A DNA stretch of 64,000 nt from an uncultured Gemmatimonadales bacterium (lineage in GTDB: Bacteria > Gemmatimonadota > Gemmatimonadetes > Gemmatimonadales > GWC2-71-9). The translations under genes and the position numbers were made by a program. Location of the stretch: positions 1,824,001 through 1,888,000 of the forward strand of contig CAVZZO010000001.1 of the NCBI GenBank assembly GCA_963779755.1, in the 5' to 3' direction. The notes under the pieces were generated by a model that ran no database searches, had not been told where the DNA came from, and worked only from the letters and a program-made list of their open reading frames with translations. Below, in pieces: positions 1 to 64,000 of this stretch (within the stretch, counting starts at the first letter, position 1; every line of letters starts with the position of its first letter).

Positions 1-908
1 CACGCTTCCCCGGCCATCGCTTCCGCCAGGTGCAGCGCCCCCAGTGCCGGCTCCACCTCGGAGGGGTGGGGGCGGAGACGGGGTTCGCTGCCCAGCCGTT
101 GGGTGATGACGTCCCGCAACAGACTGCCGGGCCGCAGCAGGCCGCCGGCAAAGGCCAGCGGCACCGGCCCGTCGCCGGGAAATGTCTCCAGCAGGATAAG
201 AGCCAGCTGGCAGAGTTCGCGGGCGGCATAGTCGAGAATGCCCTGAGCGACGACGTCGCCCTCCGATGCCACGGCTACTACCGCCGGCCCCAGAGCCGCG
301 ACTTCCGCGGGAGTGGCGGTGGCCGCCCAGGCGATGAGGCCGGGCATGCCGTCCACATGTGCGGCCTCCGGGATGCGCTGAACCAGGCTGGTTTCCGGGC
401 CCCGGTTGTCGGCGGCGCGGCCCACCGCGCCCAGGGCCGCCCGGCCAATCGCATAGCCGCTGCCCTCGTCGCCCATCTGCCAGCCGTACCCGCCGGCGCG
501 GTGCAGGGTGCCCTCGGGGTCGCGCCCGATGGCGATGCTGCCGGTACCCGCGCTGACCACGATCCCGGGCTCGCGCCCGAAGGCGGCGGCGAGGGCGATC
601 TCGATATCCGTCGTGACGCGTACCCGCCGGGCGATGTGCTCGCTGCGCAGCGCCCGCGCCAGCTCTTCCCGCTCGTCTTCCCGGCCCGCGCCCGCCGCGC
701 CCACCAGCAGCACATCGGCCTCGGTGGTCCGCGCATGGACCAGCGCTCGCCGGACGGTATCGCCGATGGCGCTGGCGGCAACCAGCGCCCGGCCCGGGCG
801 CACCGCGCCCGCGGCACCCTCGGCCCGGCTCAGAATGGTATGGGCATCGCCCACCACGGCCGTGGTCCGGGTTCCCCCGGCATCCACGCCGACAACGATG
901 ACGGTCAT
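1..908 (-). CDS. BadF/BadG/BcrA/BcrD-type ATPase, probable N-acetylglucosamine/N-acetylmuramic acid kinase (stop codon lies off the left edge)
   Basis: Not in the ORF track. Manual translation from ATG at 908 gives MTVIVVGVDAGGTRTTAVVGD..., an ASKHA phosphate-1 motif. The start overlaps the symporter stop (ATGA). Context is peptidoglycan recycling. Confidence 0.8.
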   Translation of the reverse strand, partial: MTVIVVGVDAGGTRTTAVVGDAHTILSRAEGAAGAVRPGRALVAASAIGDTVRRALVHARTTEADVLLVGAAGAGREDEREELARALRSEHIARRVRVTTDIEIALAAAFGREPGIVVSAGTGSIAIGRDPEGTLHRAGGYGWQMGDEGSGYAIGRAALGAVGRAADNRGPETSLVQRIPEAAHVDGMPGLIAWAATATPAEVAALGPAVVAVASEGDVVAQGILDYAARELCQLALILLETFPGDGPVPLAFAGGLLRPGSLLRDVITQRLGSEPRLRPHPSEVEPALGALHLAEAMAGEA

Positions 909-2380
909 GTGTTCTCCTGCGCGTGAGGCAGCAGGCTGAGCCCGGCGCCCGACAGCAGCGTCAGCGCCGTGCCCAGCGGGACGTACCAGGGCCAGGCCAG
1001 GCGCCCCACCGGGGCGAGCCAGCCCAGCCCCGCAACCGTGCTCAGCCGGGCGGCGAAAATCACCACCAGCATCACCGCCACGGTGAGCACCACCGCTCCC
1101 GCCACATCCCGGCCCTGGGCCCGGGGCCAGCGGCCCGCCAGCAGGTAGGTGCCGAGCAGGGCCCCGTAGGTCACCGAGGCGATGGACAGCGCCAGGACGA
1201 TGACGGGCGTGTCTCTGCCCGCAAAGTAGTGAAATACCAGCGCGCCTCCCATGATCCCGGCGGCCCAGAGCACGCTGAACCACCGGCCCACCCGGAGCAG
1301 GTGCACCGGGTCCTTCCGGCCGGTAATGCCGGCATAAAGATCGTGCGTCACCGACGAGGCCAGCGCGTTGATGGCCGAGCTCTGCGTGCTCATGGCCGCG
1401 GCCAGGATCGCCGCGATCAGGAGGCCCGAGAGGCCGGCCGGGAGATGGCTGATGATGAACGACGAGAAGATCTGGTCGGCCGGCATATCGGCCGGCGCCA
1501 GCCCGGCCGCCCAGATGGCGGAGCCGACCAGCAGAAAGAGCGAGAACTGCCCGATGACGAGCACCCCGGAACCTACCAGCGCCACCCGGGCGGAGCGGAG
1601 CGAGCGGCTGGCCAGCAGGCGTTGCACGATCAGGTGATCGGTTCCGTGGCTCGCCGCCGAAAGCATGGCGCCGCCGATCAGGCCCCCGAAGAAGGTATAG
1701 GTGGACGACAGCGAGAGGCTGAAGTCGAAGAGCCGCAGCTTGTGGGCGTCGGCCGCGAGCTGCAGCGCCGGCCCGGCGCCGCCGGCCAGGTGCCAGGCAA
1801 TGGCCAGCGCCGCCGCGCCGCCGGCGAGATACACCAGCAGCTGCAGCACGTCGATCCATACCACCGCCTTGAGCCCGCCGTGCCAGGTGTAGATCAGGGT
1901 CACGATGCTCATGGCCACGATCGCCGCAGGGATGCTCCAGCCGGTCAGCAGCGCCAGCGGAATCGCGCTGGCGAAGACGCGCACGCCGTCGCCCAGCGCG
2001 CGCGTTACCAGGAAGACCACTGACGTGAGTCGCCGGGTACCGGGGCCGAAGCGCGACTCCAGCCGGGCATAGGCGGTCTCCTGCTCGCCGTGGAAGTAGC
2101 CGGGCAGGAGCCATACGGCCACCGCGATCCGGCCCACCAGATAGCCCAGCGTCAGCTGCAGGAAGGTGAGATCGCCCCGCGCGCCGAGGGCCGGCGCCGA
2201 GATGACCGTGAGCGCGGACGTCTCGGTGGCCACGATGGACAGCAGGATGGCCCAGGCGGGAAGGTCGCGGGCCCCCAGGAAATAGTCGCCCGCGGTCTGC
2301 TGCCGGCGGGAGACCCAGAGCCCGCCGCCCAGGGTGGCGACGAAATAGACCAGGATGACGCCGAGATCGACCGGGCTCAG
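905..2380 (-). CDS. Sodium:solute symporter (SSS family), probable amino-sugar transporter; probable CTG start
   Basis: Highly hydrophobic. SSS-typical N-terminus (YF...DYFLGARDLPAWAILLSIVATETSALT) extends upstream of the track start at 2233 to CTG at 2380, which is preceded by AGGAG. In-frame stop at 2414-2416. Confidence 0.88.
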   Translation of the reverse strand: MSPVDLGVILVYFVATLGGGLWVSRRQQTAGDYFLGARDLPAWAILLSIVATETSALTVISAPALGARGDLTFLQLTLGYLVGRIAVAVWLLPGYFHGEQETAYARLESRFGPGTRRLTSVVFLVTRALGDGVRVFASAIPLALLTGWSIPAAIVAMSIVTLIYTWHGGLKAVVWIDVLQLLVYLAGGAAALAIAWHLAGGAGPALQLAADAHKLRLFDFSLSLSSTYTFFGGLIGGAMLSAASHGTDHLIVQRLLASRSLRSARVALVGSGVLVIGQFSLFLLVGSAIWAAGLAPADMPADQIFSSFIISHLPAGLSGLLIAAILAAAMSTQSSAINALASSVTHDLYAGITGRKDPVHLLRVGRWFSVLWAAGIMGGALVFHYFAGRDTPVIVLALSIASVTYGALLGTYLLAGRWPRAQGRDVAGAVVLTVAVMLVVIFAARLSTVAGLGWLAPVGRLAWPWYVPLGTALTLLSGAGLSLLPHAQENT

Positions 2381-2415
2381 TGTGGCTCCTCGCGGCGGAG
2401 GGACTGGGGGATATC

Positions 2416-2445
2416 AAAAGGGCCCACGGAGAATCCGTGAGCCCT
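2416..2445 (-). terminator. Intrinsic terminator after the iscA-like gene
   Basis: Minus strand reads AGGGCTCACGGA-TTC-TCCGTGGGCCCT followed by T residues. Confidence 0.7.
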
Positions 2446-2465
2446 GGTCGAGCGGAGCGAAAGCC

Positions 2466-2834
2466 TCAGGCGGTGAAGCTGCTGCCGCAGCCGCAGCCGC
2501 CGGTCGAGTTGGGGTTGTTGAACGTGAAGCCCGACCCCTGCATGGAGGAGGTGTAGTCGATGGTCACGCCGTTCAGGTACTGCGCGCTGAAGCCGTCCAC
2601 GAACACCCGGATGCCTGCGCTCTCCAGCACCAGATCATCTTCCAGCGAGCGCTCTTCGATATTGAGGCTGTACTTGAAACCGGAACAGCCGCCCGGCAAT
2701 ACGCTCACGCGCAGACCGGCGGACTCTCCCGGCAACTGCTCGGACTGCATGAACTTGACCACCTCGGCCGCTGCCTTGTCGGTCAGAATAAGGGCCAGCC
2801 CGGGGGTGCCCACCTGCTGTTCGGTATTGCTCAT
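2466..2834 (-). CDS. Iron-sulfur cluster assembly accessory protein (HesB/IscA/ErpA family)
   Basis: Contains GGCSGFKY and the C-terminal NPN...CGCGSSF motif. ATG at 2834 follows GGAG-type sequences. Confidence 0.92.
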   Translation of the reverse strand: MSNTEQQVGTPGLALILTDKAAAEVVKFMQSEQLPGESAGLRVSVLPGGCSGFKYSLNIEERSLEDDLVLESAGIRVFVDGFSAQYLNGVTIDYTSSMQGSGFTFNNPNSTGGCGCGSSFTA

Positions 2835-2899
2835 CCTCCAGCTCCTTCGTCGAGGCGCCGTCGACGCCACCTGAATGGGGGTCCTGCACTAACGTGTGA

Positions 2900-2928
2900 A
2901 AGTTACGTGAAGGACGCCGGGGGGTCAA
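2900..2928 (-). promoter_or_regulatory. Sigma70-like promoter of the iscA-like gene
   Basis: TTGACC-N17-TAACTT on the minus strand. Confidence 0.6.
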
Positions 2929-2939
2929 TTACTCCCGCC

Positions 2940-4181
2940 TTACCGCTCGCCTTCCGCCGGATTCTTCGGCGGGTCCTTCCGGTTCCCGGCCTGTTCCAGG
3001 CCGTCCACCACCCCCACCACCCGGTTAGCCACGCCGCGGCGGACGGCGAAGATCTTGTGGTTCTCCCGGGTAGGGTTCACCCGGTTGGTGAGCAGCACGA
3101 CGGCCAGGTCGCGGCCGGGATCGAACCAGATCGATGTTCCGGTGAAGCCGGTATGCCCGAAGGCCTGCGCTCCCAGGCTGTCGCCCCCGCTGCTCAGTCC
3201 CGAAGGTGTGTCCCAGCCCAGCGCCCGGCTGGAACCGGGCACCAGGTCCTGCCGGCGGGTAAAGGCCCGAACCGACCGGGGCGGCTCGATGGCGAAGGGC
3301 GGGACTCCGGCGCCGCCGCCGGGGGCGCAGCGCGGAGTGGGGCAGGGTTGCCAGGCGCTCAGCATCCACTGGGCGAAGGTGAGCAGATCGGCGGCCGTAC
3401 TGAAGAGACCGGCGTGGCCCGAAACGCCGCCCAGCCGGGCGGCATTCTCGTCGTGCACCTCGCCCCGGATGATATGGCCCCGCCAGGGGTCGTTCTCGGT
3501 GGGGGCGATGCGGGGCAGCCAGCCGGCCGGCGGCAGATAGCGGGTGGACCGCATGCCCAGGGGGCCGAAGAGCCGGTCGGCCTCCAGCGAGTCCAGCCGC
3601 TCGCCGAAAACCCGCTCGACCGCCTGGGTGAGCACGATCGCGCCCAGATCCGAGTAGACCGTGCGGACGCCCGGCAGCGTGTCCAGCGCGGTGGTATCCA
3701 CCAGCGCCAGGGCCTCCTCGCGGGTGGCGGTCTCCAGGTACAGCGGCCGCCAGGCCGGCATTCCGCTCGAGTGGGTGAGCAGGTGCCGGATGGTCACCAG
3801 ATGCTTGTGGGACCCCCGGAACTCCGGGACGTAGCGGTCGACCGGCGCATCCAGATCCAGCAGGCCGCTGTCTACCGCCATCATGACCATCGAGGTGAGC
3901 CCGATGACCTTCGAAAGCGAGGCAAGGTCGTACACCGTGTTGCTGTCGGGCCGGGCGGCAAGGCCCACGCCCAGGTGCCCGGTGCCGTAGAGGAACCGGT
4001 GTCCCTGCCAGGTCACCCCCAGCACGGCGCCGGGTGCGGCGCCGTCGGCGATGGTGGAGTCGAGGTAGGAGGTGACCGGCCGCCACACCTGATCGGGCGC
4101 CGGCGCGGACGACGCCGGCGCGCGGTGGCAGGCCGTGGTCATGCCCAGGGCGAGGAGAAGGCCGAGAGTCGGTCGGGTCAT
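2940..4181 (-). CDS. Serine hydrolase, beta-lactamase class C-like (AmiE-like amidase), lipoprotein
   Basis: Motifs SxxK (ASLSK), YSD, GEVHDENA..LGGVSGHAGLF and GHTGFTG. Lipobox-like TTAC. Confidence 0.85.
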   Translation of the reverse strand: MTRPTLGLLLALGMTTACHRAPASSAPAPDQVWRPVTSYLDSTIADGAAPGAVLGVTWQGHRFLYGTGHLGVGLAARPDSNTVYDLASLSKVIGLTSMVMMAVDSGLLDLDAPVDRYVPEFRGSHKHLVTIRHLLTHSSGMPAWRPLYLETATREEALALVDTTALDTLPGVRTVYSDLGAIVLTQAVERVFGERLDSLEADRLFGPLGMRSTRYLPPAGWLPRIAPTENDPWRGHIIRGEVHDENAARLGGVSGHAGLFSTAADLLTFAQWMLSAWQPCPTPRCAPGGGAGVPPFAIEPPRSVRAFTRRQDLVPGSSRALGWDTPSGLSSGGDSLGAQAFGHTGFTGTSIWFDPGRDLAVVLLTNRVNPTRENHKIFAVRRGVANRVVGVVDGLEQAGNRKDPPKNPAEGER

Positions 4182-4218
4182 GGATGGATTCGAGTCAGCA
4201 GGGGTTCCCGGAACTTAG

Positions 4219-4278
4219 CCGCAGATTGATCCACAGATTGCATGGATCATACACCCGAGCAATCTGTGCAATCTGCGG
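4219..4278. repeat. Palindromic short-repeat hairpin (CAGATTG / CAATCTG)
   Basis: ccgcagattg..cacagattgc ... gcaatctgtgcaatctgcgg. Confidence 0.75.
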
Positions 4279-4283
4279 AACCT

Positions 4284-6035
4284 TCACGGCCGGGGCATGC
4301 CCCGGAGCAGGCCCGTCCCTCTCGGATAACGGGGGGGAATGCTGATCGGCAGCTTCCCCTCGATCGGTTGGGCGCCCGCCAGCGCTCGAGCGACTGCACG
4401 CTCGCTCATGGCGCGCGGCGACCATCCCAGCACGTAGGATCCGATATCCGGCATCTGGCCGATTATGTATGGAGACCCCAGCGACACCAGCAGAGTCGGG
4501 TGCTGCCGGGCGACGCTGTCGGCAAAGGCCGCCATCTGGGTCGGCAGCGCGATCGTCCCGCTCCAGGCGGACGCGCGCACGCTGGCGACGAAGATGGCAT
4601 AGGGGGTGACGCGCGCTGCGGACGCGGCCGAGTCGTAGCTGGCCGGGCCGCTCTGGGGGTAGAGCCGGAAGAACTGCACCGGGAAGCCCCGGTCGCGCAG
4701 CTCGGCGGTCAGGGAACCCCCCACCTCGTCGCCCCAGGCGATCACCGTCACCGCCCGCGGGGCGGTGCGCAGGCTGTCCACCACCCCGTCCCGGTCCTCC
4801 GCCAGTACGACCGACCGGGCGGTGATCTCGCGCGCGATGTCCTGGAACGGCGCGGAGCCGACCACCTCCGGAATGCTGTCGAGCGAGACGGTACGCTGCC
4901 GGAACAGCCCCATCCGCCGTTTCAGCTCCAGCAGCCGCCGCACCGAGTGGTCCAGCCGCTCCATGGAGACGCGGCCGGATGCGACGGCGGTAGTGAGCGC
5001 ATCGATAGCCACCGAAGGATCGGCCGGCTGCAGCAGGAGATCCGCCCCTGCCTCGAAGGCCCGCACCGCCGCCTCGCCCGCACCGTAGCCGTTCACCAGC
5101 GCGCCCATGTTGAGGGCGTCGGTCACGATCAGGCCGTGAAACCCGAGCGAATCGCGCAGGATGCCCTGGAGAATCACGGGCGAGATGGTGGACGGCCGGG
5201 TGTAGCCCGGGTCCACCAGGGGGAGCGCGATGTGCGCCGACATGATGCCGGTCACGCCGGCGCGGATCGCGGCCCGGAAGGGCGGCAGTTCCAGCGTGTC
5301 CAGCCGGGCCCAGTCCGCCGTCAGCACCGGCAGCGCCAGGTGAGAATCGGTTTCGGTGTCGCCGTGTCCGGGAAAGTGTTTGGCCACGGCGTACATCCCG
5401 TGCTGCTGGATGCCCCGCACCTCGGCCGCGACCAGCCGCCCCACCCGGGCCGGGTCCTCGCCGAACGAACGGGTGTTGATGATCGGGTTGGCCGGATTGC
5501 TGTTGACGTCCGCCACCGGCGAGAAGGTCATGTGGATGCCCACCGCCCGGCCTTCCAGCGCGGTCACCCGGCCCATCTGGTAGGCATCGAGTTCACTTCC
5601 GCCCGCGGCCAGACCCATATTGGTGGGGAAGGCGGTGCCGCCCACCAGCCGGAAGGCGGTGCCGCCTTCCAGGTCGGAGGCCACCAGCAGCGGTAGCGTC
5701 GAGCGGCGCTGCAGCCGGTTCAGTTTCGCCGCCACGTCCAGGGGCGAACCGATGGACACGATAATGCCGCCCACGTGGAGCGAGTCCACCCAGCCCTGCA
5801 CCCGCTGGAACGCCGAATCGTCGAAGGGCGCGTAGTTCCCGGCCACCCAAGGCATCACCACCTGGGCGACCTTGTCTCGCAGCGGCAGGCTGTCCAGCAG
5901 CCGGTCCACCGCGCTGGGCGTTCCCACCAGCGGACCGGCGGGCGGGGTCAGGTCGAGCGGCGGCGCCTTGGTGATGGAGGCGCAGCCGGCGAGGGCGACG
6001 ATCAGCACGGGAAGAAGAGAGCGAAAGCGATGCAC
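4284..6035 (-). CDS. nagZ: GH3 beta-N-acetylhexosaminidase, lipoprotein
   Basis: NagZ signature KHFPGHGDTETDSH, plus DLEGG and TDALNM. Lipobox LAGC. Confidence 0.9.
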   Translation of the reverse strand: MHRFRSLLPVLIVALAGCASITKAPPLDLTPPAGPLVGTPSAVDRLLDSLPLRDKVAQVVMPWVAGNYAPFDDSAFQRVQGWVDSLHVGGIIVSIGSPLDVAAKLNRLQRRSTLPLLVASDLEGGTAFRLVGGTAFPTNMGLAAGGSELDAYQMGRVTALEGRAVGIHMTFSPVADVNSNPANPIINTRSFGEDPARVGRLVAAEVRGIQQHGMYAVAKHFPGHGDTETDSHLALPVLTADWARLDTLELPPFRAAIRAGVTGIMSAHIALPLVDPGYTRPSTISPVILQGILRDSLGFHGLIVTDALNMGALVNGYGAGEAAVRAFEAGADLLLQPADPSVAIDALTTAVASGRVSMERLDHSVRRLLELKRRMGLFRQRTVSLDSIPEVVGSAPFQDIAREITARSVVLAEDRDGVVDSLRTAPRAVTVIAWGDEVGGSLTAELRDRGFPVQFFRLYPQSGPASYDSAASAARVTPYAIFVASVRASAWSGTIALPTQMAAFADSVARQHPTLLVSLGSPYIIGQMPDIGSYVLGWSPRAMSERAVARALAGAQPIEGKLPISIPPRYPRGTGLLRGMPRP

Positions 6036-7250
6036 CGACTACTCACGTGTCTGGGGATGGCGGGCTGGATCGCCTGCGGCGCGGCGCCGTTCCCGGCGCC
6101 GGCGCCCGTCCCGGTCCGGCCGGGGATCGAGGTCCTGCTGACGGACAGCCTGGGGCTGGTACGAGGACGCCGGGTTGCCCTGCTCGCCAACCGCGCCAGC
6201 GTCGATGCCCATGGGGTCGCGGACGCGGTCCGGCTGCGGCAGGCGGGCGTGAACCTGGTGGCCCTGATGGCGCCTGAACACGGCTACGGCGGAACGGCGG
6301 CGCCGGGCGCGCCGGTCGCCACCACCACCGATTCTGTCACGGGTCTTCCAATCTACAGCTTCTACGGCCCCGATTCGAAGGGGGTCCTGCCGCCGCAGGC
6401 GGAGATCGTCCTGATCGACCTGCCCGATGTCGGCGCCCGCTACTTCACCTATCTCAGCACGGCGGTAGATGTCATCCGGGCTGCCGCCCGCTCGGGCGTG
6501 CCCGTGGTGGTGCTCGATCGTCCCGATCCCATCGGCGGGGTGGTGCAGGGGAACGTGCTCGACACGGCGTATCGCTCCGCAGTGGGGCTGCTGGCGGTTC
6601 CCATGCGCTACGGCCTCACCCTGGGCGAACTGGTGCGCCTGGCCATTCGCGACCTGAACCTGCCGGGCCGGGTGAGCGTTGTGCCGGCCGACGGGTGGCG
6701 GCGCGGCATGACCCTGGCGGAGGCGGGGCTCCCCTTCGAGCGGCCCAGTCCCAATCTGCCCACCCTGGAGAGCCTCTATCACTATCCCGGGTTGTGTCTC
6801 TTCGAGGGCACGAATCTCTCGGTGGGGCGGGGGAGCGATGCGCCCTTCGAGCAGATCGGCGCCCCCTGGCTGGATCCTGCGCGAGTGCTCCAGCGGCTGA
6901 ACCGCGAGCCCCACCCCGGGGTAGACCTCGAGGCGGTGCGTTTCACTCCCCGGCATCCCGGTGACGGGAAGTATGCCGGCATCGCCGTGCGGGGCATCCG
7001 GCTGCGCGTGACCGACCGGGCGGCCTACGATCCGACCCGGACCGCGGTCCAGCTGCTGGCGGCTATCCGGGCGGCCTACCCCGACAGTCTGCGCTGGATT
7101 CCTTCCCACTTCGACCGGCTGGCCGGGACCTCCCGGCTGCGGCTGGCGATCATGGCGGGGAAGGAAGCCGGGGAAATCATGGCTCCGTGGGAGGACGAGC
7201 GCGCACGGTACCTGGAACGGCGGAAGGGAATACTGCTGTATGGGGAATAG
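6030..7250 (+). CDS. namZ: Exo-beta-N-acetylmuramidase NamZ family (DUF1343)
   Basis: Motifs APEHG, DLPDVGARYFTY, LDRPDP, PSPNLP and EGTNLSVGRG. Start taken at ATG 6030; ATG 6057 is an alternative. Confidence 0.87.
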   Translation: MHRLLTCLGMAGWIACGAAPFPAPAPVPVRPGIEVLLTDSLGLVRGRRVALLANRASVDAHGVADAVRLRQAGVNLVALMAPEHGYGGTAAPGAPVATTTDSVTGLPIYSFYGPDSKGVLPPQAEIVLIDLPDVGARYFTYLSTAVDVIRAAARSGVPVVVLDRPDPIGGVVQGNVLDTAYRSAVGLLAVPMRYGLTLGELVRLAIRDLNLPGRVSVVPADGWRRGMTLAEAGLPFERPSPNLPTLESLYHYPGLCLFEGTNLSVGRGSDAPFEQIGAPWLDPARVLQRLNREPHPGVDLEAVRFTPRHPGDGKYAGIAVRGIRLRVTDRAAYDPTRTAVQLLAAIRAAYPDSLRWIPSHFDRLAGTSRLRLAIMAGKEAGEIMAPWEDERARYLERRKGILLYGE

Positions 7251-7333
7251 GGAAGGGGAACAGGGAACCGGGAAGGGGGAAGAGGCTCCCTTCCCCTTTT
7301 CCCTTTTCCCGGTTCCCGGTTCCCTGTTCCCTG
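7243..7333. repeat. Heptamer-type tandem repeat hairpin (GGGAAnn arm / nnTTCCC arm)
   Basis: A purine-rich arm is followed by a complementary pyrimidine-rich arm directly after namZ. Confidence 0.75.
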
Positions 7334-7402
7334 CTGCCCACGGTCGGGGTCACGGCGGGGGGACGGAGGGCCGTCAGATTGCCACCATGCTCCTGCGGCG
7401 TG

Positions 7403-7431
7403 TTGATCTAACCCGTTCTGCCGGTTATCCT
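7403..7431 (+). promoter_or_regulatory. Sigma70-like promoter upstream of the CDP-alcohol phosphatidyltransferase/ino1 pair
   Basis: TTGATC-N17-TATCCT. Confidence 0.55.
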
Positions 7432-7498
7432 TTCGCGGCGCCGAACCAGGGATGTGGATGCGCACTGACTCGCGGAACTCCGGCCGGATCCGGCACTT

Positions 7499-8179
7499 GT
7501 GAAGCTGCTGCCTCCCGTGGTGGAGCGGGGGTTCTATGCTGCGGTCCAGCCCCTGGTGGACCGGCTCCTGCGGTCCGGTGTGCGTCCCAACGCCATCACC
7601 ACCTTCGGCACCTCCCTGGTGCTGATCTCCAGTGTCGCCTACGGTGCCGGACTGGTGCGCTGGGGCGGCCTGCTGCTGCTCCTGAGCGGCATCGTCGACA
7701 CGCTGGATGGCCAGGTGGCGCGGGGCGGCCGGATGGTGACCAGCTTCGGCGCCTTCTACGATTCCACACTCGACCGCGTGGGCGACGGTGCCACCTTCAT
7801 CGGCATCGGCACCTTCCTGCTGACGACGCCGGATGTGGCCTGGCGGGTGCCGGCGGTGGTCGCCTGCATGCTGGCGATTCTCGCCTCCTTGCTCGTGTCC
7901 TATGCCCGGGCGCGGGCGGAGGGACTGGGGCTGGAGTGCAAGGTGGGCATCGCCCAGCGGGCGGAGCGGATCATCGGGCTGGGCGCGCCCTCGCTCATTG
8001 TGGGCGCAGGGCCGCACGCGTTGGTGCTGGAGGGGCTGGTGGCCCTCCTGGCGCTCGCCTCGGTGATCACGGTGGTACAGCGGTTCTACTACGTCTATCG
8101 GCAGACTAACGGCGCCGCCCCCGCGGGCGCGCCGCCGTCGCAGCGGGTCGCGGCGGATTCTCTTGTGAAAGGACCGTAA
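7499..8179 (+). CDS. CDP-alcohol phosphatidyltransferase (phosphatidylinositol-phosphate synthase-like)
   Basis: Family motif DTLDGQVAR...FGAFYDSTLDRVGD. SYARARAEGLG and RAER are typical of PIP synthase-like enzymes. Confidence 0.88.
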   Translation: MKLLPPVVERGFYAAVQPLVDRLLRSGVRPNAITTFGTSLVLISSVAYGAGLVRWGGLLLLLSGIVDTLDGQVARGGRMVTSFGAFYDSTLDRVGDGATFIGIGTFLLTTPDVAWRVPAVVACMLAILASLLVSYARARAEGLGLECKVGIAQRAERIIGLGAPSLIVGAGPHALVLEGLVALLALASVITVVQRFYYVYRQTNGAAPAGAPPSQRVAADSLVKGP

Positions 8180-8181
8180 CG

Positions 8182-9504
<1,323 letters not shown>

Positions 9505-9580
9505 CAGGAATCGGGGATCAGAGCCCGGGGATCAGGGGTGGCGGGCGGCCCTGATTCCTGATTCCTGGTCCCCGATCCCT
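9505..9580. repeat. Heptamer repeat hairpin (GGATCAG / CCTGATT type)
   Basis: caggaatcggggatcag... versus ccctgattcctgattcctggtccccgatccct. Confidence 0.7.
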
Positions 9581-9593
9581 TATCTTTGGGAAC

Positions 9594-9884
9594 ATGAAAT
9601 ACTTCCATCGCACCCATCTCTCCCCCGACGAGGCCCTGGTGGCGGGCGTCGAGTTCTTCGGCGCCCGGCTGACCCCCGCCGAGGAATCGCCGCGCCGGCG
9701 CCAGTGGAGCGGGGCCATCGGGCGCATCAGCCTGAGCGCCCATCCCGAGGGCGGGCACTATACCCTGGTGAACCTGGAAACCGACCAGGTGGGCGAGAGC
9801 GAGGCCGACAAGATGGCCAAGCGATTCCTCACGCTGCTGCACGCGAAGGCCGAGCCCGGGCATGCGGTGCGGGGGGCGTATTGA
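9594..9884 (+). CDS. Hypothetical protein (96 aa), probably leaderless
   Basis: Codon usage is typical of the window. TATCTT lies 7 nt before the ATG. Confidence 0.7.
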   Translation: MKYFHRTHLSPDEALVAGVEFFGARLTPAEESPRRRQWSGAIGRISLSAHPEGGHYTLVNLETDQVGESEADKMAKRFLTLLHAKAEPGHAVRGAY

Positions 9885-9888
9885 AGAT

Positions 9889-9996
9889 GGTCAAAGGTCC
9901 AGGGTCGACGGTCAGACTCCGGAGGTTGCACCAGAGGCAGGGGACAGCGCCCGGATTCGACCTTCGACCTTTGAGCTTCGACCTTTGACCTTCGAG
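9889..9996. repeat. Heptamer repeat hairpin (GGTCRAA / TTYGACC type)
   Basis: ggtcaaaggtccagggtcgacggtcag ... ttcgaccttcgacctttgagcttcgacctttgaccttcgag. Confidence 0.75.
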
Positions 9997-10025
9997 CACC
10001 TGGTGACCGGCCACTCGCGACGACC

Positions 10026-10241
10026 ATGACCCACCTCCGCCTCGCCATCACCGGTATGACCGGCGTCCCCTGCCGGCAGAAGATCGAGCGCGCGGTGCTG
10101 GGGTTGTCCGGCGTCGAGGCAGCCGTGGTCTGCCTGGGCCAGGGCTACGCGGACATCGAGTACGAGGAAACGGAGCTGGCCCCGGAAACGCTGCTGGAGA
10201 CCATTGCCCAGGCCGGCTACCAGGCACGGATCGGGGGCTAA
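10026..10241 (+). CDS. Heavy-metal-associated (HMA/CopZ-like) domain protein with a degenerate metal motif
   Basis: LAITGMTGVPC..KIERAV..LSGV...TIAQAGY. Confidence 0.75.
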   Translation: MTHLRLAITGMTGVPCRQKIERAVLGLSGVEAAVVCLGQGYADIEYEETELAPETLLETIAQAGYQARIGG

Positions 10242-10243
10242 CC

Positions 10244-10312
10244 GACGCCAGGGGTGAGGCGTCGGGCGTGCCATGCCTCACCCCTCGCGTTTCACCCCTG
10301 GCGTCTCACGTC
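10244..10312. repeat. Short-repeat hairpin (GGGGTGA/GGCGT versus TCACCCC/CGTCTCA)
   Basis: gacgccaggggtga ... tcacccctggcgtc forms a perfect inverted pair, with extra degenerate units. Confidence 0.65.
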
Positions 10313-10382
10313 TTGACTCTCCTCTCCAGCCGATAAATCTTTCCCCGCCATTTTGTTACCCGATCACGCCGCCAGGAACCAC

Positions 10383-11438
10383 ATGCCCACGCCCGCGCCC
10401 GCTTCTGCGCCTCCGGCTCCTCCGGCGGGCCTCACGCGGGACCAGCTCCTCGAGCTCTATTACTACATGCGCCTGACCCGCTCGCTGGAAGAGCGGCTGG
10501 TGAATCTCTACCGGCAGACCCGCGTCATCGGCGGCCTGTTCCGTTCGCTGGGCCAGGAGGCGGACAGCGTGGGCAGCGCGTACGCGCTCGACCGCTCCCG
10601 GGGCGATTTTCTCTCTCCCCTCATTCGCAACCTGGGCAGCATGCTGGTCCAGGGGGCGACGCCGGTCGAGATCCTGCGCCAGTACATGGCCAAGGCCGAC
10701 AGCCCCACGCACGGGCGCGAGCTCAACATTCACTTCGGCGACCTCGAGCGCGGCTTCATCGGCCAGATCAGCCACCTGGGCGACATGGTCCCGGTCATGG
10801 CCGGCGTCACCCTCTATTTCAAGATGAAGCGGCAGCCGCGGGTGGGGCTGGTGTACGTGGGCGACGGCGCGCTCAGTACCGGCGCGTTCCACGAGGGGAT
10901 CAACTTCGCGGCGGTGCAGCGGCTGCCGCTGGTGATCATCGCCGAGAACAACGGCTATGCGTACACCACCCCGTCGCGGAAACAGACCGCCGCCCGCCGC
11001 CTCATGGACAAGGCGGAGGCGTACGGTATCCCGGGGCTGCAGGCGGACGGCAACGATGTGCTGGCGGTCTACGAAACCACCCGCGGCGCGGTCGATCGCG
11101 CCCGGCGCGGCGAGGGCGTTTCCTTCATCGAGCTCATCACCTTCCGGCGCAAGGGGCATGCGGAGCACGACAACCAGTCCTATGTGCCCAAAGAAGAGCT
11201 CGAGGCGTGGGAAAAGAACGATCCGCTCGATCGCTACATCGCGCGGCTCGTCGGCACCGGCTGGGCCGGCGCCGCCGAGCTGGAGGCGCTGGACCGGCGG
11301 GTGGAGGACGAACTGACCCGCGCGGTGGAAGCCTGCGAGAAGGAGCCGATGCCGGAGGGGACGACGGCGCTGGGAGGGGTGTACGCGGAGCCGGTGTCAG
11401 CAGAGCTGGAATGGTATCGAAGGCAGTCCGGGCGGTAG
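10383..11438 (+). CDS. 2-oxoacid (pyruvate/branched-chain) dehydrogenase E1 alpha subunit
   Basis: ThDP motif GDGA...ENNGYA, plus DGNDV and RRKGHAEHD. Confidence 0.92.
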   Translation: MPTPAPASAPPAPPAGLTRDQLLELYYYMRLTRSLEERLVNLYRQTRVIGGLFRSLGQEADSVGSAYALDRSRGDFLSPLIRNLGSMLVQGATPVEILRQYMAKADSPTHGRELNIHFGDLERGFIGQISHLGDMVPVMAGVTLYFKMKRQPRVGLVYVGDGALSTGAFHEGINFAAVQRLPLVIIAENNGYAYTTPSRKQTAARRLMDKAEAYGIPGLQADGNDVLAVYETTRGAVDRARRGEGVSFIELITFRRKGHAEHDNQSYVPKEELEAWEKNDPLDRYIARLVGTGWAGAAELEALDRRVEDELTRAVEACEKEPMPEGTTALGGVYAEPVSAELEWYRRQSGR

Positions 11439-11496
11439 AGGCGGGAGGGCGGTCCGCTGGTCCGACCGCCTGACCGCCTGACCGCCCGAGCCGCCC
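11431..11496. repeat. Octamer repeat hairpin (GGCGGTnn / GACCGCCT)
   Basis: ggcggtagaggcgggagggcggt ... gaccgcctgaccgcctgaccgccc. Confidence 0.7.
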
Positions 11497-11515
11497 AACC
11501 TGGAGCGCCTTTCGC

Positions 11516-12496
11516 ATGCCCGAAATCACCTATCTCGAAGCCATCCGCCAGGGTCTCTGGGAAGAGATGGAGCGGGATGAGCGGGTGTTCATCCTGGGCG
11601 AGGACGTGGGCGCCTACGGCGGGGCGTTCAAGGTCACCGACGGGTTTCTGCAGAAGTTCGGCGACTCGCGGGTGATCGACACCCCGATCAGTGAGGCGGC
11701 CATCGTCGGGGCGGCGGCGGGGGCGGCGCACATGGGCATGCGCCCGGTGGCGGAGATGCAGTTCATCGACTTCATCTCCTGCGCCTATGACATGCTCACC
11801 AACTATGTCGCCACCGCCCGCTACCGTGCCGGGCTGCCGACCCCCATGGTGGTCCGGGGGCCTTCGGGCGGCTACGTGCGGGGCGGCCCGTTCCACAGCC
11901 AGAACCCGGAGGCTGCCTTCCTTCATACCCCGGGGCTCAAGATCGTGGCGCCGGCCACCGCGCGCGACGCCAAGGGGCTCATCAAGGCCGCGGTGCGCGA
12001 TGACGATCCGGTGCTATACTTCGAGCACAAATACCTCTACCGGCGGATCAAGGAAGATCTCCCGGAAGGGGAGGAAATCCTGACACCGCTGGGCCAGGCG
12101 CGCCTCGCGCGCGAGGGGAGCGACCTCTCGATCATCACCTGGTCGGCCATGGTGTGGAAGGCGCTGGAAGCGGCCGAGCGGCTGGAACAGGAAGATGGGC
12201 TGCGGGTGGAGGTGCTGGATCTCCGCACCCTGATGCCGATGGACGACGCCGCCATCATGGCAACGGTGCGCAAGACCAACCGGGTGCTCATCGCGCACGA
12301 GGACACCCGCACCGGGGGCATGGCGGGCGAGATTACCGCCCGGATCAACGACCAGGCGTTCGAATGGCTCGATGCACCGGTCAAGCGCGTGGCGGCGCAC
12401 GATGTGCCGCTGCCCTACGCGCCGACCCTGGAAGATTTCGTGCTTCCGCAGACCGACGACCTGGTCGCGGCGGCGAGATGGCTGGCGAGATACTGA
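11516..12496 (+). CDS. 2-oxoacid dehydrogenase E1 beta subunit
   Basis: Motifs GEDVG, DTPISE, EMQFIDF, HSQ and FEHK. Confidence 0.93.
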   Translation: MPEITYLEAIRQGLWEEMERDERVFILGEDVGAYGGAFKVTDGFLQKFGDSRVIDTPISEAAIVGAAAGAAHMGMRPVAEMQFIDFISCAYDMLTNYVATARYRAGLPTPMVVRGPSGGYVRGGPFHSQNPEAAFLHTPGLKIVAPATARDAKGLIKAAVRDDDPVLYFEHKYLYRRIKEDLPEGEEILTPLGQARLAREGSDLSIITWSAMVWKALEAAERLEQEDGLRVEVLDLRTLMPMDDAAIMATVRKTNRVLIAHEDTRTGGMAGEITARINDQAFEWLDAPVKRVAAHDVPLPYAPTLEDFVLPQTDDLVAAARWLARY

Positions 12497-12501
12497 ACTG
12501 C

Positions 12502-12550
12502 GTGAGCAGGCGGCGGTAAGCGGGTCTCCCGCTCCCCGCTCCCCGCTCAC
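12502..12550. repeat. Heptamer repeat hairpin (CCCCGCT type)
   Basis: gtgagc...taagcggg / cccgctccccgctccccgctcac. Confidence 0.6.
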
Positions 12551-12568
12551 CGACGCGGAGCTTCAGGC

Positions 12569-13933
12569 ATGGCAACAACCGACATCATCATGCCCCAGAT
12601 GGGCGAGTCCATCGCCGAGGGGACTCTGTCCAAGTGGCTCAAGCAGGTGGGCGACGAGGTCAAGCGCGACGAGCCCATCTTCGAGATCTCGACCGACAAG
12701 GTCGACGCGGAGATCCCCTCGCCCGGGGCGGGGGTGTTATCGGAAATCCTGGTGCAGGAAGGCGAAACCGTCGCGGTCCAGACCGTGGTCGGGCGCATCT
12801 CCACCGACAAGGGCGCGGCGGCCCCCGCGCCCGCCAAACCGGACGCGCCGCCCAGGGCCGACGCCCCACCCAGGGCTGCGGCTCCCGCGCCCGCGCCGGA
12901 GAAGCCGACCGCTGCGCCGCCGCCCCCGCGTTCCGCCCCCGCCCCCGCGCCGGCGTCGGCGCCGGCCGCCGGTTCCCATGACAACGAGACGGCCGATGAG
13001 CGGCTGCGCCGCCGGTCCACCCCCCTGGTGCGCCGGATGGCGGCCGAGCACAACCTGGACATCGCCGAGATTCCCGGCACCGGGCACGCGGGCCGGGTGA
13101 CCAGGAACGACTTCCTGCAGTTCCTCGACAACCGGCCCGCCGCGGCGGCACCCGCCCCGGCGGCGGCCCGGCCCGCGGCCCCTGCCCCTGCCGCTCCGGT
13201 GGAGCACGCGCCGGTGGTGGAGCCCTGGCCGGGCGACCGGGTGGAGCCCTGGTCGAAGATCCGCAAGCTCACCGCGGATCACATGATCATGTCGCAGCGG
13301 GTGTCGGCGCACGTCTCGAGCTACTTCGAGGTGGACTTTACCATCGTGGCCCGGCTGCGCGCGGCGAAGAAGGCCGAATATGCGGGGCGGGGAGTGAACC
13401 TCACCTACATGGCGTTCATCACCAAGGCCGTGGCCGACAACCTGCGCAAACATCCGGTCGTCAACGCCGCCGTCTCGGGCGAGTCCACCATCTACCGCGG
13501 TGAGATCAACATCGGCATCGCGGTGGCGCTGGACTGGGGGCTCATCGTCCCGGTCATCAAACGGGCCGACGAGCTGTCGCTCATGGGGGTGGCGCGCGCC
13601 ATCAACGACCTGGCGGAGCGGGCCCGCAGCAAGAAGCTGAGCCCGGACGAAGTCCAGCGGGGGACCTTTACCATTACCAACCCCGGGGTGTTCGGCAGCG
13701 TGATCGGCTTCCCCATGATCAACCAGCCGCAGGTGGCTATCATGGGAGTTGGCACCATCGAGAAGCGGGCGACCGTGGTCACCCTCCCCGACGGCACCGA
13801 TGCCGTGGCGCCGCGCCTGCGCGGCATGATCTCCATGTCCTACGATCACCGTATCGTGGACGGGGCCGACGCCGACCGCTTCATGGCCGACGTCAAGAAG
13901 ACGCTCCAGGAGTTCCCGGAGCACGGCGTCTGA
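12569..13933 (+). CDS. Dihydrolipoamide acyltransferase (E2)
   Basis: Lipoyl domain (STDKV), Pro/Ala linkers, E3-binding domain (GTGHAGRVT) and catalytic DHRIVDGA. Confidence 0.94.
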   Translation: MATTDIIMPQMGESIAEGTLSKWLKQVGDEVKRDEPIFEISTDKVDAEIPSPGAGVLSEILVQEGETVAVQTVVGRISTDKGAAAPAPAKPDAPPRADAPPRAAAPAPAPEKPTAAPPPPRSAPAPAPASAPAAGSHDNETADERLRRRSTPLVRRMAAEHNLDIAEIPGTGHAGRVTRNDFLQFLDNRPAAAAPAPAAARPAAPAPAAPVEHAPVVEPWPGDRVEPWSKIRKLTADHMIMSQRVSAHVSSYFEVDFTIVARLRAAKKAEYAGRGVNLTYMAFITKAVADNLRKHPVVNAAVSGESTIYRGEINIGIAVALDWGLIVPVIKRADELSLMGVARAINDLAERARSKKLSPDEVQRGTFTITNPGVFGSVIGFPMINQPQVAIMGVGTIEKRATVVTLPDGTDAVAPRLRGMISMSYDHRIVDGADADRFMADVKKTLQEFPEHGV

Positions 13934-13934
13934 C

Positions 13935-14255
13935 ATGGCCCGCACGCTGAGCGTTTCCCGGGTGCGGGTCGTGCCGGAACGCGAGGGCGAATATCTGGCC
14001 ACGCTGGCGGCCCTGGCCGCGCTCCTCGGCCCCCGGGGCCAGCGTCTCTGGGTCTTCCGCAGCACCGCCGATCCCCGGCTCTTCCTGGAGTTCAGCGAGA
14101 GTCCCACTCCCATGTCTCACCGGCATCTGGCCTCCCGGACTCAGGAAGAGCTGCGGTTGGAGCAGCGGCTGCACCGGGTGGCCGATTACCAGGGCGACGA
14201 GGAACCGCTCTGGGAGGAAGTGCCGCTCAGTGCCAGCAATACACCGGAGAACTGA
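13935..14255 (+). CDS. Hypothetical protein (possible dimeric alpha/beta barrel)
   Basis: Tightly coupled ORF, 1 nt after the E2 stop. Confidence 0.7.
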   Translation: MARTLSVSRVRVVPEREGEYLATLAALAALLGPRGQRLWVFRSTADPRLFLEFSESPTPMSHRHLASRTQEELRLEQRLHRVADYQGDEEPLWEEVPLSASNTPEN

Positions 14256-14257
14256 AC

Positions 14258-14524
14258 GTGCCCAATCGCGTCATAGTGGTCGATGGCGAGTCCTGGACGG
14301 TCGAGCCCTCGGGCCGGACCACCCAGTATGTCCGCGATGAATTCAGCCTGCTCTTCACCCGCGGCCACGGCCCCGACCGGGAGCGCCGCGTCACCCGCTA
14401 TTCGCCCCCGGCCGCGCGCGACCCCGAGGGCTCGCTCGACGAGCTGACCGACCAGGAGCTGGGGCAGCTGCTGACCACCTCCGAACCCGCGTGGATTTCG
14501 CCGGAGACGGGATACCAGCGCTGA
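14258..14524 (+). CDS. Hypothetical protein
   Basis: GTG start after GGAG; coupled within the operon. Confidence 0.7.
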   Translation: MPNRVIVVDGESWTVEPSGRTTQYVRDEFSLLFTRGHGPDRERRVTRYSPPAARDPEGSLDELTDQELGQLLTTSEPAWISPETGYQR

Positions 14525-15375
14525 GCGGCGGGACGGTCGACCTCCACGTCCACTCCACCGCTTCGGACGGCAGCCTGGCGCCCGCCGCGGTGGTGGCCCG
14601 GGCCCGCGCGGCCGGGCTCGACGCGATCGCGCTGACCGACCACGATTCCCTGGCCGGCATCCCTGCCGCGCTGGAGGCCGGCGCCGCCGCCGGCCTGCGC
14701 GTCATCGCCGGCTGCGAGTTCTCGGTCGCCGCCTCCTGGGGCGAGATGCACGTGCTGGGCTATTTCCTCCCGTCCGGTGATCCCTCCCTGGAGTCCTTTC
14801 TCCAGCGCTGCCGTGACGACCGCCGCCGGCGAGCCGAAGAGATGGTCGTCCGGCTGCGGCGCTCCGGCGCGGCCCTCACCCTGGACGACGTGCTGCGCGA
14901 ATCGGCCGGCGGCGCCATCGGACGGCCGCACGTGGCGCGCGCCCTGGTGCGCCGGGGCATAGTGGCCGGCATCGACACCGCGTTCGAGCGCTTTCTGCGG
15001 CATGGCCGCCCCGCGTTCGTGGCCAAGCGGCTGCCGGCGTTCGCCGAGGTGGCCGGGCTGGTGCATGCGGTGGGCGGCCTGGTCGCGGTGGCGCATCTCA
15101 AGGAGCGCGGAACCCGGAAGCGCCTGGCCGGGTTCAAGGCACAGGGGCTGGATGCCGTGGAAACCCGCCACCCCAGTCATGATCCGGAAACCCGGGCCCG
15201 TCTCACCGATCTCGCGCTGGAGCTGGACCTCCTGCGGACCGGCGGCAGCGACTGGCACGGCGATCCGGCACCGCCGGCCACCAGCCATGCCTCGCTGGGC
15301 TCGCAGCAGGTGCCGCTGGCCTGGCTCGACCTTCTGGACGCCCGGCGTGCCGGGCCTCACCCGGTGGAACGATGA
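14491..15375 (+). CDS. PHP-domain phosphoesterase (YciV/TrpH-like); start may be CTG at 14521
   Basis: Motifs DLHVHSTASDG, LTDHD, HVLGY, GRPHVA and GGSDWHG. Confidence 0.9.
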   Translation: MDFAGDGIPALSGGTVDLHVHSTASDGSLAPAAVVARARAAGLDAIALTDHDSLAGIPAALEAGAAAGLRVIAGCEFSVAASWGEMHVLGYFLPSGDPSLESFLQRCRDDRRRRAEEMVVRLRRSGAALTLDDVLRESAGGAIGRPHVARALVRRGIVAGIDTAFERFLRHGRPAFVAKRLPAFAEVAGLVHAVGGLVAVAHLKERGTRKRLAGFKAQGLDAVETRHPSHDPETRARLTDLALELDLLRTGGSDWHGDPAPPATSHASLGSQQVPLAWLDLLDARRAGPHPVER

Positions 15376-15821
15376 GCACACCCCTTGCCACCGGCACCGC
15401 GGCTCCGGCGTTCGACGCCGAAGGGTCCGACGGGCGTCGGTACAATCTGAAGAAGCTGCTGGCGCGCGGCCCGGTGCTGCTGGTGTTCTACCCCATGAAC
15501 AACACCTCCGGCTGAAACCGCCAACTCTCCGCCGTGCGCGATGAGATCGAGCAGTACCGCAGTCACGGAGTACAGCCCTTCGGCGTCAATCCGGCATCGG
15601 TGGACGCGCATGCCTCCTATGCCGAACACCTGGAGCTGAATTTCCCCCTGCTGTCCGACCCCGGGCGCAAGATCGCCTCCGCCTACCAGGCCGCCCGCCC
15701 CATGGGCATGGGCGTCATCCGGACGGTGTACCTGATCGGGCAGGACGGAACCATTCGGTTCGCCCAGCGCGGCGCGCCGGGGGCCGAGGTGAGCCTGCCG
15801 GCGCTGGAAAGCGGGGACTGA
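15372..15821 (+). CDS. Peroxiredoxin (BCP/AhpC-TSA family), probable selenoprotein with in-frame TGA at 15513-15515
   Basis: MSTPLATGTAAPAF...VLLVFYPMNNTSG*NRQL...FPLLSDP...IRTVYLI. The TGA occupies the peroxidatic position of PxxxTxxC. The start overlaps the PHP stop (ATGA). Confidence 0.85.
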
Positions 15822-16543
15822 TGCCGACGACCTTCGACTTTTCGGGCAAGACGGTGCTGGTCACCGGCGTGGCGCGCCGGGGGCAGATCGGACACGCCGT
15901 GGCGCAGGCATTCGGCCAGAGCGGCGCCCGGCTGGTGGCGGCCGACCTGGATGCCGTGGCCGTGGCCGAGCGGGCGCGCGAGTTTGCCGCCGCCGGGCTG
16001 GAGGTGCGGCCCGTCGCCGGCGACCTGACCGAGCCCGATATTGCCGCGCTGGCGGTCGAGACGGCGGTGAAGCACTTCGGCGGGCTGGATGTGCTGGTGA
16101 ATGTGGCCGGCGGCCTGACCACCTTCGGGCCCCTGGGCCAGAGCACGCCCGACGGCTTCGAGCGCGAACTGGCCATCAACCTGCGGACGTCGTATCTCAT
16201 GTCCCGCGCCGCGCTCGATGCCCTCACCGCCCGCCACGGTGCCATGGTCAACTTCGCCTCGGCGGCGGTATATCATCCCGACCCCAACCTGGCCGTTTAT
16301 ACCGCGGCCAAGGCGGCGGTGGCCGGCTTCACCCGCAGCCTGGCGGTCGAGTTGCACCCCCGGGTCCGGGTCAACGCGGTGGCGCCGGGAATGGTGCGGA
16401 CCGCCGAGAATATCGCGTCGGTGGGCGAGAACGCGGCGTACGTCGAGATGGCCGATATCGTCCGCGCGGTGCTGTTTCTGGCCAGCGACGCCGCGGCCGG
16501 CATTACCGGGCATGTGCTGCCGGTGACGGCCCATCCGCTCTGA
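15821..16543 (+). CDS. Short-chain dehydrogenase/reductase (SDR)
   Basis: Motifs VLVTG..GQIG, NVAGG, YTAAK and VRVNAVAPG. Confidence 0.9.
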   Translation: MPTTFDFSGKTVLVTGVARRGQIGHAVAQAFGQSGARLVAADLDAVAVAERAREFAAAGLEVRPVAGDLTEPDIAALAVETAVKHFGGLDVLVNVAGGLTTFGPLGQSTPDGFERELAINLRTSYLMSRAALDALTARHGAMVNFASAAVYHPDPNLAVYTAAKAAVAGFTRSLAVELHPRVRVNAVAPGMVRTAENIASVGENAAYVEMADIVRAVLFLASDAAAGITGHVLPVTAHPL

Positions 16544-16574
16544 GCCGGGGCGCTCGCCCCGCTAGTTTTCCCCT

Positions 16575-17360
16575 ATGAATTCCGGTACCGACGCCCCGGC
16601 GGTGGAGAGCCCCGCCGGGGAGTATGTCCAGTTGGGCGAGGTCGTGGTGATCGGCGGCGGCTGCTACGGGACCTTCTATGCCCGCCAGCTCGAGGCCGCC
16701 CGCGAGCGGGGGAGCGCGGCCTTCCGGCGCCTGCTGGTGGTGGACCGCGATCCGGCGTGCCGCATGCGCCGTGAGCTGGGGGAGAATGATCGCCGCCGTC
16801 TGGTGATTCGCGACTGGGATGCGTTCCTGGGCGAGTGGCTGGCGGACGCGGCGCGCGAAGCCCCCGGTGCCCCGGACGTGATCGTTCCCTCGCCGCTCAT
16901 GCCCCACCTCATGTACCGCTGGCTGCTGCGACGCGCCCGGGAACGCTGGCCCGGCCGGGAAGTGGAGACCCGGCCGGTGCCGGCCGGGCCGGGCACGCCG
17001 TACGATCAGGCCGCCCCCGACCACACCCGCTACGTCTCCTTCGCCGACTGGATCTGTCCCACCCACTGCATCGAGCCGGCTCGCTGTCCCGTCATCCGCG
17101 GCCCCCGGACCTGGGAGATGAGCGAAGCCGCAGCCGCCCTGGTCCGCCGGCTTGCGCGGACCGGCCCCGTGGCGGGGCCGGTCCTCTTCCACTGCCGCCA
17201 CACCGTCTTCGGCGTGGGCACCTTTCCGGCCGCCCTGGTCCGCCAGGGCGACCGGACCGTCGCGGCAGCGGGAGCGGCGGGGACGGCCGTGGATGTGCTG
17301 GTGGGAACGGTTTCCTCCTGCCACGGTGCACTCAACCTGCTGCACCTGGGCGAGGCCTGA
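16575..17360 (+). CDS. Uncharacterised Rossmann-like protein with a Cys cluster
   Basis: Contains VVVIGGGCYG, CPTHCIEPARC and a C-terminal SSCHG. Confidence 0.75.
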   Translation: MNSGTDAPAVESPAGEYVQLGEVVVIGGGCYGTFYARQLEAARERGSAAFRRLLVVDRDPACRMRRELGENDRRRLVIRDWDAFLGEWLADAAREAPGAPDVIVPSPLMPHLMYRWLLRRARERWPGREVETRPVPAGPGTPYDQAAPDHTRYVSFADWICPTHCIEPARCPVIRGPRTWEMSEAAAALVRRLARTGPVAGPVLFHCRHTVFGVGTFPAALVRQGDRTVAAAGAAGTAVDVLVGTVSSCHGALNLLHLGEA

Positions 17361-17392
17361 AGCCGGGAACCGGCAGGGGTTCTATATTTGAA

Positions 17393-17412
17393 GCAACTGG
17401 CAACTGGCAACT
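17393..17412. repeat. Short heptamer tandem (GCAACTG, about 3 copies)
   Basis: gcaactggcaactggcaact in the trxB leader. Confidence 0.55.
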
Positions 17413-17449
17413 ATCGACCACCGATCTCCCTCTCTTTCTCGACTGTTTC

Positions 17450-18430
17450 ATGTCCCACGATCAGAACGCCCCCAGTTTCCATGATCTCGTCATCGTCGGC
17501 GGCGGCCCCGCCGGCCTCTGCGCCGCCATGTATGCCGGCCGCGGCATGCTGCGCGCGGTGCTGCTGGAGCGGGGCAAGCCGGGCGGCGAGCTGCTCAATA
17601 CCGAACTCATCGAGGACTATCCCGGTTTCGAGAGCATCCTGGGCCGCGACCTGGCCGAGCGGATGACGGAGCACGCCATCAAGTTCGGCGCCGATATCCG
17701 GCAGGAAAACGTGGATGCCATCCGGCGCCATCCCGAGGGCGGTTTCGAGATTACCACCTCGCTGGGCGCGGCATATCGCTCGCCCGCGGTCATTCTTACC
17801 GCCGGCGGCACGCCCAACAAGCTGGGGGTGCCGGGGGAGCTGGAATTCGCCGGCCGCGGCGTGTCCTATTGCGCCGTGTGTGACGGCGCGTTTTTCAAGG
17901 GCGAGACCATCGCGGTCGTGGGCGGCGGCGACGCCGCGGTGGAAGAGGCGGAGTACCTCACGCGCTACGCGGAAAAGGTCTACGTCATCCACCGCCGCGA
18001 CGCCTTCCGGGCCAGCAAGATCCTGCAGGACCGGCTGTTCGAAAACCCGCGCATCGAGGTGATCTGGAACCGCACGGTGAAGGAAATCCAGGGCGGCCCG
18101 GCCGGGGTAACCACGCTGGCGCTGGAGGACACGGTCACCGGCGAGGTGTCGGAGCTGGCGGTTGGCGGCGTGTTCATCTTTATCGGATTCACCCCCAATA
18201 CCGGCATCGTGAAGGAGCACGTAAACCACGATGCGGCCGGCTACCTGATCACCGACGAGCGCATGATGACCTCCGTTCCCGGCCTCTTCGCCGCCGGCGA
18301 CCTCCGGGTACAGCTCACCCGGCAGATCACCACCGCCGTCGGGGATGCCACCACCGCGGCCATTGCGGTGGAAAAATACCTGGCCGAACAGCGCAAGCGG
18401 CCCGACCGGGAGGCGGCCGTCGGTGTCTGA
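17450..18430 (+). CDS. trxB: Thioredoxin-disulfide reductase
   Basis: Motifs GGGPAG, GVSYCAVCDG, GGGDAAVEEA, HRRD and GLFAAGD. Confidence 0.95.
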   Translation: MSHDQNAPSFHDLVIVGGGPAGLCAAMYAGRGMLRAVLLERGKPGGELLNTELIEDYPGFESILGRDLAERMTEHAIKFGADIRQENVDAIRRHPEGGFEITTSLGAAYRSPAVILTAGGTPNKLGVPGELEFAGRGVSYCAVCDGAFFKGETIAVVGGGDAAVEEAEYLTRYAEKVYVIHRRDAFRASKILQDRLFENPRIEVIWNRTVKEIQGGPAGVTTLALEDTVTGEVSELAVGGVFIFIGFTPNTGIVKEHVNHDAAGYLITDERMMTSVPGLFAAGDLRVQLTRQITTAVGDATTAAIAVEKYLAEQRKRPDREAAVGV

Positions 18431-19070
18431 GCCTTTCGTGCTGCCGATCGTGAACGGCCAGCTGGTGGAGAACTGCTACCTGCTGGGCGATCCGGATTCC
18501 CGGGCGGCGGTCCTGGTGGACCCGGGCGAGGAGACCGCGCGCTTCGAGGCCGAGCTCGCGCAGGGAGGGTGGCGGCTCGAGGCCATCTGGCTCACCCATG
18601 CGCATGTGGACCACATCATGGGCGTGGGGCGCATCCGGGCGGCGCACCAGGTGCCCATCCTGCTGCACCCCGCCGACCGGCCGCTCTATGACGCGCTGCC
18701 GCAGCAGGGGGAATGGGTCGGGTTCCGCCTGGAAGCGCCGCCGCCGCCCGACGAAGAACTGCGCCACGGGCAGGTCCTCCGGGTGGGGCCCTGGCAGTGG
18801 GAAGTGCGCCATACGCCGGGCCATTCGCCCGGCAGCGTCAGCTTCCGCGGCCACGGCATGATCCTCGGCGGCGACGTGCTCTTCAGCGGGTCCATCGGCC
18901 GGACCGACCTGCCCGGCGGCGATACCGCCACGCTCTTCGAGTCGATCCACCGCGAGTTCCTCACGCTGGACGACGCCACCGTGGTGCACAGCGGGCACGG
19001 GCCCGCCACCACCATTGGAGCCGAGCGAACCTGCAATCCGTTCCTGACCGGGGCAATCCATGCCGGCTGA
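18423..19070 (+). CDS. MBL-fold metallo-hydrolase (glyoxalase II-like)
   Basis: Motifs THAHVDH, PGHSPG, GDVLF..SIGRTD and GHG. Confidence 0.9.
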   Translation: MSEPFVLPIVNGQLVENCYLLGDPDSRAAVLVDPGEETARFEAELAQGGWRLEAIWLTHAHVDHIMGVGRIRAAHQVPILLHPADRPLYDALPQQGEWVGFRLEAPPPPDEELRHGQVLRVGPWQWEVRHTPGHSPGSVSFRGHGMILGGDVLFSGSIGRTDLPGGDTATLFESIHREFLTLDDATVVHSGHGPATTIGAERTCNPFLTGAIHAG

Positions 19071-19218
19071 GCCGGGTTCGGCGCCTCGGCCGGTCGCCGG
19101 CGATCCGGGGCCGCGCTGCAACCGCTGCGGGTTTGAAGTCCGCGGCAAGCCCCGGGGGTGCAAGAATCCCTGTCCCAACTGCGGGACCGTCTACCCCCTG
19201 GGCGACTGCTCCGACTGA
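19060..19218 (+). CDS. 52-aa Cys-rich zinc-finger-like microprotein (not in ORF track)
   Basis: MPAEPGSAPRPVAGDPGPRCNRCGFEVRGKPRGCKNPCPNCGTVYPLGDCSD fills the gap between the MBL and GT4 genes. Confidence 0.75.
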   Translation: MPAEPGSAPRPVAGDPGPRCNRCGFEVRGKPRGCKNPCPNCGTVYPLGDCSD

Positions 19219-19225
19219 CCCACTC

Positions 19226-20413
19226 GTGCCCGCCGCCGTCGCCGAGGCGCCCCTCCACCTCTCCCGTTCTCCCCTGCCGCCTGCTCCCGCCGCCGGCGCG
19301 AGCTTCACCGTTCTGGACATCACCAAGTCGTACGGCGACACCAGCGGCGGGGTGAAGACCTATCTTCGCGAGAAGGGCCGCTATGTCGCGGCCCGTCCCG
19401 GCCTGCGGCAGGTGGTGGTGGTCCCCGGCGCGCAGGACGCCGTCGCGGACGAGCCGGGCAGCCGCTGGTACCGGTTGCGGGGACGGCCGGTCCCCTTTCA
19501 GCCGCCGTACCGGTTTCTACTCTCGACCGCCAAGGTCGCGCGGATCGCGCGGCACGAGCATCCCAGCGTGGTCGAAGTGGGCAGCCCCTTCTTCGTGCCC
19601 TGGGTGGTCCGCCGCGCGTTACGCGACCTGGCTATCCCCCGGGTCTGGTTCTACCATGGCCATCTGCCGGGAATCTTTCCCGCCCCGGCCTGGCTCACTC
19701 GGCGGTACGTCCGCCGGTTGAGCCGTCTCTATGATCGGGTCCTTGTCGCCAGCGACTTTGCGGCCGACGCACTGCGCGACTATGGCGTGGACAATGTCGC
19801 TCGCGTGCCCCTCGGCGTGGATCTCGACCTCTTTCATCCCCGGCGCCGCGTATGCCGGGAGCGGGTCCGGGAACGCCTCGGACTCGGAGCGGGGCCGCTG
19901 GTGCTCTATGCCGGGCGGATTGCCGGGGAGAAGGGGCTGGGCCTGGTGCTGGAAGCCTGGAAAGAGGTTGAGCGGCGCAGCCCGGCCACGCTGGTGCTGG
20001 TGGGCGACGGGCCCTCGGCGCAACGCTATCGCGCGCGCGCCGGGGCCGCCCGGATTCGCTGGCTGCCCTACGAGCGCGATCGCGCGCGCTTCGCCGATCT
20101 GCTGGCGGCCGCCGATCTGTACCTTGCCCCCGGGCCCAACGAGACCTTCGGCCTGTCGGTGCTCGAAGCCATGGCGTCCGGGGTGCCGGTGGTATCGGTT
20201 GCCGCCGGCGGCGGCGCCGAACTGGTGCGGCGCGCCGGGGCCGGGGAGCTCTACCAGGCCAGCCCGGCCGATGCGGCGGCCGCCGTGCTCCGCGCGTTGG
20301 ACCGGGGGGCAGGCGCTGCACCGGGCGGAGTGCGCGCCTGGGTGGAGCGGGAACACAGCTGGACCCACGCCTTCGACCGGCTGTTCCAGATCTATTACGG
20401 CCTCTCCTCGTGA
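19226..20413 (+). CDS. Glycosyltransferase family 4 (GT-B, mannosyltransferase-like)
   Basis: Motifs SGGVKTY, GVDLDLF, YAGRIAGEKG and ETFGLSVLEAMASG. Start is approximate. Confidence 0.88.
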   Translation: MPAAVAEAPLHLSRSPLPPAPAAGASFTVLDITKSYGDTSGGVKTYLREKGRYVAARPGLRQVVVVPGAQDAVADEPGSRWYRLRGRPVPFQPPYRFLLSTAKVARIARHEHPSVVEVGSPFFVPWVVRRALRDLAIPRVWFYHGHLPGIFPAPAWLTRRYVRRLSRLYDRVLVASDFAADALRDYGVDNVARVPLGVDLDLFHPRRRVCRERVRERLGLGAGPLVLYAGRIAGEKGLGLVLEAWKEVERRSPATLVLVGDGPSAQRYRARAGAARIRWLPYERDRARFADLLAAADLYLAPGPNETFGLSVLEAMASGVPVVSVAAGGGAELVRRAGAGELYQASPADAAAAVLRALDRGAGAAPGGVRAWVEREHSWTHAFDRLFQIYYGLSS

Positions 20414-21339
20414 CCTTTGCCGAAGCCAACCTGGTCTGTCTGGCGCTGGTGGCGGCCGACCTCGCCGCCCGCGCGGTGCGGATTCAGTGGTTTCTGCGCG
20501 GACTGGGCTATCGGCTCCGGTTCCTCGACGCGCTGGCGATTAATGCCGTGGGCGACGCCGCCTGCGGGCTGACCCCCTTGCGGATCGGGGGGGAGCCCAG
20601 CCGGCTGGCGATGATGCTGCGCTCGCGCATTCCCGCCACGGCCGCCTTCGTGGCCATCGGCTATGAAGTCCTGGCGGCCTGGCCGGTGATCATTCTCAGT
20701 GCCGCGGTGCTGATTCTCGGGTGGGCCCCCGAATGGTGGGCCAGCGTGAAGCCCAACCTGGTGCATGCCGGCCGCGAGCTGGGGCCCTGGATGCTGGTCA
20801 TCGCGGTCCTGACCGTGCTGGCCTGGTTCTGGGTGCGGCGCCGGGCCCCGGCGGCAACCCACCAGCTGCGCCGCCCGCTCCGTCGCACCCTGGTGCACTG
20901 GCGGCGCATGGCCAAGTGGCCCCTCTTCGCCAGCGGGCCGCTCACCCTGGTGAATGTGGTGGCTCGTGTCGCCATGCTTCCGGTGCTGGCGCTCACGCTG
21001 CCGCATCCCCCGCCGCTCGGCCCCACCGTGGTGGGCTCGTTCGCGCTGCTCTACAGCCAGCTCATCCTGCCCACGCCCTCGGGCGCCGGGGCCGTCGATC
21101 TCGGCTTTCTGGCCGGCGCCGCCGGTGACCTGGGCGGCGACCAGGCGCGCCTGCTGCTGCTCTGGCGGCTCTACACCAGCGGTATCGGCGTGGCACTCGG
21201 GCTGATTATCGGGATACGGATCTACGGCTGGGCGGCGCTGCGGGGGCTGCTGGGACGGCCGGGCGGCGTGAATGTGGTGCGCCCCGGAGAACGCGACCCG
21301 ACTGAACAGCGGGAATGGGGAGCGGGGAAAAGGGAATAG
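20410..21339 (+). CDS. Lysylphosphatidylglycerol synthase TM-region / flippase-like membrane protein
   Basis: Multi-TM protein with TPLRIGGEP, PTPSGAG and WRLYT. Confidence 0.8.
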   Translation: MTFAEANLVCLALVAADLAARAVRIQWFLRGLGYRLRFLDALAINAVGDAACGLTPLRIGGEPSRLAMMLRSRIPATAAFVAIGYEVLAAWPVIILSAAVLILGWAPEWWASVKPNLVHAGRELGPWMLVIAVLTVLAWFWVRRRAPAATHQLRRPLRRTLVHWRRMAKWPLFASGPLTLVNVVARVAMLPVLALTLPHPPPLGPTVVGSFALLYSQLILPTPSGAGAVDLGFLAGAAGDLGGDQARLLLLWRLYTSGIGVALGLIIGIRIYGWAALRGLLGRPGGVNVVRPGERDPTEQREWGAGKRE

Positions 21340-21389
21340 AAAGCGTGCGCTACCGTTTCCCCCGCTTCGTTCTAGGTTCCCTGCGTTGT

Positions 21390-21445
21390 CCGATTCCCGA
21401 TTCCCGATTCCCGATTCCCGATTCCCGATTCCCGATTCCCGATCC
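21390..21445. repeat. Perfect heptamer tandem (CCGATTC)x7 plus one imperfect unit
   Basis: Counted directly. A partly complementary purine arm (gggaat/gggagc) lies at about 21310-21340. Confidence 0.9.
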
Positions 21446-21456
21446 CTGTCCCTGAT

Positions 21457-22860
21457 ATGCGAACCGAACGCGATCCTCTTGGCGAGAAGCAGGTCCCCGA
21501 CGAGGCGCTGTACGGAATACAGACTCTCCGCGCCCGCGAAAACTTCCCCATCAGCGGCCTGCTCCCGCTGCCGGATTTTGTGGATGCGGTGGTGTGGATC
21601 AAGCGGGCCGCCGCACTGACCCATAAGGAAACCGGCCGGCTGGAGCCGCGCCTGGCCGATGCCATTGTGCAGGCGGCCGACGAAGTGCTGGGGGGGCAGC
21701 ATCGCGACCAGTTCGTGGTCGACCCTTACCAGGCCGGCGCCGGCACCAGCCACAACATGAACGTGAACGAAGTCCTGGCCAACCGGGCCAACGAGCTGCT
21801 GGGCTCGGCGCGGGGCGCGTACCAGCCGGTCCATCCCAATGATCACGTCAACATGGCGCAGAGCACCAATGACGTGATCCCCACCGCCATGCGGCTCGGC
21901 ACCCTGGCAAGGCTGCCGCACCTCCTGGATGCCCTGGAGCGGCTGGGCACGGCGCTGCTGGCGCAGGGGAAGGCGCTCGACGATATCATAAAGTCGGGCC
22001 GGACCCACCTGCAGGACGCCACTCCCATTCGCCTGGGGCAGGAGTTCACCGCCTACGGCCATACGGTGGAACGACACCGCGCCAAGCTGGCGCAGGCCGC
22101 CGGGTGGTTGCGCCCGCTCAATATCGGCGGCACCGCGGTGGGAACCGGCCTGAACGCCGAGCCCGCGTATCCCGGCCTGATGGTGAAGCATCTGCGGCAG
22201 ATCACCGGCCTGGAGCTGTCGGAAGGGGAGGATCGGGTGCAGCTCATGCAGTCCATGGGCGATATCGCGAGCTTCAGCGGCGCCCTGCGGTCGTATGTGC
22301 TGGATCTCAACAAGATCGCCAACGACATCCGGCTGCTCTCCTCGGGCCCGCGAACCGGCCTGGCCGAGATCAACCTGCCGCCGGTCCAGCCGGGCTCCAG
22401 CATCATGCCCGGCAAGGTGAACCCGTCCATTGCCGAGATGGTCAACCAGGTCTGCTACCAGGCCCTGGGTCTCGATCTCACGGTGGCGGTGGCGGCGGAG
22501 GCGGGCCAGCTCGAGCTCAACGTGATGATGCCGGTCATCACCCACAACATCCTCTTTGCCATGCGCATCGTGGAGAACGCCTCGCGCGTGTTCGCCGAGC
22601 GGTGCATCGAGGGGCTGACGGCCGATGCGAAGCAGTGCGCCTACTGGCTGGAGCGCAGCCCGGCCATCGTGACCGCCCTCGCGCCCACGATCGGCTACGC
22701 CGAGGCGGCCAAACTGGCCAAGGAGGCCGTGGCCGAAGGCCTGACCGTCCGGGCGCTGGTCCGGAAGAAGGGGGTGCTGAGCGGCGACGACCTGGAGCGG
22801 ATACTGGATCTGCGGGCCATGACCGAACTGGGGGTGCCCGGCGGCCCCCACGGGAGCTGA
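21457..22860 (+). CDS. aspA: Aspartate ammonia-lyase (fumarase/aspartase family)
   Basis: Motifs GAGTSHNMNVNE, QSTND, GRTHLQDA and GSSIMPGKVNP. Confidence 0.85.
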   Translation: MRTERDPLGEKQVPDEALYGIQTLRARENFPISGLLPLPDFVDAVVWIKRAAALTHKETGRLEPRLADAIVQAADEVLGGQHRDQFVVDPYQAGAGTSHNMNVNEVLANRANELLGSARGAYQPVHPNDHVNMAQSTNDVIPTAMRLGTLARLPHLLDALERLGTALLAQGKALDDIIKSGRTHLQDATPIRLGQEFTAYGHTVERHRAKLAQAAGWLRPLNIGGTAVGTGLNAEPAYPGLMVKHLRQITGLELSEGEDRVQLMQSMGDIASFSGALRSYVLDLNKIANDIRLLSSGPRTGLAEINLPPVQPGSSIMPGKVNPSIAEMVNQVCYQALGLDLTVAVAAEAGQLELNVMMPVITHNILFAMRIVENASRVFAERCIEGLTADAKQCAYWLERSPAIVTALAPTIGYAEAAKLAKEAVAEGLTVRALVRKKGVLSGDDLERILDLRAMTELGVPGGPHGS

Positions 22861-22871
22861 GCCCGCCTTCC

Positions 22872-22900
22872 TTGCTGCGGGCGGTCCCCGGCTCCATATT
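22872..22900 (+). promoter_or_regulatory. Sigma70-like leaderless-type promoter of the Rrf2 gene
   Basis: TTGCTG-N17-CATATT, 6 nt before the ATG. Confidence 0.5.
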
Positions 22901-22906
22901 GGGGGT

Positions 22907-23365
22907 ATGCGCGTCACAACCTGGACGGAATACAGCCTGATCATCTCGATCCATCTGGCCCGGCGGGCCGGCGCCGGGCTGGGCCCCATGCCTGCACGTG
23001 AGCTCGCCGAGCAGGAAAAACTCCCGGCCGATTACGTGGAGCAGATCCTGCTGCGGCTCCGCCGCGCCGGGCTGGTCGAAAGCGTCCGCGGCGCCCGGGG
23101 CGGTTACTCCCTTGCCGGCGACCCGGCCCAGCTCTCGGTGCGCGACATCATGAGCGCCTCCGAGCACCAGACCTTCGAGGTCAACTGTTCCACCCATCCC
23201 GTGGACGGATCCCGCTGCGATCCCGGATCGGGGTGCAGCATCCGCCCGGTCTGGCAGGCCCTGCAGCACCGGGTCGACGAGTTCCTCGGCAGCGTCACGC
23301 TGGCCGACCTCCTGCACGAAGAGGCCCAGGTGTCGGAACTGGTCGGGATCGCGCCCCAGCAGTGA
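22907..23365 (+). CDS. Rrf2-family transcriptional regulator (three C-terminal Cys, possible Fe-S ligands)
   Basis: YVEQILLRLRRAGLVESVRGARGGY followed by C-x9-C-x5-C. Confidence 0.9.
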   Translation: MRVTTWTEYSLIISIHLARRAGAGLGPMPARELAEQEKLPADYVEQILLRLRRAGLVESVRGARGGYSLAGDPAQLSVRDIMSASEHQTFEVNCSTHPVDGSRCDPGSGCSIRPVWQALQHRVDEFLGSVTLADLLHEEAQVSELVGIAPQQ

Positions 23366-23401
23366 TTGCAGCGCCCGGCTGTCCAGCCGGTTGATGGCTC
23401 C

Positions 23402-24550
23402 GTGTCCTCCCCGTCTCTTCCCGAGCTCGATGCAGCGGAGCTGCTGCGCTATTCGCGGCACCTCCTGCTTCCCGGTGTCGGCCTCGAAGGCCAGCGCCGG
23501 CTGAAAGCCGCCCGCGTCCTGTTGGTGGGCGCCGGCGGCCTGGGATCGCCCGCGGCGCTCTATCTTGCCGCGGCCGGGGTCGGCACGCTGGGTATCGCCG
23601 AATTCGACCAGGTAGACCTCACCAACCTCCAGCGGCAGGTGCTGCACGGCACCGGCGATGTGGGGCGCCCCAAGCTGGACTCCGCCACCGACCGGCTGGG
23701 CGACCTCAATCCCAACGTCACCGTAGTGCCCGAGCCGGGCCGCCTTACCTCCGGGAACGCCCTGGAGGTGGTGGGCCGCTACGACCTGGTGCTCGACGGC
23801 TCCGACAACTTTCCCACCCGCTACCTGGTGAATGACGCCTGCGTGCTGGCCGGGCGGCCCACGGTGTACGGCAGCGTCTTCCGCTTCGAGGGGCAGGTCT
23901 CGGTCTTCGACGCGCGGCGCGGCCCCTGTTATCGCTGTCTCTTCGCGGAGCCGCCCCCCCCGGGACTGGTGCCTTCCTGCGCCGAGGGCGGGGTGCTGGG
24001 CGTGCTGCCGGGCATCATCGGCAGTCTTCAGGCCCTGGAAGCCATCAAGCTGATTCTGGATCTTGGCGAGCCGCTGATCGGCCGGTTGCTGATGTTCGAT
24101 GCGCTGGCGCTCCAGTTCCGGGAAATCGCGCTGCGCAAGGATCCCGATTGCCCGGTGTGCGGCACCGCGCCCACCCAGCGGGAACTGATCGACTACGAGG
24201 CCTTCTGCGGACTGGGCGGGGCAGGGGCGGAGGGCCTGGAGATCAGCGTGGATGAGCTGGCTGCCCTGCTGGACGGCAAGGGAAACGCCCCGGTGCTGCT
24301 CGATGTGCGGGAACCGTTCGAGTGGCAGCTCGTCCGGCTGCCGCACGCCGTGCATGTCCCGCTGGGCGAGCTTCCCGCCCGCCTGCGCGAACTGGAGACC
24401 GGCCGCGAGATCATCACCTACTGCCATTCCGGTGTGCGTTCGCTGCAGGCGGTGAGCCTGCTGCGCGGGGCCGGATTCGCGGCCCGGAGCCTGGCGGGGG
24501 GAATCGATGCCTGGGCCCGGCAGCGCGATCCGGCGATGGTGCGCTACTGA
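23402..24550 (+). CDS. moeB: ThiF/MoeB adenylyltransferase with a C-terminal rhodanese domain (MoeZ-like)
   Basis: Motifs RYSRH, GAGGLG, TNLQRQ, CYRC, CPVC and rhodanese YCHSGVRS. Start is either 23366 or 23402. Confidence 0.88.
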   Translation: MSSPSLPELDAAELLRYSRHLLLPGVGLEGQRRLKAARVLLVGAGGLGSPAALYLAAAGVGTLGIAEFDQVDLTNLQRQVLHGTGDVGRPKLDSATDRLGDLNPNVTVVPEPGRLTSGNALEVVGRYDLVLDGSDNFPTRYLVNDACVLAGRPTVYGSVFRFEGQVSVFDARRGPCYRCLFAEPPPPGLVPSCAEGGVLGVLPGIIGSLQALEAIKLILDLGEPLIGRLLMFDALALQFREIALRKDPDCPVCGTAPTQRELIDYEAFCGLGGAGAEGLEISVDELAALLDGKGNAPVLLDVREPFEWQLVRLPHAVHVPLGELPARLRELETGREIITYCHSGVRSLQAVSLLRGAGFAARSLAGGIDAWARQRDPAMVRY

Positions 24551-24637
24551 TAGCCCGGAGCTTGCCGGCGCCTCCCGAACGCGTGTCCGGTGAGCGACTC
24601 GCCGGCCCAATGGCGTTGCTGCCGCTCTCCTGCCAGG

Positions 24638-25060
24638 CTACTGCCGGACTGCGGTGAAAATCCCGGTTGCGACCACGCCACCCTGCAGCCACCGGGCATT
24701 GCCACTCAACGTACTGCCGTTGAGTGTTCCGTCCAGCCGCTTTTCGTCGGGCTGCTGGTCGAGGAAGATCGTGCCCCCGGCCGAGCCGGCGGAGCCCGTG
24801 AGAGTGCCGCTGGGGAAGGTGTAGGTAGGAATCAGGGGGCAGGTCACGTCGGCGGAGCCGTGGGTGCCGCTGAGCGTGGCCTGCGTCTCCTGGATAGTGA
24901 CCGTGATGTCGGTGATGGCGCAGTCGCCCGTGCCGGAAATGGCCATGCCGGAGAACGAGACGGTCCAGCTGCCGGAGAGATCGACTGTCGTGGGCCCGGT
25001 GTCGTTGCCACCACAGGCCGCGATCACGATAGCCACTGCCGCTATCAGCATCCGTTTCAT
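24638..25060 (-). CDS. Hypothetical lipoprotein (beta-rich)
   Basis: Signal peptide and lipobox MKRMLIAAVAIVIAAC, with AGGAG upstream. Confidence 0.75.
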   Translation of the reverse strand: MKRMLIAAVAIVIAACGGNDTGPTTVDLSGSWTVSFSGMAISGTGDCAITDITVTIQETQATLSGTHGSADVTCPLIPTYTFPSGTLTGSAGSAGGTIFLDQQPDEKRLDGTLNGSTLSGNARWLQGGVVATGIFTAVRQ

Positions 25061-25163
25061 TGCGCGCTCCTGTGGCGCGTGGCATGACCCACGATGGTGT
25101 GCGATTCTGAGCCGGGGGAACTTGCGGGTGAACCTACCGGCCGACGGCGGGTCCGCAAGAGGC

Positions 25164-25192
25164 AAGAAAAATCCCGGGTGGGAGCCCGGGAT
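25164..25192 (-). terminator. Intrinsic terminator after tRNA-Leu
   Basis: ATCCCGGG-ctccca-CCCGGGAT followed by a T run. Confidence 0.7.
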
Positions 25193-25196
25193 GGAA

Positions 25197-25280
25197 TGCC
25201 GAAGGGGGGATTCGAACCCCCACGGGCTTGCGCCCACTGCGCCCTGAACGCAGCGCGTCTACCAATTCCACCACTTCGGC
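25197..25280 (-). tRNA. tRNA-Leu (anticodon CAG); CCA not encoded
   Basis: Acceptor stem GCCGAAG...CTTCGGC-A, D arm TGGTGGAATTGGTAGAC, anticodon arm CTGCG-TTCAGGG-CGCAG, long variable arm, and GTTCGAATC. Confidence 0.95.
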
Positions 25281-25379
25281 GTTTGGGGGAGCGGAAGCTA
25301 GGCAAACAGGCGGCGTCCGACAAGGGCCCACGGATCAGGTGTGCAATCGTGTAGACGGGCGACCCCTTCGCCGCCGCCT

Positions 25380-25431
25380 CCTGATTCCGCTTCCCTGGTC
25401 CCTGATTCCTGATTCCTGCTTCCTGGTCCCT
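25380..25431. repeat. Degenerate heptamer tandem (CCTGATT/CCTGGTC)
   Basis: cctgattccgcttccctggtccctgattcctgattcctgcttcctggtccc. Confidence 0.7.
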
Positions 25432-25435
25432 TCTG

Positions 25436-25464
25436 TTGACCGCACCGAACTCCAAGCCTACATT
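25436..25464 (+). promoter_or_regulatory. Sigma70-like promoter of the smpB operon
   Basis: TTGACC-N17-TACATT, 9 nt before the GTG. Confidence 0.6.
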
Positions 25465-25473
25465 CGAGTTACA

Positions 25474-25956
25474 GTGTCGGCCAAACCGCCCGAGCCCGGG
25501 GAGGGCAAACGCTCGATCGCCCGGAACCCGCGGGCGACGCATGACTACCACATCCTGGAGACGTGGGAGGCGGGAATTGCGCTGACCGGCACGGAGGTGA
25601 AGTCGTTGCGCAGCGGCAAGGGATCGATCAAGGAAGCCTTTGGCCGCATCAGCCGGGGCGAAGTCTTTCTGGAAGGCATGAACATCACCCCGTACGAACA
25701 GGGCAACCGCTACAACCACGATCCGGTGCGCAGCCGCAAGCTGCTGCTGCACCGGAAGGAAATCGAGCGGCTGATCGGCGCGGTCGAGCAGAAGGGGCTC
25801 GCGCTGATCCCGCTGGAGCTGTATTTCCGCCGGGGCCGTGCCAAGGTGACCCTCGCATTGGGCCGCGGCAAGAAGCAGCACGACCGGCGGGAAGACATCA
25901 AGCGCCGCATGGCCGATCGTGAAATGGCCCGCGCATTGCGCTGGAAGAACACATGA
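25474..25956 (+). CDS. smpB: SsrA-binding protein
   Basis: EAGIALTGTEVKSLR, RKLLLHRKEI and GKKQHDRRE. Confidence 0.95.
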   Translation: MSAKPPEPGEGKRSIARNPRATHDYHILETWEAGIALTGTEVKSLRSGKGSIKEAFGRISRGEVFLEGMNITPYEQGNRYNHDPVRSRKLLLHRKEIERLIGAVEQKGLALIPLELYFRRGRAKVTLALGRGKKQHDRREDIKRRMADREMARALRWKNT

Positions 25957-27119
25957 TGCTTCCCCTGGTCGCGCTGCTGGCCCTGGTGCCCGCCTCGCCG
26001 CGCGCCCTGACCGTTTCCACCCCGCGGGGCGAGGCCACCCTGGCCGTGCACTACGACCTGAGCGGCGCGCCGGTGCTGGCGGCGCTCCCGCTGGCGGGCG
26101 CGCTCAACGCCACCCTGACTACCGGCGCGGGCTGGACCACGCTCTCGATCGCCCACCAGCCATTCCGCTTTCCGCTGGGCGCGCCGCTCGTCCTCTATCA
26201 GGGGCACCTGGAGCCGCTGGCGGCCGCGGCGTCCCTGGAACGGGACACGCTGTTCGTCCCGCTCCAGTTCGTCACCGAGCTCCTGCCACGGCTGTTCAGC
26301 GAACGATTCCGCTACGACGCCGATGCGTCCCGATTCCTCGAGTTGGGGCCCGCACGCACCCGGCCGAAGCGCCTGCCGAACGGATTGCTGCCGGGGCACG
26401 TGGTCACGGTGGATCCGGGCCACGGAGGGGTCGATCCCGGAAACCCCGGGCTGTACTTCCCCCGCGGCATCCGGGAGAAGGACGTCAATCTTCAGGTCGG
26501 GCTGGCGCTGCGCCGGGAACTGGAACAGCGGGGGATCAAGGTCGTCATGACCCGCACCACCGACACCTTGATCGACCTGTACGACCGGGGCGGGTACTGC
26601 GCGGAATCATGCGACCTGTTCGTGAGCCTGCACGTGAACTCCCTGGCCCGGCGGCGCGGGTATACCGCGGTCCGCGGGTTTGAGACCTATTTCCTGGCGG
26701 AGGCCAAGACGGAAGACGCCCAGCGGGTGGCCCGGATGGAAAACGACGCCATCCGGTTTGAAGCGCCCGCCTCGCAGGCGCGGCTCGGCGGCCTCGATTT
26801 TATCCTGCGCGACCTCCAGCTCAACGAATACCTGCGGGAGTCGGCCCGCCTGGCGGAGCTGGTCCAGAACCACATGGACCATGTGCACAACGGGCTGGAC
26901 CGGGGCGTCAAACAGGCCGGCTTCGTCGTGCTGACCACCGCTCAGCGTCCGGCGGTGCTGGTCGAGATGGGCTACAGCACGAACCGTGAGGATGCCAGGA
27001 TCATGTCGGAGAGGAAGGGGCAGCAGTCCCTGGCCTCCGCCATCGCGGACGCCGTGGTGGATTACCTCAAGGAATACGAGCGCAAGGCCGGACTCGCGCC
27101 GGCGGAGGGCTCGCGCTGA
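25953..27119 (+). CDS. N-acetylmuramoyl-L-alanine amidase (Amidase_3)
   Basis: Motifs DPGHGG, EKDVNL, SLHVNS and LVEMGY; N-terminal signal peptide. Confidence 0.9.
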   Translation: MMLPLVALLALVPASPRALTVSTPRGEATLAVHYDLSGAPVLAALPLAGALNATLTTGAGWTTLSIAHQPFRFPLGAPLVLYQGHLEPLAAAASLERDTLFVPLQFVTELLPRLFSERFRYDADASRFLELGPARTRPKRLPNGLLPGHVVTVDPGHGGVDPGNPGLYFPRGIREKDVNLQVGLALRRELEQRGIKVVMTRTTDTLIDLYDRGGYCAESCDLFVSLHVNSLARRRGYTAVRGFETYFLAEAKTEDAQRVARMENDAIRFEAPASQARLGGLDFILRDLQLNEYLRESARLAELVQNHMDHVHNGLDRGVKQAGFVVLTTAQRPAVLVEMGYSTNREDARIMSERKGQQSLASAIADAVVDYLKEYERKAGLAPAEGSR

Positions 27120-28507
27120 TGCGCCGCCGTCTGATCGCGGCCGTGTTCCTCCTGGCCGGATGCGTTTACTACAACGGGATGTACAACGCGCGGCGGCTCG
27201 CTCACGACGCCGAAAAGGCCGAACGGGAAGGTCGGACGTTCGATGCCGCCAGCCTCTGGGGGCAGGTCGGCGTCAAGACCGATACGGTGCTCGCCCGGCA
27301 TCCCCAGAGCAGCTGGGTGGACGATGCCGAGTACCTCCGGGGCAAGGCCTACGAACGGCTGGGCGACTGCAACAGCGCCCTGCCGTATCTCGAAGCCGTC
27401 CTGGCCCGCAGCCCCGACTCCACCCTGATCGAGCAATCCGCCCTGGTGCTGGGCGACTGCTATCAGAAGCTGGATCGGCCCACCGACGCCGGCCGGGTCT
27501 TCGCCCGCCTGCTGGCCAGCCCCGACACCGCCCGCCGCAATCAGGCCCTGTATCAGCACGGGCGATCCTTGCGGCTCAGCGGCAACTACCGTCAGGCGGT
27601 GACGGAGCTGTCGCGCAGCGGCTACCCGGCGGCCCGGGCGGAGCTGGTGGCTGCCCTGGCGGGGTCGGGGCAGATCGGGCCGGCCCGGGCCCTGGCCGAC
27701 TCACTCCGGATGGCGGGGGACACCACCGTCCCCTGGGGCGACGTGCTGGCGCTGATCGCCCGGTGGGACGAAGCCGCTGCGGGCGGGATGCTCGATTCCC
27801 TGCTGGTGGCGCCCGGCGTCGCGCCCGAGAGCCTCGCCGTCTGGCTGACCCAGGACGGTGAGCGGCTGTCGCAGACCGATCCCGGGGCCGCTAACCGGCG
27901 GCTTGAGCGCGCCGGCCAGGTCGCGGCGGGCACGCCGGCCGCCCGCGAGGCGGGCCTGGCCCGGCTGCGGGTGCAACTGCGCCTGGTGGATTCGCTCGCC
28001 GAACTCCGCCAGCTGACCACCCTGCTGCAGCAGCAGGTGCAACTGGGCGGCGCCCAGGCGCTCGAGACCGGGGCGCTGCTGCGCAATGCGGAACTGATCG
28101 TGGCGGCGGTGGATTCCTCGCACGCGGGCCACGGGCCGCCCGATCTGCAGCTGTTCTTCGCGGCCGAGATCGTCCGCGACAGTCTCCACGCCGAGCGGCT
28201 CGCCGGCCGTCTGTTTCAGGAGGTGGTGGCGGAGGATTCGCTCTCGCCCTTCGCCCCCAAGGCGCTGCTGGCGCTGGGCGCCCTGCAGCCGTCCCGGCTC
28301 GATTCGCTGGGGCAGGTGCTGGAGCAGCACTATCCCGACAGTCCGTATCTCGCCTTCATCCGCGGCGATTCCGCCTCCGGCTTCGCCGCGCTGGAAGACT
28401 CGATGCGGGTCTTCGGTGTGGCCTTCCGGGCCGCGTTCCAGCCCTCGCGCGGCCAGCGGCGAGCCGATGACGCGCCCGGCGCGGGCGGACGGCGGCCGAT
28501 CCAGTAA
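27119..28507 (+). CDS. TPR-repeat lipoprotein
   Basis: Lipobox LAGC followed by VYYNGMYNA; helical TPR-like repeats. Confidence 0.75.
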   Translation: MRRRLIAAVFLLAGCVYYNGMYNARRLAHDAEKAEREGRTFDAASLWGQVGVKTDTVLARHPQSSWVDDAEYLRGKAYERLGDCNSALPYLEAVLARSPDSTLIEQSALVLGDCYQKLDRPTDAGRVFARLLASPDTARRNQALYQHGRSLRLSGNYRQAVTELSRSGYPAARAELVAALAGSGQIGPARALADSLRMAGDTTVPWGDVLALIARWDEAAAGGMLDSLLVAPGVAPESLAVWLTQDGERLSQTDPGAANRRLERAGQVAAGTPAAREAGLARLRVQLRLVDSLAELRQLTTLLQQQVQLGGAQALETGALLRNAELIVAAVDSSHAGHGPPDLQLFFAAEIVRDSLHAERLAGRLFQEVVAEDSLSPFAPKALLALGALQPSRLDSLGQVLEQHYPDSPYLAFIRGDSASGFAALEDSMRVFGVAFRAAFQPSRGQRRADDAPGAGGRRPIQ

Positions 28508-29385
28508 TGCCGCTGCCGAGCCCGCTTTCCCGCGACGTCTTCGGCACCACATTCCAGAATCCCATCCTGCTGGCCTCCGGTACTGCGGGCTTCGGCCGGG
28601 AGCTCGCCGGCGTCGTGGATCTCGAGCGGCTGGGCGGCCTGGTCACCAAGGCGGTTTCCCGGGAACCGCGGGCCGGCAATGCGGCTCCGCGAGTGGCCGA
28701 ATTCCACGGCGGCATGATGAACTCCGTCGGACTCGCCAACCCGGGACTGGAGCGGGTGCGCCGCGACGAACTGCCCTGGCTGGCCCGGCACCTGCGGCGC
28801 GCCCGGGTCCTGGTGAATGTGGTGGGCTTTACCGTCGAGGAATATGCCGAGGTGGTGGCCGGCCTCGAGGACGTGGAGGGGATCGCCGCCCTGGAGCTCA
28901 ACCTGTCCTGTCCCAACACCTCCGCCGGCGGCATCGAATTCGGGGCCGAGCCGGGCACGGTGCGGGCCATCGTAGCCGGATGCCGCCGCGCCACCCGCCG
29001 TCCGCTCATCGCCAAGCTGTCGCCGGTTCTGCCGGATATCGCCGGCATGGCTCTGGTGGCCCGGGACGCGGGTGCCGATGGCGTGACGGTCGTCAACACC
29101 CTCCCCGGGTTCCTGCTGGGCGACGACGGCCGGCCCCGGCTGGGCAACGGCACGGGTGGGATCAGCGGGCCGGCCCTGCTGCCCGTCGGGGTGCTGGCCA
29201 CCCGGCGTATCGTGGAACGTTCCGGAGGGATGCCGGTGATCGGGGTGGGCGGCGTGCGCACCGCGGCCGATGCGCGGCAGTACCTCGATGCCGGCGCGTC
29301 CCTGGTCGCTGTCGGCACGGCGGCCATGGCCGATCCCCGCGTCCCCGAACGTATCATTCGCGATCTGGAGACCGGCCGTGGCTGA
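28507..29385 (+). CDS. pyrD: Dihydroorotate dehydrogenase, class 1 catalytic subunit
   Basis: Motifs NPILLASG, MNSVGLANPG, ELNLSCPN and GGISG. Confidence 0.93.
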   Translation: MPLPSPLSRDVFGTTFQNPILLASGTAGFGRELAGVVDLERLGGLVTKAVSREPRAGNAAPRVAEFHGGMMNSVGLANPGLERVRRDELPWLARHLRRARVLVNVVGFTVEEYAEVVAGLEDVEGIAALELNLSCPNTSAGGIEFGAEPGTVRAIVAGCRRATRRPLIAKLSPVLPDIAGMALVARDAGADGVTVVNTLPGFLLGDDGRPRLGNGTGGISGPALLPVGVLATRRIVERSGGMPVIGVGGVRTAADARQYLDAGASLVAVGTAAMADPRVPERIIRDLETGRG

Positions 29386-30058
29386 AGTCATCCTGGCGCT
29401 GGATGTTCCCGACGCGGAGCAGGGCGAGCGGCTGCTGGACCGGCTTCCCCGGCTCCGCTGGGTCAAGGTCGGCTCGGTCCTCATGACCCGCGAGGGCCCG
29501 GATCTGCTGCGGCGGCTCGCCGGCCGCGGGCTCAAGGTGTTCCTCGATCTCAAGTGGCACGATATTCCCAACACGGTGGCGGGCGCTGTGGAGGCCGCCG
29601 CGGCGCAGGGCGTGGCCCTGGCGACGCTCCACGTTGCAGGCGGCGAAGATATGATCCGGGCCGCGGTGCGCGCCGCCGGTCCCGATCTGGCCCTGGCCGG
29701 TGTGACAGTGCTGACCTCTCACGATGACAAATCCTACGCCCGGGTCACGGGCAGGGAGCAGGTAACCATCTCCGGCGAAGTCCTCCGCCTGGCGAGCCTG
29801 GGCATGGCAGCCGGCCTCCGTGGCGTGGTCTGCTCGCCGGGCGAGGTCGCGCCGGTTCGCGAGCGCCTGGGCGCCGGGGCGTGGATCGTTGTGCCCGGTA
29901 TCCGCCGCGCTGCGGATGCGGCCGGCGACCAGGCCCGTGTCGGTCCTCCCGGCCCTGCGGTCCGGGCCGGGGCCACCCACCTGGTCGTGGGCCGGCCCAT
30001 CCTGCGGGCCCCCGACCCGGCCGCCGCGCTGGAGGAGTTCCAGGAGGCCGCGCGATGA
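29378..30058 (+). CDS. pyrF: Orotidine-5'-phosphate decarboxylase
   Basis: Motifs ILALD, FLDLKWHDIPNTV, VPGIR and VVGRPI. Confidence 0.95.
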   Translation: MAEVILALDVPDAEQGERLLDRLPRLRWVKVGSVLMTREGPDLLRRLAGRGLKVFLDLKWHDIPNTVAGAVEAAAAQGVALATLHVAGGEDMIRAAVRAAGPDLALAGVTVLTSHDDKSYARVTGREQVTISGEVLRLASLGMAAGLRGVVCSPGEVAPVRERLGAGAWIVVPGIRRAADAAGDQARVGPPGPAVRAGATHLVVGRPILRAPDPAAALEEFQEAAR

Positions 30059-30483
30059 GAGCCGGGCTCTCCTGGCTGGTCCTTGCCCTGGCCCTGCCGC
30101 TGCGGGCCGGCGCCCAGACCCCCTCGCTGCGTCCCGCCGCCGAGGCCGCCCGCCAGCACTGGCTGCACCAGGACCCCGAACAGCTGGTACAGGGGAGTCA
30201 GGGACTCCGGCTCCAGCTCCCCGGGGCCGATCCCTCGGGCACGCTGGACCGCCGCCAGGCCGCGGCGCTCCTGCGCGACTTCGTGCAGAACACCGAGGAA
30301 GTGGGGGTCGACATCCAGGATGCCCGCCAGGTGGGGGACGACCGGGGGTTCGTGGAGCTGCTGCGCCACTACCGGGTGAAGGGAACCCAGGAGATCAAGG
30401 AACAGTCGCTGTTCCTGAGCTATGCCCGGGAGGGGGAGGGGTGGATGCTGACCGAGCTCCGGGTGGCGGGCCGGGAGCATTGA
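30055..30483 (+). CDS. Hypothetical exported protein
   Basis: ATGA overlap with the pyrF stop; N-terminal signal peptide. Confidence 0.65.
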   Translation: MRAGLSWLVLALALPLRAGAQTPSLRPAAEAARQHWLHQDPEQLVQGSQGLRLQLPGADPSGTLDRRQAAALLRDFVQNTEEVGVDIQDARQVGDDRGFVELLRHYRVKGTQEIKEQSLFLSYAREGEGWMLTELRVAGREH

Positions 30484-30534
30484 GCCCGCCGCGGGGCGGG
30501 GAAAGCCCACCGGCCATGGGGCTTACCCGTTGCC

Positions 30535-30563
30535 TTGCATGCCCTTCAGGGCCCGCCTATATT
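30535..30563 (+). promoter_or_regulatory. Sigma70-like promoter of the rpmJ-rpoA operon
   Basis: TTGCAT-N17-TATATT. Confidence 0.7.
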
Positions 30564-30601
30564 GGGGAGCTAACCCCTAACCTTGGGTTCTGGAGCGTCG
30601 A

Positions 30602-30718
30602 GTGAAGGTACGTTCAAGTGTGAAGCCGATCTGCGAGCACTGCAAGGTGATCAAACGCGCGGGAGTCACGCGCGTCATCTGCAAGCGAAACCCCAAGCAC
30701 AAGCAGCGGCAGGGCTGA
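30602..30718 (+). CDS. rpmJ: 50S ribosomal protein L36 (not in ORF track)
   Basis: [38 protein letters not shown]. Confidence 0.97.
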
Positions 30719-30719
30719 T

Positions 30720-31100
30720 ATGGCACGCATCGCTGGCGTGGATCTCCCGCGGGAAAAGCGGGTCGAGATCGCGCTCACCTACATTTTCGGGGTCGGCCGG
30801 CCGACCAGCAACCGGATCCTGACCGACACGGGCGTGAGCCCGGACGTCCGGGTTCGCGACCTCAGCGACGCCGAGGTGGCGCGGCTGCGCCAGTACATCG
30901 AGCGCTCGCTCAAGGTCGAAGGCGCGCTGCGCACCGAAGTGGCGATGAATATCAAGCGCCTGATGGACATCGGCAGCTATCGCGGCATCCGGCACCGCCG
31001 CGGGCTCCCGGTGCGCGGGCAGCGGACTCATACCAATGCGCGGACCAAGAAGGGGCCGCGCCGGGCCATCGCGGGCAAGAAGAAGGCGACGAAGAAGTAA
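30720..31100 (+). CDS. rpsM: 30S ribosomal protein S13
   Basis: [10 protein letters not shown]...[10 protein letters not shown]. Confidence 0.98.
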
Positions 31101-31495
31101 TGACTGCACCTACCAGACCGGCGGGCGCCAAGCGCTCCAAGAAGGCCGCCGAGGCGGAAGCGATCGCGCACATCTCGGCGACATTCAACAACCTGCTGAT
31201 CACCATCACGGACCTGCGGGGCAACGCGATCACCTGGGGCAGCGCCGGCAAGGCGGGCTTCAAGGGGTCGAAGAAGTCCACCCCGTTCGCCGCCACGGTG
31301 GCGGCCGAGAACTGCGGGCGCGAGGCCATGAACCTCGGCGTGCGCCGGGTGCACGTACGGGTGCAGGGCCCCGGCAGCGGGCGCGAGTCGGCCATCCAGG
31401 CGCTGGCATCGGTGGGCCTGCGGGTGCTGTCCATCCGCGACGTCACGCCGATTCCGCACAACGGCTGCCGTCCGCCCAAGAAGCGGAGGGTCTGA
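31100..31495 (+). CDS. rpsK: 30S ribosomal protein S11
   Basis: [16 protein letters not shown] and [14 protein letters not shown]. Confidence 0.98.
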
Positions 31496-31498
31496 GCC

Positions 31499-32131
31499 AT
31501 GCGTTACATCGGACCCAGCTGCCGGCTCTGCCGGCGCGAAGGCACCAAGCTGTTCCTCAAGGGCACCCGCTGCCTCACCGAGAAGTGCGCCGTCGACCGC
31601 CGCGGCTACGCCCCCGGCCAGCATGGGCAGTCCAGCGGCCGCGGGCGCAAGGCCTCGGAGTACGCGCGCCAGCTGCGGGAAAAGCAGAAGGTCAAGCGCA
31701 CCTACGGGCTCTCGGAGCAGCAGTTCCGGAATCTGTTCGAGGCCGTCACCACCCTGCCGGGTGTGAAGGGCACCAACCTGCTGATTGCCCTGGAAAGCCG
31801 GCTCGACAATATCGTCTACCGCATGGGCTTCGCGCCCAGCCGCAAAGCGGCGCGCCAGCTGATCGGCCACGGCCATGTCGAGGTGAACGGCCGCAAGGTG
31901 GACGTGCCCTCGTATCAGGTGGTGCCGGGCGAAGAAGTCCGCGTCGCCGCCGGCAGCCGGGACCTCACCCTGGTCCGGGCCGCGCAGGAGCAGGCCGCCC
32001 GCGGGGCGCCCGTCGGCTGGCTCTCGGTCAACACCGAGCAGGCCAGCGGCCGCTATACCGAACGGCCCGCCCGCGAGGCCATCCCGATCAACGCCCAGGA
32101 GCAGCTCATCGTCGAGCTGTACTCGAAGTGA
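31499..32131 (+). CDS. rpsD: 30S ribosomal protein S4
   Basis: CRLCRREG, QLREKQK, LESRLDN and IVELYSK. Confidence 0.98.
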   Translation: MRYIGPSCRLCRREGTKLFLKGTRCLTEKCAVDRRGYAPGQHGQSSGRGRKASEYARQLREKQKVKRTYGLSEQQFRNLFEAVTTLPGVKGTNLLIALESRLDNIVYRMGFAPSRKAARQLIGHGHVEVNGRKVDVPSYQVVPGEEVRVAAGSRDLTLVRAAQEQAARGAPVGWLSVNTEQASGRYTERPAREAIPINAQEQLIVELYSK

Positions 32132-32133
32132 CC

Positions 32134-33198
32134 ATGAGCATTGACCTGACAGGACTGGTACGCCCCCACCTGGTCGAAATGACCAAGCGGGACGACAACC
32201 CCAACTTTGCCGAGTTCCGGCTGCAACCGCTGGAGCGCGGCTTCGGTTACACCCTGGGGAACTCTCTGCGCCGCCTGCTGCTGTCGAGCCTGCGGGGCAG
32301 CGCGGTCTGGGCCTTCCGCCTCGACGGCGTGGTGCACGAGCACCAGACGGTGCCCGGCGTGCTGGAAGACGTGCACCAGATCATCCAGCGGCTGAAGGCG
32401 CTGACCCTGGTGCTGGACGAAGACGCCGATGAAGCGGTGCTGCGCATCAAGCGCGACTCCGCCGGCCCGGTCTACGCCCGGGACATCCAGCCCCATGCCT
32501 CGGTCACGATCGTCAACCCCGATCACCTCCTGTTTACGGTGCAGGACGACCGGGAAATCAACGGCGAACTGTACATCAACAAGGGCCGCGGGTATGTCGA
32601 GGGCGAGCTGCACCAGATCGACCGGTCGCTGCCGGTCGACCTCGTGCGCATCGATGCCATCTACAATCCGGTGCACCGCGCCAACTTCACCGTGGCCGAA
32701 ACCCGCGTCGGCCAGCGGACCGACTACGACCGGCTGACGCTCGCGGTCGAGACCAACGGCACCCTTTCGCCCGAGGACGCGCTGGCCTACGCCGCGGCGC
32801 TGGCCCAGGAGCACTTCCGCTACTTCGTGGAGTTCGGGCGCGTGCCCATGGCGCGGCCCGAGGCCCAGGGCGACGGCGCCTCCGCCGATGCCGGCGCGCT
32901 GCGCGAGCGGCTGGCCCGGCCCATCGACGACTTCGGTCTATCGGTCCGCTCGCTCAATTCGCTCAAGAACAGCAACATCCGGACGCTGGGCGACCTGGTC
33001 CAGTTCACCGAAGACGATCTGCTCAAGGTCAAGAACGTGGGCGAGAAGGCGCTGAGCGAGATCGCCGACCTGCTGCGGGGTGAGGGCCTGAAGTTCGGCA
33101 TGAGCTTCGAGGAACGCGACGGCGAGCTGCGCATCACCAACCCCGGCACCGAGCCGGCCGCTCCAGCGGCCCCGGCCGACGGCGGCGAGGAGGGCTGA
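32134..33198 (+). CDS. rpoA: RNA polymerase alpha subunit
   Basis: [25 protein letters not shown] and LSVRSLNSL. The true start is ATG 32134. Confidence 0.97.
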
Positions 33199-33554
33199 TG
33201 CGGCACAACGCCAAGGGACGGCAGCTCTCCCGCACCGCCAGCCACCGGCGGGCCATGCTGAACAACATGGTCACCAGCCTCTTCGCGCACGAACGGGTGG
33301 TCACCACCCAGGCCAAGGCCAAGGAGCTGCGGCCCTTTGCCGAGAAGCTCATCACCCTGGCCCGGCGCGGCGATCTGCACAGCCGCCGCCTGGTCGAGCG
33401 GCGCATCAAGGATCGCGCGGTGCTGAGCCGCCTCTTCGCCGAAATCGGGCCCCGGTTCGCTGCCCGGCCCGGCGGCTACACCCGCATCCTCAAACTCGGC
33501 CACCGGCCCGGCGACGGCGCCGATGTCGCGCGGATTGAGCTGCTTCCGGAGTGA
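33198..33554 (+). CDS. rplQ: 50S ribosomal protein L17
   Basis: MRH...[10 protein letters not shown]...RPGGYTRI. Confidence 0.98.
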
Positions 33555-33612
33555 ATCGGCCGGCCCCGGCGCCGCCGCCGGTGCGCCGGGCATTCCGGTG
33601 GCCGGCAACAGC

Positions 33613-33641
33613 AAAGGGGGACCCGAGGGTCCCCCTTTTTT
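33613..33641. terminator. Bidirectional intrinsic terminator between convergent rplQ and rpmB
   Basis: AAAGGGGGACCC...GGGTCCCCCTTTTTT. Confidence 0.85.
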
Positions 33642-33669
33642 CATGCCCGCCGGCCGGGAGGGCCGGACC

Positions 33670-33861
33670 TCAGACCGCCTTCGAAACCTTGTTACCCTTG
33701 ATGCAGCGGGTGCAGACCCGGGCGCGCCGGGGCTCGCCGTTCACCAGGATCCGCATGACCTGGAGATTGGGGTACCAGCGCCGCTTGGTCCGGTTGTTGG
33801 CGTGGCTGACATTATTGCCGGTGACCGGCCCCTTGCCGCACACGGCACAGGTGCGTGCCAT
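33670..33861 (-). CDS. rpmB: 50S ribosomal protein L28
   Basis: [31 protein letters not shown]. Confidence 0.97.
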
Positions 33862-33913
33862 AGCTTCCGTCCTTGGGTAAAGCATCGTCCAGAGGTTCGT
33901 CTACAGACCCGCA

Positions 33914-39191
<5,278 letters not shown>

Positions 39192-39199
<8 letters not shown>

Positions 39200-39761
39200 T
39201 TACTTCGCTCACGAATCGAGCTATATCGACGAGGGCGCCGTCATCGGTGCCGGCACGAAGATCTGGCACTTCTGCCACGTCATGGCCGGGGCGATGATCG
39301 GGGAGCGCTGCAACCTGGGCCAGAATGTGGTGGTGATGCCCGGCACCCGGATCGGGAACAACGTCAAGATCCAGAACAACGTCTCGATCTATCAGGGCGT
39401 CGAACTGGCCGACGACGTCTTCTGCGGCCCCAGCTGCGTCTTCACCAACGTGGTCAATCCCCGCAGCCAGGTTTCCCGGAAAGACGAATACCGGTCCACC
39501 CGGGTGGGGCAGGGGGCCAGCATCGGGGCCAACGCGACCATCGTCTGCGGCGTCACCCTGGGCGAGTACGCGTTCATCGGTGCCGGCGCCGTGGTCACCC
39601 GCGATGTGCCGCCCTACGCCCTCATGACCGGTGTGCCTGCGCGCCGGACCGGCTGGATGTGTCGCTGCGGTGTGCGGCTCGGGGTGGAGCAGGGGCGCGC
39701 GGTCTGCGGCGCCTGCGGCAGGGCCTTCCAGGAGACGGACCGGGGCCTCCAACCTCGTTGA
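39192..39761 (+). CDS. Hexapeptide N-acetyltransferase (WbpD/WlbB-like)
   Basis: [33 protein letters not shown] and a C-terminal CxCG...CxxC. Confidence 0.88.
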
Positions 39762-39786
39762 TTCCTCCTCCGGGGCAGGGTACCTT
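39758..39786 (+). promoter_or_regulatory. Internal sigma70-like promoter
   Basis: TTGATT-N17-TACCTT. Confidence 0.55.
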
Positions 39787-39852
39787 TCGCGGCTGTATCC
39801 GGGGCGCGCCACCTGGTCCTAAGTCGTTTCCATTTCGCCGGTTCGAGGTCGT

Positions 39853-40968
39853 GTGAACGTTCCGTTGCTGGACCTGGTTGCCCAGTACCGGCAGATCCAG
39901 GACGAAGTTCTGCCGGCCCTCATGGCGGTGATCGAACGGCAGGGGTTCATCATGGGCCCGGAGGTCGGCCGGTTGGAGGAGGAAATCGCCCGCCTCTCCG
40001 AGGCGCGCCATGGCATCGCCTGTGCCAGCGGGACCGACGCGCTGCTGCTCTCCCTCCGGGCCCTGGACCTCCAGCCGGGCGACGAGGTCATCACGCCGTC
40101 CTTTACCTTTTTCGCCACCGCGGGCGCCATCCACAACGCCGGCGGCACGCCGGTCTTCGTGGATATCGACGCGGATACCTTCAACGTGTCGCCGGAGGCG
40201 GTCGAAGCCGCCATCACGCCGCGCACCCGCGCCATCGTGGTGGTGCATCTCTTCGGGCAGATGGCCGCCATGGAACGAATCCTCCCGCTGGCCGGGCGGC
40301 ACGGGTTGCCGGTCATCGAGGACGCCGCGCAGGCGATCGGGGCCCGGCGCAAGATGGACGGTGCCTGGCGGATCGCCTGCAGCCTGGGCTGGACGGGGAC
40401 CCTGTCGTTCTTCCCCAGCAAGAATCTGGGCGCCTGGGGTGATGCCGGGATGATTCTCACCCAGGAGGGCGAACTGGCCGAACGGCTCCGCCGCCTGCGG
40501 CTGCATGGCGGCGCCCGCGAGTACTATCACGACGAGGTGGGCTTCAACAGCCGGCTGGATACGCTGCAGGCGGCGGTGCTGCTGGCCAAGCTGCCGCACC
40601 TCGCCGCCTGGAGCTCGGCCCGGCGGGAGCGTGCGGCACGCTATACCGAGGCCTTCCGCGACCACCCGCGCGTGCGGCCCCCGGTCACCGACCCGGCCAA
40701 CGAGCACATCTTCCACCAGTACACCCTGCGGGTGCCGGAGCGCGACCGCCTGGTGGAGCACCTGCGAGCCCGGGGGATCGGGTGCAAGGTGTACTACCCG
40801 CTGCCCTTGCATCTGCAGCCCTGTTTTGACGGTCTGGGTGCCGGCGCGGGCAGCCTGCCGGCCACCGAGACGGTCATGCACGAGGTGGTTTCCCTGCCCA
40901 TCTATCCCGAGCTGCAGGACGCACAGCAGGACGCCGTGATCGGGGCGGTGAGGGACTTCTACGCCTGA
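39853..40968 (+). CDS. DegT/DnrJ/EryC1/StrS sugar aminotransferase (WbpE-like)
   Basis: SGTDAL, EDAAQAIG, SFFPSKNLG and NSRLD. Confidence 0.92.
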   Translation: MNVPLLDLVAQYRQIQDEVLPALMAVIERQGFIMGPEVGRLEEEIARLSEARHGIACASGTDALLLSLRALDLQPGDEVITPSFTFFATAGAIHNAGGTPVFVDIDADTFNVSPEAVEAAITPRTRAIVVVHLFGQMAAMERILPLAGRHGLPVIEDAAQAIGARRKMDGAWRIACSLGWTGTLSFFPSKNLGAWGDAGMILTQEGELAERLRRLRLHGGAREYYHDEVGFNSRLDTLQAAVLLAKLPHLAAWSSARRERAARYTEAFRDHPRVRPPVTDPANEHIFHQYTLRVPERDRLVEHLRARGIGCKVYYPLPLHLQPCFDGLGAGAGSLPATETVMHEVVSLPIYPELQDAQQDAVIGAVRDFYA

Positions 40969-41148
40969 GTCGGCCCTGTGGCACGGGAACGACGGATGGC
41001 GCGCACCAGGCGCGGGCCGATTCACTAAGCCCCTGCCGGACAACGCCTTGAGCCGGTCGAAGCCGACTCGCTCGTGGCGCTCTTCTTGCTCCGCCTCCCC
41101 ACACCCGCCGCGCGGCGGGCCGGGGGATCATGAACAGCCTGAGGACGT

Positions 41149-42432
41149 ATGACCACTGCGCAGGAACTCATCGCGAAAGCCGAGCGGCGTGAAGCCCTGT
41201 TCGGCGTGATCGGCCTGGGGTACGTCGGGCTTCCCCTGGCCGTGGAGATGGCCAAGGCCGGCTACCATGTGCTGGGCTATGATATCAGCCAGCGGGTGGT
41301 GGACGGACTGAACCAGGGCCGTTCCCACGTGAAGGACATTTCCAACGCGGAGCTTGCCGCAGTGGTCAAGTCCGGCCGCTTCACGGCCACCACCGACGCG
41401 AGTCGCCTGGCGGAGCCGGACGCGATTTCCATCTGCGTGCCGACACCGCTGTCCAAGTTCAAGGACCCGGACGTCAGCTACATCAAGGCGGCCACCGATG
41501 CGGTGCAGCGCACGCTGCGCCCCGGACAGGCCATCATTCTGGAGAGTACCACCTATCCGGGAACGACCCGGGAGATCATGCTGCCGGCGCTGGAAAGCAC
41601 CGGCCTCAAGGTGGGGACCGATTTCTTTCTGGCGTTCAGCCCCGAGCGGGTGGACCCGGGTAATCCGACGTTCCAGACGCGGAACACCCCCAAGGTGGTG
41701 GGCGGCATTACCGAGGAATGCCGCACGGTGGCCGTGGCGCTGTATCAGCCGGCCATCGATACGCTGGTCCCGGTGAGCACCACCGAGGCGGCCGAACTGG
41801 TGAAGCTGCTGGAGAACACGTTCCGCAGCGTGAATATCGGCCTGGTCAACGAGATGGCCATCGTCTGCGACAAGCTGGGCGTGGACGTGTGGGAGGTGAT
41901 CGAAGCGGCGGCCACCAAGCCGTTCGGCTTCATGAAATTCCTGCCCGGGCCCGGTCTGGGCGGCCACTGCATTCCGATCGATCCGCACTACCTCGCCTGG
42001 AAGATGCGCGGGCTCAACTACAAGACCCGGTTCATCGATCTGGCTGGCGAGCTGAACACCGAGATGCCGGTCTTCTGGGTTCGCAAGGTAGCGGACGCGC
42101 TGAACGAGCAGTCGCGGGCGGTACGCGGCAGCGTCGTGCTGGTCCTGGGGGTCGCCTACAAGCGCGACATCGACGACCTGCGCGAGAGCCCGGCGCTGGA
42201 CATCATCCGGCTGCTGGAGCAGCAGGGGGCGAAGGTGAGCTACCACGATCCCCACGTGGCCACCTTCACCGAGGACGGCCACGAGATGCGCTCGGTGCCG
42301 CTCACGCCCGAGACGGTCGCCGCCGCCGACGCCATCATCATCGTGACCGACCACTCCAGCGTGGATTACGGCATGGTCAAGCGGCACGCGCGCCGGGTGG
42401 TCGATACCCGTCACGTGCTTCCCCGGGACTGA
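41149..42432 (+). CDS. UDP-N-acetyl-D-hexosamine 6-dehydrogenase (WbpA-like)
   Basis: GLGYVGLP, CVPTP, ESTTYPG, KLLENTFR and GGHCIP. Confidence 0.9.
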   Translation: MTTAQELIAKAERREALFGVIGLGYVGLPLAVEMAKAGYHVLGYDISQRVVDGLNQGRSHVKDISNAELAAVVKSGRFTATTDASRLAEPDAISICVPTPLSKFKDPDVSYIKAATDAVQRTLRPGQAIILESTTYPGTTREIMLPALESTGLKVGTDFFLAFSPERVDPGNPTFQTRNTPKVVGGITEECRTVAVALYQPAIDTLVPVSTTEAAELVKLLENTFRSVNIGLVNEMAIVCDKLGVDVWEVIEAAATKPFGFMKFLPGPGLGGHCIPIDPHYLAWKMRGLNYKTRFIDLAGELNTEMPVFWVRKVADALNEQSRAVRGSVVLVLGVAYKRDIDDLRESPALDIIRLLEQQGAKVSYHDPHVATFTEDGHEMRSVPLTPETVAAADAIIIVTDHSSVDYGMVKRHARRVVDTRHVLPRD

Positions 42433-42435
42433 GCC

Positions 42436-43743
42436 ATGCATGTCGCGGTGATCGGAAGCGGGTACGTCGGCCTGGTGGCGGGCGCCTGCCTGGCGGAAAC
42501 CGGCAACAACGTGGTCTGTGCCGATACCAACGCGGAGAAGGTCCGGCGCCTGCAGCAGAACGAGGTCCCCATCTACGAACCGGGCCTGGAGCCGATGATC
42601 CGGCGCAACCAGGCGGAGGGGCGCCTGGCGTTCACCACCGACGTGGGCGGCGCGGTCGAGGCCTCGCGGGTGGTGTTCATTGCGGTAGGCACGCCGGAGG
42701 GCGAGGACGGCTCGGCCGACCTGCAGCACGTGCTGGCGGTGGCCCGGACCATCGGGCGCCACATGAACGCCTCCAAGGTGGTGATCACCAAGTCGACCGT
42801 CCCGGTAGGCACGGCGGAGAAGGTGCGCGCCGCCATCCGGGCCGAAACCGATGTGCCCTTCTCCGTCTGCTCCAATCCGGAGTTCCTGAAGGAGGGCGCC
42901 GCCATCGACGACTTCATGAAGCCCGACCGGGTGGTGGTGGGGGTGGATAACGAAGACGCCCGGCAGGTGCTGGATGAGCTGTACTCGCCCTTCGTCCGGA
43001 CGGGAAACCCGATTCTCTTCATGGACATCCCGTCGGCCGAGGTCACCAAGTACGCCGCCAACGCCATGCTCGCCACGCGGATCTCGTTCATGAACCAGAT
43101 CGCTGCCTTCTGCGAGCTGGTGGGCGCCGATGTCTCCAAGGTGCGGCAGGGCGTGGGCAGCGACCGGCGGATCGGGCCCGCCTTTCTCTTCCCGGGGCCG
43201 GGGTACGGCGGCTCCTGTTTTCCCAAGGACGTGAAGGCGCTGATCCGCTCCGCCGAGGAGCACGGGCTTCAGTTCGACCTGCTCGAGGCGGTCGAAGAGG
43301 TCAACCGGCGGCAGAAGCTGCTGCTGCTGGACAAGACCCGCCGGGCGCTGGGCGGCTCCCTGGCGGGCCGGACCGTCGCCGTCTGGGGGCTGGCCTTCAA
43401 GTCGGAAACCGACGACATGCGCGAGAGCCCGGCCATTCCTCTGATCCAGGGCCTGGTGGAGGAAGGCGCCCGGGTCCGGGCGCACGATCCCAAGGCGCTG
43501 GAGACCGCCCGTATCGTCTTCGGCGACGCCATCGAATATGTCGCCGACCCCTACGACGCGGTGGACGGGGCCGAGGCGCTGGTGATTGTCACCGAGTGGC
43601 TGCTCTACCGCAACCCGGATTTCCCGAAGCTGAGGCAGCGGCTGGCCAATCCGCTGGTGCTCGACGGCCGCAACCTCTACGAGCCGGCCCGCATGCAGTC
43701 CATGGGCTTTACCTATCACGGTATCGGGCGGAGGCAGCCGTGA
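42436..43743 (+). CDS. ugd: UDP-glucose 6-dehydrogenase
   Basis: [19 protein letters not shown] and [10 protein letters not shown]. Confidence 0.92.
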
Positions 43744-44675
43744 GGATTCTCATCACCGGGGCGGCGGGCTTTCTGGGCTCGCACCTGTCCGACCGGCTGC
43801 TGGCCGATGGGCACGAAGTGATCGGGATGGACAACCTGGTCACCGGGTCGCCCGACAACATTGCCCACCTGATCGGCAACTCCAGGTTCCGTTTCATCCA
43901 GCACGACGTCACCAACTTCATCTACGTAGACGGGCCGCTGGACGGCATCCTTCACTTCGCCTCCCCCGCCAGCCCCCAGGATTACCTCGAGCTGCCTATC
44001 CAGACTCTCAAGGTAGGCTCGCTGGGCACCCACAAGGCGCTGGGGCTGGCCAAGGCCAAGGGTGCCCGCCTGCTGCTGGCGTCCACCTCGGAGGTCTACG
44101 GCGACCCCCAGGTGCATCCCCAGCCCGAGACCTACTGGGGCCACGTGAACCCGGTGGGCCCGCGCGGTGTCTACGACGAAGCCAAGCGATTCGCCGAGGC
44201 CATCACCATGGCCTACCACCGTTTTCACAAGGTGGACACCCGCATCGTGCGGATCTTCAACACCTATGGCCCCCGGATGCGGGCCCGCGATGGCCGGGTG
44301 GTGTCGAATTTCGTGGTGCAGGCGCTGGGCGGCGAGCCGCTCACCATCTACGGCGACGGCTCCCAGACCCGCTCGTTCTGCTTCGTCTCCGATCTGGTGG
44401 ACGGGATCGTCCGTCTCTTCCACAGCAACGAGACCGATCCGGTCAATATCGGGAACCCCAACGAGTTCACCGTGCGGCAGCTGGCCGAGATGACCATCAA
44501 GCTGACGGGCTCCAGCTCCCGCATCGTGCAGCAGCCGCTGCCCACCGACGATCCCAAGGTGCGCAAGCCCGACATCACGCGCGCCCGGACGCTGCTGGGG
44601 TGGGATCCGGCCGTGTCCCTGGAGCAGGGGCTGCAGCGCACCATCGAGTACTTCCAGAAGATGCTGGGGTCGTGA
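43740..44675 (+). CDS. UDP-glucuronate decarboxylase (UDP-xylose synthase)
   Basis: [30 protein letters not shown] and RIFNTYGP. Confidence 0.9.
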
Positions 44676-45637
44676 CGCGGGTCCTGCTCACCGGGGTCGC
44701 CGGGTTCATCGGGTCTCACCTGGCGGAAGCGCTGGTCCAGCGGGGAGATGAGGTCGTCGGGGTGGACAACTTCGACCCGTTCTATCCGCGGGACATCAAG
44801 GAGCGGAACCTGGCCGGTCTGGCCGGCCGCGCCGCCTTCCGGCTGCAGCAGCAGGATATCCTGGCGCCGGGGTTGGCCGGGCTGATGACGCCCGAAACGG
44901 TCGTGGTGCACCTCGCCGCCAAAGCCGGCGTCCGGCCCTCGCTGGAAGACCCGGCGGGCTATGCCCGGGTCAACCTGAGCGGCACCGCGGCGGTGCTGGC
45001 TGCGGCGCGGGAGGCCGGCGCCAGCCGCATCGTCTTCGGCAGCTCCTCGTCCGTCTACGGGGATGACACGCCGCCCCCCTTCCGGGAAGATGCGGCCGCC
45101 ATTCAGCCGGTCTCGCCCTACGCCGCCACCAAGCGGGGCGGGGAGTTGTTGCTGCGCGCCCTGGCCCCGATCGCCGGTTTTCGTTCCGCCGCCCTGCGGT
45201 TCTTTACCGTGTACGGTCCGCGGCAGCGTCCCGATCTGGCCATCCATGCCTTTTCCCGGCGGATGCTGGACGGCCGGACGATCACCCTGTTTGGCGACGG
45301 CAGCCAGTCGCGCGACTATACCTATTGCGACGACATCATTCGGGGAGTAATCTCGGCCATCGACTGGACCGGGAGCGCGCCGGCCGGCATGGAGATCTTC
45401 AACCTGGGCGGCAGCCACCCGGTGCCGCTGCGCGAGATGGTCGCTCAGCTGGCGGCCGCGCTGGGGGCGGAGCCGAAGATCGCCTGGGCGCCGATGCAGC
45501 CGGGCGACGTGCAGCACACCTTCGCCGATCTCACCCGCTCGGAAGCCGTGCTGGGTTACCGGCCCCGGGTCTCGTTCCCCGAAGGGGTGCGGCGCTTCGC
45601 CGCGTGGATCAAGGAGGAGCGTGGACGTCAGCGTTGA
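44672..45637 (+). CDS. UDP-glucuronate 4-epimerase-like NAD-dependent epimerase
   Basis: [21 protein letters not shown] and [15 protein letters not shown]. Confidence 0.87.
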
Positions 45638-46328
45638 CCATCTGATTGCCCGGGCCCGGGAGCGTTTCGTGCTCCAGGACTACTACGGGGCCATACACCT
45701 GCTGGAGGATGTGGTCACCTCCGGCCGCGCCTTTGCCGACGTGCTGCACCTGCTGGGTCTCTCCTATGCGCTGGTGGAGCGGTCGGAGGAGGCCCTGTCC
45801 TGGTTCGACCAGGCGCTGGACCTGAACCCGCGCTACTTCGAGGCCCACGTGCACCGCGGCATCGTCCTGAACGAGCTGGGACGCCGCGCCGAGGCGGAGG
45901 CCGCCTTCCGCCAGGCCGCCACCGCGTCCCCCGCGCCGGTGGGCAAGCTGCCGGGGCATGTGGCGGCCCAGCTGGCCAACCAGCACGCCGCCCTGGGCAA
46001 CCAGTATGCGCAGGCCGGCGCCCTGGCAGAGGCCATCCGCGAATATGAGAAGGCCATCGGCCTGGGGCCCACCTTCGCCGACCTGCAGTACCGCCTGGCG
46101 CGGCTGCTGCTCGAGGCCGGGCGCACCCTGGAGGCGCGCGAGATCCTGGAACAGGTCGTCCGTGAGCGGCCGTCGTTCCACGACGCCCACGCGGCGCTGG
46201 GGCTGGCGCGCTATCTCTCGGGAGACGCCGCCGGTGCGACCGAGATCTGGACCGCCTGCCTGGCGCGGCGCCCCGGCCAGCCGCGGGTAGAAGCCTATCT
46301 CGCCATGATGGAGCGGGGCGAGGCGTGA
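45621..46328 (+). CDS. TPR-repeat protein
   Basis: ALDLNPRYFEAH and PTFADLQYRLA TPR patterns. Confidence 0.8.
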   Translation: MDVSVDHLIARARERFVLQDYYGAIHLLEDVVTSGRAFADVLHLLGLSYALVERSEEALSWFDQALDLNPRYFEAHVHRGIVLNELGRRAEAEAAFRQAATASPAPVGKLPGHVAAQLANQHAALGNQYAQAGALAEAIREYEKAIGLGPTFADLQYRLARLLLEAGRTLEAREILEQVVRERPSFHDAHAALGLARYLSGDAAGATEIWTACLARRPGQPRVEAYLAMMERGEA

Positions 46329-47209
46329 AGCCGCTGCTCCTCCTGCTGGTCCTGGCCGCCGCGTGCGTGTCCGCCGCCGCGGACCACGAGAAGCTGGGCG
46401 ATGCCGCGGCCGCGCAGGGTAACTTCGATGATGCCCTGCTGGAGTATCGCGCCGGGGTGCAGGCCAGCCCGCGTCCCCGGCTCTTCGCCAAGCTGGCCCA
46501 GGCGGCGCTTCGCACCCATGACTACCGGACGGCGGCCGACGGCTACCGTCGCCTGGCGGAGGAAGACCCTACCCGGGCGGGAGAGGCCGCGACCGGGCTG
46601 GACATGGTCGCCGAGGGGGCGGCACGCACCGGTGATGCGACCGCCCTGGAGTCGGCCGTGGTGGCGCTGCAGTCGCTGGCGCCCGACCGGCCGGTCGGGC
46701 GCCTGGCCCTGCCGCTGGTGCTGAAAGGGACCCTGGCGCCGGAACGGGAGCTGGCCCTGCTTCCCGATGCGCTGGCCGCGGCCGGCGACGGCGGCACGGT
46801 GGATTCGCTGCTCATCCTCTACGCCGGCGCCTACCGCCGCACCACGGCCTGCGAGGACGCGGTGCGGGTCTACGGAATTCTGGAGCGGCGGGCCGGATCG
46901 CTGCCCGATGCGGCAGTGCCGGGCTACGTGGCCTGCACCTTCCAGCTGGGGGCCGATGCCCAGGCGCTGGAGCAGCCGGAAAATGCCGAACGCTGGTATG
47001 CGCTGGCGCTGCGACTAGATTCGACCTCCACCCTGGGACGTCGCGCGCTGGTGGGGTACGCCGACGCCCGCGCCGCCCAGGGCGACACCGCCGCCGCCGT
47101 GCCCGCGCTCGAAGCCGCCGCCGGGGGTCAGGATTCTGTTGCCCAGCGCGCCCGCCGGCGGTTGCAGGCCCTGGGCGCACCCGTTTCCGGCGATTCGATC
47201 GCTCCCTGA
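46325..47209 (+). CDS. TPR-like lipoprotein
   Basis: Lipobox-like AAAC; helical repeats. Confidence 0.7.
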   Translation: MKPLLLLLVLAAACVSAAADHEKLGDAAAAQGNFDDALLEYRAGVQASPRPRLFAKLAQAALRTHDYRTAADGYRRLAEEDPTRAGEAATGLDMVAEGAARTGDATALESAVVALQSLAPDRPVGRLALPLVLKGTLAPERELALLPDALAAAGDGGTVDSLLILYAGAYRRTTACEDAVRVYGILERRAGSLPDAAVPGYVACTFQLGADAQALEQPENAERWYALALRLDSTSTLGRRALVGYADARAAQGDTAAAVPALEAAAGGQDSVAQRARRRLQALGAPVSGDSIAP

Positions 47210-47997
47210 TGACCAAGCATCTGACTCTTCTGGCCATTCCCGCCTGTCTCGTGCTGCTCGCCGCCTGCGGGCGGACGATCAATGCCCCGGCGGCCGGCCC
47301 GGCGCCTATCAGCCTGGGCGGTGACAGCCTCCAGGTGGACACGCTCTGGACCCAGGCCCGGCAGGCATACCGCGCCGGCAACTGGGACCGGGCTGCCACC
47401 CAGCTGGAGCGCCTGTTGCTGGAATACCCCGCCGGGGACCCGCGCATCGACGAGACGCATTTCCTGCTGGCGGAGTGTTACTTCGCGCAGAAGGATCATA
47501 TCCGCGCCGCCCGCGAGTTCCGCCGCGTCTCCGATGAGACGCCGAATTCGCCGCTGGCCCCGCTGGCGCTGGAACGGGCGGGCGATGTCTACGCCGATCT
47601 GTGGCGCCGGCCGGAGCTGGATCCGACCTATGCCCAGACGGCGCTGGCGACCTATCGTGAAGTACTGAACCGCTACCCCGGCACCGAGGCCGCCCGCCGT
47701 GCCACCGACCGCATTGGCGATCTGGACAACGAGTTCGCCCAGAAGGAACTGAAGAACGCCGAGTTCTACCTGCGGCTCAAGGCGTACGATTCCGCCATCA
47801 TCTACCTGAAAGACCTGGTGGCGACCTACCCCCGGGCGCGTGTCGCCCCCGACGCTCTCATCAAGCTGGTCCAGGCCTACCAGGCGCTGGGCTACGCGGA
47901 GGATGTGCAGGAAACCTGCGGCTACATCCGCCGCTTCCATCCCACCGCTCAGGGCGTGGGAGAGGTCTGCCCCGCGCCCGCCGACAGTACCTCCTAG
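47209..47997 (+). CDS. bamD: Outer-membrane protein assembly factor BamD
   Basis: Lipobox LAAC, TPR repeats, ELDPTY..A..Y...YP and AEFY...YDSAIIY. Confidence 0.82.
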   Translation: MTKHLTLLAIPACLVLLAACGRTINAPAAGPAPISLGGDSLQVDTLWTQARQAYRAGNWDRAATQLERLLLEYPAGDPRIDETHFLLAECYFAQKDHIRAAREFRRVSDETPNSPLAPLALERAGDVYADLWRRPELDPTYAQTALATYREVLNRYPGTEAARRATDRIGDLDNEFAQKELKNAEFYLRLKAYDSAIIYLKDLVATYPRARVAPDALIKLVQAYQALGYAEDVQETCGYIRRFHPTAQGVGEVCPAPADSTS

Positions 47998-47999
47998 GC

Positions 48000-48564
48000 A
48001 TGGTCGGGCTGTTCGGCGGAAGCTTCGACCCCATTCATCATGGCCATCTGATCGCCGCGCTCCGGCTGGTGGAAGAGCTGGAGCTGGAATCGCTACGGTT
48101 CCTCCCGGCACGGGAACAGCCCTTCAAGGCTGGCCGCCACGGCGCCCCGGCGCATCAGCGGGCGCGGATGGTCGAGCTGGCCATTGCCGGCGAGCCCCGG
48201 TTTGCCCTGGAGCGCTGCGAGCTGGAGCGTCCCGCCCCGTCCTACACCGTCGACACGCTGCGGCTGCTGCGGGAGCGGGAGCCGCAGCGGGAATTCACGC
48301 TGCTGGTGGGGGCGGATGCCGCCGCCGAGCTGGGCGCCTGGCGGGAAGCGGCGCAGCTGCCCTCCCTGGCCCGGATCGTGGTGTTTTCCCGGCCGGGCGT
48401 GCCGCCGCCGCCCTCCGGCCTGGTGAGCCGGGTGGCAACCGTCCCGGCCATCGAAATTTCCGCCACGGCCATCCGCCGCCGGGTGGCGGACGGGCGCTCG
48501 ATTCGCTATCTGGTGCCGGAGGTGGTGGCCGCCCACATCCGGCAGGAGGGGCTATATTTAAAGG

Positions 48565-48572
<8 letters not shown>
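48000..48572 (+). CDS. nadD: Nicotinate-nucleotide adenylyltransferase
   Basis: [18 protein letters not shown] and ISATAIR. Confidence 0.95.
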
Positions 48573-51726
<3,154 letters not shown>

Positions 51727-51756
51727 GACGTTGCCGCTCCAGCCACCAGTAAAACT

Positions 51757-51790
51757 GCGCCGTGCATCGAAAGAGTCCGAGGCACGGCGC
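51757..51790 (+). terminator. Hairpin after secA (possible terminator; no clear U-tract)
   Basis: GCGCCGTGC...GCACGGCGC. Confidence 0.45.
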
Positions 51791-52104
51791 GCGCGTTATC
51801 GGGCAATGAAGAAAGATTCACGGCCGGTTTAGGGAACAGCCAGACTCGGATCACGGCGCATGATCGGCCGGTCCGGCGCGCTTCCGTCACGCGGAACGCT
51901 CCCCCCGCCGCACGGAACCTCCCGCCGGCCATGGTCTTAGCCCGCACACCGCCGTCGCGCGCGGCCGCCATGCCGTGGCTCCAGCGGGAGAATCTCCCCT
52001 CGCACATCCGCAGGATTACGGGGTTCCATGCCCGGAGCGGGCCGGATGGTTCCGCTTCCCCGTACATCCTACGTTCATCGCGTATTCACAAGCGATTACG
52101 CGAC

Positions 52105-53424
52105 ATGCCGCTCGCCCTGGTAGGGATCAATCATCGGACCGCGCCACTCGCCTTGCGCGAGCGGCTCGCGCTGTCGGTTGGTGAGCAGCGCGCACTGCTG
52201 GAAAACCCCTCCGCCCGGGCGGTGGCGCGGCACGCAGGCCTGGCCGAGCTGGTGCTCCTCTCCACCTGCAATCGCACCGAACTGTACGCTGCCGCAGATC
52301 ACGCCGACCACCGCGTGGCCGAGGTGCCCCGGGGCATGCTCGAGTTGCTGGCGGGCGCCGGCGGGCTGGAGCCCGAAGCCCTGCTCCCCCACACCTATAT
52401 GCACGCCGGGATGGATGCGCTCCGGCACCTGTGCACCGTGGCCGCGGGGCTGGATTCGATGGTGCTGGGGGAGTCGGAGGTCCTGGGGCAGGTAAGCCAG
52501 GCGCACGAAGCCGCCGCGCGGGTGGGCAGTATCGGCCCGCTGCTGGAGGAAGCCTTCCGCAGCGCGGTGCGGGCCGGCCGCCGGGCCCGGACCGAGACCG
52601 GTATCTGCCGCCGCCCGGCCAGCGTGAGCAGCGAGGCGGTGCGGCTACTGGCCGATGTCGCCGGGGAGCTGCAGCACCTCCGGGTGCTCATCGTGGGGAC
52701 CGGCAAGATGGGGCGGCTGGCGGGCGAGGCGCTCCGCGCGCATGGCGCGCGCCGGCTGCGGGTGGTGAGCCGGACGTCGGAACACGCGGCGGCGCTGGCC
52801 GGACAATGGGGGGTGGACGCGCTGCCCTGGCACGACCTGGCCGGCGCCATCGCCACCGCCGACGCGGTGATCTGCTCCACCGGCGCGCCCCATGCGGTGA
52901 TTACCCGGGAGCTGGTGGAGCGGGCCCGGCGCACGCTACCCGCGGCCCGGCGTCAGATCTTCGTGGATATCGCGGTCCCGCGGGATGTGGAACCGATGGT
53001 AGCCGGCCTCGACGGGGTGGAAGTCTATGATCTGGATGCCCTGCAGGAGCGGCTGAACGGCAATCTCGAGCTGCGGCGGCGCGAAGTCCCTGCGGTGCAG
53101 GCCATTGTCGAGGAAGAACTGCGGCGTTTCGAGGAGTGGCGTCACGCCGCCGCCCTGCGTCCCCTGCTGACCGAGATGCATGCCCGGGGCGAGGCCATCC
53201 GGCGGCGCGAGGTCGAACGCATGCTCCGGCGCATGGGCCAGGTTCCACCCGAGCTGCAGGAGCAGCTCGAGGCCTTCTCCCGTTCGCTGGTCACCAAGCT
53301 GCTGCACGAACCTACCCGACGGCTTCGCCAGACGGTCAATCCCGAGGAAGTGCAGACCTACACCAGCATTACCCGCGAGCTGTTCGGTCTGGCCGGCCGG
53401 CCGGTCGACGACACCGCGGCATGA
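52105..53424 (+). CDS. hemA: Glutamyl-tRNA reductase
   Basis: GINHRTAP, STCNRTE, GLDSMVLGE and DIAVPRDV. Confidence 0.95.
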   Translation: MPLALVGINHRTAPLALRERLALSVGEQRALLENPSARAVARHAGLAELVLLSTCNRTELYAAADHADHRVAEVPRGMLELLAGAGGLEPEALLPHTYMHAGMDALRHLCTVAAGLDSMVLGESEVLGQVSQAHEAAARVGSIGPLLEEAFRSAVRAGRRARTETGICRRPASVSSEAVRLLADVAGELQHLRVLIVGTGKMGRLAGEALRAHGARRLRVVSRTSEHAAALAGQWGVDALPWHDLAGAIATADAVICSTGAPHAVITRELVERARRTLPAARRQIFVDIAVPRDVEPMVAGLDGVEVYDLDALQERLNGNLELRRREVPAVQAIVEEELRRFEEWRHAAALRPLLTEMHARGEAIRRREVERMLRRMGQVPPELQEQLEAFSRSLVTKLLHEPTRRLRQTVNPEEVQTYTSITRELFGLAGRPVDDTAA

Positions 53425-54338
53425 CCACCACCGCGCTGCTGCGCTGCGGCACCCGGGCCTCCGCCCTGGCGCGATGGCAGACCGGCCGGGTCGCCCACGC
53501 GCTGCGCGACCGGACCGGCGCCGCCTGCGAGACGATGCTGCTCTCGACCGAGGGCGACCGGCGGCTGGATATCCCGCTGCCGGAGATCGGCGGCAAGGGT
53601 GTCTTCACCCAGGAGCTGGAAGCGGCCCTGCGCGAGGGCAGCATCGATTTCGCCGTGCATTCGCTCAAGGACCTGCCCATCGAGCCGGCCGACGGTCTGA
53701 CCCTGGCGGCGGTACTGCTGCGGGACGATGCCCGCGACGTGCTGATCGCCCCGGCCGGCGCCTCGCTGGCCTCGCTGCCGCGGGGGGCGCGCGTCGGTAC
53801 CTCCAGCACCCGGCGCGTGGCGCAGCTGCGGGCCGCCCGGCCCGATCTCACCATCCTGCCGCTGCGCGGAAACGTTGACAGCCGGGTGCGCAAGCAGCGG
53901 GACGGCGAGTACGAGGCGATCGTCATCGCCGCCGCCGGCGTGCGCCGGCTGGGCCTGGCCGGCGCCATTGCCGAGTATCTGCCCTGCGAGTTGATGCTGC
54001 CGGCGCCGGGGCAAGGGGCGCTGGCGGTTCAGTGCCGCGCGGACGATCACCGTACCCGCGAACTCCTGGCCGTTCTGGATGAGGCGCCGGTCCGGGCCGC
54101 CACCGGGGCGGAGCGCGCCTTCCTCGAGGCGCTGGGCGGCGGCTGCGCGGCGCCGGTGGCGGCCCTGGCCGAACCGGCCGTCCGGGAGGGCGAGTACCGG
54201 CTGCGCTGTCTGGTGGCATCCCCGGATGGGGCCCGGGTGCTGCGGGTCGAGGGCCACGCCCCGGTGGACGGGCTCACGCCGCTGGCGCTGCGACTGGCGG
54301 AACAGGTAATCGCCCAGGGCGGACGGGAACTGCTGTGA
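53421..54338 (+). CDS. hemC: Hydroxymethylbilane synthase (porphobilinogen deaminase)
   Basis: GTRASALA, GKGVFT, HSLKDLP, RGNV and GGC..P. Confidence 0.95.
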   Translation: MTTTALLRCGTRASALARWQTGRVAHALRDRTGAACETMLLSTEGDRRLDIPLPEIGGKGVFTQELEAALREGSIDFAVHSLKDLPIEPADGLTLAAVLLRDDARDVLIAPAGASLASLPRGARVGTSSTRRVAQLRAARPDLTILPLRGNVDSRVRKQRDGEYEAIVIAAAGVRRLGLAGAIAEYLPCELMLPAPGQGALAVQCRADDHRTRELLAVLDEAPVRAATGAERAFLEALGGGCAAPVAALAEPAVREGEYRLRCLVASPDGARVLRVEGHAPVDGLTPLALRLAEQVIAQGGRELL

Positions 54339-55123
54339 TGACTGCCCTCGCCGGCCGCCGGGTGCTGGTCACCCGCCCGCAGATGGCGGACGACCCGCTG
54401 GTGCGGGCGCTGCGCGAGCGCGGCGCCGAGCCGGTGCTGCTGCCCACCATTGACATCCAGCCCATGGAAGATCCGGGGCCGCTGGATGCCGCGCTGGCCG
54501 CATTGGACTCGTACGACTGGATCGTCTTCACCAGCGGCAACGGGGTGGCGGTGTTCTTCGACCGGCTGGAGCAGCGGGGCCAGCGTCTGGCCGAATCGGT
54601 GCGGCTGGCGGTGGTCGGCAGCGCCACGGCCCGGGCGCTGGAGGCGCGGGGCGCGCGGGCCGATTTCATCCCCTCGGCCTATGTGGGCGCCCGGCTGGGC
54701 TGGGAGCTGCCCGACGTCTCCGGCCGCCGGGTGCTGCTGGCCCGCGCCGCGATTGCGCGGGAGGACCTGGCCGCCATTCTGTCCGGCCGCGGTGCCCTGG
54801 TGGATGATGTCCCGGTTTACGACACCCTGCCCACGCTGCCCGATCCCGCGGGGCTCGCCGCCCTGGAGGGCCGCGCGGTGACGGCGGTGACGTTTACCAG
54901 CGCATCGACCGCCCGGAATTTCGCAGCCCTGCTGGGTTGCCGCGCGGCTCCGCTGCTCGCCGGGGTGGTGGTTGCCTGCATCGGGCCGGTGACCTCCGAC
55001 GAGGCCCGCGGGCTGGGATTCCCGGTCCATGTGGAACCACGCGAACACACTATCCCCGCCCTGGTGGACGCGCTGGAAGCGCATCTGGCCGGCGGGGCTG
55101 CCACGGAAGGCCTGACGTCATGA
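54335..55123 (+). CDS. hemD: Uroporphyrinogen-III synthase
   Basis: VLVTRP, FTSGNGV, FTSASTA and CIGPVT. Confidence 0.92.
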   Translation: MMTALAGRRVLVTRPQMADDPLVRALRERGAEPVLLPTIDIQPMEDPGPLDAALAALDSYDWIVFTSGNGVAVFFDRLEQRGQRLAESVRLAVVGSATARALEARGARADFIPSAYVGARLGWELPDVSGRRVLLARAAIAREDLAAILSGRGALVDDVPVYDTLPTLPDPAGLAALEGRAVTAVTFTSASTARNFAALLGCRAAPLLAGVVVACIGPVTSDEARGLGFPVHVEPREHTIPALVDALEAHLAGGAATEGLTS

Positions 55124-56124
55124 TTCGCCGTCCCCGCCGACTCCGGCTCAACTCCGCCATGCGCGGTCTCGTGCGCGAGACCAGGCTGTCGGCGTCGGAT
55201 TTCATCTATCCGCTGTTCATTACCGCCGCCTCCGACCAGCCGCGGCCGATCGGCTCCATGCCGGGCATAACGCAGTGGCCGGTGGATCGTGTGGCCGCCG
55301 AAGCACAAGCCGCCGCCGATCTCGGCATACCGGCGGTCCTGCTGTTCGGCATTCCCGCGGCCAAGGACCCGTCCGGGACCGATGCCTACGCGCCGGAGGG
55401 AGTGGTGCAGCAGGCGATTCGCGCCATCAAGCGGGCAGTCCCCGGGCTGCTGGTGATCGGTGACGTCTGCCTCTGCGAGTACACCGACCACGGCCACTGC
55501 GGGCTGCTGAACGGATCCTCGCCGGCGCTGAGCCGGGACGACCTGCCGCAGGGCTACGTCCTCAATGACGAGAGCGTGGAGCTGCTGGGGCGGATCGCCG
55601 TGGCCCAGGCCGAGGCGGGCGTGGACATTGTGGCGCCCTCGGCCATGCTCGACGGCATGGTGGCCGGTATCCGCCAGGCGCTGGACGGCCGCGGGTTCAC
55701 CCACATTCCGATCATGTCGTACTCGGCCAAGTTCGCCTCGGGCTTCTACGGCCCGTTCCGCGATGCGGCCGAGGGCGCGCCGAAGGAGGGCGACCGCTCC
55801 AGCCACCAGATGGATCCCGCCAATGTGCGCGAGGCCCTGAAGGAGAGCGCGCTGGACGTGGACGAGGGCGCCGACATGCTCATGGTGAAGCCCGCGCTGG
55901 CCTATCTCGACATCATCAGTGCGACCCGTGCCCGGTTCCCCGACCTGCCGCTCGCGGCCTACAACGTGAGCGGGGAGTACTCGCTGGTGAAAGCCGGAGC
56001 CCAGGCCGGATTCCTGGACGAGCGCCGGGCGGTGCTGGAGATCCTGACCGGCATCCGCCGGGCCGGCGCCGACCTGATCATCACCTATCACGCGAAGGAC
56101 GCCGCCCGCTGGCTCCAGGGCTGA
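55120..56124 (+). CDS. hemB: Porphobilinogen synthase (Zn-type)
   Basis: DVCLCEYTDHGHCG, FYGPFR, MVKP and YNVSGEY. Confidence 0.96.
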   Translation: MIRRPRRLRLNSAMRGLVRETRLSASDFIYPLFITAASDQPRPIGSMPGITQWPVDRVAAEAQAAADLGIPAVLLFGIPAAKDPSGTDAYAPEGVVQQAIRAIKRAVPGLLVIGDVCLCEYTDHGHCGLLNGSSPALSRDDLPQGYVLNDESVELLGRIAVAQAEAGVDIVAPSAMLDGMVAGIRQALDGRGFTHIPIMSYSAKFASGFYGPFRDAAEGAPKEGDRSSHQMDPANVREALKESALDVDEGADMLMVKPALAYLDIISATRARFPDLPLAAYNVSGEYSLVKAGAQAGFLDERRAVLEILTGIRRAGADLIITYHAKDAARWLQG

Positions 56125-56147
56125 GCGCGGCGGCGGAGGGACGACAC

Positions 56148-56837
56148 GTGCCGGAACAGACTCCTCAGACGTTCAACCATTTTTCCCTGGTGCGCTTCAG
56201 CGCCGAGTACTGGCGCGAGGCGCCGGAGGCGCGGCGGCGCCTGCTCTGCGGCTGGCTGGGGCGGCTCCGCGACCGCATGGATGCGTTGCACCTCTACCAG
56301 CTCTTCGGGGTGGAACAGGGGAGCGATCTACTGGTCTGGTCGGCCCTGGCGGGCGACGATCCGGGCATTCCCGCCCGGTTCTTCGCCGAGTACGGGGGGG
56401 CGGCTCTGCCCTATCGACGCTATCTGGAACTGGGGACTGCGCTCTGGGGTTTCACCCGGCCCTCGCAGTACACCAAGACCCGCTCCACCCAGGAGCTGGA
56501 TCCGTTCGCCGCCGGGCGCCGGCCCTACCTGGTGATGTACCCGTTCACCAAGACCTCCGCCTGGTACCAGCTGCCGCGGGAAGAGCGGCACGGCATGATG
56601 ATGGAGCACATCAAGGTGGGGAAACAGTATCCCGACATCACCCAGCTGCTGCTGTACTCCACCGGACTGCAGGACCAGGAATTCGTGGTGGTCTACGAGA
56701 CCGACGACCTGCTCCGCTTCTCCGGCCTGGTGACCGATCTGCGCAGCACCCTGGCCCGGCCCCATACCGAGCGCGACACGCCGCTGCACACCGCGGTGTA
56801 CCAGCCCGACATGGACGCGCTCTACCAATGGCTCTGA
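56148..56837 (+). CDS. hemQ: Coproheme decarboxylase (chlorite dismutase family, ChdC/HemQ)
   Basis: YPFTK..WY.LP.EER..MM.EH..VG and GLQDQEFVV; lies inside the hem operon. Confidence 0.85.
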   Translation: MPEQTPQTFNHFSLVRFSAEYWREAPEARRRLLCGWLGRLRDRMDALHLYQLFGVEQGSDLLVWSALAGDDPGIPARFFAEYGGAALPYRRYLELGTALWGFTRPSQYTKTRSTQELDPFAAGRRPYLVMYPFTKTSAWYQLPREERHGMMMEHIKVGKQYPDITQLLLYSTGLQDQEFVVVYETDDLLRFSGLVTDLRSTLARPHTERDTPLHTAVYQPDMDALYQWL

Positions 56838-57871
56838 CCGCGTCCGGTACCGCACCCCTGCTCGCGGCCGCCCGCGGCGAGCCGACCTCGCATACCCCGG
56901 TCTGGTTCATGCGCCAGGCGGGCCGCTATCTGCCCGAGTACCGGGCCATCCGGGAGCGCCACACGCTGCTGGAGATCGTCGCCCAGCCCGAGCTGGCGGC
57001 GGAGGTCACGCTCCAGCCGGTGCGCCGGCTGGGGGTGGACGCGGCCATTCTCTTCGCCGACATCCTGTTGCCGCTGGTACCGATGGGGCTCGACCTGGCC
57101 TTCGAGAAGGGTGAAGGGCCGGTGATCCGGAATCCGGTGCGCGCTGCGACCGATGTCGCCCGGCTGGCCCCGGTGGATGTGGCGGATGCCCTGGGATCGG
57201 TGCTCGAGGCGATCCGGCTGGTGCGCCGGGAACTGGACGAGGCGGTGCCGCTCATCGGGTTCGCCGGCGCGCCGTTCACCGTGGCCTGCTACGCCATCGA
57301 GGGCGGCTCCTCACGCAACTTTCTCGAAGCCAAGCAACTCATGTACGGCGCGCCCGATATCTGGCACGCCTTCATGACCCGCCTGGTGACGGTGCTGGGC
57401 GACTACCTCGCGGCGCAGGCGGCGGCGGGCGCCCAGGCCCTGCAGGTCTTCGACAGCTGGGCCGGCGCGCTGAGCCCGGACGACTACCGTCGCTACGTGC
57501 TGCCGTATTCGCGCCGCCTCTTTCAACGGCTGGAGACGCTGGGCGTGCCCACCATTCACTTCGGAGTGGATACCTCCACCCTGCTGGAGCTGCTGGCGGA
57601 AGCCGGCGGCGATGTCATCGGGCTCGACTGGCGCCTCCCGCTCGACCTGGGGTGGCAACGGATCGGCGGGCGGGCGGTGCAGGGGAACCTGGACCCTGCG
57701 GCGCTGTTTGCCCCGCGGGCCGAGCTCGCCGCCCGGGTGGTGGACATTCTCGACCGCGCGGCGGGCCGCCCGGGCCACATCTTCAACCTCGGGCACGGGC
57801 TGCTGCCCGGCACGCCGGTGGATGCGGTGCGGGCGGTGGTGGATCTGGTGCACGAGCGGACCGCGCGATGA
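56828..57871 (+). CDS. hemE: Uroporphyrinogen decarboxylase
   Basis: WFMRQAGRYLPEY, QGNLDP and FNLGHG. Confidence 0.96.
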   Translation: MALTASGTAPLLAAARGEPTSHTPVWFMRQAGRYLPEYRAIRERHTLLEIVAQPELAAEVTLQPVRRLGVDAAILFADILLPLVPMGLDLAFEKGEGPVIRNPVRAATDVARLAPVDVADALGSVLEAIRLVRRELDEAVPLIGFAGAPFTVACYAIEGGSSRNFLEAKQLMYGAPDIWHAFMTRLVTVLGDYLAAQAAAGAQALQVFDSWAGALSPDDYRRYVLPYSRRLFQRLETLGVPTIHFGVDTSTLLELLAEAGGDVIGLDWRLPLDLGWQRIGGRAVQGNLDPAALFAPRAELAARVVDILDRAAGRPGHIFNLGHGLLPGTPVDAVRAVVDLVHERTAR

Positions 57872-58794
57872 GCGGCCGGCCCACCGGCGTCCTGGTGATG
57901 GCCTACGGCGGCCCCTCGCGGCTGGCGGAGGTCGAACCCTATCTCATGGACGTGCGGGGATTCCGGCCCACGCCGCCCACCGTGGTGGAAGAGGTGCGCC
58001 GGCGCTATGAGGCGATCGGCGGGCGGTCGCCCATCCTGGAGCGCACCCGGGCGCAGGCCCGGGCGCTGGAGGCAGCGCTCAACAGCAACGGAAACCGCTT
58101 CTCCGCCGCCGTCGGCATGCGGCACTGGACCCCCTACATCCGCGACGCTCTGGCGGAGCTGCAGGCAGCGGACATCTCCCGGGCGGTGGGCGTGGTGATG
58201 GCGCCGCACTACTCGCGCATGAGCATCGATGCCTACTACCGCAAGGTGCGGGAGGCGGGGATCGCCATCGAGATCGCGCCTATCGAAGAGTGGCACCTCC
58301 TCCCCGGCTACCTCGAGGCGCTGGCGGCGCGGGTGCGCCAGGCACTGGAACGGTTCCCGGCCGCGGGGCGCGACGGCATCCCCGTCATCTTCACGGCCCA
58401 CAGCCTGCCCCGGCGGATCCTCGAATGGGACGATCCCTACCCGGGCCAGCTCGAGGCCACCATGCGCGCGGTGCTGGACCGGCTGGGCGACCGGCCGCAC
58501 CGGTTTGCCTACCAGTCGGCCGCCATGACGGGCGATCCCTGGCTCGGCCCCGACGCCGGCGACGTGCTCGAGGAGCTGGCGGCGGAGGGATATCGTGCCG
58601 CGGTGCTCGCGCCGGTCGGGTTTACCTGCGAGCATGTCGAGGTGCTGTACGACGTGGACATCGAGCTGCAGCGCCGGGCCGGCGAGTTGGGCGTGCGGCT
58701 GGAACGGGTCGACATGGTGAACGACGATCCCGGCATGATGGCCGGCCTCGCCGATCTGGTGCGGCAGACCGCCGCGGCAAGAGGCTGGATATGA
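57868..58794 (+). CDS. hemH: Ferrochelatase (coproporphyrin ferrochelatase CpfC type)
   Basis: MAYG.P, Y.AIGG.SP, APHYS, FTAHSLP, YQSA..WLGPD and EHVEVLYDVD. Confidence 0.92.
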   Translation: MSGRPTGVLVMAYGGPSRLAEVEPYLMDVRGFRPTPPTVVEEVRRRYEAIGGRSPILERTRAQARALEAALNSNGNRFSAAVGMRHWTPYIRDALAELQAADISRAVGVVMAPHYSRMSIDAYYRKVREAGIAIEIAPIEEWHLLPGYLEALAARVRQALERFPAAGRDGIPVIFTAHSLPRRILEWDDPYPGQLEATMRAVLDRLGDRPHRFAYQSAAMTGDPWLGPDAGDVLEELAAEGYRAAVLAPVGFTCEHVEVLYDVDIELQRRAGELGVRLERVDMVNDDPGMMAGLADLVRQTAAARGWI

Positions 58795-60194
58795 CCGAGC
58801 GGGTGCGGGCCGCCATCGTGGGCGGGGGGATCACCGGACTGGCGGCCGCCCTGCGGCTCTCCGGCCGGCTCGAGGCGGGCCGCCTGCTCCTGCTGGAGTC
58901 CGACGGCCGCCTGGGCGGGAAGATTACCACCGAACGCCACAACGGCCTGGTCATCGAGGGCGGCCCCGACTGCTTTCTGGCCATGAAACCCGGTGGGATG
59001 GCCCTCTGCCGCGAACTGGGCATGGCGGACCGGCTGCGCGGGACCAATCCGGCCTTTCGCCGGACCTACATCCGGCGCGGCGGCCGGCTGCACCAGCTGC
59101 CCGAGGGCCTCTCCGGCCTGGTACCCTCGCGGCTGGGGCCGCTGCTCCGGACCTCGCTGCTCTCGCCTTGGGGGCGGCTGCGCGCCGGACTGGAGCTGCT
59201 GGTGCCGCGCGCCGGAGCGGGCGAGGAGAGCATCGCGCAGTTCGTGAGCCGGCGCTTCGGCCGCGAGGCCTACGACTGGCTGGTGGAGCCGCTGCTCTCG
59301 GGGATCTACGCCGGCGACGGCCGGCAGCTCAGCCTGTCGGCGACCTTCCCCCAGTTGATCCAGATCGAGCGGGAGCACGGGAGCGTCGTCCGCCACATGA
59401 TGCACAACCGGCTGCGGGCGCGGAACGCCCCGTCCGCCGGCCCCGGGTTCGTCACTCCGGCCGGCGGCCTGGGGGAACTGGTCGAACAGATCACCCGGCG
59501 GCTGCCCGCCGGGACCGTCCGCACCGGCGCGGGGGTGACCGCCATCGAGCGCGGTCCCGATGGGTACCATCTCTTCCTGGCCGACGGCGGCAGGATCGGG
59601 GCCGACCAGGTGATGCTGGCCACGCCGGCCTGGGCCAGCGCCGACATGCTGCGCGACCTGGCGCCCTCCCTGGCGGGTGAGCTGGCCGGCATTCCCTACG
59701 TGGCGAGCGCCACCGTATCGCTGGCCTTCCCCGCCGGGCAGATCACGCGGCCGCTGGACGGCTACGGCTACGTCTCGCCCCGGGCGGAAGGCGGCGACAT
59801 TGTCGCCTGCACCTGGACCAGCAACAAGTTCCCCGACCGGGTGCCGCCCGATCAGGTGCTGGTGCGGTTCTTCGTCGGGCGCGCCGGCCGGGAGGAGATC
59901 GTCGCGGCGGACGACGCCACGATCCTGGCGCTGGTACGCGGCGAGCTGGAACGGGTCTCCGGCATCACCGCCGAGCCGTCGGTCAGCCGCATCTTCCGCT
60001 GGACCCGCGGCATGCCGCAGTATCATGTCGGTCATCGCGCCCGGCTGGAGCGGATCGATCAGCATCTGCGGAAACTCCCCGGCCTGCTGCTGGCCGGCAG
60101 CGCCTATCGCGGCGCCGGGATCCCCGACTGCATCAGCCAGGGCTGGGAGGCGGCCGACCGCATCCTCGCGTCGGCCGGGGCGGTGGCCGCATGA
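58791..60194 (+). CDS. hemY: Coproporphyrinogen/protoporphyrinogen oxidase (HemY/CgoX)
   Basis: [29 protein letters not shown] and GIPDCI. Confidence 0.93.
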
Positions 60195-61492
60195 CCACCG
60201 GCACCGAGAGCCGCTCCGCCGCCCTGTTCCGCGACGCGCAGGATCTGCTGCCCGGCGGCGTGGACTCGCCGGTCCGCGCCTTTCGCGCCGTGGGCGGCGA
60301 CCCGCTGTTCATCGCGGGCGGGGAAGGCGCCTGGCTGGAGGATGCCGACGGCCGCCGGTACGTGGACTACGTGCTCTCCTGGGGGCCGCTCATGCTGGGG
60401 CACGCCCCGCCGGCGGTGGTGGCGGCGATCGCGGCGGCGGCGGCCCGGGGCACCAGTTTCGGTGCCCCGACGGAGCGGGAGCTGGAGCTGGCCCGGCTGG
60501 TGCAGCAGTTCTTCCCCTCGCTCGAGCTGCTGCGCTTCGTGAACTCGGGCACCGAGGCCACGATGAGCGCCCTGCGGGTGGCCCGGGCGTTCACGGGCCG
60601 CGCCCGGATTCTCAAGTTCGAGGGCTGCTACCACGGCCACGCCGATTCCCTGCTGGTGAAGGCCGGCTCGGGGGTGGCGACCCTGGGGCTGCCCGATTCC
60701 CCCGGGGTTCCCCCGGGCACCGCGGCCGATACCCTGGTGACGCCCTACAACGACCTGGCCGCGGTGGAGCGGCTCTTCGCCCGGCAGGGATCGGAGATCG
60801 CTGCCGTCATCGTCGAGCCGGTGGCGGGCAACATGGGAGTGGTGCCGCCCGCCGAGGGCTTTCTCGAGGGGCTCCGGCGCATCACCCGCGCCGCGGGTTC
60901 GTTGCTCATCTTCGACGAGGTCATGTGCGGCTTCCGGGTGCATCCCGGCGGTGCCCAGGCGCTGTACGGTATCACGCCGGACCTCACGACGCTGGGCAAG
61001 GTCATCGGGGGCGGTCTGCCGGTCGGAGCCTATGGCGGCCGGCGCGACATCATGCGCCTGGTGGCGCCGGCGGGGCCGGTGTATCAGGCGGGAACCCTCT
61101 CCGGCAACCCTCTGGCCATGGCCGCCGGCATCGCTTCGCTGGCGGAGCTGGCCCGGCCGGGTGTCTGGGAGGGCATCGCCGGCCGGGCCGCCGAGCTGGA
61201 GCGGCGGCTGGCGGGGCGGGCCCGGACGGCCGAAGTGCCGGTACGGATCAATCGCGTGGGCACCATGCTGACGGTGTTCTTCTCCCGGCAGCCCGTGACC
61301 GACTGGGCCAGTGCCAGCGCCTGCGATACCGCGCGGTTCGGCCGCTTCTTCCGCGCGCTGCTGGATGAAGGCGTCTACTGGGTGCCGTCCCAGTTCGAAG
61401 CGGCATTTCTCTCGGCAGCCCACGGGGACGCCGAGCTCGACCTGACCGATGCGGCCGCCGCGAAGGCGTTTGCGGCCCTGGAGGAATCCTGA
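60191..61492 (+). CDS. hemL: Glutamate-1-semialdehyde 2,1-aminomutase
   Basis: [29 protein letters not shown] and [10 protein letters not shown]. Confidence 0.96.
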
Positions 61493-61494
61493 TC

Positions 61495-62586
61495 ATGATG
61501 CCCGAGGCGACTATCGCGGGGGAGCAGTATCCGGGATACATCTTCGACGCCGCGCCCAGGAACGTCTACTGGGAAATGACCATTGCCTGCGACCTGGCGT
61601 GCCAGCACTGCCGGGCCAATGCCATATGTCATCGCGATCCGCGCGAGCTCAGCACCGAGGAGGGCAAGGCGCTGCTGCGCGAGATCAAGGCCATGGGCAG
61701 CCTGTTGATCCTGACCGGCGGCGACCCCATGAAGCGCCCCGATCTCTTCGAACTGATCGCCTACGGCCGGGGCCTGGGGATGCCGGTGTCGATTACGCCG
61801 AGTACCACGCCGACCCTCACCGAAGCGGCCATCGCGCAGTTCCGGGACCTGGGTGTTGCCGCCCTGGGCATCAGTCTGGACGGCCCCAGCGCTGCGATCC
61901 ACGATGCCTTCCGGGGTGTGCCGGGGACGTTCCAGCGCTCCATGGACGCGCTGGGCTGGGCCCGGCAATACAAGCTGCCGGTGCAGGTGAACACCACCGT
62001 CACCCGGGAGACGCTGCCGCATCTGCCCCGGATGCTGGAAGTGCTGAAGGCCCAGCCGGCGGTGCGCCGCTGGAGCCTGTTCCTGCTGGTCCCCGTGGGC
62101 CGGGGCGAAGACCTCGGCATCCCCAGCGCGGAAGACATCGAGCAGCTCTTTGCCTGGGTGTACGAGGCGGGAGAAGCCGCGCCCTTCCACGTGCGCACCG
62201 TCGAGGCGCCGCACTACCGCCGCTACTGGATCGAGCGCAAGCTGGCCGGCGGTATGCCGCGTGAGGCGCTGGTCCAGGCCGGCAAGCGCATGGGCTTCGG
62301 TATCCGCGACGGCAACGGCATCATCTTCGTGTCCCACCAGGGCGAGGTCTTTCCCGCCGGCTTCCTGCCGGCCCCGCTGCTGGGAAACGTGCGCGAACGC
62401 CCGCTCTCGGAGATCTACCGCGATCACCCGGAGCTGCGCGCCCTGCGGAACATGGATGCGCTGACCGGCAAGTGCGGCGGGTGTGAGTACCGCTGGGTCT
62501 GCGGCGGCTCGCGGGCACGGGCCTACTCGATGACGGGCGATCTCCTCGGGTCCGACCCGTTCTGTGCCTACCAGCCGGCGGCGTAA
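61495..62586 (+). CDS. Radical SAM/SPASM protein, AhbD/NirJ-like (resembles the TIGR04053 family)
   Basis: CDLACQHC, LTGGDP, VFPAGFLP and KCGGC...CGGSRARAY...DPFC. Confidence 0.85.
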   Translation: MMPEATIAGEQYPGYIFDAAPRNVYWEMTIACDLACQHCRANAICHRDPRELSTEEGKALLREIKAMGSLLILTGGDPMKRPDLFELIAYGRGLGMPVSITPSTTPTLTEAAIAQFRDLGVAALGISLDGPSAAIHDAFRGVPGTFQRSMDALGWARQYKLPVQVNTTVTRETLPHLPRMLEVLKAQPAVRRWSLFLLVPVGRGEDLGIPSAEDIEQLFAWVYEAGEAAPFHVRTVEAPHYRRYWIERKLAGGMPREALVQAGKRMGFGIRDGNGIIFVSHQGEVFPAGFLPAPLLGNVRERPLSEIYRDHPELRALRNMDALTGKCGGCEYRWVCGGSRARAYSMTGDLLGSDPFCAYQPAA

Positions 62587-62597
62587 CCGCGCCCCGG

Positions 62598-62633
62598 GTG
62601 GCGTGGAGCCCTGTGCTCCACGCCACAGTTTTT
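62598..62633 (+). terminator. Intrinsic terminator of the hem operon
   Basis: Perfect 12-bp stem GTGGCGTGGAGC/GCTCCACGCCAC followed by AGTTTTT. Confidence 0.8.
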
Positions 62634-62714
62634 CGCCGGCCTTTTCCCCACATTGGATCCGTCATCCGGCTCATGAGTTGAGCACGGCGATCGCTGGGTC
62701 CAATGGAGGAGAGC

Positions 62715-63392
62715 ATGGCGGAAACGCCGCACCAGCCCCGGCGCGGAAGCGCCATTCCCCTGCTGGTCATCTTCGCATTCCTGATTCTCGCCGGGATCCT
62801 GGTCTGGGTCGTCCGGCCTCGGTGGGCCGATACCGATCACCGGGAGGCCGCGGCTTTGCCGGCCGATTCTTCCCCGGCTGCGGAGAGGCCGGCGCGACCG
62901 CCGGCCGCGCGGGCCCCGGGCCCAGCGGTCTCGGTTTCGATCGGCCCGGATTTCGACGGCCGTGATATCCGGCGCATCCCGCTGGGCACCATTCTGAACT
63001 ACGCCAGCCGGACCTTGACGTTCGATGAATCCCGCGGAGGCGAGGCCACGCTCCGGGGCAGCGGCGCCAGCGTGCGGATCGCTCCGGAGCACTCCGTGGG
63101 GTATCTGACGCGCGATGAACTGGGCGAAGGGCGCATTGTTGCCCGCATCAGGAGCGATAGCGCGGTTCCCGATCTGGGGCTGGCCAGCGGGCTGAACTAC
63201 CTCTGGATGGAGCAGGGGGACCGGGGCCTGCGGGGCGTGGTCATTCCCGCCACCGCCTTCTCGCCGCTGCACCAGCTGGATCGGATTGTCGTCAGCCGGC
63301 CGGCCGCGCGGGGCCTCTCCCCCACCCGGGGGGCGTCCTGGGTCGAAGTGAAGGGTCGGACCGTGCCCTGGGTGGCGTGCGCGCGGTGCTGA
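62715..63392 (+). CDS. Hypothetical membrane-anchored protein ending in CxxC
   Basis: GGAGGAG precedes the ATG; one N-terminal TM segment; C-terminal VACARC. Start may be 62703. Confidence 0.65.
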   Translation: MAETPHQPRRGSAIPLLVIFAFLILAGILVWVVRPRWADTDHREAAALPADSSPAAERPARPPAARAPGPAVSVSIGPDFDGRDIRRIPLGTILNYASRTLTFDESRGGEATLRGSGASVRIAPEHSVGYLTRDELGEGRIVARIRSDSAVPDLGLASGLNYLWMEQGDRGLRGVVIPATAFSPLHQLDRIVVSRPAARGLSPTRGASWVEVKGRTVPWVACARC

Positions 63393-63478
63393 ACGGCGGC
63401 TGACCGTCTTCAGTTTCCCGCACCGGGCCGCGATGTTTTTTCCTACCGCCAGGCGCCGCCCCCGGGCTAGCCTGGTGC

Positions 63479-64000
63479 ATGGCGGATCCCCCGGCCCTTC
63501 TCGACCTCCCCCGTGAGCGTCTCTGGACGCTGGGCGCCGGCGCGCTGAGCCTGGCCGAACTGATCGCCGTCTTGCTGGGAACCGGCGGCCATGGCCGTTC
63601 GGCGCTGCAGGTGGCCAGACTCCTGCTGGAGCAGGGCGAGGGGTCGCTCCGGCGCCTGGCGGCGCGGCCCCGGGCCGAGTTGCTCCGGGCCCCCGGCGTG
63701 GGCCCCACCAAGGCGGCCCGGCTGGCCGCCGCCTTCGAGCTGGCCGCCCGGATGACGCTGGAGAGCCGGCCCCCCCTGGTGCGGATCCGCGAGCCGGAGG
63801 ATGTGGCCCGGCTGTTCGCCGCCCGGCTTCGGGACCTGCAAGTCGAAGAGTTTCACCTACTTGCGCTCGACAGCCAGAGCCAGGTGCTGCGGGAGATTCT
63901 GGTAACCCGGGGGTTGCTCAACAGTTCGCTGGTGCACCCCCGCGAGGTGTTCCGGCTTGCCATCGCCGAAGCGGCAGCCGGTATTATCGTTATACATAAC
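63479..64000 (+). CDS. radC: RadC-family (JAB/MPN domain) protein, truncated by the window edge
   Basis: Not in the ORF track. MADP..PRERL...ALSLAELIAVLLGTG...GVGPTKAA...EEF...GLLNSSLVHPREVF..AI...AA.II..HN. Confidence 0.92.
   Translation, partial: MADPPALLDLPRERLWTLGAGALSLAELIAVLLGTGGHGRSALQVARLLLEQGEGSLRRLAARPRAELLRAPGVGPTKAARLAAAFELAARMTLESRPPLVRIREPEDVARLFAARLRDLQVEEFHLLALDSQSQVLREILVTRGLLNSSLVHPREVFRLAIAEAAAGIIVIHN

What the first reader, a model, noticed from the sequence alone, without database searches (positions are those of the whole stretch)
15372..15821. Hidden recoded peroxiredoxin: the only redox residue is an in-frame TGA (probable selenoprotein)
Seen in sequence: a 150-codon frame coupled to both neighbours (ATGA with PHP, TGATG with SDR) has a single TGA at codon 48 (15513-15515). 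It falls exactly at the peroxidatic position of PxxxTxxC (P-M-N-N-T-S-G-*). The catalytic-Arg region (IRTVYLI) is intact and the protein has no Cys at all. A weak hairpin with a G-containing loop sits about 10-30 nt downstream (about 15525-15546), where bacterial SECIS elements lie. Established: Sec-containing peroxiredoxins exist and need SelA, SelB, SelC and SelD. Inference: this is a 1-Sec peroxiredoxin, possibly recycled via TrxB encoded 1.6 kb downstream. The ORF track shows only the C-terminal fragment.
Basis: partly seen in the sequence, partly recalled or inferred. Interest (0 to 1): 0.75.

Follow-up and report, generated by a model that had tools for sequence, protein, structure and literature searches.

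The report
Selenocysteine peroxiredoxin hidden by TGA codon
An antioxidant-enzyme gene that gene finders cut in two at a TGA "stop" is very likely one intact gene whose catalytic residue is selenocysteine, a known kind of selenoprotein, and its relatives appear to have switched back to ordinary cysteine about ten times.

Summary
Confirmed. The frame 15372-15821 has one internal TGA (15513-15515) at the peroxidatic position of PxxxTxxC, an intact catalytic Arg117 and no Cys. The genome encodes SelA, SelB, SelD and tRNA-Sec and otherwise uses TGA as its main stop. Of 78 orthologous loci, 69 have TGA and 9 TGC at this codon. A 17-nt stretch of the downstream hairpin is identical in 66 of 69 TGA genes, synonymous sites included, and decays in Cys genes: a SECIS signature, although the hairpin is thermodynamically weak. 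Verdict: a BCP/PrxQ-like 1-Sec peroxiredoxin of a Gemmatimonadales-type lineage, a new member of a known family. This scan found the same family three times before in other genomes. The TrxB link is weak: the gene block persists in 3 of 5 genomes lacking the peroxiredoxin. One extra point: Cys forms nest inside the Sec clade about ten times, whereas a 2026 review calls bacterial Sec-to-Cys change rare.

The parts
15372..15821 (+). Gene for a 149-aa BCP/PrxQ-like peroxiredoxin, read through the internal UGA (predicted Sec48); no Cys
   Evidence: translation; Pfam AhpC-TSA 106.5 bits, residues 8-130; model pLDDT 95.9, C in place of U; Foldseek top hits BcpB 5epf, Bcp1 3drn, TM 0.87-0.88
15513..15515 (+). 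In-frame TGA at the peroxidatic position (PxxxTxxU; P41 at 15492-15494, T45 at 15504-15506)
   Evidence: TGA in 69 and TGC in 9 of 78 distinct orthologous loci; C in 73 of 75 full-length database homologues
15525..15545 (+). Predicted bacterial SECIS inside the coding sequence: CUC/GAG lower arms, CGC/GCG upper stem, apical C-GU-G motif at 15533-15536 (its GUG is the false start that gene callers use)
   Evidence: five degenerate codons invariant in 28 sequences, 0 of 30 control columns invariant; 17-mer identical in 66 of 69 Sec genes; loop kept in 68 of 69 Sec and 0 of 9 genome Cys genes; decay in metagenome Cys genes
15720..15722 (+). Catalytic Arg117 codon
   Evidence: 28 of 28; 75 of 75; aligns with the conserved Arg region of Bcp chains
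14491..15375 (+). Upstream PHP-domain gene; its stop overlaps the peroxiredoxin start (neighbour, not shown to be a functional partner)
   Evidence: PHP hit in 64 of 78 loci
15821..16543 (+). Downstream SDR oxidoreductase gene; its start overlaps the peroxiredoxin stop
   Evidence: SDR hit in 63 of 78 loci
16546..16561 (+). Terminator-like hairpin after the SDR gene (consensus match only; 6 found vs 3.5 +/- 1.8 in shuffles)
17450..18430 (+). Thioredoxin reductase gene trxB (part of the conserved gene block; not specifically linked to the peroxiredoxin)
   Evidence: (TIGR01292 367.7 bits, cut-off 343.45)

Best explanation
The gene very likely encodes an intact single-selenocysteine peroxiredoxin of the BCP/PrxQ type, with the UGA at codon 48 predicted to be read as Sec by the genome's own SelB and tRNA-Sec, guided by a small hairpin in the coding sequence just downstream. 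Shown: the codon sits in PxxxTxx-UGA, the catalytic Arg is kept, SelA/B/C/D are present, and the hairpin sequence is under nucleotide-level constraint only in UGA-bearing genes. Inferred from the family mechanism: the Sec48 selenolate, held by Pro41, Thr45 and Arg117, reduces a hydroperoxide and becomes selenenic acid. With no resolving Cys, an outside thiol must form a mixed selenenyl-sulfide and reduce it. The likeliest donors are one of the genome's two thioredoxins (regenerated by TrxB and NADPH) or bacillithiol (bshC present; no gshB and no glutaredoxin over cut-off). The donor is untested; I put about 50% on thioredoxin, 35% on bacillithiol and 15% on something else.
For: Machinery: SelA E=2e-129; SelB wing domain and a full-length SelB-like frame; tRNA-Sec 69.7 bits vs cut-off 47, anticodon UCA; SelD 378 bits, itself with a TGA. 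TGA is the main stop in this genome (723 of 1106 long GC3-rich ORFs). Column: 69 TGA and 9 TGC of 78 loci. In 401 phylum genomes, 100 match at E<=1e-26, 91 with an internal TGA and 9 without. 87 of the 91 have SelA, and the other four all have SelB and SelD. SECIS: pS = 0.0 over codons +4 to +8 vs 0.55-0.56 elsewhere. The chance of that 5-codon string per sequence from the family's own codon use is 0.7%, against 66 of 69 observed. The spacing (17 nt), 5-nt loop and G in loop position 2 fit the published consensus (PMC13188914 passages). The second Sec-peroxiredoxin of this genome has the same C-GU-G at the start of its loop on a 7-bp stem. A divergent orthologue (L082) encodes a similar peptide with a different perfect 6-bp hairpin and A-GU-U loop. 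Fold. No conserved second Cys: 59 of 69 Sec loci have none downstream and the rest are scattered; 60 of 75 full-length database homologues (73 with Cys at this column) have no other Cys. Donors: two thioredoxins, bshC, no glutaredoxin or gshB over cut-off.
Against: There is no direct evidence of Sec insertion or expression. The hairpin is weak: the core (-5.4 kcal/mol) misses the -7.5 criterion, only the 45-nt context reaches it (-7.9), and the 60-nt window is no more stable than shuffles. The element is so invariant that there is almost no covariation to prove the pairing. SelA co-occurrence discriminates little, because 321 of 401 genomes have SelA, and 5 of 9 Cys forms also lie in SelA-positive genomes. 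No NCBIfam peroxiredoxin model reaches its cut-off (best: bcp 67 vs 140). AhpE structures match almost as well as BCP (TM 0.87-0.90), so the subfamily is not settled.
Confidence: 0.95

Rival explanations
1. The UGA is recoded, but as cysteine or another standard residue (a UCA-anticodon tRNA-Cys, or a variant genetic code), not as selenocysteine.
For: Cys is the alternative residue at this column. UGA-to-Cys tRNAs exist in some bacteria (recalled, not checked here).
Against: The only UCA tRNA scores as tRNA-Sec over the Rfam cut-off and ends in G; its two copies come from an 8.2-kb overlap of contigs C3 and C4. SelA, SelB and SelD are present. TGA ends 723 of 1106 long ORFs, so there is no genome-wide reassignment.
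Confidence: 0.02
2. The gene is a pseudogene or a sequencing error, or the 95-aa downstream fragment starting at GTG 15534 is the real product.
For: Databases list the 89-100 aa fragments as proteins (44 of 119 listed homologues). No run covering this exact DNA at depth was available to check reads.
Against: The same TGA occurs in 69 distinct loci across genera and families. Both halves are equally conserved. The fragment lacks the active site, and its GTG is the SECIS loop with no purine-rich ribosome-binding site upstream.
Confidence: 0.02
3. It is a selenoprotein, but mainly a redox sensor or relay, or a dedicated partner of the co-encoded pyruvate/2-oxoacid dehydrogenase lipoyl arm or of TrxB, rather than a general peroxide scavenger.
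For: The gene sits in a conserved block behind E1/E2 dehydrogenase genes and in front of SDR and trxB; in 11 loci trxB is the next identified gene. Lipoyl-dependent peroxidase recycling is known elsewhere (recalled).
Against: The block persists without the peroxiredoxin: PHP is directly followed by SDR, then trxB, in 3 of 5 genomes tested, so adjacency reflects general synteny. All catalytic residues of an ordinary peroxiredoxin are kept.
Confidence: 0.1

Closest known systems
Bacterial Sec-containing peroxiredoxin family 'Prx' (PF00578, COG1225, motif TxxU/PxxxTxxU; listed in PMC13188914 Table and PMC1088965 Table 1)
   Same: PF00578 fold, PxxxTxxU motif, in-frame UGA with a downstream SECIS, Sec machinery in the genome.
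   Different: Gemmatimonadota are not named in the main text of the two surveys checked (supplements not opened). This clade has a near-frozen 21-nt SECIS and no conserved second Cys, and appears to revert to Cys repeatedly, whereas PMC1794560 Table 1 lists 0 Sec-to-Cys and 5 Cys-to-Sec events for Prx.
PrxU of Eubacterium acidaminophilum (NCBIfam NF040737; seen only as a reference-list entry in PMC8533274 and as the HMM)
   Same: Sec at the peroxidatic position of a peroxiredoxin.
   Different: Scores 30.5 bits against a cut-off of 270, and is 149 aa against a 233-position model: not that subfamily.
BCP/PrxQ peroxiredoxins (Bcp1 3drn, BcpB 5epf) and the 1-Cys AhpE class
   Same: Best sequence hits (3drn E=3e-14) and best fold hits (TM 0.87-0.88); about a third of PrxQ lack a resolving Cys (PMC4749874 passages).
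   Different: Sec in place of Cys; below the curated bcp cut-off (67 vs 140 bits); only 25-28% identity to solved structures; AhpE folds score almost equally.

Membership tests
Peroxiredoxin superfamily | Pxxx(T/S)xx(C/U) active-site motif | tested here: met
   P41-M-N-N-T45-S-G-U48; P, T and G invariant in 28 of 28
Peroxiredoxin superfamily | Conserved catalytic Arg from a distant part of the chain | tested here: met
   R117 in 28 of 28 and 75 of 75
Peroxiredoxin superfamily | Peroxiredoxin (thioredoxin-like) fold / PF00578 above gathering score | tested here: met
   106.5 bits vs 26; model pLDDT 95.9, Foldseek TM 0.88 to Bcp structures
Peroxiredoxin superfamily | Peroxide-reducing activity | not testable with these tools
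   needs an enzyme assay
Bacterial selenoprotein (Sec-Prx, TxxU) | In-frame UGA aligned to catalytic Cys of homologues | tested here: met
   69 TGA and 9 TGC of 78 loci; 73 of 75 C
Bacterial selenoprotein (Sec-Prx, TxxU) | SelA, SelB, SelC and SelD in the genome | tested here: met
Bacterial selenoprotein (Sec-Prx, TxxU) | bSECIS geometry: 3-9 nt loop, G in the first two loop positions, loop 16-37 nt from UGA | tested here: met
   5-nt loop CGUGC, 17 nt from UGA; criteria from PMC13188914
Bacterial selenoprotein (Sec-Prx, TxxU) | bSECIS stability <= -7.5 kcal/mol and upper stem of 4 bp or more | tested here: inconclusive
   core -5.4, 39 nt -7.2, 45 nt -7.9; 3-bp upper stem unless bulged pairs are counted; z = +0.92
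Bacterial selenoprotein (Sec-Prx, TxxU) | Sec actually incorporated (75Se or MS) | not testable with these tools
   no proteomic data; no RNA holder listed
BCP/PrxQ subfamily | Subfamily active-site profile (PREX/DASP) or curated bcp HMM cut-off | tested here: inconclusive
   best hits are BCP by sequence and fold, but PRK09437 gives 67 of 140 bits and AhpE is close; PREX not available
PrxU (NF040737) | Score above curated cut-off 270 | tested here: not met
   30.5 bits
2-Cys (atypical) PrxQ | Resolving Cys in helix alpha2 or alpha3 | tested here: not met
   no Cys in the protein; no conserved second Cys among orthologues

The most novel reading that the evidence does not exclude
This clade gained Sec once and has gone back to Cys about ten separate times, often in genomes that still make Sec, leaving a decaying fossil SECIS in the Cys genes. 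That runs against the published view that bacterial Sec-to-Cys change is rare and largely limited to FdhA and SelD. It gives matched natural Sec/Cys pairs of a thiol-free peroxidase (for example L112 vs P0016, L100 vs P0015) and a natural mutational scan of a minimal SECIS.
Probability: 0.75. Interest if true: 0.45.

Novelty: new member of a known kind. Interest (0 to 1): 0.3.

Why it matters
For annotation: a gene present in about half of the sampled genomes of this family (79 of 165) is recorded in databases as a catalytically dead 95-aa fragment. For selenium biology: SelA is found in 321 of 401 sampled genomes of the phylum, a group the surveys checked do not name. The clade also offers matched Sec and Cys versions of one small enzyme for asking what selenium buys and why it is given up. 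The enzyme class and recoding mechanism are established, and this scan has reported the family before.

Tried and rejected
Sequencing runs: no RNA holder listed; the one DNA run with a small share (0.13) gave only short pieces from other organisms plus about 290 nt of the SDR region, so it says nothing on the TGA or on expression. Thermodynamic shuffle test of the hairpin: not significant. De novo scans for other read-through TGA genes: 38 and 28 candidates, nearly all same-frame gene junctions or noise; they recovered this gene (both scans) and the second peroxiredoxin (first scan only) but missed SelD, so they are not a census. SelA co-occurrence as a test: weak because of the 80% baseline. 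trxB adjacency as evidence of partnership: rejected. The first, 149-row careful tree did not finish and returned the quick tree; conclusions use the 60-row careful tree. No sigma-70-like promoter match was found in 10000-20500 (uninformative). No complex prediction was run, since no binding claim is made. Paper searches pairing Gemmatimonad with selenocysteine/peroxiredoxin, selenoprotein/SelA or selenoproteome and Sec-to-Cys with peroxiredoxin listed no paper describing this clade. These rest on listings and abstracts, supplements were not opened, and most subscription papers are not in the library.

Full report
1. Observation. The frame 15372-15821 translates to 149 residues with one internal TGA at codon 48 (15513-15515), in FYPMNNTSG*NRQLSAVRDE, and contains no Cys. 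It overlaps the PHP stop at its start and the SDR start at its end. The plain ORF list gives only a 95-aa fragment from GTG 15534, which is also how the protein database holds it (P0003). Read through, it matches Pfam AhpC-TSA over residues 8-130 at 106.5 bits. An AlphaFold2 model (C for U, 53-sequence alignment) has pLDDT 95.9. Its best structural matches are BCP-type peroxiredoxins (5epf, 3drn; TM 0.87-0.88), with AhpE close behind.

2. Machinery. The 97%-complete genome has SelA, SelB, tRNA-Sec with anticodon UCA and SelD, itself with an in-frame TGA. The two tRNA-Sec copies lie in an 8.2-kb overlap of contigs C3 and C4. TGA is the usual stop (723 of 1106 long ORFs), so there is no genome-wide reassignment. 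Named relatives are nearly all labelled Gemmatimonadales or Gemmatimonadota (one record is titled Bacillota).

3. Relatives. Of 401 phylum genomes, 100 (including this one) have a match at E<=1e-26; 91 have an internal TGA and 9 do not. I fetched 79 loci (seven distant hits left out) and dropped one duplicate. Of the 78 left, 69 have TGA and 9 TGC at exactly this codon. In the protein database, 73 of 75 full-length homologues among the 119 listed have Cys here; the other 44 are N-terminally cut fragments. SelA is found in 87 of the 91 TGA genomes, and the four without it are fragmented assemblies that have SelB and SelD. This test is weak, since 321 of 401 genomes have SelA and 5 of 9 Cys forms are in SelA-positive genomes. 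One of the 91 rows (G184) is an unpublished genome; removing it changes nothing. Mean pairwise identity is 54.3% before the TGA and 53.7% beyond the hairpin (28 sequences; crude, saturated pS), so the downstream half is not relaxed.

4. SECIS. Codons +4 to +8 (Leu, Ser, Ala, Val, Arg, all 4- or 6-fold degenerate) use a single codon each wherever the residue is kept (27-28 of 28 sequences). None of 30 equally conserved control columns does (heterozygosity 0.34-0.66). In the wider set the 17-nt core is identical in 66 of 69 TGA genes, against about 0.5 expected from the family's codon use; kin are not independent. The predicted hairpin (15525-15545) has loop CGUGC 17 nt after the UGA, which fits the consensus spacing, loop size and G position (PMC13188914, passages and section 10 read). 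Against it: the core is only -5.4 kcal/mol, the 45-nt context -7.9, and the 60-nt window is no better than shuffles; there is too little variation to show covariation. Two independent hints support it. The genome's second Sec-peroxiredoxin has C-GU-G at the start of the loop of a 7-bp stem. A divergent orthologue (L082) uses different codons that form a perfect 6-bp hairpin with loop A-GU-U. Controls: none of the 9 genome Cys loci keeps the loop. Among 19 distinct metagenome Cys genes chosen by a pattern that favours forms near the Sec clade (24 matches, 5 duplicates dropped), 13 keep the loop and 3 the whole 17-mer. None keeps both lower arms (my reading), against 67 of 69 Sec genes, and 5 of the 8 that still encode LSAVR carry synonymous changes. 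The element is therefore held in Sec genes and decaying in Cys genes.

5. Mechanism. Shown: motif, Arg117, machinery and constrained hairpin. Inferred: SelB-GTP-Sec-tRNA binds the GU loop and decodes UGA48, and the selenolate reduces hydroperoxides. There is no resolving Cys: 59 of 69 Sec loci have no Cys downstream of the Sec and the rest are scattered. In 1-Cys peroxiredoxins a small thiol or another protein resolves the oxidised residue (PMC4749874 passages). This genome has two thioredoxins and bshC, with no glutaredoxin or gshB over cut-off, so thioredoxin or bacillithiol is the likely donor. The neighbourhood (E1/E2 dehydrogenase genes, two small unknown genes, PHP, this gene, SDR, a 261-aa unknown gene, trxB, MBL hydrolase) is conserved: PHP 64, SDR 63 and trxB 27 of 78 flank-limited loci. 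But in 3 of 5 genomes lacking the peroxiredoxin, PHP is followed directly by SDR and then trxB, so adjacency does not show partnership.

6. Direction of change. I built a 60-row tree (34 Sec, 23 ingroup Cys, 3 outgroup Cys rows) with the codon and the ten SECIS-coded residues masked. Rows were picked by me after the 149-row quick tree to represent each Cys group. The tree needs 10 changes, 7 of them forced by well-supported branches. Rooted on the outgroup, a Sec ancestor needs 10 losses and a Cys ancestor 22 gains; Sec genes as one clade are rejected (AU p = 2e-65). The shared SECIS sequence and its relics in Cys genes point the same way. Caveats: one long-branched outgroup, 134 columns and no species-tree reconciliation. 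DNA confirms TGY for five of the ten Cys lineages; the others rest on protein records. PMC1794560 (passages and Table 1) counted no Sec-to-Cys events for Prx, and PMC13188914 section 10 calls such changes rare outside FdhA and SelD.

7. Comparison with what is known. Sec-Prx with TxxU is listed as an established family (PMC13188914), with 43 genes under COG1225 in the Sargasso Sea set (PMC1088965 passages and tables) and 91 in 78 organisms (PMC5029168 passages and table). The protein is not PrxU (30.5 vs 270 bits) and is below the bcp cut-off. PMC8533274 (passages) supports the general selenenic-acid cycle and resistance to overoxidation. Supplements of these papers were not opened and could list Gemmatimonadota members. 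Earlier notes of this scan describe the same family in three other genomes; I tested the claims independently here.

8. Verdict. A real selenoprotein gene (about 95%), a new member of a known kind, already met by this scan; interest 0.3. The repeated return to Cys with a fossil SECIS is the one point that goes somewhat beyond what the papers read here report.

Noticed in passing
L051:1414-1980 (G000:C1, TGA at 1690263; outside the window): A second Sec-peroxiredoxin gene in this genome, with an N-terminal signal-like stretch, motif QARTKG-UGA (no active-site Pro) and a canonical 7-bp SECIS stem whose loop starts C-GU-G; it scores higher on the PrxU model (78.6 bits) than on bcp. Already noted by this scan.
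   Followed up: partly
L083 (G386:C1, around 918700-920200): In this one relative the Sec-peroxiredoxin frame runs without a stop into the SDR gene, giving a predicted Prx-SDR fusion of about 400 aa; it may be a real fusion or an assembly error.
   Followed up: no
L082 (G065:C19:13311-13733): An orthologue in a different class of the phylum, outside the usual gene block, nested among family f1 sequences on a long branch in the quick tree, with a different but perfect SECIS-like hairpin; possible transfer with a rebuilt SECIS.
   Followed up: partly
L011 (G000:C1:921618-922538, minus strand): SelD is itself a predicted selenoprotein (HGAG-UGA-ACK) with a strong 8-bp hairpin (loop GCC) whose lower arms are also CUC/GAG starting 10 nt after the UGA, as in the peroxiredoxin SECIS.
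   Followed up: partly
window 14258-14524 (+) and 13935-14255 (+): Two small genes with no Pfam or NCBIfam match (88 and 106 aa); the 88-aa gene is found in 72 of 78 loci and in 5 of 5 further genomes, fixed between the E2 dehydrogenase gene and PHP.
   Followed up: no
window 16575-17360 (+): A 261-aa gene with a Rossmann-like GGGCYG start and several Cys/His motifs but no Pfam or NCBIfam match, conserved in front of trxB in many relatives.
   Followed up: no
G000:C3:1-8222 and G000:C4:1-8209: The two contigs overlap in reverse at 99.4% over 8.2 kb, which explains the duplicate tRNA-Sec.
   Followed up: yes
phylum sample: SelA is found in 321 of 401 genomes but in only 1 of 15 of genus g55 and 0 of 4 of family f8: clean lineage-level losses of the Sec trait.
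   Followed up: no
L119-L142 and P0004-P0006: Some Cys forms gain a second Cys five or six residues after the peroxidatic one (CNRQLC, CNRQLSC), a position where 2-Cys PrxQ carry the resolving Cys, suggesting a possible return to a 2-Cys cycle once the SECIS constraint is lifted.
   Followed up: no
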